Shown here: in pieces, positions 1 through 64,000 of the stretch
How the letters are laid out: each line of letters opens with the position of its first letter
How positions within the stretch are numbered: the stretch's first letter is position 1
NCBI GenBank assembly: GCA_963665325.3
Contig: OZ224045.1
Coordinates: 960,001 to 1,024,000 of the forward strand
DNA length: 64,000 nt
Direction of reading: 5' to 3'
Origin: Alphaproteobacteria bacterium
GTDB lineage: Bacteria; Pseudomonadota; Alphaproteobacteria; Bin95
Notes under the pieces: model-generated
Databases searched by the model: none
What the model was told of the DNA's origin: nothing
Seen by the model: the letters and a program-made list of their open reading frames with translations, nothing else
Made by a program: the position numbers and the translations under genes

Positions 1-315
1 CGCACAGGCGAGATAGAGGCAGTCGTAAACCGGATGGTCGATCCGGAGGGCGATGGCGGTGGCGTGGATAACAAGCTCCGCGGCCGGGGCCAACGAGACG
101 AGATCGCCCAGGCGGGCGAGTTCGTGAAGGTAGGGTTGTGCGTCTGCTACTTCCCGGCGCCGGGCCTTCTTCCAGATCACGTTGGCGGCCTCGGTCAGTA
201 TGAAATCCGGAGCGTGCAGCACAATCCGGTGGGCCAGAAGCTGCCGCGCCTCGACAGTTCCGTCTTCGGTGAACAACCATTTGACCGCAACGCTGGCGTC
301 GACGACCGCCTTCAC
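1..315 (-). CDS. vapC: PIN-domain (VapC/FitB-like) toxin, 3' end runs off the window
   Basis: Manual translation from GTG at 315: MKAVVDASVAVKWLFTED...TEAANVIWKK...HPVYDCLYLACA, with PIN acidic residues. GTGA overlap with the antitoxin stop. Not in the ORF track because it is truncated. Confidence 0.9.
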   Translation of the reverse strand, partial: MKAVVDASVAVKWLFTEDGTVEARQLLAHRIVLHAPDFILTEAANVIWKKARRREVADAQPYLHELARLGDLVSLAPAAELVIHATAIALRIDHPVYDCLYLACA

Positions 316-548
316 CGATCGCGGTCCTCACGCAGGAGGAGGACGCTGTCTGTCTGGGGGCGCTCGGCGGTGAGCGCCGCGAGGCGTGCGGTGCGTTCGC
401 GGAAGTCTTCGAGGCGGGCGTGGCGCAGCACCTGCTGGGCGAGAAGATGGCGTATCTCCCCTTCCAGCGAGCGCTGGTTCGTTTTCGCCTGGGCCTTCAG
501 AGCGGCAACCAGCTTGTCATCGACATTACGCACGGTGATGGTGGCCAT
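312..548 (-). CDS. FitA-like ribbon-helix-helix antitoxin
   Basis: MATITVRNVDDKLVAALKAQAKTNQRSLEGEIRHLL...LLREDRDR is a typical FitA/Arc RHH antitoxin, directly upstream of the PIN gene. Confidence 0.88.
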   Translation of the reverse strand: MATITVRNVDDKLVAALKAQAKTNQRSLEGEIRHLLAQQVLRHARLEDFRERTARLAALTAERPQTDSVLLLREDRDR

Positions 549-565
549 GAAATGCGTTCCCGCCC

Positions 566-588
566 GATAGCAGCGCTTTGCTAGCATA
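566..588 (-). promoter_or_regulatory. Putative TA operator/-10 region
   Basis: GATAGCA-N6-TGCTAGCA. The minus strand reads TATGCT, as upstream of the second FitA-type module. Confidence 0.4.
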
Positions 589-704
589 TTGCTTGCGTTT
601 ATTCAAGATGAGACCGGATCGACGGAAGTTCCGAATGCGCGTCGGCGCGCGGAATGAGTTTTCCGATGGCTACCGGCCCCGGTTCTGACCGGTGATCGTT
701 GGTA

Positions 705-1610
705 TCAGGTGCAGCCGGCCGCCCGCCGGAGAGCGGAGAAGTCCGTCTGGGCTTCCAGCCCGATGCAGATGAGGCCGGCGGAGGCGTTGGGGGGTGCTTC
801 GGAGACGGACCAGCGGTTGCCGACGGTCTGGATTGCGGCCATGCCGCCGCCGGGGCGGCGCATGAAGCCCTTTGCGCGGAGCAGGCCGTGAGCGGGGTCG
901 GCGAGGATGCGGGCGAGCGCTTCCGGCTCGGCTCCGTCGGGCGGGTCGAACGCGGCCGTCGCATAGCCGTGCGTGTGGTCGAACGGCCCGCCGCCTGCCG
1001 GCAGGGCGGCGCGGCCGGTCCAGGCGCCCAGCACGATGTCGATGGGCGCGTCGGACTGCACCGTGCGCACAACCCGCGCTTCCGGGGCCGCTTCGCCCAG
1101 CCAGGCTTCCGCAGTGTCCGCATCGCCGGCGAGGTCGCATTTGTTCAGCAGGATGAGGTCGGCCTCGGCCAACTGCCGCCGGACGGTGCTGCCGAGATAG
1201 CGGTCCCCGGCCCGGCCGCGCACGGTCTCGGCATCGGCCAGCACGACCGCCCCGTCGAGCGCGAAGCCCTGGAGCAGGCCGACCGTGCCGGCGATGGCGC
1301 CCGGAAAGGCGACGCCGCTCGCCTCCAGCAGCACATGGTCGGGCCTCGGCTCCAGCGCCCGGAGCATGACGAGCGAGGACACCAGGTCCTCGCCATAGCT
1401 GCAGCACACGCAGCCGCCGACAAGGCTGACGATGCGGTCGTCCGCCGCCTCGACCAGGCTTGCGTCGATGGGCAGCGCGCCGAATTCGTTGACCATGACG
1501 GCGAGCCGCCTGCCGTTCGCCTGCCGGAGCATGCTGTTGACCAGGGTCGTCTTGCCGGCGCCCAGATAGCCGCCGACCACGGTGACGGGCAGCGGGCCGG
1601 CGGCGATCAT
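705..1610 (-). CDS. CobW/COG0523 family G3E GTPase (metallochaperone)
   Basis: GYLGAGKTT Walker A, VNEFG, GCVCC metal motif, EASG, LLNKCDL, C-terminal LRAKG. Confidence 0.92.
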   Translation of the reverse strand: MIAAGPLPVTVVGGYLGAGKTTLVNSMLRQANGRRLAVMVNEFGALPIDASLVEAADDRIVSLVGGCVCCSYGEDLVSSLVMLRALEPRPDHVLLEASGVAFPGAIAGTVGLLQGFALDGAVVLADAETVRGRAGDRYLGSTVRRQLAEADLILLNKCDLAGDADTAEAWLGEAAPEARVVRTVQSDAPIDIVLGAWTGRAALPAGGGPFDHTHGYATAAFDPPDGAEPEALARILADPAHGLLRAKGFMRRPGGGMAAIQTVGNRWSVSEAPPNASAGLICIGLEAQTDFSALRRAAGCT

Positions 1611-1696
1611 GACGGGCGCCGTCCCCGGCAGGAGCGAACCGGGGACATGAGGTTGCCGATACCACCGCCTCGGCCTCCGCCTGTCCCCACTCTTTT

Positions 1697-1836
1697 CATC
1701 ACCCCGGCCTCGAGCCGGGGTCCATCCATGGCTCGCAATATCGCCGCAGCCGGTGGAAAGAGGGCGGAACTACCGAGGCTGCAGCGAAAGCCAGGGCTGG
1801 ACCCCGGATCTCCGCTTCGCTCCGTCCGGGGTGACG
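1697..1836. repeat. REP-like palindromic element (alphaproteobacterial type)
   Basis: CATCACCCCGGCCTCGAGCCGGGGTCCA (1697-1724) and TGGACCCCGGATCTCCGCTTCGCTCCGTCCGGGGTGACG (1798-1836): two hairpins whose outer arms are inverted relative to each other. Confidence 0.7.
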
Positions 1837-1902
1837 GATGGGGACCGGGGCCGGGCCGGCGGTTGTGCCTCGTATGGCGGCGCAACGCGGCGGTTGTCAC
1901 AG

Positions 1903-3543
1903 CTAGAGATCGGTCGCGGGGAAGATGCGGCCGCCCTGCACGGTGCCCCAGACGCGCACATCCTTCAGCCGTTCGCCTCCGACGGTCTCCGGGTCGTCCT
2001 GCAGCACGGCGAAATCGGCGCGCTTGCCGGTCTCGATGGAACCCACCTCGCCGTCGAGGCCGAGCGTGTAGGCAGCGCCCAGGGTGATCGTGCGGAGCGC
2101 GTCGGCGACGCCGATCCGCTCCTGCCCGCCAAGGGTGCGGCCCGACGCGGTTTGCCGGTTGACGGCGCACCAGGCGGTGAAGAGCGGGCCGAGCGGCGTG
2201 ACCGGCGCATCGGAGTGGATCGCGAGCGGCACGCCCTCGCGCAGCGCGGTCGCGCAGGCGTTCATCCGCTCGGCGCGCTCCGGACCCACCGTCACAGCGT
2301 AATGCTGGTCGCCCCAGTAATAGTGGTGGTTCGGGAACAGGTTGACGCACATGCCGAGCGCCCGGATGCGCCGGAACTGCGCCGCGTCGGCAAGCTGGCA
2401 GTGCTGGAGGGTGAAGCGGTGGTCCGGCGCTGGGTGCTTGCGGAGCGCGGATTCCATACAGTCCAGCGCCAGGTCCGTCGCCTCGTCGCCATTGGTGTGG
2501 GTGTGGACCCGAAGGCCGGCGGCGAGCGCGCGCTCGTAGATCTCCAGCAGGTGCTCCGGCGGGATGTACCAGAGGCCCTCCGGCGCGCCGTTATAGTAGC
2601 CGGGCCAGCGCAGCCGGGCCGAGAAGCCCTGGATCGAGCCGTCTGCCACCACCTTGATAGTGCCGAGGCGGAGCCTGTCGCGGCTGCGGCCCCTGAGTTC
2701 CAGCGCCCGGTCGATCAGCTCTTCCGGCGTGAGGCCGTAGAAGCGGCGCAGAGAGACGATGCGCGCCGGGTAGTCCGCCTCGCCTGTCACCCGCAGCATC
2801 ATCTCCACCGCGTCTTCCGGCAGCAGGTTGGCGAGGTCGGCGGCCGTGGTGACGCCGGTGCGCACGCAGAGCTTGGCGAAGCGCCTGAGGCCCGGCTCGT
2901 CGCAGGCCAGCAGGTCGCGGTCGAAGCCGGTGTGGACGCCGAGCGGGGCCATGGCGTCCGGCCCCTTCATCTCGCCGGTCGGCAGACCGTCCGCGCCGAG
3001 CGGGATGCCGGGATGGTTGACGCCCGTCCGCAGCATGCCGGCGAGTTCCAGCGCCTTGGTGTTGACATTGAGGATATGGCCGGAGGCGTTGAGCACGCCC
3101 ACCGCGCGCTCGGTAGAGACCTTGTCGAGGTCGTGCCGGTTCACCCGCCGGCCGCCATAGTAGATCGCATCCAGCGACCAGCCGGCGAGCGGCGCAGCCG
3201 GGTCTTCCAGCGCGTCCGCTGCCTCGCTGAGCCGTTCCACCACGGCGTCGATGGATTTCATGCCGGGCCATACCGTGCCTTCGGGGTCCATGCGGTCGAA
3301 GAAGCCGCAATAGACATAGGCCCAGAGCGAGCCCTCCATGACATGGCTGTGGCCTTCGACCAGGCCCGGCATCAGCACCTTGTCCGCGAAGCGCTCGTCG
3401 AGGCGGTAGTCGCCCCAGCCTGCCAGTTCCTCCAGCGTGCCGGCGCCGAGGATGCGCCCCTCCCGCACCGCCACATGGGTGGCGTGCGGCCGGGCCGGGT
3501 TCATGGTGACGATCTTGCGAGCAGGATAGATGGTGGCGGTCAC
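1903..3543 (-). CDS. YtcJ-like metal-dependent amidohydrolase (amidohydrolase_3)
   Basis: PGLVEGHSH, KVVADGS, HTNGD, QHCQ, HSDAPV and GSIETGKRADF motifs. Confidence 0.9.
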   Translation of the reverse strand: MTATIYPARKIVTMNPARPHATHVAVREGRILGAGTLEELAGWGDYRLDERFADKVLMPGLVEGHSHVMEGSLWAYVYCGFFDRMDPEGTVWPGMKSIDAVVERLSEAADALEDPAAPLAGWSLDAIYYGGRRVNRHDLDKVSTERAVGVLNASGHILNVNTKALELAGMLRTGVNHPGIPLGADGLPTGEMKGPDAMAPLGVHTGFDRDLLACDEPGLRRFAKLCVRTGVTTAADLANLLPEDAVEMMLRVTGEADYPARIVSLRRFYGLTPEELIDRALELRGRSRDRLRLGTIKVVADGSIQGFSARLRWPGYYNGAPEGLWYIPPEHLLEIYERALAAGLRVHTHTNGDEATDLALDCMESALRKHPAPDHRFTLQHCQLADAAQFRRIRALGMCVNLFPNHHYYWGDQHYAVTVGPERAERMNACATALREGVPLAIHSDAPVTPLGPLFTAWCAVNRQTASGRTLGGQERIGVADALRTITLGAAYTLGLDGEVGSIETGKRADFAVLQDDPETVGGERLKDVRVWGTVQGGRIFPATDL

Positions 3544-3580
3544 ACCGCAGGCTCCCTTCGGGCGGGGATTGCCGGGCCGG

Positions 3581-4105
3581 TCAGGCGGCCGCGGTCAGGA
3601 TCGGCAGGGCCTGCTCATAGGCGGCGGCGGCCAGCACCTCGATCTCGTCCGGCCGGCGGCTGCCGATCGGGTGTTCGACCATCACGAAGGGATAGTCGGG
3701 AAGGCCCAGCGTCCGGGCGATGTTCCGCGCCGTCACCTCGAAGGGTTCGGTGCAGATGACGATCGCGCGTTTCCCGAGCTGCTCGAAGCTGATGCCGTCA
3801 TGCAAACTGCACGTCGAACAGGAGCCTCAGTCGCCCAGTCCCGTTATGAGGAAATCGACCTTCTGCGCCGCGGCCTTCAGCGTCTCTTCCGGCGCGGGCG
3901 CGCTGGCGTTGGACTTCGAATAGACCGGCACCACCGTGCAGCCATGCCGGGCCTCGAAGACGGCGGCGGTCTCGCGCAGCATGGAGACGGCGTTGAGCTT
4001 GCCGTTCTCCAGCAGGCCGATGGTCCGGCCCTCCAGCCCGGCGAGCGCCGCTGCCCGACTGTTGTTCCGTTCCGGCCCCGGAACCGTGGGGTCGCAAAGA
4101 AGCAT
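3581..4105 (-). CDS. UGSC-family selenoprotein (174 aa, Sec at in-frame TGA 3827-3829)
   Basis: Track ORFs 3827..4105 and 3581..3805 are in the same frame. Readthrough gives ...ITGLGD-U-GSCSTCSLHDGISFEQLGKRAIVICTEPF..., the UGSC motif. RBS-like GGGAG lies upstream of the ATG at 4105. Confidence 0.88.
3799..3813 (-). promoter_or_regulatory. Putative bacterial SECIS hairpin
   Basis: mRNA CGUGCA-GUU-UGCAUG starts 13 nt after the UGA, with G first in the apical loop. It resembles the upper stem of the E. coli fdhF SECIS. Confidence 0.6.
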
Positions 4106-4138
4106 GCCTATCGTCTCCCGTCCGTTGTCAGTTTCAGT

Positions 4139-4171
4139 CTACTCGCAATCGATGCACACGCCGATGGGCTT
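4139..4171 (+). repeat. 33-bp direct repeat copy 1 (orphan 3' end of gene 4990..6069)
   Basis: CTACTCGCAATCGATGCACACGCCGATGGGCTT, identical to 4990..5022. Encodes KPIGVCIDCE-stop on the minus strand. Confidence 0.97.
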
Positions 4172-4189
4172 TCACGGTCTGCCCGATAG

Positions 4190-4621
4190 TCAGCCGCTGC
4201 CGCTCGCATAGTCGGCGAGCGTCATGACCGCCCCGCCGTGAGCGGTCGGTGCAACTGCATTCGCGAAGCGGCGGTCGGCCGTCACGACAGTCGCGCCGAT
4301 ACGATGGGCCAGCGCAAGATACATGAAGTCGTAAACCGGCCTGTCGAGCGCCAGCGCAATCCGGATTGCATCTGCACCGACCGTTTCGTCGGCGTGCCAC
4401 TGCACCGGCATCCGGGGAACCGAAGCCATCATTGCGCCTGCTTCGTCATGCTCGATCTGGCCCCGGCGCGCTTTGCTCCAGAGCGCATTGGCCAGTTCGG
4501 CCGCCATCAGGCGCGGCGCATGCAGGTCATGCCGGCCTGTCGCCAATTCACGCGCGGCTTCGAAATCTTCCTCGGCTACCAGCCATTTGACCGCTACGCT
4601 GGCGTCAACGACCAGCCGCAT
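4190..4621 (-). CDS. vapC: PIN-domain (VapC/FitB-like) toxin
   Basis: MRLVVDASVAVKW...AELANALW...VYDFMYLALA...VVTADRRF. TGATG coupling with the antitoxin. Confidence 0.93.
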   Translation of the reverse strand: MRLVVDASVAVKWLVAEEDFEAARELATGRHDLHAPRLMAAELANALWSKARRGQIEHDEAGAMMASVPRMPVQWHADETVGADAIRIALALDRPVYDFMYLALAHRIGATVVTADRRFANAVAPTAHGGAVMTLADYASGSG

Positions 4622-4890
4622 CAGAAGCCGAGATGGGGGCGATGGCCGCGGTCGCGGTCTTCGCGGATCAACTCCTCGGCAGGCGTATGTTCGCGCCCTT
4701 CCGTCAGGCTCCGCAGCCGGTCGGCGATGGCCAGGAAGTCGGCGCGTTTGGCCTCCATGTCGTCGTCCTCGACCGCACATTCCAGGATATGGCGCACCTC
4801 GCCCTCCAGGGACCGGTTGTTGCCCGAAGCGCGATGCTTGAGACGCCGGACCACATCGTCATCGAGCTGCCGCACGTTTATCGTCGCCAT
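4621..4890 (-). CDS. FitA-like RHH antitoxin
   Basis: MATINVRQLDDDVVRRLKHRASGNNRSLEGEVRHIL...LIREDRD, a paralogue of 312..548. Confidence 0.9.
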   Translation of the reverse strand: MATINVRQLDDDVVRRLKHRASGNNRSLEGEVRHILECAVEDDDMEAKRADFLAIADRLRSLTEGREHTPAEELIREDRDRGHRPHLGF

Positions 4891-4909
4891 CTTTCGATCC
4901 TCGACCGAT

Positions 4910-4928
4910 TGCTATCGAATTGATAGCA
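4910..4928. promoter_or_regulatory. FitA-type operator inverted repeat
   Basis: TGCTATC-GAATT-GATAGCA, about 20 bp upstream of the antitoxin. Half-sites match the Neisseria fitAB operator (TGCTATCA/TGATAGCA). Confidence 0.65.
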
Positions 4929-4989
4929 TAACCGGGCGGAAAGAGACAGTCTCCATCGTCCGGTCGGGCAGCCGGCTCGCGCTCCCCGC

Positions 4990-5022
4990 CTACTCGCAAT
5001 CGATGCACACGCCGATGGGCTT
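4990..5022 (+). repeat. 33-bp direct repeat copy 2 (current 3' end of the gene)
   Basis: Identical to 4139..4171. Confidence 0.97.
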
Positions 5023-6069
5023 CGATTGCATGAGGGAGGCGCGGCCGCGGCTCCAGGAGGGGATGAAGCTGGAATGGCCGCCGGCGTCGCCGCCGCCCAT
5101 GAGGATCATGATGTCGTCCGGGCCGAGGCCGCGGTGGAACTTCCCGTCACCCGCCAGCGGGCGCACGCCCTCCTCCGCATGCTGCTTGCCGTATTCGACA
5201 TCGCGGTGCTTGCCGACAGACTTCATGCCCTCGACGCTGCGCCACGCATGGGCGAACAGGTATTCCTGCGCCTGTCTCCGCGTCCATCCGGCGCCGGAGA
5301 GGATGCGCATATGCTCCGGGGCCATCACCACCACGGACTGGCCGAGCGTGATGCAGCCATAGTTCGCCATCGCGTCGGCGAAGGTGCCCAATATGTGCTC
5401 CGGCGTGTTGCCGCCATGGTTCTCGATGTTGCAGAAGCCGCCGCCGGCGAAGACGGTGACGCTGCTCACGCCTTCCGGATAGCCCTGTTCCTCGCAGAGC
5501 AGCGGCCAGGGATTGCCCCGGCTGCGCTCCGCAATGCAGAAGCCGAATTTGGCCGGCTGGCCCTGGGTCGATTTGTCGGAGATGCCGGGGATCATCCGGA
5601 AGACGTTCATCAGGATGAGGCGCACGGCGCGGCCGATAGTGGCGTTGGCGCGGTTGCCGGGGCCGAACAGGTTCACGTCTGAGTTCATCTGAATGTCGTC
5701 GGTGACGGGGCCGCTGACGACCAGCAACGGCGCCGAGCCGCCGGTGGACGCGGTCGAGCCGTGGAAGTTGAAGCCGGGCTCGTTCATGGCCTCGAAGGCC
5801 GCGACCAGCACCGGGAAATATTCGGGCCGGCAGCCGGCCATGACGGCGTTCACCGCCGCGGCGTGGACGGTGCATTCGAGGCCCGTCGCGGGATGGCGGG
5901 CGATGGGGGTCTCGGGCGGCCGGCCCTCATAGCCGAGCATCTCTTCCACCCGCCCGGGCGCCGGCGGCACGACCGGCAGGCCGTCGGTCCAGCCCTGCTC
6001 GAAGCAATAGTCGATGGCGGCGAGCGGGTCGTCGGCGACCTCGTGCAGGCGTTCGGCATCGTAGGGCAT
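4990..6069 (-). CDS. Uncharacterised UGSC-associated protein (GWTDGLPVVPP family) with C-terminal CxxC
   Basis: GWTDGLPVVPP, AVNAVMAGC, GNRANATIGRA and GQPAK motifs, recalled as a family often fused to or next to UGSC proteins. Ends in CIDCE. Confidence 0.8.
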   Translation of the reverse strand: MPYDAERLHEVADDPLAAIDYCFEQGWTDGLPVVPPAPGRVEEMLGYEGRPPETPIARHPATGLECTVHAAAVNAVMAGCRPEYFPVLVAAFEAMNEPGFNFHGSTASTGGSAPLLVVSGPVTDDIQMNSDVNLFGPGNRANATIGRAVRLILMNVFRMIPGISDKSTQGQPAKFGFCIAERSRGNPWPLLCEEQGYPEGVSSVTVFAGGGFCNIENHGGNTPEHILGTFADAMANYGCITLGQSVVVMAPEHMRILSGAGWTRRQAQEYLFAHAWRSVEGMKSVGKHRDVEYGKQHAEEGVRPLAGDGKFHRGLGPDDIMILMGGGDAGGHSSFIPSWSRGRASLMQSKPIGVCIDCE

Positions 6070-6168
6070 GGGCGCGGGCTCCGTTCGCCTCCGGTTGCCT
6101 CCCTATAGCGCATGGTGAATTATCCCGGCAACAAGACCGCCGGACGCGCAAGAGGGGGAATCGGGCCC

Positions 6169-7260
6169 GTGGCGAAAATCGACAAGCTGGAAATCGACCT
6201 GTTCCGCCTGCCGCTGCCGGTGGCGATGGAAGCCTCGGCCGCGGGCGTGATGACCGCCTTCGACATGGTAACGGCGCGGATTACCGACAGCGACGGCGTC
6301 TCGGGTGTGGGCTACACCGTGATGCATGAGGGGCAGGGCGGCCCGATCGCGGCGATGTGCGACGGCTCCTTCCGCTCCAGCATCGAGGGGTGGGATCCGG
6401 ACCTGATCGAGGCGATCTGGCGCGATATCTACAAGCGCCACCACTATGCCGGCCGGGGCGGGGCCACCGGCTTCGCGATGGCGGCGGTGGATGTCGCGCT
6501 CTGGGACCTGAAGGGCAACAGACTCGGCTCCCCGCTCTGGCGGCTGCTCGGCGGGGCCAACCCCTCCGTGCGGGCCTATGCCGGCAATATCGACCTCAAC
6601 TTCCCGGTGGACAGGCTGCTGGAAGGCGGCATGGTGAGCGTCGAGGCGGGTTTCCGGTCGGTCAAGATGCGGCTCGGCCGCCCGACCATCGCCGAGGACA
6701 TCGCGCGCGTCGAGGCGATGCGCAGCCATCTGCCCGACGAGATCGAGCTGATGGCGGATGCGAACGAGGCCTGGCGGGTGGAGCAGGCGATGCGCGCCAT
6801 GACCCTGCTGCAACCCTTCGACCTGGTCTGGCTGGAGGAGCCGATCGCGCCCGACAACACGGCCGGATATGCGCATCTGCGCTCACTCGGCAAGGTGCCG
6901 CTGGCGGCGGGCGAGAACCACCACACGCTGGCCGAGTTCGCGGCGCTGATCGGCGCCGGCGGGGTCGATTTCCCGGAGCCCGACCTCACCACATGCGGCG
7001 GCGTCACGCCGTTCATGAAGGTGGCCCGCCTGGCCGAGGCGCACGGCCTGCCGGTGATGAGCCACGGCGCGCACGACCTGCATATCCACTTGCTCGCCGC
7101 CGCGCCGAACGCGGCCTACCTGGAATGGCACGCCTTCGGCCTCGACAAGTTCATGGCGGACCCGCTGACGGTCGAGCACGGCTACGCCCGCGCCCCCGAC
7201 CGCCCCGGCCACGGTATCGCGTTCGACTGGGAGGCGCTTGCGTCGCACCGGCCGGGTTAG
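6169..7260 (+). CDS. Mandelate racemase/muconate lactonizing enzyme family (enolase superfamily)
   Basis: AAVDVALWDLKG, KxR, DANE, WLEEP, GEN and catalytic H. GTG start chosen after the AGAGGGGG RBS. Confidence 0.88.
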   Translation: MAKIDKLEIDLFRLPLPVAMEASAAGVMTAFDMVTARITDSDGVSGVGYTVMHEGQGGPIAAMCDGSFRSSIEGWDPDLIEAIWRDIYKRHHYAGRGGATGFAMAAVDVALWDLKGNRLGSPLWRLLGGANPSVRAYAGNIDLNFPVDRLLEGGMVSVEAGFRSVKMRLGRPTIAEDIARVEAMRSHLPDEIELMADANEAWRVEQAMRAMTLLQPFDLVWLEEPIAPDNTAGYAHLRSLGKVPLAAGENHHTLAEFAALIGAGGVDFPEPDLTTCGGVTPFMKVARLAEAHGLPVMSHGAHDLHIHLLAAAPNAAYLEWHAFGLDKFMADPLTVEHGYARAPDRPGHGIAFDWEALASHRPG

Positions 7261-7279
7261 GGGGTGCGGCTTCCGCCCC

Positions 7280-8194
7280 TCAAAGCCCCCACCGCAGCGC
7301 CAGCAGGTCCAGCGGCCGCGCCAGTTCCAGCAGGCCGGCCAGCACTTCCGGCTCCAAGGGCGTGAGCGGGGCGCGGACGTGGTCGGAGCGGATGACGCCG
7401 CCGGCTTTCATCGCGGCCTTCGAGGCGCGGAGGCCGCACTGGCGGTTTTCGTAGTTGATGAGCGGCAGCACGCGGGCATAGGCGGCGGCGGCTTCCTCGC
7501 GGCGGCCTTCGCGGTGGGCGTCCACGACGGGCTTCAGAAGGTCCGGCAGGAGGGCGCTCGGCATGGTGCCGGTGGCGCCGGCGTCGAGGTCTGCCATCAG
7601 CGTGATCGCCTCCTCGCCGTCGAACGGCCCCTGTATCGCCTCGCCGCCCGCCCGGATCAGCGAGCGCAGTTTCCCGGCGGCCTGCGGCGTCTCGATCTTG
7701 AAATATGCGACACCGGCGATCTCGCGCGCGAGCCGGGCGAGGAACGTGACGCTGAGTTCCACGCCGGAGAGCGGCGCGTCCTGCACCATGATCGGCAGGC
7801 CCCCCTCCGCTGCCCGCGCGAATTGCTCGTATGTCTGCGCTTCGGTGCCCCTGAGCCCCGCGCCGTGATAGGGCGGCATCAGCATGACCATCGCGGCGCC
7901 CAGTTCCGCCGCCCGCCGGCAGCGCCCGACGACGATCCGGGTGGAGAAGTGCGAGGCGGCGACGATGACCGGCAGGCGGCCCGCAACATGCTCCAGGCAG
8001 ATCCGGGCGAGGGTCTCGCGCTCCTCGTCGGAAATCAGGAACTGCTCGGAATAATTGGCGAGGATGCAGAGCCCGTCCGAGCCCTGGGCCACCATGCAAT
8101 CGAGCACCCGCCTCTGGCCTTCCAGGTCGAGGTCTCCGGTTTCGGTGAAGACGGTGGGGACGACCGGCCACACGCCGCGCCAGGGTCTCGCCAT
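7280..8194 (-). CDS. DapA/DHDPS-family lyase (2-keto-3-deoxyarabonate dehydratase-like)
   Basis: GVWPVVPTVF, LANYSEQF, MPPYHG, VQDAP and FKIE (Schiff-base Lys). Confidence 0.85.
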   Translation of the reverse strand: MARPWRGVWPVVPTVFTETGDLDLEGQRRVLDCMVAQGSDGLCILANYSEQFLISDEERETLARICLEHVAGRLPVIVAASHFSTRIVVGRCRRAAELGAAMVMLMPPYHGAGLRGTEAQTYEQFARAAEGGLPIMVQDAPLSGVELSVTFLARLAREIAGVAYFKIETPQAAGKLRSLIRAGGEAIQGPFDGEEAITLMADLDAGATGTMPSALLPDLLKPVVDAHREGRREEAAAAYARVLPLINYENRQCGLRASKAAMKAGGVIRSDHVRAPLTPLEPEVLAGLLELARPLDLLALRWGL

Positions 8195-8308
8195 GCTGCT
8201 CTCTCCCGATCCGCGAAGGCTCGTCCGCGCCAGCTTACGCGAATTTCGTCGAACCCGGTTCCGGCCTTATCCTCGCGGGAGCCGCCGCGACATCCGGGGA
8301 ACGGGGAC

Positions 8309-9082
8309 ATGAAGCGCGACCTGCATCCGTTTCTCCGCCATCCCGGTCATCCTCTGCCGGCCGCGATTGCGCACCGCGGTTACTCCGCCCGGCACCCCGA
8401 GAACACGATGATCGCCTTCGCCGCCGCGGTCGAACTCGGCTACCGGATTGTCGAGACCGACGTTCACGCCACCGCCGACAATGTCCTTGTCGTGTTTCAT
8501 GACAGCCGCCTGGACCGCCTCACGGATATGCGCGGCGCCATCTCGGAGAGGAGCTGGCCGGACCTTCGCCGCGCCCGCGTCGGCGGACGGGAACGGATCC
8601 CCCGTCTCGAGGAGCTGCTGACGACATGGGACACGCTGCGGGTCAACATCGACCCGAAGCAGGACAGCGCCGTCGGACCTCTGCTCGAAGTGCTTCGGGA
8701 CACCGATGCGTGGGACCGGGTTTGCGTGGGTTCGTCATCCAGTCCGCGTCTTCGCCGCATCAGGGCTGCGGCCGGCGACCGGCTTTGCACCTCGATGGGA
8801 ACGGCCGAAGTCGTTCGTCTCTGGCTGGCCGGCCATGTCCTGCCGCTCGGCGGATTTGCGGCCGATTGCGCGCAGGTCCCGACGCACCGGTACGGACTTC
8901 CGGTCATCGACCGCGCGTTCATGGCGGCCGCGCACGCCCGCGGCCTGCCGGTGCATGCATGGACCATCAACGAGGAGGCGGAAATGAACCGCCTGCTCGA
9001 TCTCGGCGTCGACGGGCTCATGACCGACGAGGCGGAGCTCCTGAAGCGGGTGTTTCAGGCCCGGAAGATCTGGACCGTGTAA
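8309..9082 (+). CDS. Glycerophosphodiester phosphodiesterase
   Basis: IAHRG, PENT, ETDVH, HDxxLDR, WTIN and GVDGLMTD. True start ATG 8309 lies inside the long track ORF 7238..9082. Confidence 0.9.
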   Translation: MKRDLHPFLRHPGHPLPAAIAHRGYSARHPENTMIAFAAAVELGYRIVETDVHATADNVLVVFHDSRLDRLTDMRGAISERSWPDLRRARVGGRERIPRLEELLTTWDTLRVNIDPKQDSAVGPLLEVLRDTDAWDRVCVGSSSSPRLRRIRAAAGDRLCTSMGTAEVVRLWLAGHVLPLGGFAADCAQVPTHRYGLPVIDRAFMAAAHARGLPVHAWTINEEAEMNRLLDLGVDGLMTDEAELLKRVFQARKIWTV

Positions 9083-9120
9083 ACGTCCGCTAAGATTCCC
9101 GTAACCCGAGGAGCCTGCCC

Positions 9121-9984
9121 ATGCCGGACCGACCGCTCGTGCTCGTCACCGAGAAAGACCGCGCCGCCGTCCTGACGCTCAACCGGCCGGAGAAGAAGAA
9201 CGCGATGAACGACGCGCTGCTGGCGGCGTTCATCGCCGCGGTCCGCAGCGCCAATGCGGATGACGGGGTGCGCGCCATCGTCGTCAGGGGCGCAGGCGAC
9301 TGCTTTACCTCGGGGCGCGATGCTTCCGAGTTCGAGCAGGCGGCCGTTCTGCAGGACATGTCGGTGGATGCGGCGGTGGACATCTTCCTGGAGGCGCTCT
9401 CGCTGCTGATCGAATCGCCGAAACCGACGATCGCCGCCGTGCATGGCATGGCGCTCGGCGGCGGGCAGGCGATGTCGCTTGCCTGCGATTTCGTCGTGGC
9501 GGAGCGGGACGCGCGGTTCGGCAATGTGGAGATGGCCTACGGCTTCCCGGCAGCCATGAACATCGCGCTGTTGACCCGCCAGATCGGCCGGCGCCGGGGG
9601 CTGGAGATCGCCATGACGGGCGACCTCTACACCGCCGAGCAGTATCGGGAGTTCGGCCTGGTCAACCGGCTGGCGGAGCCCGGCGGGCTGGACGAGGCGG
9701 TGGCGGCCTTCGTCGGCACGCTGACCGACCTAGCGCCCTGGGCGGTCCGGCGCACCAAGACGACCTATCGCCTCGCCGAGGACATGGCGCTGCACGGCGC
9801 GCTCAACTTCGGCAACCAGCTGAACCAGCTCTTGCGCCTGAACGGCCAGCTCGCGCCGATCCACAGCCGCAGCGAGGGGGTGAAACGGGCGCTCAAGACG
9901 GATATCGCGGACAGGGAGGCGGCGGAGGGGGGTAAGCCGCCGCAGGAAAGAGGCCGCCCGGCGCCGGGCCCGTTCAGGCGATGA
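9121..9984 (+). CDS. Enoyl-CoA hydratase/isomerase family
   Basis: LNRPEKKNA, FTSGRD, KPTIAAVHGxALGGG, FGxxE. Confidence 0.9.
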   Translation: MPDRPLVLVTEKDRAAVLTLNRPEKKNAMNDALLAAFIAAVRSANADDGVRAIVVRGAGDCFTSGRDASEFEQAAVLQDMSVDAAVDIFLEALSLLIESPKPTIAAVHGMALGGGQAMSLACDFVVAERDARFGNVEMAYGFPAAMNIALLTRQIGRRRGLEIAMTGDLYTAEQYREFGLVNRLAEPGGLDEAVAAFVGTLTDLAPWAVRRTKTTYRLAEDMALHGALNFGNQLNQLLRLNGQLAPIHSRSEGVKRALKTDIADREAAEGGKPPQERGRPAPGPFRR

Positions 9985-10375
9985 CGGCTACACCTTCGGC
10001 GGAGGCCGCGCGGGCAAGGGCGCGGTCGAGCGTCGCAAGGCTGTCGCCCCGGCGCAGCGCCGTCTCCAGATAGGCAGCGTCGTAGGCGGACAGGCGGCGA
10101 TTGCACGCGAGCGCGAAGACCGTGTCCTCGTCATGAGAATCGTCCTGCGCCAGTTGCAGGTTCCGCAAACGTGTCAGGAACCGCGCGCTTTGGGTGCGGT
10201 CGATACGGCCGCGGCGTTCGTTCACAATCAGGATATTGCGGATTTCATGCCGGAAGAGTCCGGGAACGACGCCTCCGGTTTGCGGCAGGATATCCAGAAC
10301 GTGCTCGGCCGCCTGCGCCTGCTCATCGGGAAAGCACCACGCCGCCGCGATGGAGGCGTCGATAACGACAGCCAT
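9974..10375 (-). CDS. vapC: PIN-domain VapC toxin
   Basis: MAVVIDASIAAAWCFPDE...HEIRN...LSAYDAAYL...LATLDRAL. TGATG coupling. Confidence 0.92.
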   Translation of the reverse strand: MAVVIDASIAAAWCFPDEQAQAAEHVLDILPQTGGVVPGLFRHEIRNILIVNERRGRIDRTQSARFLTRLRNLQLAQDDSHDEDTVFALACNRRLSAYDAAYLETALRRGDSLATLDRALARAASAEGVAVIA

Positions 10376-10608
10376 CAGGCGCGGCCCTCGTCCCTGGCGG
10401 CGCGAATCTCCGCGGCAGAGACGGAGGGGCGTTCCTTTCGCTCCTGCCTCAAGAGTTCGACGGTGCGGGCGACCGGTTCCCGTATCGGCACGATGCGGGC
10501 GGCCGGCACGCCGTTGCGCGCGATGACGACATCCCGGCCTTCCTCGGCCTGGGCGATCAGATGCGACAACCGCGTCTTGGCATCGCCGATATTGAAGGTG
10601 GGAGGCAT
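10375..10608 (-). CDS. Phd/YefM family antitoxin
   Basis: FNIGDAKTRLSHLIAQAEEGRDVVIARNGVPAARIVP, the Phd N-terminal signature. Confidence 0.92.
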   Translation of the reverse strand: MPPTFNIGDAKTRLSHLIAQAEEGRDVVIARNGVPAARIVPIREPVARTVELLRQERKERPSVSAAEIRAARDEGRA

Positions 10609-10664
10609 GGACCCGGTTCCTGTCTGCGTGTCCGTATCCGCCCACAGATATCCACCGTTACAGA

Positions 10665-10685
10665 CTTGGTCAAGGCTTGGTCAAG
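10665..10685. promoter_or_regulatory. Tandem CTTGGTCAAG boxes, putative Phd operator/-35
   Basis: CTTGGTCAAG-G-CTTGGTCAAG; each box is an interrupted palindrome and reads TTGACC on the minus strand, about 55 bp upstream of the antitoxin. Confidence 0.5.
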
Positions 10686-10701
10686 CGGGTTGGCGGAGCC
10701 C

Positions 10702-10836
10702 ATGGCGGTGCATGGCGCGCTCAACTTGGGCAACCGTCTGAACCGGCTTCTGCGTCCGAACGGCCCGCATGCGCCCATCCACAGCCGCAGCGACGGGGTC
10801 AGGCAGGCACTCAGGACGGATATGGAGGAAGGGGAA
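10702..10836 (+). pseudogene. Degenerate duplicate of the 3' end of the enoyl-CoA hydratase gene (9784..9918)
   Basis: Ungapped manual alignment, 109/135 nt identical. MAVHGALNLGNRLNRLLRPNGPHAPIHSRSDGVRQALRTD vs MALHGALNFGNQLNQLLRLNGQLAPIHSRSEGVKRALKTD. Confidence 0.9.
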
Positions 10837-10857
10837 CCCGGCCAGCCGGATCGGAGA

Positions 10858-10885
10858 GCCGCCGCCCCGGGGTCGGGGCGGCGGC
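10858..10885. terminator. GC-rich hairpin, possible terminator
   Basis: Perfect 12-bp stem GCCGCCGCCCCG-GGGT-CGGGGCGGCGGC between convergent units. No clear U-tract. Confidence 0.5.
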
Positions 10886-10955
10886 AGTCGAAAGGAGCTC
10901 TCAGGGAGCCTTGTGCGGCCCGCGGAGGCGAGCCTTTTCCGCTATCCGGGCGGGG

Positions 10956-11210
10956 TCAATGCCCGTGCGAAAGTGCGTCGCTGCCGATGTTGGCGCAGTT
11001 GTCATTCCCTGCGTTCCGGCACTGCGCGAGCGCTCCGGCCCTTGCAGTGCCGGCGTCGTCCGCCAACGCCGTGTAAACCTTGCCCGGGAGCGGCTGCATG
11101 AAGGTCCTGGCGTCGGCGGCCGCCATCGCGTAGTGGAACTGGTGGGCGCGTGCTGCGGACGCTGCGAAAAACGCGGCGACCATCGGAATTCCGGCAATCT
11201 TCCTCGGCAT
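10956..11210 (-). CDS. Small secreted protein, DUF4189-like (two Cys)
   Basis: AGGAGG RBS, signal-peptide-like MPRKIAGIPMVAAFFAASAARA, and A-x3-ALAQC-x7-C pattern. Confidence 0.5.
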   Translation of the reverse strand: MPRKIAGIPMVAAFFAASAARAHQFHYAMAAADARTFMQPLPGKVYTALADDAGTARAGALAQCRNAGNDNCANIGSDALSHGH

Positions 11211-11404
11211 CCTCGCCTCCTGTTTCGTTGATACGGAGGTGGGAAGCCGGGTACTGCCGTTCAATAAAGAATGCCGGTATCCCGGCGATTATTCTGCCGT
11301 AGTTCCCTATGCTTTTTTCAAATGAATCCTATAAGTTTGCCAAGAACCTGGCAGTAATGCATGGCTCACCCTAGCAGCGCCTTCGGGCAATGCGGGGCAA
11401 CAGC

Positions 11405-13024
11405 CTACCCGGCGGTGCGGAAGCCCTCGTAGCCGTTGGCGGCTACCGCGTCGCAACGCTGCTTGTAGCGGTCCACCCCGCCGACATAGGGCATGAAGAT
11501 GCGTGGCTTGCCGGGGATGTTGGCGCCGACATACCAGGAGTTCGCGAGCGGGTAGAGCGTCGAGTCCGCGACTTCGTTATTGTGCTGCACCCAGGCCTGC
11601 TCGGCGGCCTCCTCCGGCTCGATAACGCCGAGGCCCTCCGCACGCAGATGCTCCAGGCAGTTCGCGATCCAGTCCACATGCTGCTCGCAGGAGAGGATCA
11701 TCTGGCTCTTCACGCCGGGGCTCTGCGGGCCGGTCACCATGAAGAGGTTGGGGAAGCCCGCTATCGTGATGCCGAGATAGGTTAGCGGCCCGTCCGCCCA
11801 TTTCTCGCCGATAGCCGCGCCCCGGTCGGTGCGTATGTCGATTTCCTTCATCGCGCCGGTCATCGCATCGAAGCCGGTGGCGAACACAATGGCGTCGAGC
11901 TCGTAATCCGCCTCGTCGGTCCTGAGCCCGCTGGGCAGGATTTCCCGGATCGGCGCGCTGCGGGCGTCCACGAGCGTCACATTGTCGCGATTGTAGGTCT
12001 CGTAATAGCCGGTATCGAGGATCAGCCGCTTGGTGCCGATGGGGTGGTCGTTGGGACAGAGCAGCTCGGCCGTCTTCGGGTCCTTCACCGTCTGGCGGAT
12101 CTTGTTGCGCACGAACTCGCAGGCGGTCTCGTTCGCCTCCTTGTTCACCAGCAAATCGTTGAAGGAATAGAGGAAGCTGATACTGCCGCCTTCCTGCCAC
12201 TTGGCTTCGTAGATGCGGTTGCGCTCCTCCTCGGGAACGTCGAGCGCCGATCTGTCGGGCGGCGGGTAGCCGGCGATGCCGAACGGCGTCGTGTAGGCGG
12301 CGCGGCGCCGTTCCGGATATTCGGATTTGTGGCGGTTTTCCTTTTCCTCGCGCATCGGCTCGTTGCGGGCCGGCAAGCTGAAATTGGCGGTGCGCTGGAA
12401 GACATGCAGGTGCCTGGCGTGGCGCGCGATAAGCGGGATCGACTGCACGCCGGAGGAGCCCGTGCCGATGATCCCTACCCTGAGACCGGTGAAGTCCACG
12501 CCTTCATGCGGCCAGAGGCCGGTGTGGTACCAGCGGCCGCGGAAGCTCTCCAGGCCCGGATAACCGGGCGTGCGCGGTGTCGACAGATTGCCGGTCGCCA
12601 TGATGCAGTGGGACGCACGCACCGAACGGACGGCGCCCGTTTCGGTGTTCTCGGCCTCCAGCGTCCAGAGGCCCGTGCCGCTGTCGAAATGCGCGGAGCG
12701 GATGCGCGTGTTCAGCTCGATGTCGCGGCGAAGGTCGAACCGGTCGGCGACATGGTTCACATAGGACAGGATCGCCGGCTGGGTTCCGTAGCGCTCGGGC
12801 CAGCGCCATTCCTGCTGCAGGTCGTTCGAGAAGGAATAGGAATATTCCAGGCTCTCGACATCGCAGCGGCAGCCGGGATAGCGGTTCCAGTACCAGGTGC
12901 CGCCGATTCCGTCCGCAGCCTCGAAGGCGCGTACCCGGAAGCCAGACTTCCGCAGCCGGTGGATCGCATACAGGCCGCCGACGCCCGCACCGACGATCGC
13001 GACATCCAGGTCTTTACCGCTCAT
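11405..13024 (-). CDS. Type I Baeyer-Villiger monooxygenase
   Basis: GAGVGG, GGTWYWNRYPG, BVMO fingerprint FRGRWYHTGLWP, GTGSSG, ATGF. Start set at MSGKDLD because the track extension overlaps the tRNA. Confidence 0.93.
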   Translation of the reverse strand: MSGKDLDVAIVGAGVGGLYAIHRLRKSGFRVRAFEAADGIGGTWYWNRYPGCRCDVESLEYSYSFSNDLQQEWRWPERYGTQPAILSYVNHVADRFDLRRDIELNTRIRSAHFDSGTGLWTLEAENTETGAVRSVRASHCIMATGNLSTPRTPGYPGLESFRGRWYHTGLWPHEGVDFTGLRVGIIGTGSSGVQSIPLIARHARHLHVFQRTANFSLPARNEPMREEKENRHKSEYPERRRAAYTTPFGIAGYPPPDRSALDVPEEERNRIYEAKWQEGGSISFLYSFNDLLVNKEANETACEFVRNKIRQTVKDPKTAELLCPNDHPIGTKRLILDTGYYETYNRDNVTLVDARSAPIREILPSGLRTDEADYELDAIVFATGFDAMTGAMKEIDIRTDRGAAIGEKWADGPLTYLGITIAGFPNLFMVTGPQSPGVKSQMILSCEQHVDWIANCLEHLRAEGLGVIEPEEAAEQAWVQHNNEVADSTLYPLANSWYVGANIPGKPRIFMPYVGGVDRYKQRCDAVAANGYEGFRTAG

Positions 13025-13103
13025 TCCGCCTCGCTTCGCCCGCCCGGAAAGCGGCCGGGTGCAGATGCGCAGCGGGCGGGTCCCCTGGCAGGAAAGTGGA
13101 AAC

Positions 13104-13180
13104 TGGCGCGCCCGGGAAGACTCGAACTCCCAACCTCCTGATCCGTAGTCAGACGCTCTATCCAATTGAGCTACGGGCGC
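13104..13180 (-). tRNA. tRNA-Arg(ACG)
   Basis: GCGCCCGTAGCTCAATTGGATAGAGCGTCTGACT-ACG-GATCAGGAGGTTGGGAGTTCGAGTCTTCCCGGGCGCGCCA cloverleaf with CCA. Confidence 0.97.
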
Positions 13181-13336
13181 CGATAGAAGGGGCGGACATT
13201 AACGCCGGTCCGCCGGGGATGCAACTCTCTCCGGAACGCGCCCCGGCTTGGGGATAACCCGTTGTCAGGAGCCGCGATAACGCGCTACTGTCCTGCAATG
13301 GGCGGACATTCGGTGGCGTTTCAGGGCGGAACAATT

Positions 13337-14380
13337 ATGCGTAAACGGATAACCGCGAGCGCCCTCCTTCTCGGCGGGCTTTTGGCTGTTGCAGGGTGCG
13401 TGAAACCGGAAACCGGCCTGCCTCCCGGTTCGACCCGCGTGGAGGCCCCGGCGACGCCGGCAGCAGCTGCGGTCCGGGAAGCGCCGGCGCCGGCCGCCGC
13501 GCAGGCAGCTGCCGCGCCCGCGCCGCAGGGCGGGGAGAGCTTCGTCGTACGCAAGGTCCGCCAGCTCGCCGGCGAGGCGGATGCGCTGGCGGGCGTGCTG
13601 GAAGGCCTGGAGAAGGCGCATGCGGACCTGAGGGACGGGGCCCGGCAGCGCGCCGAAGGCTATCACGGGCGTGTCGCCGCCATTGAAGCGCGGCTCAAGA
13701 TCGGGACGACGCGGGCCAATCCAAGGCTGCGGGCGGAGTGGAATGTCGCCCAGTCGATGCTGGCGGCGCTCGACCGCGATGTCGGGTCCTGGGATGTGTT
13801 GCGGACGCGCGCCGCGGAAGCCGATTCCAGGGCTGCGTTCCTCAACGACTCGGTGCTGAACGCATTCGAGCTTTCCGGCGCGGTCGAGGAAGACCACCGC
13901 GCGCTGCACGCCATTGGCGACCGGGCGGCGCACATGACAGTGACCGTGACCCGCCTTCTGGACGAGGTCGCCGCTTCCTCGGAGCGGCAAAGCCGGCTGG
14001 TGACGGCCGAACGGCGCGAACTGGCGCTGCTGGCCGAGGCGATCGACGCCGGCAGCCTCGACGACGGCGTGGCGAGCGGGCCTTATTCCGCACGGGCCGC
14101 CGAGGAGCGGCCGCTTGCGGTCGTCCGCTTCGACGATCCGAACGTCGCCTATGAGGAAGCCTTGTCGGCAGCGGTGCAGCAGGTGATCGAGCGCCGGCCG
14201 GGATCGACCTTCGAGGTCGTCGGCATCTCGCCGGGCGGAAGCATGGCTGCGGCTGCGGACTATGCCGACAGGATCCACAGGAGCCTGCGCCGCATGGGCG
14301 TCGCGGCGTCCAGGCTCAGGATTGCGACACGCGCGGACAGCGACGTGAGCGTGGAGGAAGTCCGCCTCTACGTCCGCTAG
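13337..14380 (+). CDS. Putative lipoprotein with coiled-coil region
   Basis: Lipobox LAVAGC after a hydrophobic stretch, Ala/Pro linker, helical region, small alpha/beta C-terminus. Confidence 0.7.
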   Translation: MRKRITASALLLGGLLAVAGCVKPETGLPPGSTRVEAPATPAAAAVREAPAPAAAQAAAAPAPQGGESFVVRKVRQLAGEADALAGVLEGLEKAHADLRDGARQRAEGYHGRVAAIEARLKIGTTRANPRLRAEWNVAQSMLAALDRDVGSWDVLRTRAAEADSRAAFLNDSVLNAFELSGAVEEDHRALHAIGDRAAHMTVTVTRLLDEVAASSERQSRLVTAERRELALLAEAIDAGSLDDGVASGPYSARAAEERPLAVVRFDDPNVAYEEALSAAVQQVIERRPGSTFEVVGISPGGSMAAAADYADRIHRSLRRMGVAASRLRIATRADSDVSVEEVRLYVR

Positions 14381-14392
14381 CCGGCCGCGGGC

Positions 14393-15508
14393 TTACACCC
14401 CGCCCCAGATTTCCTCGGCAAGCGTCACCGCCAGTTCGAGCTTCCGCCGCTGGTCGTCATAGCCGATCCTGTTGCCGTGTTCGGTCGAGGCGAAGCCGCA
14501 TTGCGGCGCGATACCGAGCTGGTCGAGATCGGCGTATCTGGATGCCTCGTCGAACTTCCGCTTGAGGTCGTCGACGCTCTCGAGCTCCGGCGTCTTGGTA
14601 GTGATGAAGCCCGGCAGGACGCGCTGATGGCCCTTGGCAAGCAGACCGAGCGGCTCCAGCCCGCCGGCGCGCTCAGTGTCGTATTCCATAAAGAAGATAT
14701 CGACCCCGGTCCTGTTGAACACCGCATCGGCTGCGGGATCGTAGGCGCCTTCCGCCGCATGGCTGGACTGGAAATTGCCGCGGCAAAGATGCATCGCAAC
14801 GGTCAAGTCGTCCGGACGGTCCTTGATCGCCTCGTTCATCATCCAGGCGTAGCGGTCGATCAGCCGGTCCGGGTCGTAGCCTTGCTGCTGCTTCTCCGCG
14901 CGGTGCTTCGGGTCGCAGAGATAGGCGAAGAAGATGTCGTCGAGCTGGATATAGCGGCAGCCGGCGGCGTAGAACGCCGCGACGGCCTTCCGGTAGGTCG
15001 CCGCGATGTCTGCGAACAGCAGGTCGATATCCCTGTATTCCGGCACGTGAATGTCTTCCGGCCCGAGCCGGAAATGGCAGCAGCTCGGGCCGGGAATCGA
15101 GATCTTCGGCGCTACGGTCGTGTTGGCGGCCACAAATCTGAAATGTTCGAGCATCGGGTGGTCGTCGGGGAAGTCGAGCCTGGCCGTGATCGTCGGGTAG
15201 AGCGGCGGCAGGCGCACGCCGGCGAACTGCACGCCCAGCTCGCGCATCTCGAACTCGAACCCGGTCAGCATCTCCATGAAGTCGTAATGCCAGAACAGGC
15301 GGCGGTACTCGCCGTCGGTAACCGCCTTGAGCCCGATATCCTCCTGCATGCGGATGGCATCGGCGATCGCCTCGTCCTCGATCGCGCGCAGCGCCTCGGC
15401 CGGCATGGTCTTCTCGTCGAGGCACTTGCGGCGCGCCTCAAGGACCTTGGCCGGGCGCAGCAGGCTGCCGACATGGTCGGCGCGATAGGGCGGTCGCCGG
15501 CTGCTCAT
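14393..15508 (-). CDS. Cobalamin-independent methionine synthase II family (C-terminal MetE domain only)
   Basis: RADHVGSLLRP, TDGEYRR, Zn ligands HLCRGN and PQCGF. Confidence 0.88.
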   Translation of the reverse strand: MSSRRPPYRADHVGSLLRPAKVLEARRKCLDEKTMPAEALRAIEDEAIADAIRMQEDIGLKAVTDGEYRRLFWHYDFMEMLTGFEFEMRELGVQFAGVRLPPLYPTITARLDFPDDHPMLEHFRFVAANTTVAPKISIPGPSCCHFRLGPEDIHVPEYRDIDLLFADIAATYRKAVAAFYAAGCRYIQLDDIFFAYLCDPKHRAEKQQQGYDPDRLIDRYAWMMNEAIKDRPDDLTVAMHLCRGNFQSSHAAEGAYDPAADAVFNRTGVDIFFMEYDTERAGGLEPLGLLAKGHQRVLPGFITTKTPELESVDDLKRKFDEASRYADLDQLGIAPQCGFASTEHGNRIGYDDQRRKLELAVTLAEEIWGGV

Positions 15509-16719
15509 GGCGTCTCTCCGCGTGCGCCGGTTCCGGACCCGGCGAGCAGACGCTGGAGCAGGTCCTCGTCCAGGCCCGCTTCGCGCAGCACTTCCTCGCT
15601 GTGCTGCCCCGGAAGGGGCGGCGGCCGGTCGATGGCGCCGGAACCGTGCGCCAGCCGAAACCCGGACCCGACCAGCTGCATAGGCCCCCACGGCCCTTCG
15701 ACTTCCTGAAGAACATCGCGATGGGCGATCTGGCGGTGGGCGACCGCTTCGGCAATGCTGCGAATGCGCGCCGAGGGCGCGCCGGCTTCCTCCAGACGGT
15801 CTTCCCAGACTTCCGCGCCGCCGTCCGAAAAGGCCGCCTCGATGATTTCGCGCAACTCATCGGCATGGGCCGTGCGCGCGTCCCAGTCGGCGAAACGCGG
15901 GTCTTCCAGCAGGTCTTCGCGTCCGAGGGCCGCGCAGAGCGCCCGGAACTGCTTCTCGTTGTTGACCGCGAGGAGGAGATGGCCGCCGCCTGCGTTGAAC
16001 AGGTTGGCGGTCGGCTTGCGGCTTACCGCCTGGTTGCCGTACTGGCCCTGCAAATGGCCGGCGACCAGATATTCCACCACGGCGGGTGACATGAAAGAGA
16101 GCGCGGCGTCGAGCATGGCGACATCGACCATCTGCCCCTTGCCGGTATGGCTGCGCTGGAAGAGCGCGCTCGCCACGGCGAAGGCGGCGGTCATGCCGCC
16201 GATCGCATCGCACACCGCAAAACCCGCCCTGACCGGCCCGCTTTCCGCATGTCCGGTCACGGACATGATGCCGGAGGTGGCCTGGATTCTGCCGTCATAG
16301 GCCGCCGTTTCGCGGTCGGGCCCGTTCTGCCCGAAGCCGGAAACGGCGCAATAGATGAGCCGGGGATTGATCTCCGAAAGCGCCTCATAGCCGAGGCCGA
16401 GCCGGTCCATGACGCCCGGCCGGAAGTTCTCCATCACCACATCGGCGCTCTTCGCCATGTGCCGGAGCGCGGCGACGGCGTCGGGGTCCTTCAGGTCGAG
16501 CGCGAGATTGCGCTTGTTGGCATTGGCGGAGGCCCACATCGGCGCCATCGCCCGGTCTGCCCACAGCTTCGAGGGCGGGGAGAAGCGCATGTCCTCGCCG
16601 CCCGGGCGCTCGATCTTGACGACGTCCGCGCCGAGCAGCGCCAACTGGTAGCTGCCGAAGGGCCCGGCGAACACCTGGGTGAAGTCCAGGACGCGGATAC
16701 CGGAAAACGGCCTTATCAT
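15505..16719 (-). CDS. Family III CoA-transferase (CaiB/BaiF)
   Basis: GIRVLDFTQVFAGP, ENFRPG, catalytic Asp in VCDAIGG, PPLPGQH. Confidence 0.92.
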   Translation of the reverse strand: MIRPFSGIRVLDFTQVFAGPFGSYQLALLGADVVKIERPGGEDMRFSPPSKLWADRAMAPMWASANANKRNLALDLKDPDAVAALRHMAKSADVVMENFRPGVMDRLGLGYEALSEINPRLIYCAVSGFGQNGPDRETAAYDGRIQATSGIMSVTGHAESGPVRAGFAVCDAIGGMTAAFAVASALFQRSHTGKGQMVDVAMLDAALSFMSPAVVEYLVAGHLQGQYGNQAVSRKPTANLFNAGGGHLLLAVNNEKQFRALCAALGREDLLEDPRFADWDARTAHADELREIIEAAFSDGGAEVWEDRLEEAGAPSARIRSIAEAVAHRQIAHRDVLQEVEGPWGPMQLVGSGFRLAHGSGAIDRPPPLPGQHSEEVLREAGLDEDLLQRLLAGSGTGARGETP

Positions 16720-16784
16720 GTTGCGGGTCCTTCCTCGCGCGCTATGCTCGCGCCACCATAAAGCCGAAAGGGGACGATAACGCC

Positions 16785-17930
16785 ATGGGCGCGCTCGACG
16801 GGGTCAGGATCGTGGAATTCGCCGGCATCGGGCCGGGTCCGTTTTGCAGCATGCTGCTTGCGGATATGGGCGCGGACGTGCTGCGCGTGGACCGGGCTGC
16901 GAATGTCGGCAAGGAAGCCGAGCACCCCAAATTCAACACGCTGCTCCGGGGCCGCAAGAACGTCGCCATCGACCTCAAGCATGCGGAAGGGCGGGAAACG
17001 GCGCTCAGGCTCTGCGACAGCGCGGACGCCATCGTGGAAGGCTTCCGGCCCGGCGTCCTGGAACGGCTCGGCCTCGCGCCCGACACGCTGCTCGAGCGCA
17101 ATCCGAGACTGGTGGTCGGACGCATGACCGGCTGGGGCCAGACCGGCCCCATCGCGCACACGGCCGGGCACGACATCAACTACATCTCGCTCTCGGGCGC
17201 GCTCTATTCCATCGGCGAGGAAGGCGGGCCGCCGGTGCCGCCGCTCAACCTGGTCGGCGATTTCGGCGGCGGCGCGCTCTACATGGCAGTGGGCATGCTG
17301 GCCGGCATCATCGGCGCGCGCGCCACCGGCCGGGGCCAGGTGGTGGACTGCTCGATGGTCGAGGGCTCGGCCTCGCTGATGACCCCCATGTACGGGGCGC
17401 TGGCCGCCGGCTCCTGGGTCGAGGAGCGGGGAAAGAACCGCCTCGACAAGGGCGCACACTATTACAACGTCTATGAGACCGCCGACGGCAAGCATGTCTC
17501 TGTCGGCTCAATCGAGCCGCAATTCTACGCCCTCCTTCTGAAGCATACCGGGCTCACCGACGTCGACCTGCCGGATCAGCTCGACCGGCCCCGCTGGCCC
17601 GAAACGCGCGAGCGCCTGCGCGAGATTTTCAAGACCAAGACCCGTGACGAATGGACCGCGATCATGGAGCAGACCGATATCTGCTTCGGCCCGGTGCTCT
17701 CCATGTCCGAGGCCATGGAACATCATCACAATGTCTCGCGGGGCAGCTTCATCGACGTGGACGGCGTGCGCCAGCCGGGGCCGGCCCCGGTGTTCGAGGG
17801 CACGCCGAGCGGGGTGTCGAGAGGCTCGGCCCATGCGGGCGAGCATACCGACGAGGCGCTTGGAGAATGGGGCTTTGCGGCTGCGGAGATCGCGCGCCTC
17901 AACGCCGTCGGGGCTGTGAAGCAGCGCTAG
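16785..17930 (+). CDS. CaiB/BaiF family, alpha-methylacyl-CoA racemase-like
   Basis: AGIGPGPF, EGFRPGVLERLGL, AGHDINY, NLVGDFGGG. Confidence 0.9.
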   Translation: MGALDGVRIVEFAGIGPGPFCSMLLADMGADVLRVDRAANVGKEAEHPKFNTLLRGRKNVAIDLKHAEGRETALRLCDSADAIVEGFRPGVLERLGLAPDTLLERNPRLVVGRMTGWGQTGPIAHTAGHDINYISLSGALYSIGEEGGPPVPPLNLVGDFGGGALYMAVGMLAGIIGARATGRGQVVDCSMVEGSASLMTPMYGALAAGSWVEERGKNRLDKGAHYYNVYETADGKHVSVGSIEPQFYALLLKHTGLTDVDLPDQLDRPRWPETRERLREIFKTKTRDEWTAIMEQTDICFGPVLSMSEAMEHHHNVSRGSFIDVDGVRQPGPAPVFEGTPSGVSRGSAHAGEHTDEALGEWGFAAAEIARLNAVGAVKQR

Positions 17931-17949
17931 CGCGGCCCCGTCCAGCCTC

Positions 17950-20112
17950 ATGATGCCCGCGCCGGCGCCGGTCCGCACCGATATCCTGCTGGTCGGCGGC
18001 GGACACGCCCATGTCGAGGTGCTGCGCCGCTTCGGCATGGCCCCGGTCCCCGGTGTGAGGCTGACCCTGGCGACACGCGACCTCGCCACGCCCTATTCCG
18101 GGATGCTGCCGGGCTTGGTGGCCGGCCACTACAGCCATGACGAGGCGCATGTCGATCTGGCGCCGCTGGCTGTATTCGCCGGCGCCAGGCTCATTCACGG
18201 GGCTGTGACGGGCCTCGACCTCGACCGGAACGAGGCGCTGATCGACGGCCGGCCTCCGCTGGCCTTCGACATCGTGTCGCTGGACATCGGTTCGACGCCT
18301 TCCGCAGCGGGCATCCGGGGTGCGGAGCACGCCCTGCCGGTCAAGCCCGTGGACCGGTTCCTCGAACGCTGGGCGGAGTTGGAAGAACGGGCGGCCGGGG
18401 CCGGGGGCGCTTTCCGCCTTGTCACCGTGGGCGCAGGCGCAGGCGGCGTCGAGCTCACGATGGCGCTGCAACGCAGGCTGGCTGAGCACGGCATGGCAGC
18501 GGACAGGCTGCAATTCACCGTCGTCTCGGATATGGACGAGGTCCTGCCTGCGTACGGCTATGCGGCGCGCCGGCAGGTAGCGGCCGCGCTTCGCCGTTCC
18601 GGGATCGGGCAGCGGACGGGTGTGCGGGTGGCGGCGGTCGAGCCGGATGGCGCGGTCATGGAAACGGGCGAGACGCTGGCGGCCGACGCGGTCGTCCTGG
18701 CCACGCCCGCGGCGCCGGCCGGCTGGGTCGCGGCATCGGGGCTTGCGGCGGACGAAAGGGGCTTCGTCGAGGTCGGCGCAGACTTGCGCTCCCGCAGCCA
18801 CGAGCAGGTGTTCGCTGCGGGCGACATCGCTGCGTTCGGCGCGCGCGCCCTGCCGAAGTCCGGGGTGTTCGCAGTCCGCCAGGGTCCGGTCCTCGCCGAG
18901 AACCTGCGCCGGCTGGCGGCTGGTGGCGGGCCCTTGCTCCACTACCGGCCGCAGAAACGGACGCTGGCCCTGGTTTCGACCGGGCGCGGCCAGGCCGTTG
19001 CGTCCTGGGGGCCGTTCGCTGCCGCAGGCGGCTGGGCGTGGCGCTGGAAGGACCGTATCGACCGGCGCTGGATGGACCGCTACCGCGACCTACCGGCAAT
19101 GGGCGAGGCGGAAGAGATGCGCTGCGGCGGCTGCGGCGCGAAGCTCGCGGCGGTTCTGCTGGAGCGCGTTCTGGCAAGACTGGAAGTGAAGGCGCACGCG
19201 GATGTTGTCGTAGGTCTGGGCGACGATGCGGCGGTGATCCGCCCGCCGCCCGGCCGGGTGGCCGTACGCACCGCGGACCAGTTCCGCGCGTTCATCGACG
19301 ACCCCTACCTCTTCGGGCGAATTGCTGCGAACCACGCACTCGGCGACCTCTATGCAATGGGCGCCGAGCCCCAGACTGCGCTCGCGCTGGCGACCTTGCC
19401 GCTCGCGCCCGAGGAGAAACTGGAGCGGGACCTCGAAAGCCTGATGCGCGGTGCGTTGGAGGTGTTGAATGCGGCCGGCTGCGCACTGGTCGGCGGCCAT
19501 ACTGCGGAGGGAGCGGAGCTATCGCTCGGGTTCGCGCTGGACGGCCACGGGCAGGCGGAACTGCTGACCGGGAAGGGCGGACTGCAAGAAGGCGACCGGC
19601 TCGTGCTCGTCAAGCCGCTCGGAACCGGCGCGATCCTGGCTGCGCATATGGCCGGACTCTGCCGCGGCGATTGGTTGGAAGCGGCGCTCGCCGCGATGCA
19701 GCAGTCGAATTGCGAGGCAGGCGAGGTGTTGCGCGCACATGGCGCCGTCGCCGTCACCGACGTGACCGGATTCGGCCTTGCCGGCCATCTGGCGGAGATG
19801 CTGCGCGCCTCCGACCGGGCGGCGGTCCTGGCGCCCGGGGATGTGCCGGTCCTGCCGGGCGCCCGCGAGCTGATCGCCCGTGGCGTGCGCAGCACGCTCC
19901 ATCCGGCCAATGAGGCAGCGGCCGAGGCGTTCGATCCCGAAGCCTGCCCGGTGCTCTTCGACCCGCAAACGGCCGGCGGGCTGCTCGCGGGCGTGCCGGG
20001 CGACCGGACGGACGCCTGCCTCGCCGCGCTGGCCGCCGCCGGCTATGCGCAGGCGGCGGTCGTCGGCGAGGTGACTTCCGGCCCGCCTGGCGAGCTCACG
20101 CTCGGGAGTTAG
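17950..20112 (+). CDS. selD: Selenide,water dikinase SelD fused to an N-terminal FAD-dependent pyridine nucleotide-disulfide oxidoreductase domain
   Basis: N-term GGGHAH, YSGMLPG, GAGAGGVE, FAAGD. C-term MRCGGCGAK, GDDAAV, FGRIAANHALGDLYAMG, GGHT, DVTGFGLAGH, DPQTAGGLL. Confidence 0.92.
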   Translation: MMPAPAPVRTDILLVGGGHAHVEVLRRFGMAPVPGVRLTLATRDLATPYSGMLPGLVAGHYSHDEAHVDLAPLAVFAGARLIHGAVTGLDLDRNEALIDGRPPLAFDIVSLDIGSTPSAAGIRGAEHALPVKPVDRFLERWAELEERAAGAGGAFRLVTVGAGAGGVELTMALQRRLAEHGMAADRLQFTVVSDMDEVLPAYGYAARRQVAAALRRSGIGQRTGVRVAAVEPDGAVMETGETLAADAVVLATPAAPAGWVAASGLAADERGFVEVGADLRSRSHEQVFAAGDIAAFGARALPKSGVFAVRQGPVLAENLRRLAAGGGPLLHYRPQKRTLALVSTGRGQAVASWGPFAAAGGWAWRWKDRIDRRWMDRYRDLPAMGEAEEMRCGGCGAKLAAVLLERVLARLEVKAHADVVVGLGDDAAVIRPPPGRVAVRTADQFRAFIDDPYLFGRIAANHALGDLYAMGAEPQTALALATLPLAPEEKLERDLESLMRGALEVLNAAGCALVGGHTAEGAELSLGFALDGHGQAELLTGKGGLQEGDRLVLVKPLGTGAILAAHMAGLCRGDWLEAALAAMQQSNCEAGEVLRAHGAVAVTDVTGFGLAGHLAEMLRASDRAAVLAPGDVPVLPGARELIARGVRSTLHPANEAAAEAFDPEACPVLFDPQTAGGLLAGVPGDRTDACLAALAAAGYAQAAVVGEVTSGPPGELTLGS

Positions 20113-20744
20113 CGCCCGGGTTGCGGGACGACGCGCAGATAGGGCTTCTGCTCGTCCCAGCCGTCGGGGAACAGCTCCTTCGCCTGCTCGTTGGTGAGCG
20201 CCGGCAGGATTATCACAGCGTCGCCCTGCTGCCAGTTCACCGGAGTCGCCACCTTGTGCTTGGCGGTAAGCTGGAGCGAATCCAGCGTGCGCAGGATCTC
20301 GTCGAAGTTCCGACCCGTGGAAGGCGGATAGGTGATCGTCGCCTTCACCTTCCTGTCCGGTCCGATGAAGAACACGGACCGCACCGTCACGGTCTCGGCG
20401 GCATTGGGGTGGATCATGTCATAGAGCGTGGACACGTTCCGGTCGTGATCGGCGACGATCGGGAAATTGACCGCCTGGCCCTGGGTCTCCTCGATGTCGC
20501 TCGCCCATTCCCGGTGGCTGCCGAGCGGATCGACCGAGAGGCCCATAATGCGGCAATTCCGCTTCTCGAACTCGCCCTTCAGGCGCGCCGCCGCGGCCAG
20601 CTCGGTCGTGCAGACGGGGGTGAAGTCGGCGGGATGAGAGAACAGGATGCCCCAGCCGTCCCCGAGATAGTCGTGGAAGGAGACTTCGCCGTCGGTGGTT
20701 TCCGCCGTGAAGTCCGGGGCATCGTCGCCAAGACGCAGAGACAT
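20109..20744 (-). CDS. 1-Cys peroxiredoxin (Prx6)
   Basis: FSHPADFTPVCTTE, TVRSVF, GRNFDEILR, VATPVNW. Confidence 0.94.
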   Translation of the reverse strand: MSLRLGDDAPDFTAETTDGEVSFHDYLGDGWGILFSHPADFTPVCTTELAAAARLKGEFEKRNCRIMGLSVDPLGSHREWASDIEETQGQAVNFPIVADHDRNVSTLYDMIHPNAAETVTVRSVFFIGPDRKVKATITYPPSTGRNFDEILRTLDSLQLTAKHKVATPVNWQQGDAVIILPALTNEQAKELFPDGWDEQKPYLRVVPQPGR

Positions 20745-20815
20745 GGTGTTTCCCGTTTCGATTGTGGTTGGCCCAGCATTGCCGCGGCAGCGCTCCTGCA
20801 CCGTTTGCGAAGGTT

Positions 20816-21592
20816 TCAGGACACGTTGGCGGCTGCGCCGGACATGTAAGTCTGCCGATGCGCTTCGTAAAGAGCGATGCTTGCCGCAACGGCGACATTG
20901 AGGCTGTCTGCGCCGCTGCTCATGGGTATTGCAGCTTCGAAATCGCAGGCGCGCCGGACGAGGCGGCGGATGCCGGCGCCCTCGGCACCCAGGACGAGGC
21001 CGATCCGTCCTGTGAGGTCGAGGTGTCCGAGCGGCAGGTCCGCCTTCCCGTCCAGCGCAGCAAACCAGTATCCCGCTGCCTTGAGGCGCTCGAGCGTGCG
21101 GGCGAGATTGACGACGCGGGCCAGCGGCACGCGCTCCAGCGACCCTGCCGCGGCCTTGGCCAGCGCAGCGGTTTCCGCCGGCGCGCCCACGGCCGGCAGG
21201 ATGACGGCGCGTGCGCCGAAGGCCTCGGCCGAGCGGAGCACCGCGCCGACATTGCGCGGATCGCTGACCCGGTCGAGCAGCAGCAGGCGGGCCGGGCCCG
21301 GCGGCTCGGCGATGACCTCGAGGTCGGGCGGGGAGAGCGGGTCGCAGTGCAACGCGATGCCCTGATGGACGGCGCCGGTGCCGAAACGCCTGTCCAGCAG
21401 CCGGCGCTCGACGGTTTCCACGGGAATGCCGCGCCGGCGGGCGGCGGCCGCCGCCTCTCCGTCTTCGGTCTGGAAGAGCCGGTGGACGGTGCGGGTGCGA
21501 TTGGCAAGAGCCGCTGCCACAGCATGACGGCCATGAAGCCAGAGCTCACCGGCAACCGGCGGCCTGCCGCTATTTTGCTTCCGATTGGGCAT
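20816..21592 (-). CDS. rlmB: 23S rRNA Gm2251 2'-O-methyltransferase (TrmH/SpoU family)
   Basis: HQGI, DPRNVGAVLRSA, LGAEGAG, SLNVAVA. Usual location divergent from tRNA-Tyr. Alternative start at 21598. Confidence 0.88.
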   Translation of the reverse strand: MPNRKQNSGRPPVAGELWLHGRHAVAAALANRTRTVHRLFQTEDGEAAAAARRRGIPVETVERRLLDRRFGTGAVHQGIALHCDPLSPPDLEVIAEPPGPARLLLLDRVSDPRNVGAVLRSAEAFGARAVILPAVGAPAETAALAKAAAGSLERVPLARVVNLARTLERLKAAGYWFAALDGKADLPLGHLDLTGRIGLVLGAEGAGIRRLVRRACDFEAAIPMSSGADSLNVAVAASIALYEAHRQTYMSGAAANVS

Positions 21593-21644
21593 TGACATTG
21601 CCGCATGAGCATATCATTTTCGCCCGCCGTTTCGGGCACGGAAC

Positions 21645-21729
21645 GGAGGGGTGCCCGAGTGGCTAAAGGGGACGGGCTGTAAACCCGTTGGCATTGCCTA
21701 CGTTGGTTCGAATCCAACCCCCTCCACCA
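21645..21729 (+). tRNA. tRNA-Tyr(GTA)
   Basis: GGAGGGGTGCCCGAGTGG...CT-GTA-AA... with long variable arm, TTCGAATCC, CCA. Confidence 0.97.
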
Positions 21730-21811
21730 TTCGGACGGTCCGGACCACGGTCGAACGGCGGGGTATGAGCGCAGCGCAGGACTGCACGGACGAAGCTAAG
21801 GCGGCGCGCCT

Positions 21812-21885
21812 GCGGGTGTAGCTCAATGGTAGAGCCCCAGCCTTCCAAGCTGGTGGTGCGGGTTCGATCCCCGTCACCCGCTCCA
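21812..21885 (+). tRNA. tRNA-Gly(TCC)
   Basis: GCGGGTGTAGCTCAATGGTAGAGCCCCAGCCT-TCC-AAGCTGG...CCCGCTCCA. Confidence 0.97.
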
Positions 21886-21949
21886 GCTTCGGCCGGGACG
21901 AACGGAACCGACTAGAAACCACCAAGTATCGCAGCGAGACGAGATTTCG

Positions 21950-23140
21950 ATGGGCAAGGCTCGGTTTGAGCGGACGAAGCCGCACTGCAACATAGGCACG
22001 ATCGGCCATGTTGATCATGGCAAGACGACGCTTACGGCAGCGATCACGAAGATCCTTGCGGAGGCTGGCGGGGCAGAGTTCACGGCCTACGACCAGATTG
22101 ACAAGGCGCCTGAGGAGAAGGCGCGGGGGATCACGATTTCGACGGCGCATGTTGAGTATGAGACGGGTGCGCGTCACTATGCGCATGTGGATTGCCCGGG
22201 TCATGCGGACTATGTGAAGAACATGATCACGGGCGCTGCGCAGATGGACGGCGCGGTCCTGGTGGTGAGCGCAGCGGACGGCCCGATGCCGCAGACGCGC
22301 GAGCACATACTTCTGGCGCGCCAGGTTGGCGTTCCGGCCTTGGTTGTTTACCTGAACAAGGTCGATCAGGTTGATGACGAGGAGCTTCTGGAGCTTGTGG
22401 AGCTTGAGGTTCGGGAGCTTTTGTCGAGCTACGACTTCCCTGGCGACGACATTCCTGTGGTCAAGGGCTCGGCTTTGGCGGCGCTGGAGGACGGGGACGC
22501 GACGCAGGGTCGCCAGTCGGTTCTGGATCTGATGGAAGCGGTTGACGATTATGTTCCGCAGCCGGACCGCCCGAAGGACCGCCCGTTTCTGATGCCGATC
22601 GAGGATGTGTTTTCGATTTCGGGTCGCGGTACGGTTGTGACGGGCCGTGTCGAGCAGGGGATCGTGAAGGTCGGCGACGATGTTGAGATAGTGGGGCTGA
22701 AGGAGACTTCGAAGACGGTCTGCACGGGCGTCGAGATGTTCCGGAAGCTTCTGGACCAGGGGGAGGCTGGCGACAATGTTGGGGTTCTGCTTCGCGGCAC
22801 GAAGCGCGACGAGGTAGAGCGGGGCCAGGTATTGGCGCGTCCGGGCTCGATCCGCCCGCACACGAAGTTCCAGTGCGAGTGCTATGTTCTGACGAAGGAC
22901 GAGGGCGGTCGTCACACGCCGTTTTTCTCGAACTACCGTCCGCAGTTTTACTTCCGCACGACGGATGTGACGGGGACGGTTGAGTTGCCGGAGGGTGTGG
23001 AGATGGTTCTTCCCGGTGACAACATCTCGATGGGAGTGAACCTTATCGCGCCGATAGCGATGGACGAGGGCCTACGATTTGCGATCCGCGAGGGCGGGCG
23101 CACTGTCGGCGCCGGCGTCGTCGCTTCGATCGACGACTGA
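21950..23140 (+). CDS. tuf: Elongation factor Tu (copy 1)
   Basis: [34 protein letters not shown]. Confidence 0.99.
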
Positions 23141-23205
23141 GGCGTTGGCGCCTCGAATGACGACCGAACGCCACGGAGGGCCGAAAGAAAGCCATGAATC
23201 TCAGT

Positions 23206-23281
23206 AGGAGCATAGCTCAATTGGTAGAGCACCGGTCTCCAAAACCGGGGGTTGCGGGTTCGAGTCCTGCTGCTCCTGCCA
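23206..23281 (+). tRNA. tRNA-Trp(CCA)
   Basis: AGGAGCATAGCTCAATTGGTAGAGCACCGGTCT-CCA-AAACCGG...CTCCTGCCA. Confidence 0.97.
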
Positions 23282-23293
23282 TCTGAGGCGGCC

Positions 23294-23491
23294 ATGGCGC
23301 GAACCAGCCCCGGCGCTTTCATCCGCCAGGTCCGCCAGGAGGCGGCCAAGGTCACCTGGCCGAGCCGCAAGGAAACCGGCGTCTCCACGGCCATGGTGTT
23401 CGTCATGGTGACGCTGGCGGCGTTGTTCTTCTTCGTCGTGGACCAGGCTCTGGCTTGGATCGTGCGCGTCGTTCTCGGGCTCGGGGGTTAG
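23294..23491 (+). CDS. secE: Preprotein translocase SecE
   Basis: FIRQVRQEAAKVTWPSRKE plus one TM helix; synteny. Confidence 0.95.
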   Translation: MARTSPGAFIRQVRQEAAKVTWPSRKETGVSTAMVFVMVTLAALFFFVVDQALAWIVRVVLGLGG

Positions 23492-23495
23492 CGCC

Positions 23496-24071
23496 GTGAC
23501 TGCGCGCTGGTACGTCATCCATGTCCACTCGGGCTCCGAGCAGAAAGTCGCTACGGCGATCCGCGAACAGGCGGACCGGCAGGGCGTGGGCACGCTGATC
23601 GAGGAAATCAGCGTGCCGATGGAAAAGGTCGCCGAGATACGGCGCGGAAGGCGCATGACCGGGGAGCGCAAATTCTTTCCCGGCTATGTGCTGATCAAGA
23701 TGGAAACGCAGCAAAACCCCGATCTGCCGGAGCGCGGCGGCAGCCGTCCGGACGACCGTGTCTGGCACCTGGTCAAGAACACGCCGAAGGTCACAGGTTT
23801 TCTCGGCGGCGGCGGCAACCGGCCGATCCCGATCTCCGAATCCGAAGCCAACCGCATTCTCTACCAGGTGACCGAAGGGGTCGAACGGCCGCGTCCGTCG
23901 GTGCTCTACGATATCGGCGAGCAGGTCCGGGTTTCGGATGGCCCGTTCACCTCCTTCACCGGCGTGGTGGAAGACGTCGATGAGGAACGCGCGCGGCTCA
24001 AGGTTTCGGTGTCGATTTTCGGGCGTGCGACGCCCGTCGATCTCGAATATTCGCAGGTGGAAAAAACCTGA
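23496..24071 (+). CDS. nusG: Transcription termination/antitermination factor NusG
   Basis: WYVIHVHSGSE, FFPGYVL, KOW GPFTSFTG, IFGRATPVDL. Confidence 0.97.
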   Translation: MTARWYVIHVHSGSEQKVATAIREQADRQGVGTLIEEISVPMEKVAEIRRGRRMTGERKFFPGYVLIKMETQQNPDLPERGGSRPDDRVWHLVKNTPKVTGFLGGGGNRPIPISESEANRILYQVTEGVERPRPSVLYDIGEQVRVSDGPFTSFTGVVEDVDEERARLKVSVSIFGRATPVDLEYSQVEKT

Positions 24072-24093
24072 CCGCACGCAGCAACGAGGAACA

Positions 24094-24123
24094 GGCGGGA
24101 GGCCGACCCCGGCCGTGACCGCC
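24094..24123 (+). promoter_or_regulatory. Putative L1-binding rplK leader
   Basis: GGCGG-GA-GGCCG-ACCC-CGGCC-GTGA-CCGCC hairpin with asymmetric internal loop, just upstream of rplK. Confidence 0.6.
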
Positions 24124-24158
24124 GGCGGCCGCAGCGCCGCCTTATCTGGGGAGCCGAA

Positions 24159-24590
24159 ATGGCAAAGAAAATCAGCGGCTACATCAAGCTGCAGGTTCCG
24201 GCGGGCCAGGCCACGCCGCAGCCGCCCATCGGTCCGGTGCTGGGACAGCGCGGACTGAACATCATGGAGTTCTGCAAGGCGTTCAACGCCGCAACGCAGG
24301 CCCAGGAGCAGGGGGTGCCGATTCCGACGGTCATCACCGTCTATGCCGACAAGTCCTTCAGCTTCTCGATGAAGACGCCGCCGGCAAGCTTCCTCTTGCG
24401 GCGCGCGGCAGGTCTGGACAAGGGAAGCCAGACGCCGGGCCGGGAAACCGCAGGCCAGGTCACGCGGGCGCAGCTGCGGGAGATCGCAGAGACGAAGATG
24501 GAGGACCTGAACGCCAACGACGTCGAGGCTGCGGTCGTCATGCTCGCGGGATCGGCCCGGTCCATGGGCCTCGAAGTGACGGAGGGCTGA
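24159..24590 (+). CDS. rplK: 50S ribosomal protein L11
   Basis: [26 protein letters not shown]. Confidence 0.98.
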
Positions 24591-24594
24591 GGCG

Positions 24595-25299
24595 ATGGCG
24601 AGCCGCAAGGGCAAGCGGATGCGGGCCGGCTGGGACGGCGTCGACCGCGTCGTCGAGCACGACCTTACCGAAGCGGTGCGTCTGGTCCGGGATCGGGCCC
24701 GCGCCAAATTCGACGAAACGGTCGATATCGCGATCAATCTCGGTGTCGATCCGCGCCATGCGGACCAGATGGTGCGCGGGGTTTGCGATCTGCCGCACGG
24801 TACCGGCAAGCCGGTGCGGGTGGCGGTGTTTGCGCGCGGCGCGAAGGCCGACGAGGCCCGCGAGGCGGGTGCCGATGTGGTGGGCGCGGAAGACCTCGCC
24901 GAAACGATAGGCGGCGGCGAGATCGCGTTCGACCGCGCTATCGCCACGCCGGACACCATGCCGGTCGTGGGCCGGCTCGGTCGCATTCTGGGCCCCCGCG
25001 GCCTGATGCCGAACCCGCGGCTCGGCACCGTGACGATGGATGTCGGGGAAGCGGTCCGCGCCGCCAAGGGCGGACAGGTGCAGTTCCGGGTCGAGCGGGC
25101 CGGAATCGTGCATGCCGGCATCGGCAAAGCGAGCTTCGAGCAGGAGGCGCTGGAAGGCAACGCCCGCGCTTTCTTCGATGCCATTGTGCGCGCCAAGCCG
25201 TCCGGCGCCAAGGGAACCTATATCAGGCGCGTCACGCTCAGCTCCACAATGGGGCCCGGCGTGCGCGTGGATGCAAGCGCTCTCGGCGGAGCGGGCTGA
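24595..25299 (+). CDS. rplA: 50S ribosomal protein L1
   Basis: [23 protein letters not shown]. Confidence 0.98.
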
Positions 25300-25325
25300 G
25301 CCGCCCGGTCCGCCGAAAGAATGCC

Positions 25326-25397
25326 TGTCCGAGACCGTCGGCGTCCGCGCCTGCTTGCAGGTCGGACTTAAAGCGCAAGCGCCGGCGCTAGACGGGA
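25326..25397 (+). promoter_or_regulatory. Putative L10 leader
   Basis: CCGAGACCG...TTAAA...TAGACGG pattern in the rplA-rplJ spacer. Boundaries approximate. Confidence 0.55.
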
Positions 25398-25503
25398 GGA
25401 AGACGCCGGGCGACCGGCGTCCGCTTCCGGGACAGGGTCCGATACAGCCCGTGAGGGCGGTCAACACGAACCGGGGCGCAAGCCCCACCCAGGAGAGGAC
25501 CCC

Positions 25504-26013
25504 TTGCTGAAGAAGCAGAAAGAGGAATTGGTTCGGAACATGACCGAGAGCTTCGGCAACGCCGAACTCATGGTCGTCACCCGACATTCCGGACTCACGG
25601 TGGCCGAGATGACCGACCTGCGCAGGCGCATGCGTGCGGCGGGGGTGAATTTTCGGGTCACCAAGAACCGGCTGGTAAAGCGCGCGCTGGAAAAGACCTC
25701 CTTCGCCGATATCCAGCCCCTGTTCTCAGGTCCGACGGCAGTGGCCTTCTCGGCCGATCCGGTGGCGGCGGCCAAGGTGGCCGTCGACTATGCCGGCGAG
25801 AACGGCAAGCTCTCCGTGTTGGGCGGCATGCTCGGCGCCGAGACGCTGGACCAAGCGGGGGTGGATGCGCTCGCGAAACTTCCGTCGCTCGATGAGTTGC
25901 GCGGAAAGATCGTGGGACTGTTGCAGGCGCCGGGAAGCAAGATTGCGCGCCTGCTCGGGGAGCCCGGCGCGCAGCTTGCGCGCGTCTTCTCCGCCCACGG
26001 CGATTCGGGCTGA
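25504..26013 (+). CDS. rplJ: 50S ribosomal protein L10
   Basis: GLTVAEMTDLR, KNRL, LPSLDELRGK. TTG start after AGGAGAGG. Confidence 0.96.
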   Translation: MLKKQKEELVRNMTESFGNAELMVVTRHSGLTVAEMTDLRRRMRAAGVNFRVTKNRLVKRALEKTSFADIQPLFSGPTAVAFSADPVAAAKVAVDYAGENGKLSVLGGMLGAETLDQAGVDALAKLPSLDELRGKIVGLLQAPGSKIARLLGEPGAQLARVFSAHGDSG

Positions 26014-26071
26014 CCGCCCGCAGCCGGCCGACCAAAGCACGAACCGGAAAGCGAACCAGGAGTAACAACAG

Positions 26072-26446
26072 ATGGCCGATCTACAGAAGCTCGTAGACGA
26101 ACTCTCCGAACTGACCGTCATCCAGGCGGCGGAACTGTCGAAAATGCTCGAAGAGAAGTGGGGCGTATCCGCCGCCGCACCGGTCGCAGTGGCCGCGGCG
26201 CCGAACGGCGAAGCCGCTGCCGCCGTCGAGGAGCAGACCGAATTCGATGTCATCCTGGCATCCTTCGGCGAAAAGAAGATCAATGTGATCAAGGAAATCC
26301 GGGCCATTACCGGCCTCGGCCTGAAGGAGGCCAAGGACCTGGTCGAGTCCGCGCCGAAATCCGTCAAGGAAGGCGTGAGCAAGGATGAGGGCGAGGAGTT
26401 GAAGGCGAAACTCGAAGGCGCCGGCGCGACGGTAGAATTGAAGTAG
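26072..26446 (+). CDS. rplL: 50S ribosomal protein L7/L12
   Basis: [30 protein letters not shown]. Confidence 0.98.
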
Positions 26447-26630
26447 CCGGATTGACCGGCCGAATGGACGCCGGCCCGGGTTCCGGGCCGGACATGACGA
26501 GCAGGCGCGGCTGCGGGCCCGGAAGACGGGCGCGCGGCTTCGCTGCCGTTTGCCATTTTCGTGCCGCAACCCAGTTTAACAATGGTCTTGTCGCCGGCTG
26601 ACCGTCGGCGCGGAACAGGGTGGATCGGAC

Positions 26631-30779
<4,149 letters not shown>

Positions 30780-30822
30780 CGGCGTCTGCGCTGTCGCCCC
30801 CAACCCGCTCTGGAGTCACCGC

Positions 30823-34998
<4,176 letters not shown>

Positions 34999-35044
34999 CG
35001 CAGGGCGGACAATGCGAAAACCGGCGGGCGAGGGCTTTCGACGC

Positions 35045-35073
35045 TTGACGCCCGCCGGCCGCATCGGTAAAAG
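35045..35073 (+). promoter_or_regulatory. Putative sigma70 promoter for the str operon
   Basis: TTGACG-N17-TAAAAG upstream of rpsL. Confidence 0.4.
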
Positions 35074-35295
35074 CCGGCAGCCTTATTCGGGGAGGCGGCG
35101 GTAAACCTGTCATTGCGGCTGGTTTAGACGCGTCTCCGAGCCGGTCTGGGGCCGAGCGGAGTTCGATTATCCGGACACTGGGACGCTCAGGCGAGCCCGC
35201 GCAGGATGTGCGGGGCGGCGTCTGGTGTTCTTGTCCGGTCCCGCGGGTCCGGGGCGGCTGTTTCCCGGCCGGGGCAGGATGTGCAAGGAGGCGGG

Positions 35296-35667
35296 ATGCC
35301 GACGATCAATCAGTTGATCCGCAAGTCGCGGACCGCGCCAAAGGCGCGCAACAAGGTGCCGGCGCTGGAGGCATGCCCCCAGAAGCGCGGCGTCTGTACG
35401 CGCGTCTACACGACCACGCCGAAGAAGCCGAACTCGGCGCTGCGCAAGGTGGCCCGCGTGAGGTTGACCAACGGATTCGAAGTGACGAGCTACATTCCCG
35501 GCGTCGGCCACAATCTCCAGGAGCATTCGGTGGTGCTGATCCGGGGCGGGCGGGTGAAGGACCTGCCCGGCGTGCGCTACCACATCATCCGCGGCACGCT
35601 GGATACGCAGGGTGTCGCGGACCGCCGCCAGCGCCGGTCGAAATACGGCGCCAAGCGTCCGCGGTAA
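35296..35667 (+). CDS. rpsL: 30S ribosomal protein S12
   Basis: [30 protein letters not shown]. Confidence 0.99.
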
Positions 35668-35682
35668 GGGGAGCCGGAAGCC

Positions 35683-36153
35683 ATGTCGCGCCGCCGTGCA
35701 GCAGAGAAACGCCAGCCGATTCCCGATCCGCGATACGGGGATGCGGTGATCTCGAAATTCGTCAGCTGCCTGATGCTGGACGGCAAGAAGTCCACGGCGG
35801 AACGGATCGTTTACGGGGCGCTGGAAAATGCAGAACGCCGCGCCGGCGTCGAAGCGCTGCAGGTCTTCCACGCCGCCCTCGACAATGTGCGGCCCAATCT
35901 CGAGGTGCGGTCCCGGCGGGTGGGTGGCGCGACCTACCAGGTGCCGGTCGAGGTACGTCCCGAGCGGGCGCAGGCGCTGGCGATCCGCTGGCTGATCGAC
36001 GTGGCACGCAAGCGGTCCGAGAAGACCATGGTCGACCGCCTCAGCGGCGAGTTGATCGACGCGATTAACCAGCGCGGCGCCGCGGTAAAGAAGCGCGAAG
36101 ACACGCACCGGATGGCCGAGGCCAACCGGGCCTTCTCGCACTACCGCTGGTAA
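35683..36153 (+). CDS. rpsG: 30S ribosomal protein S7
   Basis: [24 protein letters not shown]. Confidence 0.99.
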
Positions 36154-36178
36154 CGGACAGAGTCGGAGCACCCTGCCA

Positions 36179-38254
<2,076 letters not shown>

Positions 38255-38286
38255 CGGCGGGAAACGTAAAGAGGGGCTTGGAATCG

Positions 38287-39477
38287 ATGGGCAAGGCTCG
38301 GTTTGAGCGGACGAAGCCGCACTGCAACATAGGCACGATCGGCCATGTTGATCATGGCAAGACGACGCTTACGGCAGCGATCACGAAGATCCTTGCGGAG
38401 GCTGGCGGGGCAGAGTTCACGGCCTACGACCAGATTGACAAGGCTCCTGAGGAGAAGGCGCGGGGGATCACGATTTCGACGGCGCATGTAGAGTATGAGA
38501 CGGGTGCGCGTCACTATGCGCATGTGGATTGCCCGGGTCATGCGGACTATGTGAAGAACATGATCACGGGCGCTGCGCAGATGGACGGCGCGGTCCTGGT
38601 GGTGAGCGCAGCGGACGGCCCGATGCCGCAGACGCGCGAGCACATACTTCTGGCGCGTCAGGTTGGCGTTCCGGCCTTGGTTGTTTACCTGAACAAGGTC
38701 GATCAGGTTGATGACGAGGAGCTTCTGGAGCTTGTGGAGCTTGAGGTCCGGGAGCTTTTGTCGAGCTACGACTTTCCTGGCGACGACATTCCTGTGGTCA
38801 AGGGCTCTGCTTTGGCGGCGCTGGAGGACGGTGACGAGGCGCAGGGGCGCCAGTCGGTGCTGGATCTGATGGAGGCTGTGGATGAGTATGTTCCGCAGCC
38901 GGACCGTCCGAAGGACCGCCCGTTTCTGATGCCGATCGAGGATGTGTTTTCGATCTCGGGCCGGGGCACGGTTGTGACGGGGCGTGTTGAGCAGGGGATC
39001 GTGAAGGTCGGCGACGATGTTGAGATAGTGGGGCTGAAGGAGACATCGAAGACGGTGTGCACGGGCGTCGAGATGTTCCGGAAGCTTCTGGACCAGGGTG
39101 AGGCTGGCGACAATGTTGGGGTTCTGCTTCGCGGCACGAAGCGCGACGAGGTAGAGCGAGGCCAGGTATTGGCGCGTCCGGGCTCGATCCGCCCACACAC
39201 GAAGTTCCAGTGCGAGTGCTATGTTCTGACGAAGGACGAGGGTGGTCGGCACACGCCGTTTTTCTCGAACTACCGTCCGCAGTTTTACTTCCGCACGACG
39301 GATGTGACGGGGACGGTTGAGTTGCCGGAGGGTGTGGAGATGGTTCTTCCCGGTGACAACATCTCGATGGGAGTGAACCTTATCGCGCCGATAGCGATGG
39401 ACGAGGGCCTACGATTTGCGATCCGCGAGGGCGGGCGCACCGTCGGCGCCGGCGTCGTCGCATCAATCGACGACTGA
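38287..39477 (+). CDS. tuf: Elongation factor Tu (copy 2)
   Basis: Near-identical to 21950..23140, with 3 aa differences. Confidence 0.99.
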
Positions 39478-39511
39478 ACGCCCCGGACGCTGGAACGAGA
39501 GACCGAGTGCA

Positions 39512-39820
39512 ATGGATCACCAGAACATCCGCATACGCCTGAAGGCGTTCGATCACCGGGTTCTCGACCAGTCAACCGGCGAGATCGTGAGCACGGCGAA
39601 GCGCACCGGCGCACAGGTGCGCGGGCCGATCCCGCTGCCGGTGCGAATTCAGCGCTACACCGTGCTGCGCGGCCCGCATATCGACAAGAAAAGCCGCGAA
39701 CAGTTCGAGATGCGCACCCACCGCCGGGTGCTCGATATCGTCGACCCGACGCCGCAGACCGTGGACGCGCTGATGAAGCTCGATCTGGCGGCCGGCGTCG
39801 ATGTCGAGATCAAGGTCTGA
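39512..39820 (+). CDS. rpsJ: 30S ribosomal protein S10
   Basis: [19 protein letters not shown]. Confidence 0.98.
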
Positions 39821-39836
39821 GGGAGGCTCGGGGTCG

Positions 39837-40550
39837 ATGCGAACCGGCGTCATTGCCCGCAAACTCGGCATGATGCGCATGTTTGCGGAAACGGGTGCGC
39901 ACGTACCGGTGACGGTGCTGTCGCTCGACCGGTGCCGCGTGGTTGCGCAGCGCCGCCGGGAGCCGGATGGCTACACGGCATTGCAGCTCGGCGCCGGCAT
40001 GGCGCGCACAAAGCGGGTTACGCAGCCGATGCGCGGCCATTTCGCGAAGGCGAAAGTCGAACCGGCAAAGCGCGTGGCCGAGTTTCGGGTATCGGAAGAG
40101 GCGCTGGTCGAGGTCGGGGCCGAACTTTCCGCTGACCATTTCGTCAAGGGTCAGCATGTCGATGTCTCCGGCACGAGCATCGGCAAGGGATTCGCGGGCG
40201 CGATGAAGCGGCATAATTTCGCCGGCCTCAGGGCATCGCATGGCGTGTCGGTCTCGCACCGCTCGCATGGCTCGACCGGCAACAGCCAGAATCCGGGCAA
40301 GGTCTGGAAAGGCAAGAAGATGGCCGGGCATATGGGCAATGCGCGCGCCACGGTGCAGAACCTCGAAGTAGTCGATACCGACGTCGAGCGCGGCCTCATC
40401 ATGGTCAGGGGCGCGGTGCCCGGCGCGACGGGCGGCTGGGTCCTGGTCTCGGATGCGCGCAAGCGCAAGCTGCCGGAAGGCGCGCCGTTCCCGGCCGGCC
40501 TCAAGGCGCCGGAAGAGGCCGAAACGGCGGCCGGCGAGAGCGGGGAGTAG
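39837..40550 (+). CDS. rplC: 50S ribosomal protein L3
   Basis: [19 protein letters not shown]. Confidence 0.98.
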
Positions 40551-40554
40551 GAAC

Positions 40555-41175
40555 ATGCAGCTCCCTGTCAGGGATTGGGACAACCGCGAGACCGGTAACA
40601 TCGAGCTTGCCGACGGCGTGTTCGGGGGCGAGGTGCGGCGCGACCTGCTGGCCCGCGTGGTGAACTGGCAGCGCGCGAAGAAGCGCGGCGGCGACCACAA
40701 GGTCAAGGAACGCAACGAGATCGCGCGGACGAAGTCCAAGATCTACCGCCAGAAGGGCACGGGCCGGGCGCGGCACGGGGCCGCGACGGCGAACGTCTTT
40801 CGGGGCGGCGGCGTTGCGCACGGGCCGAGAGTGCGCAGCCACGCGCACAAGCTGCCGAAGAAGGTCCGGGCGGCTGGGCTGCGCGCGGCGCTGGCGTCGA
40901 AGACCCAGGCCGGCAAGCTGATCGTGGTCGAGGACCTTGCGCTGGAGAACGGGCGCACGCGGGATCTTGCCAGGCGGCTTCGCGAGATGGAGCTTGCCTC
41001 TGCGCTGATCGTGGGCGGTGAGACGGTGGACGAGAATTTCCGGCGGGCCGCCGCCAATATCGTCGGCGTCGATGTGCTGCCGCGCATGGGCGCCAACGTC
41101 TATGACATCCTGCGGCGCGAGGTTCTGGTGCTGACCCGGGACGCGGCCGCGCATCTCGAGGAGCGCCTGTCATGA
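40555..41175 (+). CDS. rplD: 50S ribosomal protein L4
   Basis: [19 protein letters not shown]. Confidence 0.98.
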
Positions 41176-41504
41176 GCCGGGCCCGCGTCATCAGGGGACC
41201 GGCGCCCCGGATCGGCCGCGAGCGCATGCTCGCCGTGCTGCGGGCGCCCGTCGTGACCGAGAAATCGACCCTGATCGGCGAGCACAACCAGATCACCTTC
41301 CGGGTGGCGATGGACGCCACCAAGCCGGAAATCTTCCAGGCGGTCGAAGGGCTGTTTTCGGTGAAGGTGAAGAAGGTCAACACGCTGAGGGTCAAGGGCA
41401 AGACCAAACGGTTCCGGGGCATACCGGGTAAGCGCCCCGACTGGAAAAAGGCCGTCGTGACGCTCGAAGAGGGGCATTCGGTGGACGTGGCCACGGGGAT
41501 CTGA
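41172..41504 (+). CDS. rplW: 50S ribosomal protein L23
   Basis: PVVTEKS, KKAVVTL. Confidence 0.96.
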
Positions 41505-41508
41505 GGCG

Positions 41509-42348
41509 ATGGCGCTCAAGCATTACAATCCGACTTCGCCGGGCCGCCGCGGGCTCGTGCTCGTCGACCGCACGGGATTGCACAAGGGCAAGCCGGTCAA
41601 GGCATTGACCGAGGGGCTGACCGGGACCGGCGGGCGCAACAACCACGGGCGCACAACGGTGTTCTGGCGCGGCGGCGGCCACAAGCGCAAATACCGCCGG
41701 ATAGACTTCAAGCGGCGCAAATGGGACCAGTCGGCGGTCGTCGAGCGGCTGGAATACGATCCGAACCGCACGGCCTTCATTGCGCTTATCCGCTACGAGG
41801 ACGGCGAGCTCTCCTACATCCTGGCCCCGCAACGTCTCCAGCCGGGCGATTCAGTGGTTGCGGGCCGGGAGGTGGATGTGAAGCCTGGCAATGCGATGCC
41901 GCTGCGCCGGATTCCGGTCGGGACCATCGTCCACAATGTCGAGTTGAAGCCGGGCAAGGGCGGCCAGGTGGCGCGGGCCGCCGGGACCTATGTGCAGCTT
42001 GTCGGACGCGATGCCGGCATGGCGCGGCTGCGCTTCAGCTCGGGCGAGACGCGCATGGTGCCGCACGAGTGCATGGCATCCATCGGCGCCGTATCCAACT
42101 CGGACCACGGCAACCAGACGCTTGCCAAGGCAGGACGAAACCGCTGGCTCGGCCGGCGCCCGCATGTGCGCGGCGTGGTGATGAACCCGGTGGACCATCC
42201 GCATGGCGGCGGCGAGGGCCGGACCTCTGGCGGGCGCCATCCCGTGACGCCCTGGGGCAAGCCGACCAAGGGCCGCCGGACGCGGAGGAAGAAGGCTTCC
42301 GACAAGATGATCCTGCGCAGCCGTCACCGCGCAAAGACGAGAGGCTAG
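41509..42348 (+). CDS. rplB: 50S ribosomal protein L2
   Basis: [21 protein letters not shown]. Confidence 0.99.
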
Positions 42349-42351
42349 GCC

Positions 42352-42630
42352 ATGTCGCGTTCGGTTTGGAAAGGCCCCTTCGTGGACGGCTATCTGCTGA
42401 AGAAGGCAGAGGCGGTGCGTGGGTCGGGGCGCAAGGAAGTGATCCGTACCTGGTCGAGGCGGTCGACGATCCTGCCGCAGTTCGTCGGCCTCACCTTCGG
42501 CGTCCACAACGGCCAGAAATTCCTGCCGGTGCTGGTCACCGAGGACATGGTCGGCCACAAATTCGGCGAGTTCGCCCCGACCCGGACCTTCTACGGGCAT
42601 GCGGCGGACAAGAAGGCGCGGCGGGGCTGA
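42352..42630 (+). CDS. rpsS: 30S ribosomal protein S19
   Basis: [21 protein letters not shown]. Confidence 0.99.
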
Positions 42631-42634
42631 GGCG

Positions 42635-43087
42635 ATGGGCAAACCCAAGGCAGAACCCCGCCTGGCGGAGAACGAGGCGCTGGCTTACGTGAAATATATC
42701 CGCACGAGCCCGCGCAAGCTGAACCTCGTTGCCGAGAGCATTCGCGGCCTGAGCGTCGAGGCGGCGCTCAATACGCTCGCCTTCTCGAAGAAGCGCGTGG
42801 CGGAGGATGTTCGCAAGGCGGTGCAGTCCGCGATCGCGAATGCGGAGAACAACCACGAGCTCGATATCGACCGGCTGGTCGTGGCCGAGGCGACGGTCGG
42901 GCGGACGATCGTCATGAAGCGGATGCGGCCTCGCGCGCGAGGCCGGGTCGGGCGGATCGAGAAGCCGTTCAGCAATCTCCGCATCGTGGTGCGGGAACTT
43001 CCCGACGAGGACGATCTGTTCGTCCCCGAAGACGGTGATGAAGTGCTCGTCGCGGACGACGGGGATGCGGCCGAGGAGCGTGTGTGA
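42635..43087 (+). CDS. rplV: 50S ribosomal protein L22 (acidic C-terminal extension)
   Basis: [24 protein letters not shown]. Confidence 0.97.
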
Positions 43088-43770
43088 TGGGTCACAAAGT
43101 CAACCCGATCGGGCTTCGGCTCGGCATCAACCGGACTTGGAACTCGCGCTGGTATGCGGACCGCGACTATGGCGACCTGCTGCACGAGGACCTGCAGATC
43201 CGCGATTTCCTGGAGAAGCGCCTCCAGAATGCGGGCCTCTCCAAGATAATCATCGAGCGCCCGGCGAAGAAGGCGCGCGTCACGATCCACACCGCCCGCC
43301 CGGGCGTGGTGATCGGCAAGAAGGGCGCCGATATCGAAAGGTTGCGCATGGCGCTTGGACGGATGACGAACAGCGATGTCAACCTGAACATCGTCGAGAT
43401 CCGCAAGCCCGAGATCGACGCGAAGCTGGTGGCCGACAATATCGCCCAGCAGCTTGAGCGCCGCGTTGCGTTCCGGCGCGCGATGAAGCGGGCGGTGCAG
43501 TCGGCGATGCGCCTCGGCGCGCTCGGCATCCGCATCAATGTGGGCGGCCGGCTCGGCGGGGCGGAGATCGCGCGCACCGAGTGGTACCGCGAGGGCCGGG
43601 TGCCGCTGCACACTCTGCGGGCCGACATCGACTATGGCGAGGCAACCGCGAACACGACCTACGGCTCCTGCGGGGTCAAGGTCTGGGTGTTCAAGGGCGA
43701 GATCATGGCGCACGACCCGATGGCGCAGGACAAGCGGCTCGCGGAAGAACGCGCCGCGATGGGCCGCTGA
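43087..43770 (+). CDS. rpsC: 30S ribosomal protein S3
   Basis: [26 protein letters not shown]. Confidence 0.99.
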
Positions 43771-43782
43771 GGAGGCCGGGGG

Positions 43783-44196
43783 ATGCTGCAACCGAAGCGC
43801 ACGAAATACCGCAAGCGGCAGAAGGGGCGCATCCACGGCATGGCCAAGGGCGGCGCTACGCTGAATTTCGGCAGCTACGGGCTCAAGGCTGCGGCGCCGG
43901 CCAGGATCACCGCACGGCAGATCGAGGCCGCCCGGCGCACCATCACCCGCCGGATGCGCCGCGCGGGCAAGGTGTGGATCCGCATCTTCCCGGATGTGCC
44001 GGTTTCGACCAAGCCGGCGGAGGTCCGGATGGGCAAGGGCAAGGGTTCGCCGGAATACTGGGTGGCGAAGGTCAAGCCCGGTCGGATCATGTTCGAACTC
44101 GACGGCGTGCCGGAGACCGTGGCCCGCGACGCCTTTGCGCTGGCTTCCGCCAAACTGCCGATAGCGACCCGTGTGGTCGTCCGCGACGGAGCCTGA
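43783..44196 (+). CDS. rplP: 50S ribosomal protein L16
   Basis: [18 protein letters not shown]. Confidence 0.99.
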
Positions 44197-44201
44197 GCGC
44201 C

Positions 44202-44405
44202 ATGAAAGCGATAGACGTGCGTGCACGGACCGCAGACGAGCTCTCGGAGCTTCTGGTGGATCTCCAGAAGGCAGCATTCAATCTGCGCTTCCAGAGGGCG
44301 TCGGGCCAGCTCGAAAACACCGCCGAGATACGCCAGGTACGCCGCGACATCGCCCGGATCAAGACGGTCCTCGGCGAAAAAAACCGCGCCGCGGCCGGGG
44401 CCTGA
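44202..44405 (+). CDS. rpmC: 50S ribosomal protein L29
   Basis: [24 protein letters not shown]. Confidence 0.97.
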
Positions 44406-44418
44406 GGACGACACTGTC

Positions 44419-44685
44419 ATGCCGAAACGAATCCTGCAGGGCGTCGTGGTCAGCGACAAGATGGACAAGACGATCATCGTCCGCGTCGACCGCCGCGTTC
44501 GCCATCCGCTCTACAAGAAGTTCATCACGCGCTCGAAGAAGTTCGCCGCGCATGACGAGGAAAACCGCTATCGCGAAGGCGATACCGTGCGGATCGAGGA
44601 GCACCGTCCGATCTCGAGGCGCAAGCGCTGGACAGCGCTCAGCCGCGCGGGCGGGGGACGGGCGTCCGGGGAGGCCGGGGCATGA
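44419..44685 (+). CDS. rpsQ: 30S ribosomal protein S17
   Basis: [21 protein letters not shown]. Confidence 0.98.
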
Positions 44686-45050
44686 TCCAGGTCGAGACCA
44701 ATCTCGATGTCGCCGACAACTCCGGCGCGCGCCGGGTGCAGTGCATCCGGGTGCTGGGAGGCACGGGCCGCCGCTCGGCGTCGGTGGGCGATATCATCGT
44801 CGTCTCGGTCAAGGAGGCGATCCCGCGCGGCCGCGTGCGCAAGGGCGAAATCCGCCGCGCCGTGGTGGTGCGCACCAAGAAGGAAGTGACCCGCCCCGAC
44901 GGCACGGCAATCCGGTTCGACCGCAATGCCGCGGTCATCCTGAGCCCGCAGAACGAACCGGTGGGCACGCGCATCTTCGGCCCGGTAACGCGGGAGCTGC
45001 GCGCCAAGCGCTTCATGAAGATCATCTCGCTCGCCCCGGAGGTGCTGTGA
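44682..45050 (+). CDS. rplN: 50S ribosomal protein L14
   Basis: [18 protein letters not shown]. Confidence 0.99.
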
Positions 45051-45367
45051 TGGCCGCGCGTATTCGCAAGGGCGACCGGGTGGCGGTGCTGACCGGACGC
45101 GACCGGGGCAAGCGCGGAGAAGTGTTGCGCGTGCTGCCGGACAAGGAGCGCGCCGTGGTCCAGGGCGTCAATCTGGTCGCCAAGCACCGTCGCGGCAGCG
45201 CCCAGGGGCCGGGCGGCGTCGAGCAGATCGAGGCGACAGTCCACCTTTCCAATCTCGCCCATATCGACCCCGAAACCGACAAGCCGACCCGCGTCGGGTT
45301 CCGCAAGCTGGAAGACGGCCGCAAGGTCCGCTTCGCGCGCGGTTCCGACACGGTCATCGACCGTTAG
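45050..45367 (+). CDS. rplX: 50S ribosomal protein L24
   Basis: [21 protein letters not shown] motif. Confidence 0.97.
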
Positions 45368-45380
45368 GAGCTGGCGCGAC

Positions 45381-45920
45381 ATGCCTCGTCTCCAGGACAT
45401 ATACCGCGAAGCCGTGCGCCCGGCGCTGATCGAGCAGTTCGCCTACAACAACCCGATGCAGGTGCCGGCGCTCGAGAAGATCGTGCTGAACATGGGCGTC
45501 GGCGAAGCCGTGGGCGACAGCAAGAAGATCGAGGCTGCGGTCGCCGACCTGACGGCCATCTCCGGGCAGAAGCCCATCGTCACGCGGGCACGGAAATCGA
45601 TCGCCGCCTTCAAGCTGCGCGAGGGAATGACGATCGGCTGCAAGGTCACTCTGCGCCGGACGCGGATGTGGGAGTTCTTCGACCGGCTGACGACCATCGC
45701 GCTGCCGCGCGTGCGCGACTTCCGCGGCGTGTCGCCCCGGGCGTTCGACGGTCGCGGCAACTATTCGCTCGGAATCCGGGAGCAGATCATCTTTCCCGAG
45801 ATTTCCTACGACAGGGTCGATGCAATTCGCGGCATGAACATCGTCATCTGCACCACGGCCCGCACCAACGAGGAAGCGCGGGCCCTGCTCGGCGGCCTCA
45901 ACTTGCCGTTCGAGCGATAA
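45381..45920 (+). CDS. rplE: 50S ribosomal protein L5
   Basis: [25 protein letters not shown]. Confidence 0.99.
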
Positions 45921-45944
45921 GCGCGAGGGAGGACAGGAACGCCC

Positions 45945-46250
45945 ATGGCCAAGGTCAGCATGGTGGAGCGGGACAAGAAACGCCGCCAGCTCGCGGCGCG
46001 GTATGCGAAGCGGCGCGCAGCCCTGCGCGCCGAAGTGCGCGACCCATCTCTCGCGCCCGATGAGCGCTTCGCCGCGTCGCTGAAGCTCGCGGCCATGCCG
46101 CGCAACGGCGCCAAGGTGCGGTTGCGCAACCGTTGCGAGTTGTCCGGGCGGCCGCGCGGCTATTATCGCAAATTTCGCCTGTCGCGAATTGCACTTCGCG
46201 AACTGGCGTCGCGGGGGCAGGTGCCCGGCGTCGTCAAGGCAAGCTGGTAG
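45945..46250 (+). CDS. rpsN: 30S ribosomal protein S14 (long, Zn-independent type)
   Basis: [20 protein letters not shown]. Confidence 0.98.
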
Positions 46251-46269
46251 GAAAGGAGGCGGCCATCCC

Positions 46270-46665
46270 ATGTCGATGAGCGATCCTCTCGGCGATATGC
46301 TCACCCGCATCCGCAACGGGCAGCGGGCCGGCAAGCCGCATGTCGTGTCGCCGAAGTCCAAGCTGCGCATGAACGTGCTGCAGGTGCTGGCGCGCGAGGG
46401 CTATATCCGCAACTACGAAGAAAGCCACCAGGGGTCGGCCGGCGAGTTGCGCATCGAGCTCAAATATTACGAAGGCCAGCCTGTGATCCGCTCGATCCAG
46501 CGGGTCTCGAAGCCGGGCCGGCGGGTCTATTCCCGGATCAAGGACCTCAAGCCCTTCAACAACGGGCTGGGCATCCAGATCCTGTCCACGCCGCGGGGCG
46601 TCATGTCGGACCACGAGGCGCGGTCCTTCAATGTCGGCGGCGAAGTGCTCTGTCAGGTGTTCTGA
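46270..46665 (+). CDS. rpsH: 30S ribosomal protein S8
   Basis: [25 protein letters not shown]. Confidence 0.98.
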
Positions 46666-47201
46666 TGTCTCGCATAGGCAAGAATCCCGTCGCGATCCCC
46701 GACGGGGCCGAGGTCCGCTACGAAGGCGCCGTGTTGAGCGCGAAGGGCCGGCTCGGCGAACTCAGTTTCCCGGTTTCGGAAGACCTGGTCGAGGTCGAAC
46801 TGGCCGACGGCCGGATCGCGGTGCGGCCTCGCGACGAGTCGAAACAGGCCCGCGCCATGTGGGGCACGACCCGGGCGCTCGCGCAGAATATCGTCACGGG
46901 CGTCAGCCAGGGTTTCACCCGCAATCTGGAGATCACCGGCGTCGGCTACCGCGCCGAGGTGAGGGACCGGGTTCTGGTGTTGTCGCTCGGCTACAGCCAT
47001 CCGGTAGAATATTCGATCCCGGAGGGGATCGAGATCGTCTGCCAGCGCCCGACGGCCATTTCCGTCAGCGGTGCCGACCGGCAGCGCGTAGGGCAGGTTG
47101 CAGCTGAAATCCGTGCCTGGCGCAAGCCCGAGCCCTACAAGGGCAAGGGCGTGAGGTATGAGGGCGAATATGTCTTCCGCAAGGAAGGCAAGAAGAAGTA
47201 G
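46665..47201 (+). CDS. rplF: 50S ribosomal protein L6
   Basis: MSRIGK, PEPYKGKG. Confidence 0.99.
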   Translation: MSRIGKNPVAIPDGAEVRYEGAVLSAKGRLGELSFPVSEDLVEVELADGRIAVRPRDESKQARAMWGTTRALAQNIVTGVSQGFTRNLEITGVGYRAEVRDRVLVLSLGYSHPVEYSIPEGIEIVCQRPTAISVSGADRQRVGQVAAEIRAWRKPEPYKGKGVRYEGEYVFRKEGKKK

Positions 47202-47210
47202 AGGCGGGCG

Positions 47211-47570
47211 ATGCTGACGACACGGGAACTCTTCGAGCGGCGCAGACGGCGTGTGCGCTACAGCCTGAGAAAGGCCGGCGACGGACGGCCGCGCCTGTCG
47301 GTGTTCCGTTCCAACCGCTATATCTACGCGCAGATCGTGGACGACCGGCAAGGCAAGACGCTGGTTGCCGCCTCTTCGCTGGAGAAGGACCTGCGCGAAG
47401 GGCCCGGCACCGGCAACCGTGATGCGGCCCAGGCCGTGGGCGCGAGGCTGGCCGAGCGTGCGGTGGCGGCAGGCGTGAAGGAAATCGTCTTCGACCGCAG
47501 CGGCTACAAGTATCATGGACGGGTCAAGGCGCTCGCCGACGCGGCCCGCGAGGGCGGCCTGTCGTTCTGA
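47211..47570 (+). CDS. rplR: 50S ribosomal protein L18
   Basis: [22 protein letters not shown]. Confidence 0.98.
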
Positions 47571-47610
47571 CGGGGCCGTAGGCAGGAGCGCAGGAGGAAG
47601 ACGGAGCAGT

Positions 47611-48198
47611 ATGGCACGGGGACCGAGGTCGGATCGCGGACGCGACCGCGAAGAGAGCGAGTTCATTGAGAAACTCGTCTCGATTAACCGCGTCGCGAAG
47701 GTTGTGAAGGGGGGCCGGCGGTTCGGCTTCTCGGCGCTGGTCGTCGCAGGCGATGGCCAGGGGCGTGCGGGTGTGGGCGCCGGCAAGGCGCGCGAGGTGC
47801 CCGAGGCCATCCGCAAGGCGACCGAACGCGCCAAGCGCACGATGCGCCGGGTGCCGCTGAAGGACGGGCGCACCCTCCATCACGATGTGCGCGGGCGATT
47901 TGGCGCCGGCCGGGTGGTGCTGCGTGCGGCGCCGCAGGGCACCGGCGTCATCGCCGGCGGACCGATGCGCGCCGTGTTCGAGGCGCTTGGCATCCAGGAT
48001 GTGGTGGCCAAGTCGCTGGGCACTTCCAACCCGCACAATATGGTGAAGGCCACTTTCGAGGCGCTTTCCCGCACGGCCAGCCCGCGCATGGTCGCGCAGC
48101 GGCGGGGCAAACGCCCCTCGGACCTGTTCGGGCCTCGGGCGCCCGCCGACGAATCCGCAGAGGCAGATGCGCCGGCGGAGGCTGCCGAAAATGAATGA
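47611..48198 (+). CDS. rpsE: 30S ribosomal protein S5
   Basis: [22 protein letters not shown]. Confidence 0.98.
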
Positions 48199-48388
48199 CG
48201 GGGCCGCGAAACGTGTGAAGGTCACGCAGACGGGTTCGCCGATCCGGCGGCCGAGGGTGCAGCGTGAGACGCTGATCGGTCTCGGGCTGAACAAGATGAA
48301 CCGGTCCCGTATCCTGGAGGACACGCCGGCTGTGAGGGGCATGATCGCCAAGGTGCGGCACATGGTGCGCGTGGAAGAGGTTGAATGA
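48191..48388 (+). CDS. rpmD: 50S ribosomal protein L30
   Basis: [21 protein letters not shown]. Confidence 0.96.
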
Positions 48389-48434
48389 TGGCGGGCCACC
48401 CCCGATTTGACGGGTGAGCGAGGACGAAGACGCG

Positions 48435-48914
48435 ATGAAGCTGAACGAACTCTCGGATAACCCGGGCGCCCGCAAGACGGCCAAGCGCGTCGGGCGCGGT
48501 ATCGGTTCCGGCAAGGGCAAGACCTCCGGACGCGGCGTCAAGGGCCAGAAGTCCCGAAGCGGCGTTGCGCTCAACGGTTTCGAGGGCGGCCAGATGCCGC
48601 TCTACCGAAGGCTGCCGAAGCGGGGCTTCAACAACTACCGGTTCCGCGCGCGCTACCAGGCGGTCAATCTCGGCCGCCTGCAGGTCGCGGTGGAAGCCGG
48701 CAAGCTGGACCCGGCCGAGCCGGTGGATGCGGCGGCGCTCGTCGCCTCCGGCGTCGTGCGCCGGCCGCGCGACGGCATCAGGCTGCTTGCCGGAGGCGAA
48801 CTCAAGTCAGGGCTCGACCTTCGGGTGGCCGGCGCTTCCAGGGCCGCGGTCGCCGCGGTGGAGGCGGCGGGCGGCACCGTGACGGTGCTGAACGCAGCAC
48901 CGGCGGAAGGGTAA
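48435..48914 (+). CDS. rplO: 50S ribosomal protein L15
   Basis: [30 protein letters not shown]. Confidence 0.98.
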
Positions 48915-48923
48915 CGGGGAACC

Positions 48924-50281
48924 ATGGCTTCCGCCGCCGAGCGGCTTGCGGCCAATGTGAACTTCGGCGCCTTCGCCAAGGCGACGGAGCTGAAGAAACG
49001 CATCTGGTTCACGCTCGGCGCGCTGATCGTTTACCGCTTCGGCACCTACATACCGATCCCGGGCGTCGATGCGTCGATCCTGGCGGAGGTGTTCGCCCAG
49101 CAGCAGGGCGGCGTGCTCGGCCTGTTCGACATGTTCGCCGGTGGCGCGCTCAGCCGGATGAGCATCTTCGCCCTCAACATCATGCCCTACATATCCGCGG
49201 CGATCATCATGCAGTTGCTGACCGCCGTCAGCCCGAAGCTTGAAGCCCTGAGAAGGAAGGCGAATCGGGCCGGAAGAAGATCAACCAGTACACCCGCTAC
49301 GGCACGGTGCTGCTGGCGGCGGTGCAGGGCTTCGGGCTTGCAAGCGGCCTGGAGGCGATGGCGGGGCCGTCGGGATCGGCCGTGCTGATCCCGGGTCTGT
49401 TCTTCAAGTTCACCACGGTCGTGACCATCGTCGGCGGCACGGTCTTCCTGATGTGGCTCGGCGAGCAGATCACCCAGCGCGGCGTCGGCAACGGCATCTC
49501 GCTCATCATATTCTCGGGCATTGTAGCGAACTTGCCGCTCGCGCTCGGGCAGATGTTCGAGCTTGGCCGGACGGGTCAGATGTCCACGGCCTTCATTCTG
49601 GGCCTGTTGGCGATGGCGGTGGCAGTGGTCGCCTTTATCGTTTTCATGGAGCGGGCCCAGCGGCGTCTGATCGTCCAGTATCCCAAGCGCCAGGTGGGCA
49701 ACCGCATGTATGGCGGCGACAGCTCCCACCTGCCGCTGAAGCTGAATACCGCTGGCGTCATTCCGCCGATCTTCGCAAGTTCGCTGCTGCTGATGCCGCT
49801 GACCATCGCGCAGTTCAGCGCGGCCGGCGCGACGCCGGGCGGCGAGGAGGGCGTGCTCGGCATTGTCGCCGCCTATCTCGGGCACGGCCAACCGCTCTAT
49901 CTGGCGCTGTACACGGCGATGATCGTGTTTTTCTGCTTCTTCTACACCGCGATCGTGTTCAATCCGGAGGAGACGGCGGAAAACCTGAAGCGTTACAACG
50001 GGTTCATTCCCGGCATCCGGCCCGGCAAGAATACCGCCGTCTATCTCGACTATGTGCTGACCCGGCTGACGACGGTCGGCGCCGCCTATCTGGCGCTGGT
50101 CTGCCTGCTGCCGGAGATTCTGATCTCCCAATACGCCGTGCCGTTCTATTTCGGCGGGACCAGCCTGCTCATCGTCGTCAATGTGACGATGGACACGGTA
50201 GCGCAGGTGCAGAGCCACCTGATCGCGCACCAGTATGAGGGTCTGATCAAGAAGTCGCGCCTGCGGGGACGGCGAAGATGA
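48924..50281 (+). CDS. secY: Preprotein translocase SecY (1-nt frameshift near 49251 in this sequence)
   Basis: Two overlapping ORFs (48924..49388, 49307..50281) both encode SecY. Adding one A at CTG-AG-AAG restores LKKEGESGRKKINQYTRY and a 452-aa product. Confidence 0.95.
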
Positions 50282-50952
50282 TCCTGGTCCTGCTGGGTCC
50301 GCCCGGCGCGGGCAAGGGGACACAGGCACGGCGATTGACGGAAGGACGCGGGCTTCCCCACCTCTCCACCGGCGACATGCTGCGCGCGGAGATAGCGGGC
50401 GGTGGGGAGCTCGGCAGGCAGGCTGCCGCAGTGACGGAAGCGGGCCGGCTGATGCCGGACGAGATAATGATCGGCATAATCTCCAGGCGGATCGACGCTC
50501 TGGACTGCGCTGGCGGCTTCATTCTCGACGGCTTCCCGCGCACCACCGCACAGGCCGAGGCGCTCGATGTCCTTCTGGCCAGCAAGGGAAAGGCACTCGA
50601 TGCCGTAGTGCTGCTGCAGGTGGACGGGGAGGCGCTGGTTGAGCGCATTTCCGGCCGGTTCACATGCGGTAAGTGCGGCGAGGGCTACCACGACCGGTTC
50701 AAGCAACCGATCGAGGCGGGTCGCTGCGACATTTGCGGCGCCTCGGATTTCAAGCGCCGGCCCGATGACAGCGCCGATACGGTTCGGGAACGGCTCAGGG
50801 TGTATCGCGGCCAGACGGCGCCGATCCTCCCCTATTACGAAACGAGAGGCCTGCTGCGCCGGGTTGACGGCATGGCGGAAATCGGCGAGGTTGCAATGCA
50901 AATCGATGTTGCGCTTGGCGGGGAAGCCGGAGGCCGGCCTTCTGGCGGTTGA
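50278..50952 (+). CDS. adk: Adenylate kinase (Zn-lid type)
   Basis: GPPGAGKGTQ, STGDMLR, LDGFPR, CxxC...CxxC lid. Confidence 0.98.
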   Translation: MILVLLGPPGAGKGTQARRLTEGRGLPHLSTGDMLRAEIAGGGELGRQAAAVTEAGRLMPDEIMIGIISRRIDALDCAGGFILDGFPRTTAQAEALDVLLASKGKALDAVVLLQVDGEALVERISGRFTCGKCGEGYHDRFKQPIEAGRCDICGASDFKRRPDDSADTVRERLRVYRGQTAPILPYYETRGLLRRVDGMAEIGEVAMQIDVALGGEAGGRPSGG

Positions 50953-50977
50953 CGATTTCCGCGGCCGGGCGTATGTT
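50949..50977 (+). promoter_or_regulatory. Putative sigma70 promoter of rpsM-rpsK-rpoA-rplQ
   Basis: TTGACG-N17-TATGTT, about 40 bp before rpsM. Confidence 0.6.
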
Positions 50978-51016
50978 GCGCTGTTCCAGCGATCCAGCCT
51001 ATGAGGAGTCCCAGGA

Positions 51017-51385
51017 GTGGCGCGAATTGCCGGCGTCAACATTCCGACGCAGAAGCGCGTTGAGATTTCCCTGACCTACATCCACGGCATCGGACGCGCC
51101 AAATCGCGGGAGATCTGCGAGAAGGCGGGGGTGCCTCTGGAGTACAGGGTCAATCAGTTGACCGAGGACCAGGTCATCCGCATCCGCGAGGCCATCGACC
51201 GCGACTATATGGTCGAGGGCGATTTGCGGCGCGAAGTCGCAATCAACATCAAGCGCCTCATGGACCTCGGTTGCTACCGCGGTCAGCGTCACCGCAAGGG
51301 GCTTCCCGTGCGCGGACAGCGCACGCACACCAATGCGCGCACCCGCAAGGGCAAGGCGCGGCCGATCGCCGGCAAGAAGAAATAA
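51017..51385 (+). CDS. rpsM: 30S ribosomal protein S13
   Basis: [27 protein letters not shown]. Confidence 0.99.
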
Positions 51386-51407
51386 ACGAAGAAGGAATCG
51401 GTCGAGG

Positions 51408-51800
51408 ATGGCGAGGCCAGCTGCCGCCCGCGTGCGCAGACGCGAGCGCAAGAACATTTCGTCGGGCGTCGCGCATGTAAACGCGACGTTCAACAACACG
51501 ATGATCACGATCACCGATGTCCAGGGCAATGCGATCGCCTGGTCGTCGGCGGGCGGACAGGGCTTCAAGGGCTCGCGCAAGTCCACCCCCTTCGCAGCCC
51601 AGATCGCCGCCGAGGACTGTGCCCGCAAGGCGCAGGAACACGGCGTGAAGACTCTCGACGTCAATGTGCGCGGGCCGGGTTCGGGGCGCGAATCCGCACT
51701 GCGCGCGCTTCAGGCGGCCGGCTTCACGATCACCTCGATCCGTGACGTGACGCCGATACCGCATAATGGCTGCCGCCCGCCGAAGCGCCGGCGCGTGTGA
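51408..51800 (+). CDS. rpsK: 30S ribosomal protein S11
   Basis: [32 protein letters not shown]. Confidence 0.99.
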
Positions 51801-51859
51801 TCGCAGCATCCGATCGAAACCAGCTGGCCGGCCTTCCCGGCAGGGATTGAAACGAAACG

Positions 51860-52888
51860 ATGACCACATCGTTCACGCATAAGAACTGGCAGGCTCTCAT
51901 CAAGCCAGGCAAGCTCGACCTGCAAGCCGGGGGCGATCCCGGCCGGTCGGCGGTGATCGCTGCCGAGCCTCTGGAGCGCGGCTTCGGAATCACGCTCGGC
52001 AACACGCTCCGGCGGATCATGCTGTCCTCGCTGCAGGGGGCGGCCGTCACGCGGGTGCAGATCGACGGCGTGCTGCACGAATTCTCGTCGATCGCCGGCG
52101 TGCGCGAGGACGTCACCGACATCATCCTCAACATCAAGGGGCTGGCGCTGCGCAAGCATTCCGACGGCCCGAGGCGGATGGTGCTGGACGCGACAGGGCC
52201 GGGCGTCGTGACCGCCGGACGCATCCAGGCGGGTTCCGACATCGAGATCATGGACCTCGATCATGTCATCTGTACGCTCGACCGGGGCGCGAACCTGCGC
52301 ATGGAAATGACGGTCGAGAACGGCAAGGGCTATGTCCAGGCGGCCGACAACCGGCCGGAGGATGCGCCTATCGGCATGATCCCGGTCGATGCGACCTACA
52401 GCCCGGTGCGCCAGGTGTCCTACCGGGTGGAACAGACCCGCGTCGGGCAGGCAACCGACTACGACAAACTGCTGCTCGACGTTCAGACAGACGGGTCCGT
52501 CTCGCCGGAGGACGCCGTGGCGTTTGCCGCCCGCATCATGCAGGACCAGCTGCAGCTCTTCGTGAATTTCGAGGACCTTCAGCAGTCGCAGCCCGAAGGC
52601 CGGGCCGTCGATCTGCCCTTCAACGCCCACATGCTGCGCAAGGTCGAGGAGCTGGAATTGTCGGTCCGCTCGGCGAACTGCCTCAAGAACGACAACATCA
52701 TCTATATCGGCGACCTGGTGCAGAAAACCGAGAACGAAATGCTCCGCACGCCGAACTTCGGCAGGAAATCGCTGAACGAGATCAAGGCGCTGCTGAAGAC
52801 GATGGAGCTGGACCTCGGCATGGAAGTGCCGAACTGGCCGCCGGACAATATCGAGGAGCTCGCCAAGCGGCTCGACGAGCCGTTCTGA
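51860..52888 (+). CDS. rpoA: RNA polymerase alpha subunit
   Basis: [32 protein letters not shown]. Confidence 0.99.
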
Positions 52889-52906
52889 GCGGAGGGGGAC
52901 AGGGCG

Positions 52907-53335
52907 ATGCGCCATCGCAAACAGGGCCGGCGGCTCAACCGGAGCTGGGCACACCGCAAGGCGATGTTCTCCAATATGGCGAACGCGCTCATCAAGCACG
53001 AACAGATCCGCACCACGCTGCCCAAGGCGAAAGAGCTGCGGCCGGTCGTCGAACGGCTGGTCACGCTCGCCAAGCGTGGTGACCTCCACGCGCGCCGTCA
53101 GGCTTTCGCGCAGCTCCGTGACAACGCCATGGTCGCAAAGCTGTTCTCCACGCTGCGGGAGCGCTATGCGGACCGGCCGGGAGGCTATACGCGCGTGCTC
53201 AAGGCCGGCTTTCGGCGGGGCGACATGGCGGCGATGGCCGTCATCGAGTTCGTGGACCGGGATATTGCCGCCAAAGGCCAGGACAGCGGTCCGACCGCGG
53301 AGCGCGACGAGACAGTGCTGAGCGAAGCCGCCTGA
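52907..53335 (+). CDS. rplQ: 50S ribosomal protein L17
   Basis: [22 protein letters not shown]. Confidence 0.99.
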
Positions 53336-53372
53336 CGCGCTGCCGGGCCGCGGCGCAGCCGTTCGGCCCCCC

Positions 53373-54248
53373 ATGCATTCGCACTATGCCCGCGGGCTTG
53401 CGCTGACATTCGTCGGCGTCCTCATCGTCACGCCCGACACCCTGCTGGTACGGCTGGTCGACACCGACCCGTGGACCCTGGTGTTCTGGCGCGGCGTCGG
53501 CATCGCGGCCGGCCTCACCCTGCTGGTGGGCGCGATCGAGGGCCGGGAGGGCGTTCGCAACATCTTCCGCTTTGGGCCGCGACGGCTGCTGGGCGTCGCG
53601 CTCCTGGTCGTGGTCAGCAATTGTTTCGTGTGGGCGCTGGCGCTTACCACGGCTGCCAATGTGTTGGTGGTGCTCGCAAGCTCGCCGCTCGCCGCGGCCC
53701 TGATCGGGCGCGTTTTCCTCGGCGAGCCTGTGCCGCGCCGAACTTGGGCCGCGGCGATTGCGGTCGCCTGCGGCGTTGCCGTAATTTTTGCCGACGATCT
53801 GGAGAGCGGACGCTTCGCGGGCAACCTCTGCGCTGCTGGCGCCGCGGTATCGCTCGCCGCCTATTTCGTGCTGTTGCGCTCCATTCGGGCCGCGAGCACG
53901 CTGCCTGTGCCGATCTGGGGCAATCTCGCGGCCGCGCTTCTGGCGTTCCCCCTCGCCTCTCCCTACTCGGTTCCGCAATCGGGCACAGTCTGGATGGTGC
54001 TGCTTGCCGGCCTGGTCCTGCCGGCGGGTATCGCGCTCATCAGCACCGGGCCCCGTTACATCCCGGCGGCGGAAGTGGGGCTGCTGCTGCTGCTCGAAAC
54101 CCTGCTCGGGCCGCTCTGGGTGTGGCTCGGCACCGGCGAGACACCGACACCGGCGGTGCTGGCGGCAGGCGCAGTGATCGTCGTGGCGCTCGCCATGAAC
54201 TCGGCTCTTGGTCTACGCTCCGCCGCCCGCAGGGAGATGGTGCCATGA
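53373..54248 (+). CDS. DMT/EamA family transporter
   Basis: About 10 hydrophobic segments in two repeats; LLETLLGPLWVWL..GE.P. Confidence 0.88.
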   Translation: MHSHYARGLALTFVGVLIVTPDTLLVRLVDTDPWTLVFWRGVGIAAGLTLLVGAIEGREGVRNIFRFGPRRLLGVALLVVVSNCFVWALALTTAANVLVVLASSPLAAALIGRVFLGEPVPRRTWAAAIAVACGVAVIFADDLESGRFAGNLCAAGAAVSLAAYFVLLRSIRAASTLPVPIWGNLAAALLAFPLASPYSVPQSGTVWMVLLAGLVLPAGIALISTGPRYIPAAEVGLLLLLETLLGPLWVWLGTGETPTPAVLAAGAVIVVALAMNSALGLRSAARREMVP

Positions 54249-55852
54249 CCCGTCCCGCCATGATCGTTGCCGCCCAGCCGGAGGCAGCCGAAGCCGGCGC
54301 CCGCGTGTTGCAGCGGGGCGGCAACGCTGTCGATGCCGCTATCGCCGCCGCGCTCGTGCAGGGCGTGGTCGATCCGCAGATGTGCGGCATAGCCGGGTTC
54401 GGCTCCTGCCATCTCTTCCTGCCGTCGAAGGGCGTCCATAGCTGCATCGACTTTCACGGCAAGACGCCGCTCGCCGCACATCCGGCGATGTGGGAGGATC
54501 TGCTGGAAGGTGAGACGCGGGACGGCTTCGGCTTCATTCTGAAGGGCCGCGTCAACGATCTCGGCTACCAGTCGATCACCACGCCGGGCTCGCTCAAGGC
54601 CTATTTCGAGGCTGCGACGGAGTTTGGAAGCTGGGACTGGGCGGATATCTGCGCGCCGGCCGTAGCCCAGGCCCGCGAGGGTTTTGTCGTGCGCCCGCAT
54701 GTCGATTTCTGGTGGCAGCAGACGGAGCAGTTGGGCCGCACGGCTAACCGCGAGCGCAACGCCTTCTCGGCGACCGGCCGGGCCGTCTACTTCCATGAGG
54801 ACGGGCAGATCAGGCGCACCGGAGACCGTGTCTTCAATCCGGACCTCGCCCGCACGCTGGAACGGGTCTCCAGGGGCGGAGCGGACATCTTTTATACGGG
54901 AGAGATCGCCGAGGAGATCGACGCCGACATGCGCGCCAATGGCGGGTTGATGACGGCCGCCGACCTCGCCGCCTATCGCACGACCCGGGCCGAACCTGTC
55001 TGGACCGGCTACCGCGACTGGCGCGTTGCCTCCAACCGGCCGCCCGGCGGCGGCGTGCAAGTGTTGCAGATACTGAACCAGCTCGAGCATTTCGACCTCG
55101 CGGCGCTCGGACACAACAGCACCGAATATCTGCGGGTCGTCAGCGAGGCGATGAAGCGGGCGACGCGCGACAAGGACGCCCATGTCGGAGACCCGGCCTT
55201 CTACGACGTGCCGCTGGACTGGCTGCTTTCCAAGGAATACGGCGCGGAGCTCGCCGGGGAGATCCAGCGCGGCGAGCGGGCCTCGGTGACGCGGGTCGCG
55301 GCGGAGCCGCCCGACACGACCCATGTTGTGGCCGTGGACCGCGAGGGTGGCATCGTCACCATGACACACTCGCTCGGCATGCCTTCGGGCGTCATCACGC
55401 CGGGGCTTGGCTTCATGTACAACGGCTGCATGGCGGTCTTCGATCCGCGCCCCGGCCGTGCGGGGTCGATTGCGCCCGGCAAGAGCCGGTTTTCCTCGCT
55501 CTGCCCGACGATCGTCTTCGACGGCGACCGGCCCCGCCTGGCGCTCGGCGCGCCTGGCGGCACGCAGATTTCGATGGGCGTGACGCAGGCGGTCCTGAAC
55601 GTGCTCGATCACGGCATGACGATGACTGAGGCGGTGTCGGCGCCGCGCTTCTCCTCAACCTCGAATGCCATCGACATTTCGAACCGCATTCCGGGCTATA
55701 CGGTCGAGCCGCTGGAGAAAATGGGCTACGAAATTGTCCGCAGCCCGTTGACCTTCGGTTTCGCGGCAGTACATGGCATCCGCCTTCTGGCGGACGGCCG
55801 CCTGGACGGCGGCGCCGATCCCGGCCATGACGGGGTGGCGCTACAGGTCTGA
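54245..55852 (+). CDS. ggt: Gamma-glutamyltransferase family protein
   Basis: GGNAVDAA, FYTGEIA, autocleavage DTTH, GAPGG, GGADP. ATGA overlap with EamA. Confidence 0.9.
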   Translation: MTRPAMIVAAQPEAAEAGARVLQRGGNAVDAAIAAALVQGVVDPQMCGIAGFGSCHLFLPSKGVHSCIDFHGKTPLAAHPAMWEDLLEGETRDGFGFILKGRVNDLGYQSITTPGSLKAYFEAATEFGSWDWADICAPAVAQAREGFVVRPHVDFWWQQTEQLGRTANRERNAFSATGRAVYFHEDGQIRRTGDRVFNPDLARTLERVSRGGADIFYTGEIAEEIDADMRANGGLMTAADLAAYRTTRAEPVWTGYRDWRVASNRPPGGGVQVLQILNQLEHFDLAALGHNSTEYLRVVSEAMKRATRDKDAHVGDPAFYDVPLDWLLSKEYGAELAGEIQRGERASVTRVAAEPPDTTHVVAVDREGGIVTMTHSLGMPSGVITPGLGFMYNGCMAVFDPRPGRAGSIAPGKSRFSSLCPTIVFDGDRPRLALGAPGGTQISMGVTQAVLNVLDHGMTMTEAVSAPRFSSTSNAIDISNRIPGYTVEPLEKMGYEIVRSPLTFGFAAVHGIRLLADGRLDGGADPGHDGVALQV

Positions 55853-55905
55853 TCCGGCCGCCCTATACTGCGGTTGCGGTGCGGCTTGCGCGGGGAGAGG
55901 AAGCT

Positions 55906-56811
55906 ATGTGCGGAATCGTCGGTCTGTATCTGAAGAACCCCGCTCTGAGGCCGCATCTGGGCCGCCTGTTCTCGCCCATGATGGGAGAAATGACCGAGCG
56001 CGGCCCGGACAGTGCGGGCTTCGCGGTCTATCGCGAGGAAGGCGGGCGGGACGAGGCCAAAGTCACCGTGTGCAGCGTGGCGCCCGGTTACGACTGGCCC
56101 GGCCTTGCACGGGAGGCGGGCGAAGCGCTGGGCGCCGACGCCGTCGCCGAGGCGGCGTCGAACCACGCCGTGCTCAGGGCTTCCGTCGATGCGGGGAAGC
56201 TGCGGGACTGGATCGAGGCGGCGCATCCCGAGCTCAGCGTCACGAGTTCCGGCTCGGCGCTCGAAATCTACAAGGAGGTCGGCCTGCCGATGGATGTGCT
56301 GGACCGGTTCGGCGTCAGCCAGATGGCCGGTTCTCACATGATCGGCCACACCCGCATGGCGACCGAGAGCGCCGTGACGACTGCGGGCGCCCATCCCTTC
56401 AGCACCGGCGACGATCTTTGCCTCGTCCACAACGGTTCGCTGTCCAACCACCACCGCCTGCGCGACTGGCTGCGCGAGCAGCAGGGCGTGCGGTTCCAGA
56501 CCGACAATGACACCGAGGTCGCCGCCGGATACCTGACCTGGCGAATCGGCGAAGGCGCCAGCATCGCCGAGGCGCTGGAGGCCGGCATCAGGGACCTGGA
56601 CGGCTTTTACACATTCGCGGTCGGCACGAGAGAGGGCTTCTCGGTCCTTCGCGACCCGATAGCCTGCAAGCCGGCCGTCATGGCGGAGAACGACGACTGG
56701 GTCGCCATGGCGTCCGAGTTCCGTGCACTCGCCTGCCTGCCGGATGTCGAGGCGGCGTCGGTGTGGGAACCGGAGCCGGGCAAGGTCTATTCCTGGGGCG
56801 GCAGCGCGTGA
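55906..56811 (+). CDS. mgsA: N-methylglutamate synthase subunit A (class II glutamine amidotransferase, GlxB)
   Basis: MCGIVG N-terminal nucleophile, RGPDSAG, GHTRMATES, HNGSLSN. Synteny with GXGXG and FMN subunits. Confidence 0.85.
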   Translation: MCGIVGLYLKNPALRPHLGRLFSPMMGEMTERGPDSAGFAVYREEGGRDEAKVTVCSVAPGYDWPGLAREAGEALGADAVAEAASNHAVLRASVDAGKLRDWIEAAHPELSVTSSGSALEIYKEVGLPMDVLDRFGVSQMAGSHMIGHTRMATESAVTTAGAHPFSTGDDLCLVHNGSLSNHHRLRDWLREQQGVRFQTDNDTEVAAGYLTWRIGEGASIAEALEAGIRDLDGFYTFAVGTREGFSVLRDPIACKPAVMAENDDWVAMASEFRALACLPDVEAASVWEPEPGKVYSWGGSA

Positions 56812-57497
56812 CTGTTGAGACCATCGACCTCGACGTGGCGGGCGTCCGGGCGCTCAATCGCCGGCTCCAGGGCCGCGACGAGCCGGTTGCGGGCAGGCGC
56901 TTTGTGGTTACGAACGCCAAGGGACGTCATGCGCTCGCCGTCGGGCTGACGGAGGCGATGGATGTCCGGATTCGCGGTCATGTCGGCTATTACTGCGCCG
57001 GGATGAACCGGAAAGCGGATGTGACCGTGGAGGGCAATGCCGGCACCGGCGTCGCCGAGAACCTGATGTCGGGCACCGTCCGGGTGACCGGGGACACCAG
57101 CCAGTCGGCCGGAGCGAGCGGCCGGGGCGGGCTCCTCGTGATCGAGGGCAGCGCGAGCGCCCGCTGCGGCATTACCATGAAGGGTATCGACATCGTGGTG
57201 GGCGGCTCCATCGGGCATATGTCCGCCTTCATGGCGCAGGCCGGCCGGCTGGTCGTCTGCGGCGATGCAGGCGCCTATCTGGGCGACTCGATCTACGAAG
57301 CCGAACTCTTCGTTCGTGGCAGGGTCGAGAGTCTCGGTGCGGACTGCGTCGAGAAGGACATGGACGAGCGGGACGCCGAGGCGCTGCAGGCGCTGCTGGA
57401 GCGCGCCGGCCTGGCTGCCGATGCAGGCGGATTCCGCCGCTACGGTTCGGCGCGCCAGCTCTACAACTTCCGCGTCGATAACGCCGCGGCCTACTAG
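56808..57497 (+). CDS. mgsB: N-methylglutamate synthase subunit B (GXGXG beta-helix, GlxC)
   Basis: GHVGYYCAGMN, GVAENLMSG, YGSARQLYNF. GTGA overlap. Confidence 0.85.
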   Translation: MTVETIDLDVAGVRALNRRLQGRDEPVAGRRFVVTNAKGRHALAVGLTEAMDVRIRGHVGYYCAGMNRKADVTVEGNAGTGVAENLMSGTVRVTGDTSQSAGASGRGGLLVIEGSASARCGITMKGIDIVVGGSIGHMSAFMAQAGRLVVCGDAGAYLGDSIYEAELFVRGRVESLGADCVEKDMDERDAEALQALLERAGLAADAGGFRRYGSARQLYNFRVDNAAAY

Positions 57498-57508
57498 GGA
57501 CGGCAATC

Positions 57509-58822
57509 ATGTCAGGCGAACGAACGACGCGCTCCTGGGCCAGCTTTCCCCCGCATGTCATCTCCGAGATACACCGCGCGGCCGACCAGGGCCTCTACTA
57601 CATCCGGGGTTCCGGCGCGTGGCGGGCCTTGCCGTCCTTCGACGATCTGGTGTTTCTCGGGGCGTCTGTCTCGCGCTACCCGCTGGAGGGCTACCGGGAA
57701 CGCTGCGATACGGACGTGACCATCGGCGCCCGCTATGCGTCGAAGCCTGTGGAGCTCAAAATCCCGATCACCATTGCGGGCATGAGCTTCGGCGCGCTGA
57801 GCGCCAGCGCCAAGCGCGCCCTTGGCCTCGGCGCGAGCGCGATGGGCACCAGCACGACCACCGGCGACGGCGGCATGACGATGGAGGAGCGGGAAGCCTC
57901 GCAGACGCTTGTCTACCAGGTCCTGCCCTCGCGCTACGGCATGGACCCGGACCATCTCCGCATCGCTGATGCGATAGAGGTGGTGGTCGGGCAGGGCGCC
58001 AAGCCCGGCGGCGGCGGCATGCTGCTCGGCCAGAAGGTGACCGAACGGGTGGCGGGCATGCGGACCCTCCCGGCTGGCATCGACCAGCGCAGCGCCTGCC
58101 GGCATCCGGACTGGACGGGCCCCGACGATCTCACAATCAAGATTCAAGAGTTGCGCGAGGTCACCAACTGGGAAAAGCCGGTCTATGTAAAGGTCGGAGC
58201 GACCCGCACGCAGTACGATGTGGCGCTCGCGGTCAAGGCCGGCGCGGACGCCGTGGTGGTGGACGGCATGCAGGGGGGCACGGCTGCCACCCAGGAAGTG
58301 TTCATCGAGGATGTCGGCATCCCGACGCTGCCGGCCGTCCGCCTCGCCGTTGATGCGCTCAAGGAACTCGGCGTCCACCGCGAGGTGCAGCTGATCGTTT
58401 CGGGCGGCATCCGCACCGGCGCCGATGTCGCCAAGGCACTGGCACTCGGGGCCGACGCCGTCTCCATCGGCATGGCTGCGCTGATGGCGCTCAACTGCAA
58501 TGCCCCGCTCTACCTTGAGGACTATGAGGCTCTCGGCACGCATCCCGGCGCCTGCAACATGTGCCAGACAGGCCGCTGTCCCGTAGGGGTGACGACCCAG
58601 GATCCGGTTCTCGAGGCGAGGCTCGACCCGGAGGAAGGCGGGCGGCGCGTGCGCAACTACCTCTCCACCCTGGCGATGGAATGCCAGACGCTGGCGCGGG
58701 CCTGCGGCAAGAGCCACGTCCACAATCTGGAGCCGGAGGACCTGGCCGCGCTCACCATCGAGGCGGCAGCGATGGCGCAGGTTCCGCTGGCGGGTACCGA
58801 CTGGATTCCGGGCCGGTCCTGA
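57509..58822 (+). CDS. mgsC: N-methylglutamate synthase subunit C (FMN-binding glutamate synthase family, GlxD)
   Basis: SFDDLVFLGASVSRYPLEGYRE, GQGAKPGGGG, CxxCxxGxCPVG. Confidence 0.87.
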   Translation: MSGERTTRSWASFPPHVISEIHRAADQGLYYIRGSGAWRALPSFDDLVFLGASVSRYPLEGYRERCDTDVTIGARYASKPVELKIPITIAGMSFGALSASAKRALGLGASAMGTSTTTGDGGMTMEEREASQTLVYQVLPSRYGMDPDHLRIADAIEVVVGQGAKPGGGGMLLGQKVTERVAGMRTLPAGIDQRSACRHPDWTGPDDLTIKIQELREVTNWEKPVYVKVGATRTQYDVALAVKAGADAVVVDGMQGGTAATQEVFIEDVGIPTLPAVRLAVDALKELGVHREVQLIVSGGIRTGADVAKALALGADAVSIGMAALMALNCNAPLYLEDYEALGTHPGACNMCQTGRCPVGVTTQDPVLEARLDPEEGGRRVRNYLSTLAMECQTLARACGKSHVHNLEPEDLAALTIEAAAMAQVPLAGTDWIPGRS

Positions 58823-58891
58823 CGGCGCGACCGTGACAGGAATGCCGGGGCGTCGTAGCATGGCGCGGCATCGGCGACCGGAGAGGACGGC

Positions 58892-59470
58892 ATGAGTGGG
58901 CACCGGGCGTTACGGCGGCGAGTCCCGGCCCGCAAGGCGACATATCGGGACGTGCTCGATGCGCCGCCGCACATGGTAGCCGAGATCGTTAAGGGCGCGC
59001 TGCACACGCAGCCGAGGCCGGCCAGCCGGCACGCGCTGGCGGGGTCGTCGCTTGGCGACGAGCTGGTCAGCCCGTTCCAGAAGGGCCGGGGCGGGCCGGG
59101 CGGCTGGTGGATCGTCGATGAACCGGAACTCCACCTCGGCGAGGACATCCTGGTCCCGGACCTCGCCGGCTGGCGCCGTGAGCGGATGCCCGATTACCCG
59201 GATGCCCCCTATTTCGCCCTGGCGCCGGACTGGGTGTGCGAGATTCTTTCTCCATCGACGAGAACCTTCGACCTTGAAGAAAAGCGCCCGATCTATGCGC
59301 GGGAGGGCGTGGACCATCTCTGGTTCGTCGATCCGGCGGCAAGGACTTTGGAGGCGTTCGTTCTGCATCGGCGCGGCTGGACGTCGGCCGGCTCGGCGCG
59401 GGAGGATGAGCCCGTGTCCCTCCCACCCTTCGAGGCGGTGACCTTCCCGCTCGACGCCCTCTGGCCCTGA
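58892..59470 (+). CDS. Uma2 family (PD-(D/E)xK) putative endonuclease
   Basis: AEIVKG, GGWWIVDEPELHLG, VPDLAGW, PDWVCEILSPST, K..IYA..GV..LW.VDP. Confidence 0.9.
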   Translation: MSGHRALRRRVPARKATYRDVLDAPPHMVAEIVKGALHTQPRPASRHALAGSSLGDELVSPFQKGRGGPGGWWIVDEPELHLGEDILVPDLAGWRRERMPDYPDAPYFALAPDWVCEILSPSTRTFDLEEKRPIYAREGVDHLWFVDPAARTLEAFVLHRRGWTSAGSAREDEPVSLPPFEAVTFPLDALWP

Positions 59471-59498
59471 CGGCCGCGGACCCTTCTAGACCGAAAGG

Positions 59499-60809
59499 AT
59501 GACCATGACCGGCAAGCTGGAAGCCTTCTCGAAGGCGAATGGCGTCAGGTATTTCCTCTTCAACTTCACCGACATTCGCGGGATGCAGCGCTCCAAGCTG
59601 GTGCCTGCGGCGGCCGCGCCGGCGATGGAGGAGGCGGGCGCCGGGTTTGCCGGTTTCGCCACCTATCTGGACATGACGCCGGCCCACCCCGACATGCTGG
59701 CCGTGCCGGATACCGGGAGTGTCATCCAGCTTCCCTGGCAGCGCGATGTGGCGTGGGTCGCGGGCGATCTGGTCATGGACGGCCGGCCGGTCGAGCAGGC
59801 GCCGCGCATCGTGTTGAAGAACCTCGTTGCGAGGGCTGCGGCGCAGGGGCTGCGGATGAAATCCGGGGTCGAGGCCGAATACCACCTGATCGACGCCGAC
59901 GGCACGGATATTTCGGACCCGCGCGATATCGATGCGAAGCCCTGCTACGACCAGCAGGCCCTGATGCGCCGGTACGATGTCGTGTCCGAGATTTGCGACG
60001 CCATGCTGGAATTGGGCTGGGGCCCCTACCAGAACGACCATGAGGACGCCAATGGCCAGTTCGAGATGAACTGGGACTATGACGATGTTCTCGTGACGGC
60101 GGACCGGCACGCGTTCTTCAAATTCATGGTGAAGTCCATCGCCGAGAAGCACGGCTTGCGCGCCACCTTCATGCCGAAGCCGTTCCTCAACCTGACCGGC
60201 AACGGGTGCCATGCGCATGTGTCGGTCTGGGACGTGGACGGAAAAAACAACCTGTTCCACGACCCGGACGGGGAGCTCGGCCTGTCGGAGCTTGCCCTGC
60301 ATTTCCTCGGCGGCGTGCTCCACCATGCCGAAGCGCTCTGTGCCGTGACCAACCCGATCGTGAATTCCTACAAGCGCATCAACGCGCCCGTGACTTCGTC
60401 GGGCGCGACCTGGTCGCCCAACACCGTGAGCTGGACGGGCAACAACCGCACGCACATGGTGCGTATCCCCGATGAGGGGCGCTTCGAACTCCGGCTCGCC
60501 GACGGCGCGGCCAACCCCTATCTGCTGCAGGCGGCCTGTCTGGCGGCCGGTCTCGACGGAATCGAGAACAGGCGCGATCCGGGAAAGCGGAGCGACCTCG
60601 ACATGTATGCCGAAGGTCACAGGCGCCGGGTCAGGCGGCTGCCGAACTACCTGCTCGACGCGATTCGCGCGTTCGACCGCAATGCGGTGCTGAAGAGTGC
60701 GCTCGGGGCGGAGTTCTCGGCCGCCTATGTGAAACTCAAGATGCAGGAATGGGACGCCTATTCCCGGCATCTGAGCGACTGGGAGCGGGAAACCTCGCTG
60801 GATATCTGA
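59499..60809 (+). CDS. gmaS: Type III glutamate-ammonia ligase / gamma-glutamylmethylamide synthetase (GlnT-like)
   Basis: RSKLVP, AGFAGFA, KPCYDQQALMR, QNDHEDANGQFE, SGATWSP. Adjacent to mgsABC. Confidence 0.85.
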   Translation: MTMTGKLEAFSKANGVRYFLFNFTDIRGMQRSKLVPAAAAPAMEEAGAGFAGFATYLDMTPAHPDMLAVPDTGSVIQLPWQRDVAWVAGDLVMDGRPVEQAPRIVLKNLVARAAAQGLRMKSGVEAEYHLIDADGTDISDPRDIDAKPCYDQQALMRRYDVVSEICDAMLELGWGPYQNDHEDANGQFEMNWDYDDVLVTADRHAFFKFMVKSIAEKHGLRATFMPKPFLNLTGNGCHAHVSVWDVDGKNNLFHDPDGELGLSELALHFLGGVLHHAEALCAVTNPIVNSYKRINAPVTSSGATWSPNTVSWTGNNRTHMVRIPDEGRFELRLADGAANPYLLQAACLAAGLDGIENRRDPGKRSDLDMYAEGHRRRVRRLPNYLLDAIRAFDRNAVLKSALGAEFSAAYVKLKMQEWDAYSRHLSDWERETSLDI

Positions 60810-60842
60810 ACCGGCGGCCCGCTGCGATTTCGGGGCTACGGC

Positions 60843-61595
60843 ATGGGTTGCATGGATCGCGAATACGGGCCGGGCGGCTGGATCGGCATCGGGGTGCCGC
60901 AGGCGAACCCGACGGTCGAGGCGGAGATGCGCCGGTTCATGCGGCCCGACGCGGAAATCCTCACCTCCCGTCTGGTGAGCCGCGCGCCGACCTCCGTAGA
61001 GCGGTTGATCGATTATTACGACCGGCTCGACCGCACCCTGGACAGCTACGATGTGCTGCGGCCCGATGTCTACGGCTTTGCCTGCACCGGGTCTTCCTAT
61101 CTCGTCGGCGCGGAGCGGGAAGCGGAGATCGTCGCCGGGGCGGAAGCGCGGCTCGGTTGCCCGTTCGTCACGGCCGCGCAGGCCATTCTGGACGCGCTGG
61201 AGGCCTTGGGCGTGGAGCGCGTCGCGCTGCTGGCGCCCTACCCGGCGGAGATCGTCGAAGCAGGGGTCGCCTATTGGCGCGCCGCAGGGCTCTCCATCGT
61301 CCAGACCATGGCCATCGACCTCAACTCGCAGGACACGCGCCGGATTTACGGGCTCCGCAGCTCGGATGCCCTCGCTGCGCTGGACGCCGGCGTATCCGAC
61401 GATGCCGAGGCGCTGCTGATGAGCGGAACCGGAATGCCGACGCTGGCCGCGCTGGGGCCGGCTGCAGCGCGGATCGGCCGGCCAGTCCTGTCATCCAACT
61501 ACTGCCTTGCCTGGGCCTTGCGCCGGGCTCTGGGCGAGGATGTCGGCCTCCGGTCTGCCGACAACGGCCCCGCACTCCTTCAGCCGGGGCAGTAG
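60843..61595 (+). CDS. Maleate isomerase/arylmalonate decarboxylase (Asp/Glu racemase superfamily) protein
   Basis: GVPQANPTVEAE, FACTGSS, LLAPYP, MSGTG, PVLSSN. Start may be 60852. Confidence 0.82.
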   Translation: MGCMDREYGPGGWIGIGVPQANPTVEAEMRRFMRPDAEILTSRLVSRAPTSVERLIDYYDRLDRTLDSYDVLRPDVYGFACTGSSYLVGAEREAEIVAGAEARLGCPFVTAAQAILDALEALGVERVALLAPYPAEIVEAGVAYWRAAGLSIVQTMAIDLNSQDTRRIYGLRSSDALAALDAGVSDDAEALLMSGTGMPTLAALGPAAARIGRPVLSSNYCLAWALRRALGEDVGLRSADNGPALLQPGQ

Positions 61596-61622
61596 GCTCC
61601 CGGCGGCAGGACGATCCCGCCT

Positions 61623-62852
61623 CTATATCACCCCGCGTTCCTTCAGGTCGGCCACCGCCGCCACATCGAGGGCGAGGAGCCGTTCGAACACCTCCCGGTT
61701 GTGGTGGCCGAGTTTCGCGCCGCCTTCGAGCTTCGGCAGGTCGCCGCCGGAGAACTTGACCGGGAATCCCGAGACGATCCCGTGTTCCACCGGCTCGTCC
61801 GAATCCTGCCTGTACATCGGCTTGAGCGTGCCGCGGGCGCGAAAATGCTCGTCCTCAATCGCTTCGGAAATCGTGCGGACCCGCGCAACCGGCACGCCTG
61901 CCGCCTGGAGGAGCGCGATGCCTTCCGCGCAGCTGTATGCGCCCAGGCGCGCTTGGATCTCCTGCCGCAATGCGTCGATGTTCGCTTCCCTGTCTTCCGG
62001 GGTTGCGAAACGCGGCTCCTCCAGAAGCGCGGAGGCGTCGAGCGCGCCCAGCAGGGCACGGAGCCGCAGCGACAAGCCGACCGTGATAATCACGTCGCCG
62101 TCGGTGAGTCGGTAAAGGCCGGTCACATCGTTCCGGCTGTCATTGCCGGCGCGGACCGGTTGTCCCTCCTGCAGCACATACTCCATGGGTTCCATGAACA
62201 TGAGGGTTGCGAGCGTGTCGATCATCGAAGCGTCGAGATATTGCCCCTCGCCCGTCCGTTCCTTGTTCCGAAGGGCCCCTAGGATCGAATAGGCGGCGTA
62301 GAGCGGCGTCACCAGGTCGCCGACGAACACGCCGATCCGCGTCGGTGGGCCGTCCGCCGAACCGTTCATGTCCATGATGCCTGACATGGCCTGGATCTGG
62401 TGGTCGTGCGCGGGCAGGTCCTTGTAAGGGCCGGTCTGGCCGTAGCCGGCGATGGAGCAATAGACGATGCCCGGATTGACGGCGGAAACATCCTCGTATC
62501 CGAGGCCGAGCCGCTTCATCGAGCCGGGCGAAAGATTTTCCACCACCACGTCGGACTGTTTCGCCATCTCGAGGAACATCCGGCGCCCCTCCGGGTCCTT
62601 CAGGTTCAGCGTGACACTCTTCACGCCCTCGGAGCGCTTCAGGAACCGGATCGAGAGGTCGTCCTCCGTTTGCCGCTCTGCATGGATGCCCTTCGGTCCG
62701 TGAAAGGGGCCGGCGCCGCGGATGGGTTCTCCCGCGCCCGGCGCCTCGACCTTGATGACCTCCGCGCCGAAGCGCGCGAGCGTCATGCTGAGGAACGGGC
62801 CGGCCAGGAACACCGTAACCGATAGCACACGGATGTCGTCGAGGGGTTTCAT
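61623..62852 (-). CDS. Family III CoA-transferase (CaiB/BaiF)
   Basis: LDDIRVL...AGPF, GAEVIKVE, ENLSPG, VGDL catalytic Asp. Confidence 0.9.
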   Translation of the reverse strand: MKPLDDIRVLSVTVFLAGPFLSMTLARFGAEVIKVEAPGAGEPIRGAGPFHGPKGIHAERQTEDDLSIRFLKRSEGVKSVTLNLKDPEGRRMFLEMAKQSDVVVENLSPGSMKRLGLGYEDVSAVNPGIVYCSIAGYGQTGPYKDLPAHDHQIQAMSGIMDMNGSADGPPTRIGVFVGDLVTPLYAAYSILGALRNKERTGEGQYLDASMIDTLATLMFMEPMEYVLQEGQPVRAGNDSRNDVTGLYRLTDGDVIITVGLSLRLRALLGALDASALLEEPRFATPEDREANIDALRQEIQARLGAYSCAEGIALLQAAGVPVARVRTISEAIEDEHFRARGTLKPMYRQDSDEPVEHGIVSGFPVKFSGGDLPKLEGGAKLGHHNREVFERLLALDVAAVADLKERGVI

Positions 62853-62927
62853 TCGGAGATTTCCGGTAGCGGATGAAGTCGTGCCGGCACGCAAACGAGG
62901 CTCCAGCGGCCTGCCGGCGCAATACGA

Positions 62928-63815
62928 TTATGCTGGCTGCGCCACCCGGGCCGGATCGCCGGTGTCGAGCGTGGTGACGCGGCGCATCTCCCGGCGGTGC
63001 ACGGTGTCCTCGTAGGGGCAGGCGCGGTGCATGGTGGCGCGGTTGTCCCAGATCACGAAATCCCCGTCCCGCCAGGAATGGCGGTACACCAACTCGGGCC
63101 GGGTCGCGTGCTCTGTGAGCTCGCGGATGAGAAGCCGGCCTTCGGGGATGGGCCGGTCGAGTATCCGCGAGGCATGCGAGGCGAGGTAGAGGGCCCGGCG
63201 TCCGGTTCTCGGGTTGGTCAGTACCAGCGGATGAATGGCGCCCTTGAGCCGGTCCCGCTCCTCCTCGGAGAACTCGAAGCCGAGCGTCATCCGCGAGTGC
63301 GCGATGGAATGATGCACGCGGAGGCCTTCCAGTCCTGCCCTCGTCTCCTCCGGCAGCGTGTCGTATGCGGTGCGCATGTCCGCAAACTCGGTGTCGGCCG
63401 GCACCGGCGGCACCACGAGGGCAGCGAGCATGGAATAACGGCCCCGCGGGTCCTGGAACGAGGCGTCGGTGTGCCAGAGCCGGTTGCCGAGACTGTAGAG
63501 GCGCTTGCGGCTGTTCGCGTCCAGCACCTCCCCGCCCGCACCGACATTCGACACATCGGAGAGCGCGTTATCGCCGAAGCGGTTCTTCTCGAGAACGCTG
63601 ATGCCGGTCTTGCGGTGGAGTTCCCCGTCGAGCCGGGTGGCGAAACCGAGTTGCTCCTCGTTCGCGAATGCCTGGTCCCGGAAGACGAGCACGGCATGTT
63701 CGTCCATGGCCGCCCGGATTCCCTCGAGGGCCTCCTCCTCATGCACGCGGCGGAGATCGACCGGGCTCGCCTCGGCGGCGAAATGCGGGTGAAGCTTTCG
63801 GAACCGGAGTGTCAT
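62928..63815 (-). CDS. TauD/TfdA family Fe(II)/2-oxoglutarate dioxygenase
   Basis: WHTD, TEFADMR, WDNRATMHR facial triad. Confidence 0.92.
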   Translation of the reverse strand: MTLRFRKLHPHFAAEASPVDLRRVHEEEALEGIRAAMDEHAVLVFRDQAFANEEQLGFATRLDGELHRKTGISVLEKNRFGDNALSDVSNVGAGGEVLDANSRKRLYSLGNRLWHTDASFQDPRGRYSMLAALVVPPVPADTEFADMRTAYDTLPEETRAGLEGLRVHHSIAHSRMTLGFEFSEEERDRLKGAIHPLVLTNPRTGRRALYLASHASRILDRPIPEGRLLIRELTEHATRPELVYRHSWRDGDFVIWDNRATMHRACPYEDTVHRREMRRVTTLDTGDPARVAQPA

Positions 63816-64000
63816 GGCCGCCTCCCACCATGTGAAGGCCGTTGCGGGCCCGTTTCGATCGGGAGGCCGGGATCGGGGGCCCAATCTCCCATCGAGCCGT
63901 CATAGAGGGTGAGGTCGTCGTAACCGAGCTGGTGGAGAAGGAACAGGCCGACAGTGGCGGAGATGCCGCCGCCGCAATAGGCAACGACATGGCGATCCCG
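63812..64000 (-). CDS. Rhodanese/SseA-type sulfurtransferase, C-terminal part (truncated by window)
   Basis: Manual translation RDRHVVAYCGGGISAT...LYDGSMGDW...LPIETG. ATGA overlap with TauD. Confidence 0.85.
   Translation of the reverse strand, partial: RDRHVVAYCGGGISATVGLFLLHQLGYDDLTLYDGSMGDWAPDPGLPIETGPQRPSHGGRRP

Follow-up and report, generated by a model that had tools for sequence, protein, structure and literature searches.

Four genes on the minus strand of a 64-kb window (the whole stretch of DNA analysed, 64,000 nucleotides) raise the question of whether they encode one selenium-dependent catabolic pathway, as the earlier note proposed, or whether a smaller unit has been conserved. 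Comparison across loci indicates that the conserved unit is the pair formed by the UGSC-family protein and its partner, not the four-gene cluster, which is local and of less importance than the pair. We propose, giving the explanation about an even chance, that the two proteins constitute a two-subunit thiol/selenol reductase fed by thioredoxin, and that the amidohydrolase and CobW-type genes belong to a separate module.

Locus layout and inserted elements

The four open reading frames, their common strand and the divergent mandelate-racemase-family gene were all found as claimed (Table 1), and the spacers were recomputed to the same values, 33 bp between partner and selenoprotein once the insert is removed and 37 bp between selenoprotein and amidohydrolase. 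The partner has the length first given, but one further residue follows the CxxC (VCIDCE), so that the protein does not end in CIDC. In a second clade (L034/L037), a 76-77% identical mandelate-racemase-family gene lies directly downstream of the UGSC gene. A promoter and terminator scan stayed at background level and carries no information on transcript limits, and an Rfam scan of the 64-kb window returned four tRNAs only.

Table 1. Features of the locus, in window coordinates.
Feature	Position	Strand	Details
COG0523/CobW-type GTPase, 301 aa	705..1610	-	PF02492 E 2e-41, PF07683
292-bp palindromic inserted element, amidohydrolase/CobW interval	1611..1902	-	Long hairpin
Amidohydrolase, 546 aa, Amidohydrolase_3 (YtcJ-like) metal hydrolase	1903..3543	-	PF07969 E 1e-67
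UGSC-family selenoprotein, 174 aa	3581..4105	-	TGA read through; U93-G-S-C96-S-T-C99
Bacterial SECIS hairpin	3799..3813	-	6-bp stem, GUU loop 19 nt past UGA
In-frame TGA, credible selenocysteine codon	3827..3829	-	TGA in 47/47 loci carrying the gene
Direct repeat of 33 nt, copy 2: duplicated 3' end of partner gene, past cassette	4139..4171	-	Identical to copy 1
PIN-domain (VapC-like) gene, inserted cassette	4190..4621	-	PF01850 E 2.5e-14
FitA-like ribbon-helix-helix antitoxin, inserted cassette	4621..4890	-	PF22513 E 2e-15
Direct repeat of 33 nt, copy 1: 3' end of partner gene	4990..5022	-	100% identity
Partner protein, 359 aa	4990..6069	-	'Unknown_1' family; GWTDGLP, NAVMAGC, RANATIGRA motifs; C-terminal CIDCE
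Mandelate-racemase-family enzyme, divergent	6112..7260	+	Closest: PDB 2ovl, 3,6-anhydro-L-galactonate cycloisomerase

The toxin-antitoxin insert between the partner and UGSC genes was confirmed as a FitA-like/PIN cassette flanked by identical 33-nt copies. The cassette is absent from L007-L010, which have an empty site with a gap of 33-34 bp, and diverged copies of the repeat occur in L001-L003, L005 and L006. The 292-bp palindromic element was not mentioned in the earlier note; a related element is present in L006 and L010, and the amidohydrolase and CobW genes overlap or lie at most 5 nt apart in L001, L002, L004 and L007-L009.

A recoding signal in the UGSC gene

Comparative evidence makes the in-frame UGA a credible selenocysteine codon. 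TGA is kept at this position in every locus that carries the gene, distant homologs have cysteine there, synonymous variation falls to near zero at codons +5 to +7 past the TGA (43 sequences), and 13 of 14 variants preserve the SECIS stem; L048, L053 and L062 have changes on both of its sides. The hairpin fits the SECIS model set out in the available portion of PMC13188914 (a loop of 3-9 nt containing G, located 16-37 nt past the UGA). In addition, a SelD fusion scored above cut-off within the window (17950-20112), and selB adjoins one TGA-type locus. It is thus extremely improbable that the TGA is a true stop or marks a split gene and that there is no selenoprotein, even though in single-sequence folding the hairpin did not outperform shuffled sequences (z -0.4 to +0.7) and a search of the 64-kb window for tRNA-Sec found none. 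The description 'selenium-dependent' stands for the window subfamily, with TGA in 47 of 47 loci, and is too wide for the family at large, since among the 14 plasmid homologs that could be read, the Sec position holds a cysteine codon in 12 and TGA in only two.

Pairing of the UGSC protein with its partner

Pairing of the two proteins appears to be obligate. Of 49 genome loci, 47 have the UGSC gene adjoining the partner gene, and so do 17 of the 18 plasmid loci that were opened; every one of the 16 significant plasmid matches to UGSC adjoins a partner match, and the partner occurs without UGSC at one locus per set (L013, L063). Fusions are also common: 65 of 120 long homologs carry a UGSC domain, and a UGSC piece is present in 36 of 150 representatives (37 were listed, and P0180 was excluded as a spurious match), in both orders. 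A UGSC/Unknown_1 fusion was reported in 2008, and the AVNAVMAGCxPEY segment of the partner is the Unknown_1 motif of that report (PMC2398784 Fig. S1A); the word 'undescribed', as first used, therefore holds only in part, and the available part of that source gives the fusion no function.

A complex prediction was run on a stand-in fusion that lacks the CxxC tail and was cut into its two domains. It scored 0.58 against 0.00 for the best control, with contacts 94% concordant and a partner pLDDT of at least 89. In the benchmark, 116 of 157 solved pairs and 2 of 215 mismatched pairs came up to the mark, but just 18 of the solved pairs, along with both mismatches, did so at scores of 0.60 or below. 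The prediction gives weak support to complex formation. The proposal that partner and selenoprotein form one functional redox unit is supported by this prediction taken together with adjacency, fusion in both orders and the thioredoxin-reductase fusions described below. Within the unit, UGSC is the probable catalytic subunit and the partner the probable substrate-binding subunit.

The amidohydrolase and CobW-type GTPase

The amidohydrolase matched PDB 3icj (E 4e-20), and an NCBIfam search returned no family above cut-off. It contains HxH, DGS, HxxGD, (Q/E)HC and SDxP, which we take to be the metal-site motifs of the Amidohydrolase_3/YtcJ-like group, for which CDD cd01300 and formamide-deformylase activity are presumably the labels. 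The GTPase has a CobW_C domain and the motifs GYLGAGKTT (Walker A), CVCC (CxCC), EASG (ExSG) and NKCD (NKxD), and it fell below the equivalog cut-offs for CobW (125 < 332 bits), ZigA (102 < 600) and CobW-related selenoprotein (47 < 180). This COG0523/CobW-type metallochaperone probably serves the amidohydrolase.

Linkage of these two genes to the pair, for which a neighbourhood survey had been suggested, did not extend beyond one clade: they lie beside the pair in nine of 49 loci, neither occurs in any of 38 other loci, and three loci end too early to test. Loci with the four-gene order form a single clade in a quick tree (12 rows, SH-aLRT 99), which points to one event. Elsewhere, amidohydrolase genes 51-54% identical to that of the window directly precede a CobW-type GTPase gene in Burkholderia, Caballeronia and Paracoccus, and the same module is found in Variovorax and Mesorhizobium (35% in the latter). 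In contrast to the window, the module there comes after a transporter or LysR gene, and each of the four opened records shows the two genes accompanied by a transporter or regulator of their own, with no UGSC. From these distributions, the amidohydrolase and CobW genes appear to be a separate module, captured once in the window lineage.

These findings make it quite unlikely that the four genes encode a single selenium-dependent catabolic pathway in which the pair acts on the substrate or product of the amidohydrolase and CIDC is an obligatory relay, although the gene order is kept in nine relatives and stop and start codons overlap between UGSC and amidohydrolase genes (L002, L004, L006) and between amidohydrolase and CobW genes (L001, L002, L004, L009). 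The relay part of the proposal fared no better, since the CxxC tail is present in 4 of 110 partner-family representatives, is missing from 9 of 48 complete loci and was lost in a nested clade that retains the selenoprotein; this distribution marks it as a dispensable, subfamily-specific feature, an accessory at the most. The claim of a single transcription unit held up better: given the overlapping codons in relatives, the amidohydrolase and CobW genes are probably on the same transcript as the pair in the window lineage. Translational coupling in the window clade leaves room for a local functional link, but a pathway shared between the pair and the other two genes is doubtful.

Family, fold and ancestry of the UGSC protein

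The UGSC protein scored above cut-off against both NF041046 (129.9 bits, cut-off 125) and PF24696 (164.6 bits, cut-off 25), and it carries the U/C-G-S-C motif as GDUGSCSTC. Its model is a flavodoxin-like alpha/beta fold (pLDDT 95.5) with five strands alternating with helices and the motif past strand 3, and the fold matches listed were flavodoxin-, receiver- or Rossmann-like (best Z 10.4, rmsd 3.2, 133 aligned), with no thioredoxin-fold or GrdB/PrdB chain among them. A PDB sequence search gave nothing usable, and an Atlas search with a UGSC homolog, PF24696 skipped, gave no match. The family had been called thioredoxin-like, and the available part of PMC2398784 suggests such a fold and gives no function; in the literature searched we did not find a flavodoxin-like model, as predicted here, described.

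Sequence profiles suggest, weakly, that UGSC is distantly related to the Sec-bearing part of glycine/proline reductase subunit B. Members of the UGSC alignment matched PrdB in 17 of 87 cases (best E 1.2e-4) and GrdB in 11 (best E 3.6e-6), whereas unrelated families recurred in at most two. The matches reach 10-26 bits and span just 40-80 residues around the UxxC motif (GrdB profile 333-403, PrdB profile 129-188), and the best homolog scores, 21.5 bits for TIGR01918 (cut-off 65.45) and 26.1 bits for TIGR01917, lie below the cut-offs. If the alignment is ungapped, homolog matches across PrdB 140-180 place the UxxC near PrdB position 149-151; the Sec of Clostridioides difficile PrdB is U151 (PMC11229817). 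The window protein itself did not match the GrdB or PrdB models, and a plasmid search for GrdB sequences returned none. We did not find this Sec-region similarity described in the literature searched.

Electron supply and gene context

Thioredoxin-reductase motifs were present in 35 of 120 long homologs, and on TIGR01292 five long fusions reached 201-388 bits. A thioredoxin-reductase-like gene lay near the pair in six of 18 plasmid loci, with gene orders such as trxB-trxA-partner-UGSC (Arthrobacter) and partner-UGSC-trxB (Roseovarius), and thioredoxin-like fusions also occur. Among the neighbours of close orthologs (at most three genes each side, 144 proteins) no thioredoxin-reductase gene was detected. 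Frequent fusion or adjacency of partner and thioredoxin reductase was not found described in the literature searched. Other neighbours included transporters, LysR regulators, CoA transferases and several sulfur-related genes, with no family conserved enough to name a substrate. The tilt towards sulfur genes is anecdotal.

The UxxC motif, the reductase and thioredoxin-like fusions and the variable neighbours would also fit a general protective thiol oxidoreductase (repairing peroxides, sulfoxides, or protein or low-molecular-weight disulfides) rather than a catabolic enzyme, in keeping with the placing of UGSC among thioredoxin-like redox proteins in the accessible portions of PMC2398784 and PMC13188914. 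This reading is unlikely, as the pair requires a 350-aa partner with a conserved core, forms thousands of divergent clusters, lies in gene clusters that are substrate-specific and include LysR and TRAP/TTT transporters, and includes a UGSC protein whose best fold matches are flavodoxin-like and which resembles GrdB/PrdB.

The partner protein

The partner family comprises 4,800 clusters at 50% identity. Pfam and NCBIfam searches with the partner gave no match, PDB sequence searches with the partner and its profile gave nothing usable, and an Atlas search returned unnamed clusters only, plus one UGSC-bearing cluster at 0.89. GrdE/PrdA families matched 0 of 121 partner-alignment members among the 25 of 31 NCBIfam and 25 of 26 Pfam families listed. 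The AF2 model (pLDDT 94.6) had no clear fold match, with nothing above Z 5.3 among the matches listed; for neither UGSC nor the partner do the fold searches show a new fold.

The best Foldseek match was the Methanocaldococcus jannaschii fumarate hydratase chain 7xky_A (E 2e-5; VIA Z 4.9, 186 aligned, rmsd 5.3, 11-13% identity), a class I alpha subunit whose structural similarity is weak and insufficient to assign homology. Together with the conserved cysteines C80 (113 of 121 sequences) and C178 (116 of 121) and with aconitase X, enolase-family and aldolase neighbours, this match would suit an iron-sulfur or metal hydro-lyase in which both cysteines and the UGSC U/C bind a cluster, as in two-subunit class I fumarate hydratase. 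With a TM-score of just 0.25-0.30, and with the recurrent thioredoxin-reductase fusions and the GrdB/PrdB similarity left unexplained, such an enzyme is very unlikely.

Proposed mechanism

In the thioredoxin-fed reductase that we favour, UGSC would bear both the nucleophile U93 and the resolving C96, its flavodoxin-like domain being related to the Sec part of GrdB/PrdB, and the partner would take the place of the pyruvoyl subunit GrdE/PrdA and provide the substrate pocket. In a small organic acid, the selenolate may attack an S-S bond or an activated carbon-heteroatom bond (C-S being the likeliest, with C-N and C-O as further candidates), C96 would resolve the adduct to a selenenylsulfide, and NADPH would re-reduce this via thioredoxin reductase and a CxxC carrier, namely thioredoxin, a fused CxxC domain or, in the window subfamily, possibly the CIDC tail. 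Against this explanation, the partner has no known activating group, the window UGSC protein is itself unmatched to GrdB/PrdB, and no thioredoxin-reductase gene was detected among the scanned neighbours of close orthologs.

More tentatively, UGSC and partner may be widespread, uncharacterised, pyruvoyl-independent and thioredoxin-driven reductases that join the selenol module of GrdB/PrdB to a partner whose fold is unrecognised, for C-S or C-N cleavage, the CxxC tail of the window subfamily serving as a built-in electron shuttle. If true, Stickland-type selenium chemistry would extend into aerobic marine bacteria, soil bacteria and haloarchaea. The analysis supplies the UGSC protein with a partner and an electron donor and proposes a chemistry for it, and because the Arthrobacter and Roseovarius operons come from cultured organisms and are cysteine-type, they could be assayed without selenocysteine expression.

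Comparison with known systems

The window protein shares with the UGSC family (NF041046/PF24696) scores above both cut-offs and the U-G-S-C motif, and differs from the known family and fusion in a third cysteine, situated in the SECIS stem. The two proteins fused in the UGSC/Unknown_1 protein, as far as PMC2398784 was available, are in the window separate genes split by the toxin-antitoxin cassette, and the window partner differs from known Unknown_1 in its CxxC tail. With GrdB/GrdF/GrdH and PrdB (TIGR01917, TIGR01918, TIGR04483) the pair shares a UxxC selenoprotein with a larger partner subunit and weak profile similarity across the Sec region, and thioredoxin, the reductant of glycine reductase in the available part of PMC10298544, is the donor proposed here. 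In contrast, UGSC is without their N-terminal part and scores far below the family cut-offs, the partner shows no similarity to the pyruvoyl proproteins GrdE/PrdA among the families listed, and no GrdA/C/D or PrdH was seen near the pair. Unlike GrdB and PrdB, the UGSC pair is found in aerobes and haloarchaea, often with cysteine.

The Conserved Partner–Selenoprotein Unit

All four minus-strand genes that the earlier note had placed in the window were found as open reading frames in its sequence, and the 33- and 37-bp spacers reported on either side of the UGSC gene were confirmed by measurement (table). Comparison with relatives revealed that the conserved unit is the pair of partner and UGSC selenoprotein, in agreement with the proposal that these two act as one unit. 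Of 49 genome loci, 47 had UGSC adjoining the partner; of the other two, L033 is cut off and L013 is without UGSC. It was adjacent or fused to the partner in 17 of the 18 plasmid records opened from 24 bearing a partner gene, and all 16 significant UGSC plasmid matches adjoined a partner match. Fusions occurred in both orders: the UGSC domain was present in 65 of 120 long partner homologs, and 36 of 150 representatives of the family, which comprises 4,800 clusters at 50% identity, carried a UGSC piece (four stopping just short of the Sec position). Partner genes lacking an adjacent UGSC were seen at L013, within the window's clade, and at L063, and UGSC-partner fusions stood beside aconitase X and DUF126 in L055 and L056 (Vibrio and Sporomusa).

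Complex prediction, using a stand-in fusion cut into its two domains in place of the window's own pair, gave a score of 0.58 compared to 0.00 for the best control, with 94% concordant contacts and pLDDT of at least 89. That mark was attained by 116 of 157 solved pairs against 2 of 215 mismatched ones, but scores of 0.60 or below accounted for both of these mismatches and for no more than 18 of the solved pairs. The prediction, which yielded no interface, lends weak support to complex formation. In haloarchaeal loci L057, L061, L065 and L067, two partner paralogs flank one UGSC gene, and several proteins carry tandem double partner domains (paralog or tandem examples include P0005, P0006, P0009, P0020 and P0041), suggesting that the partner may act as a dimer or pseudodimer.

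Features of the window and of related loci (L-numbers; locus coordinates)
Feature	Location	Strand
FitA-like antitoxin and PIN-like gene	1-587	-
CobW-type GTPase gene	705-1610	-
Amidohydrolase gene	1903-3543	-
UGSC gene	3581-4105	-
Partner gene	4990-6069	-
Mandelate-racemase gene	6112-7260	
Possible sugar-acid pathway	6112-8194	
Region of second cassette	9121-10884	
Second toxin-antitoxin-like cassette	~9974-10608	
SelD fusion gene	17950-20112	+
tRNA, EF-Tu, RNA polymerase and ribosomal protein operons	21645-53335	
Partner gene without adjacent UGSC	L013:7001-8086	
Partner gene without adjacent UGSC	L063:5974-6981	
Phosphosulfolactate-synthase-like gene	L050:4698-5486	
Phosphosulfolactate-synthase-like gene	L051:3889-4356	
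Fusion beside aconitase X and DUF126	L055:5013-9020	
Fusion beside aconitase X and DUF126	L056:3884-9038	

Neighboring Genes

The earlier note's single four-gene selenium pathway was not supported, since the amidohydrolase and CobW genes adjoin the pair in one clade only and occur elsewhere without UGSC. In the neighborhood survey it had called for, 9 of 49 loci had them flanking the pair, L003 stopping too short to show them; these 9 loci and the window belonged to one clade in a quick tree (12 rows, SH-aLRT 99); neither was detected at E 1e-5 in the other 38 loci, three of them too short for this comparison. Outside this clade the neighbors were variable (144 proteins scanned). Amidohydrolases 51–54% identical to that of the window lay directly upstream of a GTPase gene in all three such records opened, accompanied by either a transporter gene or a LysR gene; a fourth contained a 35% identical amidohydrolase in the same arrangement, and UGSC was absent from all four. 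Amidohydrolase and CobW are a second, separate module, about which the COG0523 and amidohydrolase papers listed showed nothing. The two genes overlap or lie at most 5 nt apart in six relatives, and stop and start codons overlap among cluster genes in several members of the window's clade, making co-transcription likely there.

The divergent mandelate-racemase gene, nearest to PDB 2ovl and 3,6-anhydro-L-galactonate cycloisomerase, is convergent with a gene that probably encodes an L-2-keto-3-deoxyarabonate dehydratase, indicating a possible sugar-acid pathway of enolase-family enzyme and dehydratase. Because of this dehydratase gene and a 76–77% identical mandelate-racemase copy downstream of UGSC in a second clade (L034 and L037), it is a slightly better candidate than the amidohydrolase for a real link.

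The nearest relatives are Alphaproteobacteria MAGs (L001–L010; partner identity 86–94%), and the translation and RNA polymerase operons indicate that the locus is chromosomal. The in-operon FitA-like/PIN cassette is bracketed by two identical 33-nt copies of the partner gene 3' end; the site is empty in L007–L010 and holds a whole or partial cassette in L001–L006. A 292-bp palindromic element, unmentioned in the earlier note, separates amidohydrolase and CobW, and in L006 the CobW start is repeated around it. The second toxin-antitoxin-like cassette is followed by a diverged copy of an enoyl-CoA hydratase gene 3' end (143 nt, 80% identical, copies 918 nt apart). As these three duplications show, inserts have repeatedly duplicated gene ends in this lineage. 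A further FitA-like/PIN pair immediately downstream of CobW is related to the in-operon cassette (45 nt at 84%).

Selenocysteine Coding and the CxxC Tail

As far as sequence can show, UGSC is a genuine selenoprotein. The protein passed both NF041046 and PF24696, and TGA was kept at the Sec position in all 47 genome loci holding the gene; 12 of 14 readable plasmid homologs had a Cys codon there. In 43 sequences, codons +5 to +7 downstream of the TGA were nearly frozen at synonymous sites. They make up a 6-bp stem capped by a G-first triloop that lies 19 nt past the TGA, a hairpin that agrees with the bacterial SECIS model in the available text of PMC13188914. Of 14 sequence variants, 13 kept the stem whole, and L048, L053 and L062 showed two-sided changes in it. 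Since the third Cys of UxxCxxC is encoded within this stem and distant homologs bearing TGA have Trp or Gly in its place, its conservation may partly serve the RNA. The window also encodes a pyridine nucleotide-disulfide oxidoreductase/SelD fusion (motif CGGCGAK; above the TIGR00476 and TIGR03169 cut-offs), and no tRNA-Sec was found within its 64 kb.

The CxxC tail of the partner is optional. Of 48 complete loci, 39 carried it; it was absent from a nested six-member clade that retains the same TGA-type UGSC and from L039, L048 and L049. Among 110 short-tailed family representatives, only 4 had it. Fused domains take its place in other homologs, either thioredoxin-like (CPTC), small CxxC or thioredoxin-reductase ones. 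Thioredoxin-reductase motifs occurred in 35 of 120 long homologs, and five long fusions, in both orders, were confirmed on TIGR01292 (201–388 bits). Among 18 plasmid loci, 6 had a thioredoxin-reductase-like gene in the vicinity of the pair, though none was among the 144 scanned neighbor proteins of close orthologs. Cysteine-type loci of this kind occur in Arthrobacter sp. ERGS1:01, which encodes TrxB, TrxA, partner and UGSC together, and in Roseovarius THAF8.

Recurrent CoA transferases and TRAP/TTT transporters near the pair point to carboxylates. Phosphosulfolactate-synthase-like, rhodanese, DsrE/TusA, TauD/TauE and DMSP-lyase neighbors hint anecdotally at a sulfur link; the phosphosulfolactate-synthase-like genes lie in one actinobacterium and one haloarchaeon.

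Comparison with Known Selenoenzymes

The UGSC family and its fusion to the partner are already known: the partner corresponds to the 'Unknown_1' domain of a UGSC fusion in Fig. S1 of PMC2398784, so that the link was evidently noticed in 2008, without a function, as far as the available text goes. That no function is assigned to the pair, as the earlier note held, was borne out in the openly accessible literature, where the available text of PMC2398784, PMC13188914, PMC9312934, PMC1976440 and PMC5029168 yielded no assigned function, GrdB link or thioredoxin-reductase link for UGSC.

The UGSC model (pLDDT 95.5) matched flavodoxin, receiver and Rossmann-like domains, unlike the Trx-like designation of the family in the literature available. 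The partner model (pLDDT 94.6) had no clear fold match, the best being fumarate hydratase alpha (TM 0.25). In NCBIfam searches with 87 UGSC-alignment members, PrdB was matched by 17 and GrdB by 11 over the Sec region, where GrdF and GrdH were also matched; unrelated families recurred at most twice. The members most often matching PrdB were long fusions, and the window's own UGSC gave no GrdB/PrdB-type match in NCBIfam. As the five models are mutually related, these matches amount to one line of evidence.

According to the available text of PMC10298544, the selenolate of glycine and proline reductases is thought to attack a substrate carbon, with a thiolate resolving the selenoether, and PrdB functions in complex with the pyruvoyl protein PrdA (PMC11229817, available text). 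The partner resembled no pyruvoyl family among those listed in NCBIfam and Pfam. We infer, with confidence about evenly balanced, that the pair could be a two-subunit, thioredoxin-fed reductase breaking a carbon-heteroatom or S-S bond of a small organic acid. UGSC is not a member of the GrdB/PrdB family but may work similarly.

Follow-up and report, generated by a model that had tools for sequence, protein, structure and literature searches.

Integrative islands are bounded by attL and attR direct repeats, and CIMEs are cis-mobilisable elements that have no integrase of their own. Homology-facilitated illegitimate recombination and insertion-duplication have reportedly been described in transformable bacteria by de Vries and Wackernagel and by Prudhomme and co-workers, both in 2002. 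Among the papers searched, the published case closest to the one presented below is the ParE/RelE 26 toxin-antitoxin (TA) locus of Photorhabdus laumondii TT01 (Belot et al. 2026, PMC13617665). It is flanked by a duplicated 24-bp palindrome resembling res site I of Tn3, and a close relative has the palindrome in one copy only. The authors also report toxin pseudogenization in Photorhabdus and call the mechanisms of TA transfer and loss poorly characterized (PMC13617665). Direct repeats flank 10-18% of the small strain-variable segments in E. coli, S. aureus and S. pyogenes, according to Touzain et al. 2010 (PMC2884548), where deletion between the repeats is proposed.

The locus described here is characterized by a FitA/VapC(PIN) TA pair that stands between two exact copies of the 3′-end of the neighboring gene. 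It was found in genome G000 (5.58 Mb), in a window that is the whole stretch of DNA analyzed (64,000 nt; G000:C1:960001-1024000). With the Photorhabdus locus it shares a TA-only insert, short duplicated flanks and a relative with a one-copy empty site; the repeat there is an intergenic res-like palindrome (PMC13617665), whereas the one described here is the coding end of a gene, flush with the stop codon and not palindromic. Unlike the TA modules associated with Tn3 res sites, it shows no trace of Tn3 and has no plasmid relative. The segments of Touzain et al. differ in that their repeats are mostly <30 bp and are seen as pre-existing, and in the available part of that paper no gene-end duplication around a cargo is described (PMC2884548).

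The locus resembles att-bounded islands and CIMEs in that the repeat rebuilds the 3′-end of the target, the empty site has one copy, the ends are flush and the unit is non-autonomous. Here, however, no integrase exists in the insert or at the site in the relatives searched, the repeats differ from locus to locus and have no common core, and the insert is only 818 nt with two genes. In Campbell-type insertion-duplication one homologous arm likewise anchors the foreign DNA, and when a circle bearing part of a gene end integrates, the gene stays whole and the part it shares with the circle is doubled; those are laboratory observations. In the literature searched we found neither a description of gene-end-flanked TA cassettes nor a natural recurrent class of TA cassettes that are built in this way.

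Anatomy of the locus

A repeat search of the window reveals a pair of direct repeats at 4139-4171 and 4990-5022, which are 33 nt long, 100% identical and 851 nt apart from start to start. The proximal copy (4990-5022, minus strand) provides the functional last ten codons and TAG stop (…KPIGVCIDCE*) of the target gene, a minus-strand ORF of 359 aa (6069..4990) that belongs to no Pfam or NCBIfam family; the distal copy (4139-4171, minus strand) is an untranslated relic of the same gene end, preceded by an in-frame TGA. This exact 33-bp duplication, already pointed out in the initial annotation of this DNA, is confirmed. The 33-mer occurs exactly twice in the genome when both strands are searched with up to six substitutions allowed, and is thus neither a dispersed repeat nor common to the paralogs of the target gene. 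The 359-aa protein gave seven matches in G000 including itself, the others listed being approximately 40% identical. Alignment of the cassette leader with the native downstream sequence revealed no additional similarity on either side of the 33 nt, from which it follows that the repeat covers the last ten codons and the stop codon and no more.

The interval of 818 nt that separates the copies consists of a 99-nt leader (4891-4989, minus strand), which is presumed to contain the TA promoter region and is unlike the native spacer; a gene for an 89-aa FitA-like ribbon-helix-helix antitoxin (4621-4890, minus; PF22513, 2.3e-15); a gene for a 143-aa PIN-domain, VapC-type toxin (4190-4621, minus; PF01850, 2.5e-14); and an 18-nt tail (4172-4189, minus) from the toxin stop to the distal repeat. 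With the interior so filled there is no space for a transposase or integrase, and the repeat search of the window found no inverted repeat linking the cassette ends. The ORFs, the protein families and the repeat search agree with the earlier description of an interior that holds the TA pair only, without recombinase or terminal inverted repeats.

Downstream of the distal copy lies the native spacer of 33 nt (4106-4138, minus), which carries the ribosome-binding site (RBS) GGGAGA of the next gene and is the same at empty sites. That gene (3581-4105, minus) encodes a selenoprotein of the UGSC family, with an in-frame TGA (Sec) at 3827-3829; it matched PF24696 (3.1e-48) and NF041046 (129.9 bits, cut-off 125) and reads GDUGSC with TGA as U. 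The order on the minus strand is thus the 359-aa gene, antitoxin, toxin, UGSC gene and then an amidohydrolase gene. The same structure is found in six other independently assembled genomes, which in practice excludes misassembly, a possibility that the initial annotation had raised.

The site in related genomes

The 359-aa protein was searched for in 60 related genomes, one per species and not independent of each other, and the junctions were read. An orthologue with at least 81% amino acid identity is found in 15 of 16 congeners; G004, an assembly of 730 contigs, gave paralog-level matches only. The full cassette is present in six of the 15 (G009, G011, G002, G006, G013 and G010), the stop codon lying 877-884 nt away from the start of the UGSC gene and the left and right junctions being the same as in G000. 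Another six (G005, G015, G012, G001, G003 and G014) are empty, having one copy and 31-34 nt to the UGSC start; the close congeners among them (G005, G015, G012 and G001), with one repeat copy and a 33-34-nt spacer, represent precisely the empty site that had been predicted.

The remaining three congeners show decayed or moved states. G007 and G008 possess the antitoxin gene only, degenerate in G008, and share a deletion that also took the distal copy. In G016 the cassette, a degenerate distal copy and the UGSC and amidohydrolase genes are located 1.1 Mb from the 359-aa gene, and a trace of the proximal copy is seen upstream of the relocated cassette. Among the full carriers, G010 has an in-frame TAG in its PIN gene. 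The toxin has been lost or inactivated, with the antitoxin kept, in some relatives; this toxin-first erosion in G007, G008 and G010 agrees with the Photorhabdus decay pattern described by Belot et al. (PMC13617665).

Outside the genus 12 junctions were readable, ten with a 12-59-nt spacer, one with 152 nt and one (G025) with an unrelated 809-nt insert; the TA pair of this site is absent from all 12. The six empty congeners and the ten short junctions of other genera, in which the stop codon, the spacer and the UGSC start follow one another directly, identify the distal copy as the ancestral gene end, in accordance with the initial annotation. Cassette DNA (84-97% identity) is found at this site only, and in G016, where it moved with the UGSC gene. 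In none of the 15 congeners with an orthologous gene does the site hold a larger element or what is left of an integrase.

In each of the six other carriers the distal copy has three to six mismatches, out of 33 nt, to the proximal copy of the same genome, and the two are identical (33/33) in G000 only, where the perfect copies may reflect chance retention or gene conversion. Since the distal copy has decayed in all carriers but G000, it does not behave as a conserved att site.

The cassette is also present in contigs from public sequencing runs (X2, X4, X12 and X16). One X16 contig covers the whole stretch, and an X12 contig extends from 4142 to 5019, repeat interior to repeat interior, as expected of a graph broken at repeats. 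No joint skipping the 851 nt is seen in the contigs of these four runs, which, having been built with k=31, cannot resolve a 33-nt repeat; in such contigs the repeat is indistinguishable from an empty site, and they are thus uninformative on excision. Neither a circular form nor an empty-site read nor a donor of the cassette was seen in the material covered, which for the public runs consisted of assembled contigs.

Age and history of the insertion

The identical junctions in G000, G009, G011, G002, G006, G013 and G010 point to one insertion, and the presence of the same cassette and junctions in six congeners, with decayed, moved or empty states in others, indicates that the insertion is old and has been inherited mostly vertically. 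A cassette that is recent or visibly active here is not supported: the same insertion is found in seven species and has moved in an eighth.

On a species tree based on rpoB only, in which G003 and G014 are outermost, the pattern of presence and empty sites needs at least five changes, which corresponds to one gain and four clean losses. The empty G012 is sister to G000 (support 100/100), the empty G001 to G009 (100/100) and the empty G005 to G007 (100/99), while the empty G015 falls within a 100/100 clade of G008, G005 and G007. The tree of the 359-aa gene differs from the rpoB tree in places; G005 and G015 are still nested among carriers. The locus is a mosaic, and the two trees disagree. Relative to G000, the cassette interior (4200-4930) has 20 mismatches in G009 and 73 in G011, the UGSC side (3863-4138) has 42 and 19, and the side of the 359-aa gene (5036-5430) has 27 and 22, respectively. 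It follows from these counts that homologous recombination exchanges TA alleles between species. An exchange bounded by the repeats was considered and rejected, since the tract of near-identity between G000 and G009 ends inside the cassette and not at the repeats; the one visible exchange is thus ordinary recombination rather than repeat-mediated integration.

With alleles passing between species, the clean absences may reflect recombination across the repeat pair or the arrival of an empty allele in place of the cassette. The second route, by way of homologous recombination in the flanks, a process evidently common at this locus, can equally account for them. The initial annotation had proposed clean excision by repeat recombination. 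Its expectation is partly borne out, in that clean absences nest among carriers, but allele replacement is an equally possible route to the same absences.

The single copy in G015 reads as a chimera of the proximal and distal copies, a weak observation which concerns two synonymous sites only.

Cassettes of the same build at other sites

Genome G000 contains 24 PIN loci, two of which (this site and site 2) have strong flanking direct repeats. Site 2 is a Phd/PIN pair (9974-10608 of the window) that has the 3′ portion of an enoyl-CoA hydratase gene on both of its sides; this repeat measures 143 nt at 80% identity in G000, whereas G007 and G008 have as much as 225 nt, and filled, partial and empty states occur among relatives. 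The comparison of relic and working copy gives a dN/dS of 0.33-0.69, and the repeat ends inside the reading frame, not at the stop. The relic looks like a neutrally decaying copy of a local gene after in-place duplication.

In five congeners, 17 of 150 PIN loci have a flanking repeat at E ≤1e-3 and six at ≥50 bits, these six being two orthologues of site 2 and four new loci; the background at the same score is five of 300 random places. Set against that background, two of 24 and six of 150 make a numerical enrichment that is weak alone, and the case rests on architecture. For instance, L076 is bracketed by 73 nt (100% identical) comprising the RBS and first codons of the next gene, and its site is empty, with one copy, in seven other species. 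L169 is a FitA/PIN pair bracketed by 92 nt from the end of a luciferase-like monooxygenase gene, L208 a Phd/PIN pair bracketed by 70 nt from the 5′-end of the next gene, and L081 has a repeat of 269 nt. L076 and L081 were considered as one cassette family, which was rejected as their homology is limited to the coding part; the PIN locus at C1:732973 was dropped, its 28%-identity flank protein match looking like neighboring paralogs.

Relatives of the toxin were also taken from a species-genome collection (50 loci, of which 45 are not orthologues of this site). Tight bracketing is seen at three of the 45, each a FitA/PIN cassette in a distant genome: 22 nt from the end of a semialdehyde dehydrogenase gene (L292), 123 nt from the end of an E2 acyltransferase gene (L277), and 102 nt formed by a whole tRNA-Val gene, which is present in two copies (L266). 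A scan for other TA modules bracketed by gene ends, which the initial annotation recommended, has thus revealed more cassettes of this build.

The build is not restricted to toxins. A survey of G000 for short direct repeats 0.3-3 kb apart gave 232 raw pairs, reduced to 58 at ≥85% identity and to 20 loci that were examined, after the removal of clusters rich in repeats, of three integrase-like segments in tandem and of one three-copy repeat; thresholds in the repeat surveys were set by the authors, and the labels of flanking genes come from Pfam. The same build surrounds two AAA_14-DUF4143 ATPases, a HATPase_c_3 protein, genes of unknown type, a Gp49/XRE pair and a MazEF pair with a transposase fragment. 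The duplicated ends in this survey belong to genes for GMC oxidoreductase, aldehyde dehydrogenase, UbiD, molybdopterin oxidoreductase and glutathionylspermidine synthase, among others. L224 and L242 (a common hairpin repeat) and L229, L240 and L241 (paralogs or internal protein repeats) were excluded from the count. Across the cassettes the repeats are 22-269 nt long, are derived from both 3′- and 5′-ends of genes and are mostly near-identical.

Where the repeats end

In eight of 12 cases involving a 3′-end, a small count without a formal null, the repeat is flush with the end of the gene. It stops exactly at the stop codon at the present locus and at L292, one base beyond it at L232 and L228, immediately before it at L277, and at the CCA end of the tRNA at L266; at L227 (TGA/TAA) and L169 (TAG/TAA) it is flush at stop codons that differ between the copies. 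The other four end at +8, +17, approximately +120 nt, and inside the reading frame (site 2). Flush ends, and the two cases of differing stop codons, are predicted by a gene-end copy that the element brings with it, and not by duplication in place.

No end motif is common to the cassettes of one TA family that lie at five different targets; coding sequence is all that they have in common, apart from the operator in one pair. The want of a shared motif, together with a different target for every cassette, speaks for host recombination over a dedicated site-specific enzyme. The G000 genome, which is 100% complete, yielded no Ku homologue, which makes classical end joining unlikely, and no microhomology was seen at the junctions examined.

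Origin of the cassette

We tentatively suggest, at somewhat less than even confidence, that the insert is a non-autonomous cassette which brought a copy of the end of its target gene, came in through recombination by the host and has since become resident. A FitA/VapC(PIN) unit without a recombinase, joined to a copy of the last codons of the target, would have entered between the 359-aa and UGSC genes by recombination within this short homologous stretch, carried out by the host's own system as a Campbell-type or homology-anchored insertion-duplication. Such an event would leave the module behind an intact gene and reduce the original gene end to a 33-nt relic before the RBS of the UGSC gene. 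The insertion took place once, in an ancestor of most of this alphaproteobacterial genus; afterwards the cassette has been resident, descending vertically, being shuffled between species by homologous recombination, suffering toxin-first erosion in some lineages and being lost cleanly in others. The module may still be mobile: the copies in G000 are identical, so that recombination or slippage between them could delete it precisely, and the toxin would then act against segregants without the module and might in this way enforce its retention.

More speculatively, and on balance rather doubtfully, the cassettes described above could form a class, for which "gene-end homing" would be an apt term, of recombinase-less one- or two-gene selfish cargos (TA pairs, AAA_14-DUF4143 ATPases and others) with a copy of a conserved gene end. 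They would enter and leave that gene end by means of homologous recombination in the host alone, and would in this way pass from one genome to another that has the same gene; in the TA versions the toxin would punish loss. The gene-end copy of such cassettes would be expected, with the same reserve, to stop exactly at a stop codon or at the 3′-end of a tRNA.

Two points touch on entry by host recombination. In E. coli the lower limit of RecA-dependent recombination is approximately 30 bp, as given by Touzain et al. (PMC2884548), and a repeat of 33 nt, being close to that minimum, counts against the explanation. The model also leaves unexplained how the first cassette came to be placed directly behind a stop codon.

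Alternatively, the target could have been duplicated in place, a TA fragment having been captured by an illegitimate event (template switch or unequal sister joining), in which case the repeats would be a scar and the cassette would never have carried a gene-end copy. The widely varied repeat lengths (22-269 nt), the unconserved cassette ends, the diversity of cargo and targets at 3′- and 5′-ends alike, the near-identity of most repeats and the relic at site 2, which decays like a neutral copy of a local gene, are all congruent with this, but the eight flush ends among 12 at a stop codon or tRNA end are not predicted by it, and neither a Ku homologue nor microhomology at the junctions examined speaks in its favor; we regard it as unlikely. 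A small chance of being right is also given to the view that the cassette is what remains of an integrase-driven island from which all but the addictive module was deleted, or a CIME-like cargo moved in trans. Integrase-mediated insertion is classically recognized by repeats that end where a gene ends and by a tRNA gene in duplicate, TA pairs resist deletion, and acquisition on mobile elements followed by streamlining is proposed by Belot et al. 2026 (PMC13617665). Against this stand the absence of any larger element and of integrase remains from this site in the 15 congeners, the lack of a common core or end motif, and the fact that all cassettes are already minimal, even where the repeats are perfect (L076, 0 of 73 mismatches); with a different repeat at every cassette, each would need an integrase of its own.

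That the repeat is due to chance or to faulty assembly, and the TA pair an ordinary intergenic resident, is hardly credible. An exact flanking repeat of at least 30 nt does occur at 14 of 1000 random places of the genome, but here the repeat is precisely a gene end with its stop codon, the empty sites differ by exactly one unit plus the insert, and the six other assemblies argue against an artifact. As for the minimal non-autonomous integrative cassette of the initial annotation, its TA-only content, its want of a recombinase and the recurrence of its build hold, whereas the comparisons revealed no relative with an integrase, no end site common to the cassettes and no junction left by excision.

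The locus and its look-alikes provide a testable signature, in which a minimal cassette without a recombinase is combined with a flush duplication of a gene end and with precise empty sites. Should the host's recombination suffice to move such units, this would explain how small selfish genes come to lie inside undamaged operons, and would offer annotators a simple rule for spotting recent insertions. If each of them is instead the scar of one illegitimate event, it still has to be explained why the boundary is flush with the gene end.

The toxin-antitoxin pair and its leader

The 818-nt insert is, judged by its sequence, a type II FitA/VapC(PIN) addiction module. As in the VapBC/FitAB type, the toxin has a PIN domain (54.3 bits against PF01850, cut-off 23.6) and the antitoxin gene is directly upstream, its stop codon sharing 1 nt with the ATG of the PIN gene (4621-4619).

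Comparison with known types of mobile unit also concerns the ends of the cassette. Insertion sequences, MITEs and transposons make target duplications of fixed length, whereas at this locus it measures 33 nt, and similar cassettes have duplications of 22-269 nt. Integron attC sites measure 57 nt or more; an integron gene cassette has an attC at its end, for which the 18-nt tail is too short. Terminal inverted repeats were considered on account of an 8-nt match, CTGCCCGA, seen by eye near both ends, and were rejected since it is lost in relatives. No nucleotide match to the cassette that could indicate a plasmid source was found among 72,556 plasmids, and the relatives of the toxin on plasmids are <50% identical in a protein comparison.

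No match to the sigma-70 consensus was found in the leader. That the leader is left over from a longer duplication, an idea based on its likeness to the native spacer and UGSC start, was discarded, since 150 of 500 shuffles reach the same score. The leader does contain an operator-like palindrome, TGCTATC-N5-GATAGCA (4910-4928), which is kept in relatives; in the alignment it is intact in six of the seven cassette-bearing species and has one base changed in G006.

The closest relatives of the toxin are found in uncultured Alphaproteobacteria, and those with 55-76% identity in Paracoccaceae, Binatia, Gammaproteobacteria, Acidobacteriota, Dehalococcoidia and others.

Gene ends and repeat boundaries

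Twelve cargo cassettes lying between duplicated gene 3′ ends were compared. These comprise the two cassettes of the window (4139-5022 and 9775-10835), six loci of the same genome from the genome-wide direct-repeat survey (L227, L228, L232, L234, L239 and L243), the PIN cassette L169 of a congener, and the FitA/PIN cassettes L277, L292 and L266 of distant genomes, the last of which is found at a tRNA-Val gene. For 8 of the 12, the repeat boundary is flush with the gene end, either the stop codon or the CCA of the tRNA, and in two of these eight the copies carry differing stop codons at the same position. None of the explanations accounts for every one of the facts.

Toxin–antitoxin cassettes and their fate

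The main cassette, a FitA-like/PIN pair between 33-nt repeats, is found in several altered states among the congeners. The PIN gene of G010 (L011) contains an in-frame TAG, and in G007 (L008) and G008 (L009) the PIN gene and the distal repeat are deleted and the antitoxin gene is retained, in degenerate form in G008; these are erosion states of one and the same cassette. In G016, the cassette, the distal relic, the UGSC selenoprotein gene and an amidohydrolase gene lie 1.1 Mb away from the 359-aa gene (L057, G016:C1:2256232-2259995; L013), the own end of which is intact. Upstream, the moved cassette is preceded by a vestige of the proximal copy, together with approximately 270 nt of additional sequence. 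This arrangement is a rearrangement with its breakpoint at the gene end.

Among fifty loci with relatives of the main-cassette PIN toxin (L244-L293), close relatives (55-76% amino acid identity) occur in genomes whose record titles give Paracoccaceae, Binatia, Gammaproteobacteria, Pseudomonadales, Acidobacteriota and Dehalococcoidia. Since relatives this similar occur in such widely different groups, the protein comparisons would imply wide horizontal transfer of the family.

The second cassette possesses a PIN gene (10378..9974, minus strand) and a Phd/YefM antitoxin gene (10608..10375, minus strand). It is flanked by a decayed duplication of enoyl-CoA hydratase sequence, from the 3′ part of the gene at 9121..9984 (9775-9917 versus 10693-10835, 80%). 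Among relatives, filled, antitoxin-only, relic-only and empty forms of this site are all found, the relic measuring no more than 225 nt. A third FitA-like/PIN pair, located at 1-587 downstream of a CobW-like GTPase gene, continues ahead of the window start; a search for a flanking repeat at the DNA and protein levels revealed none.

Other repeat-bracketed cargo

Two separate AAA_14-DUF4143 ATPase genes of the same genome also lie between direct repeats of local sequence. The repeat measures 193 nt (97%) in L232 (C1:2385897-2387772) and 36 nt (94%) in L235 (C3:166791-168203). This arrangement suggests that the two genes entered by the same route as the toxin–antitoxin cassettes. A small XRE-type HTH gene (L226; G000:C1:950884-951509), approximately 9 kb ahead of the window, lies between 132-nt repeats (98%) containing the 5′ portion of an MFS transporter gene; together with the two cassettes of the window, this makes three repeat-bracketed structures in 20 kb.

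Neighboring genes

The 359-aa gene (4990-6069) has no family match in Pfam or NCBIfam. It has seven matches in its own genome, counting itself, and in several relatives a gene of this type adjoins a UGSC-family gene, sometimes as two tandem pairs. The gene and its paralogues may represent an unnamed partner family of the UGSC selenoproteins. Left of the L076 PIN cassette lies a gene (L076 positions 273-851, G011:C3) from a multi-copy family, with many matches across the genus at approximately 70-86% nucleotide identity.
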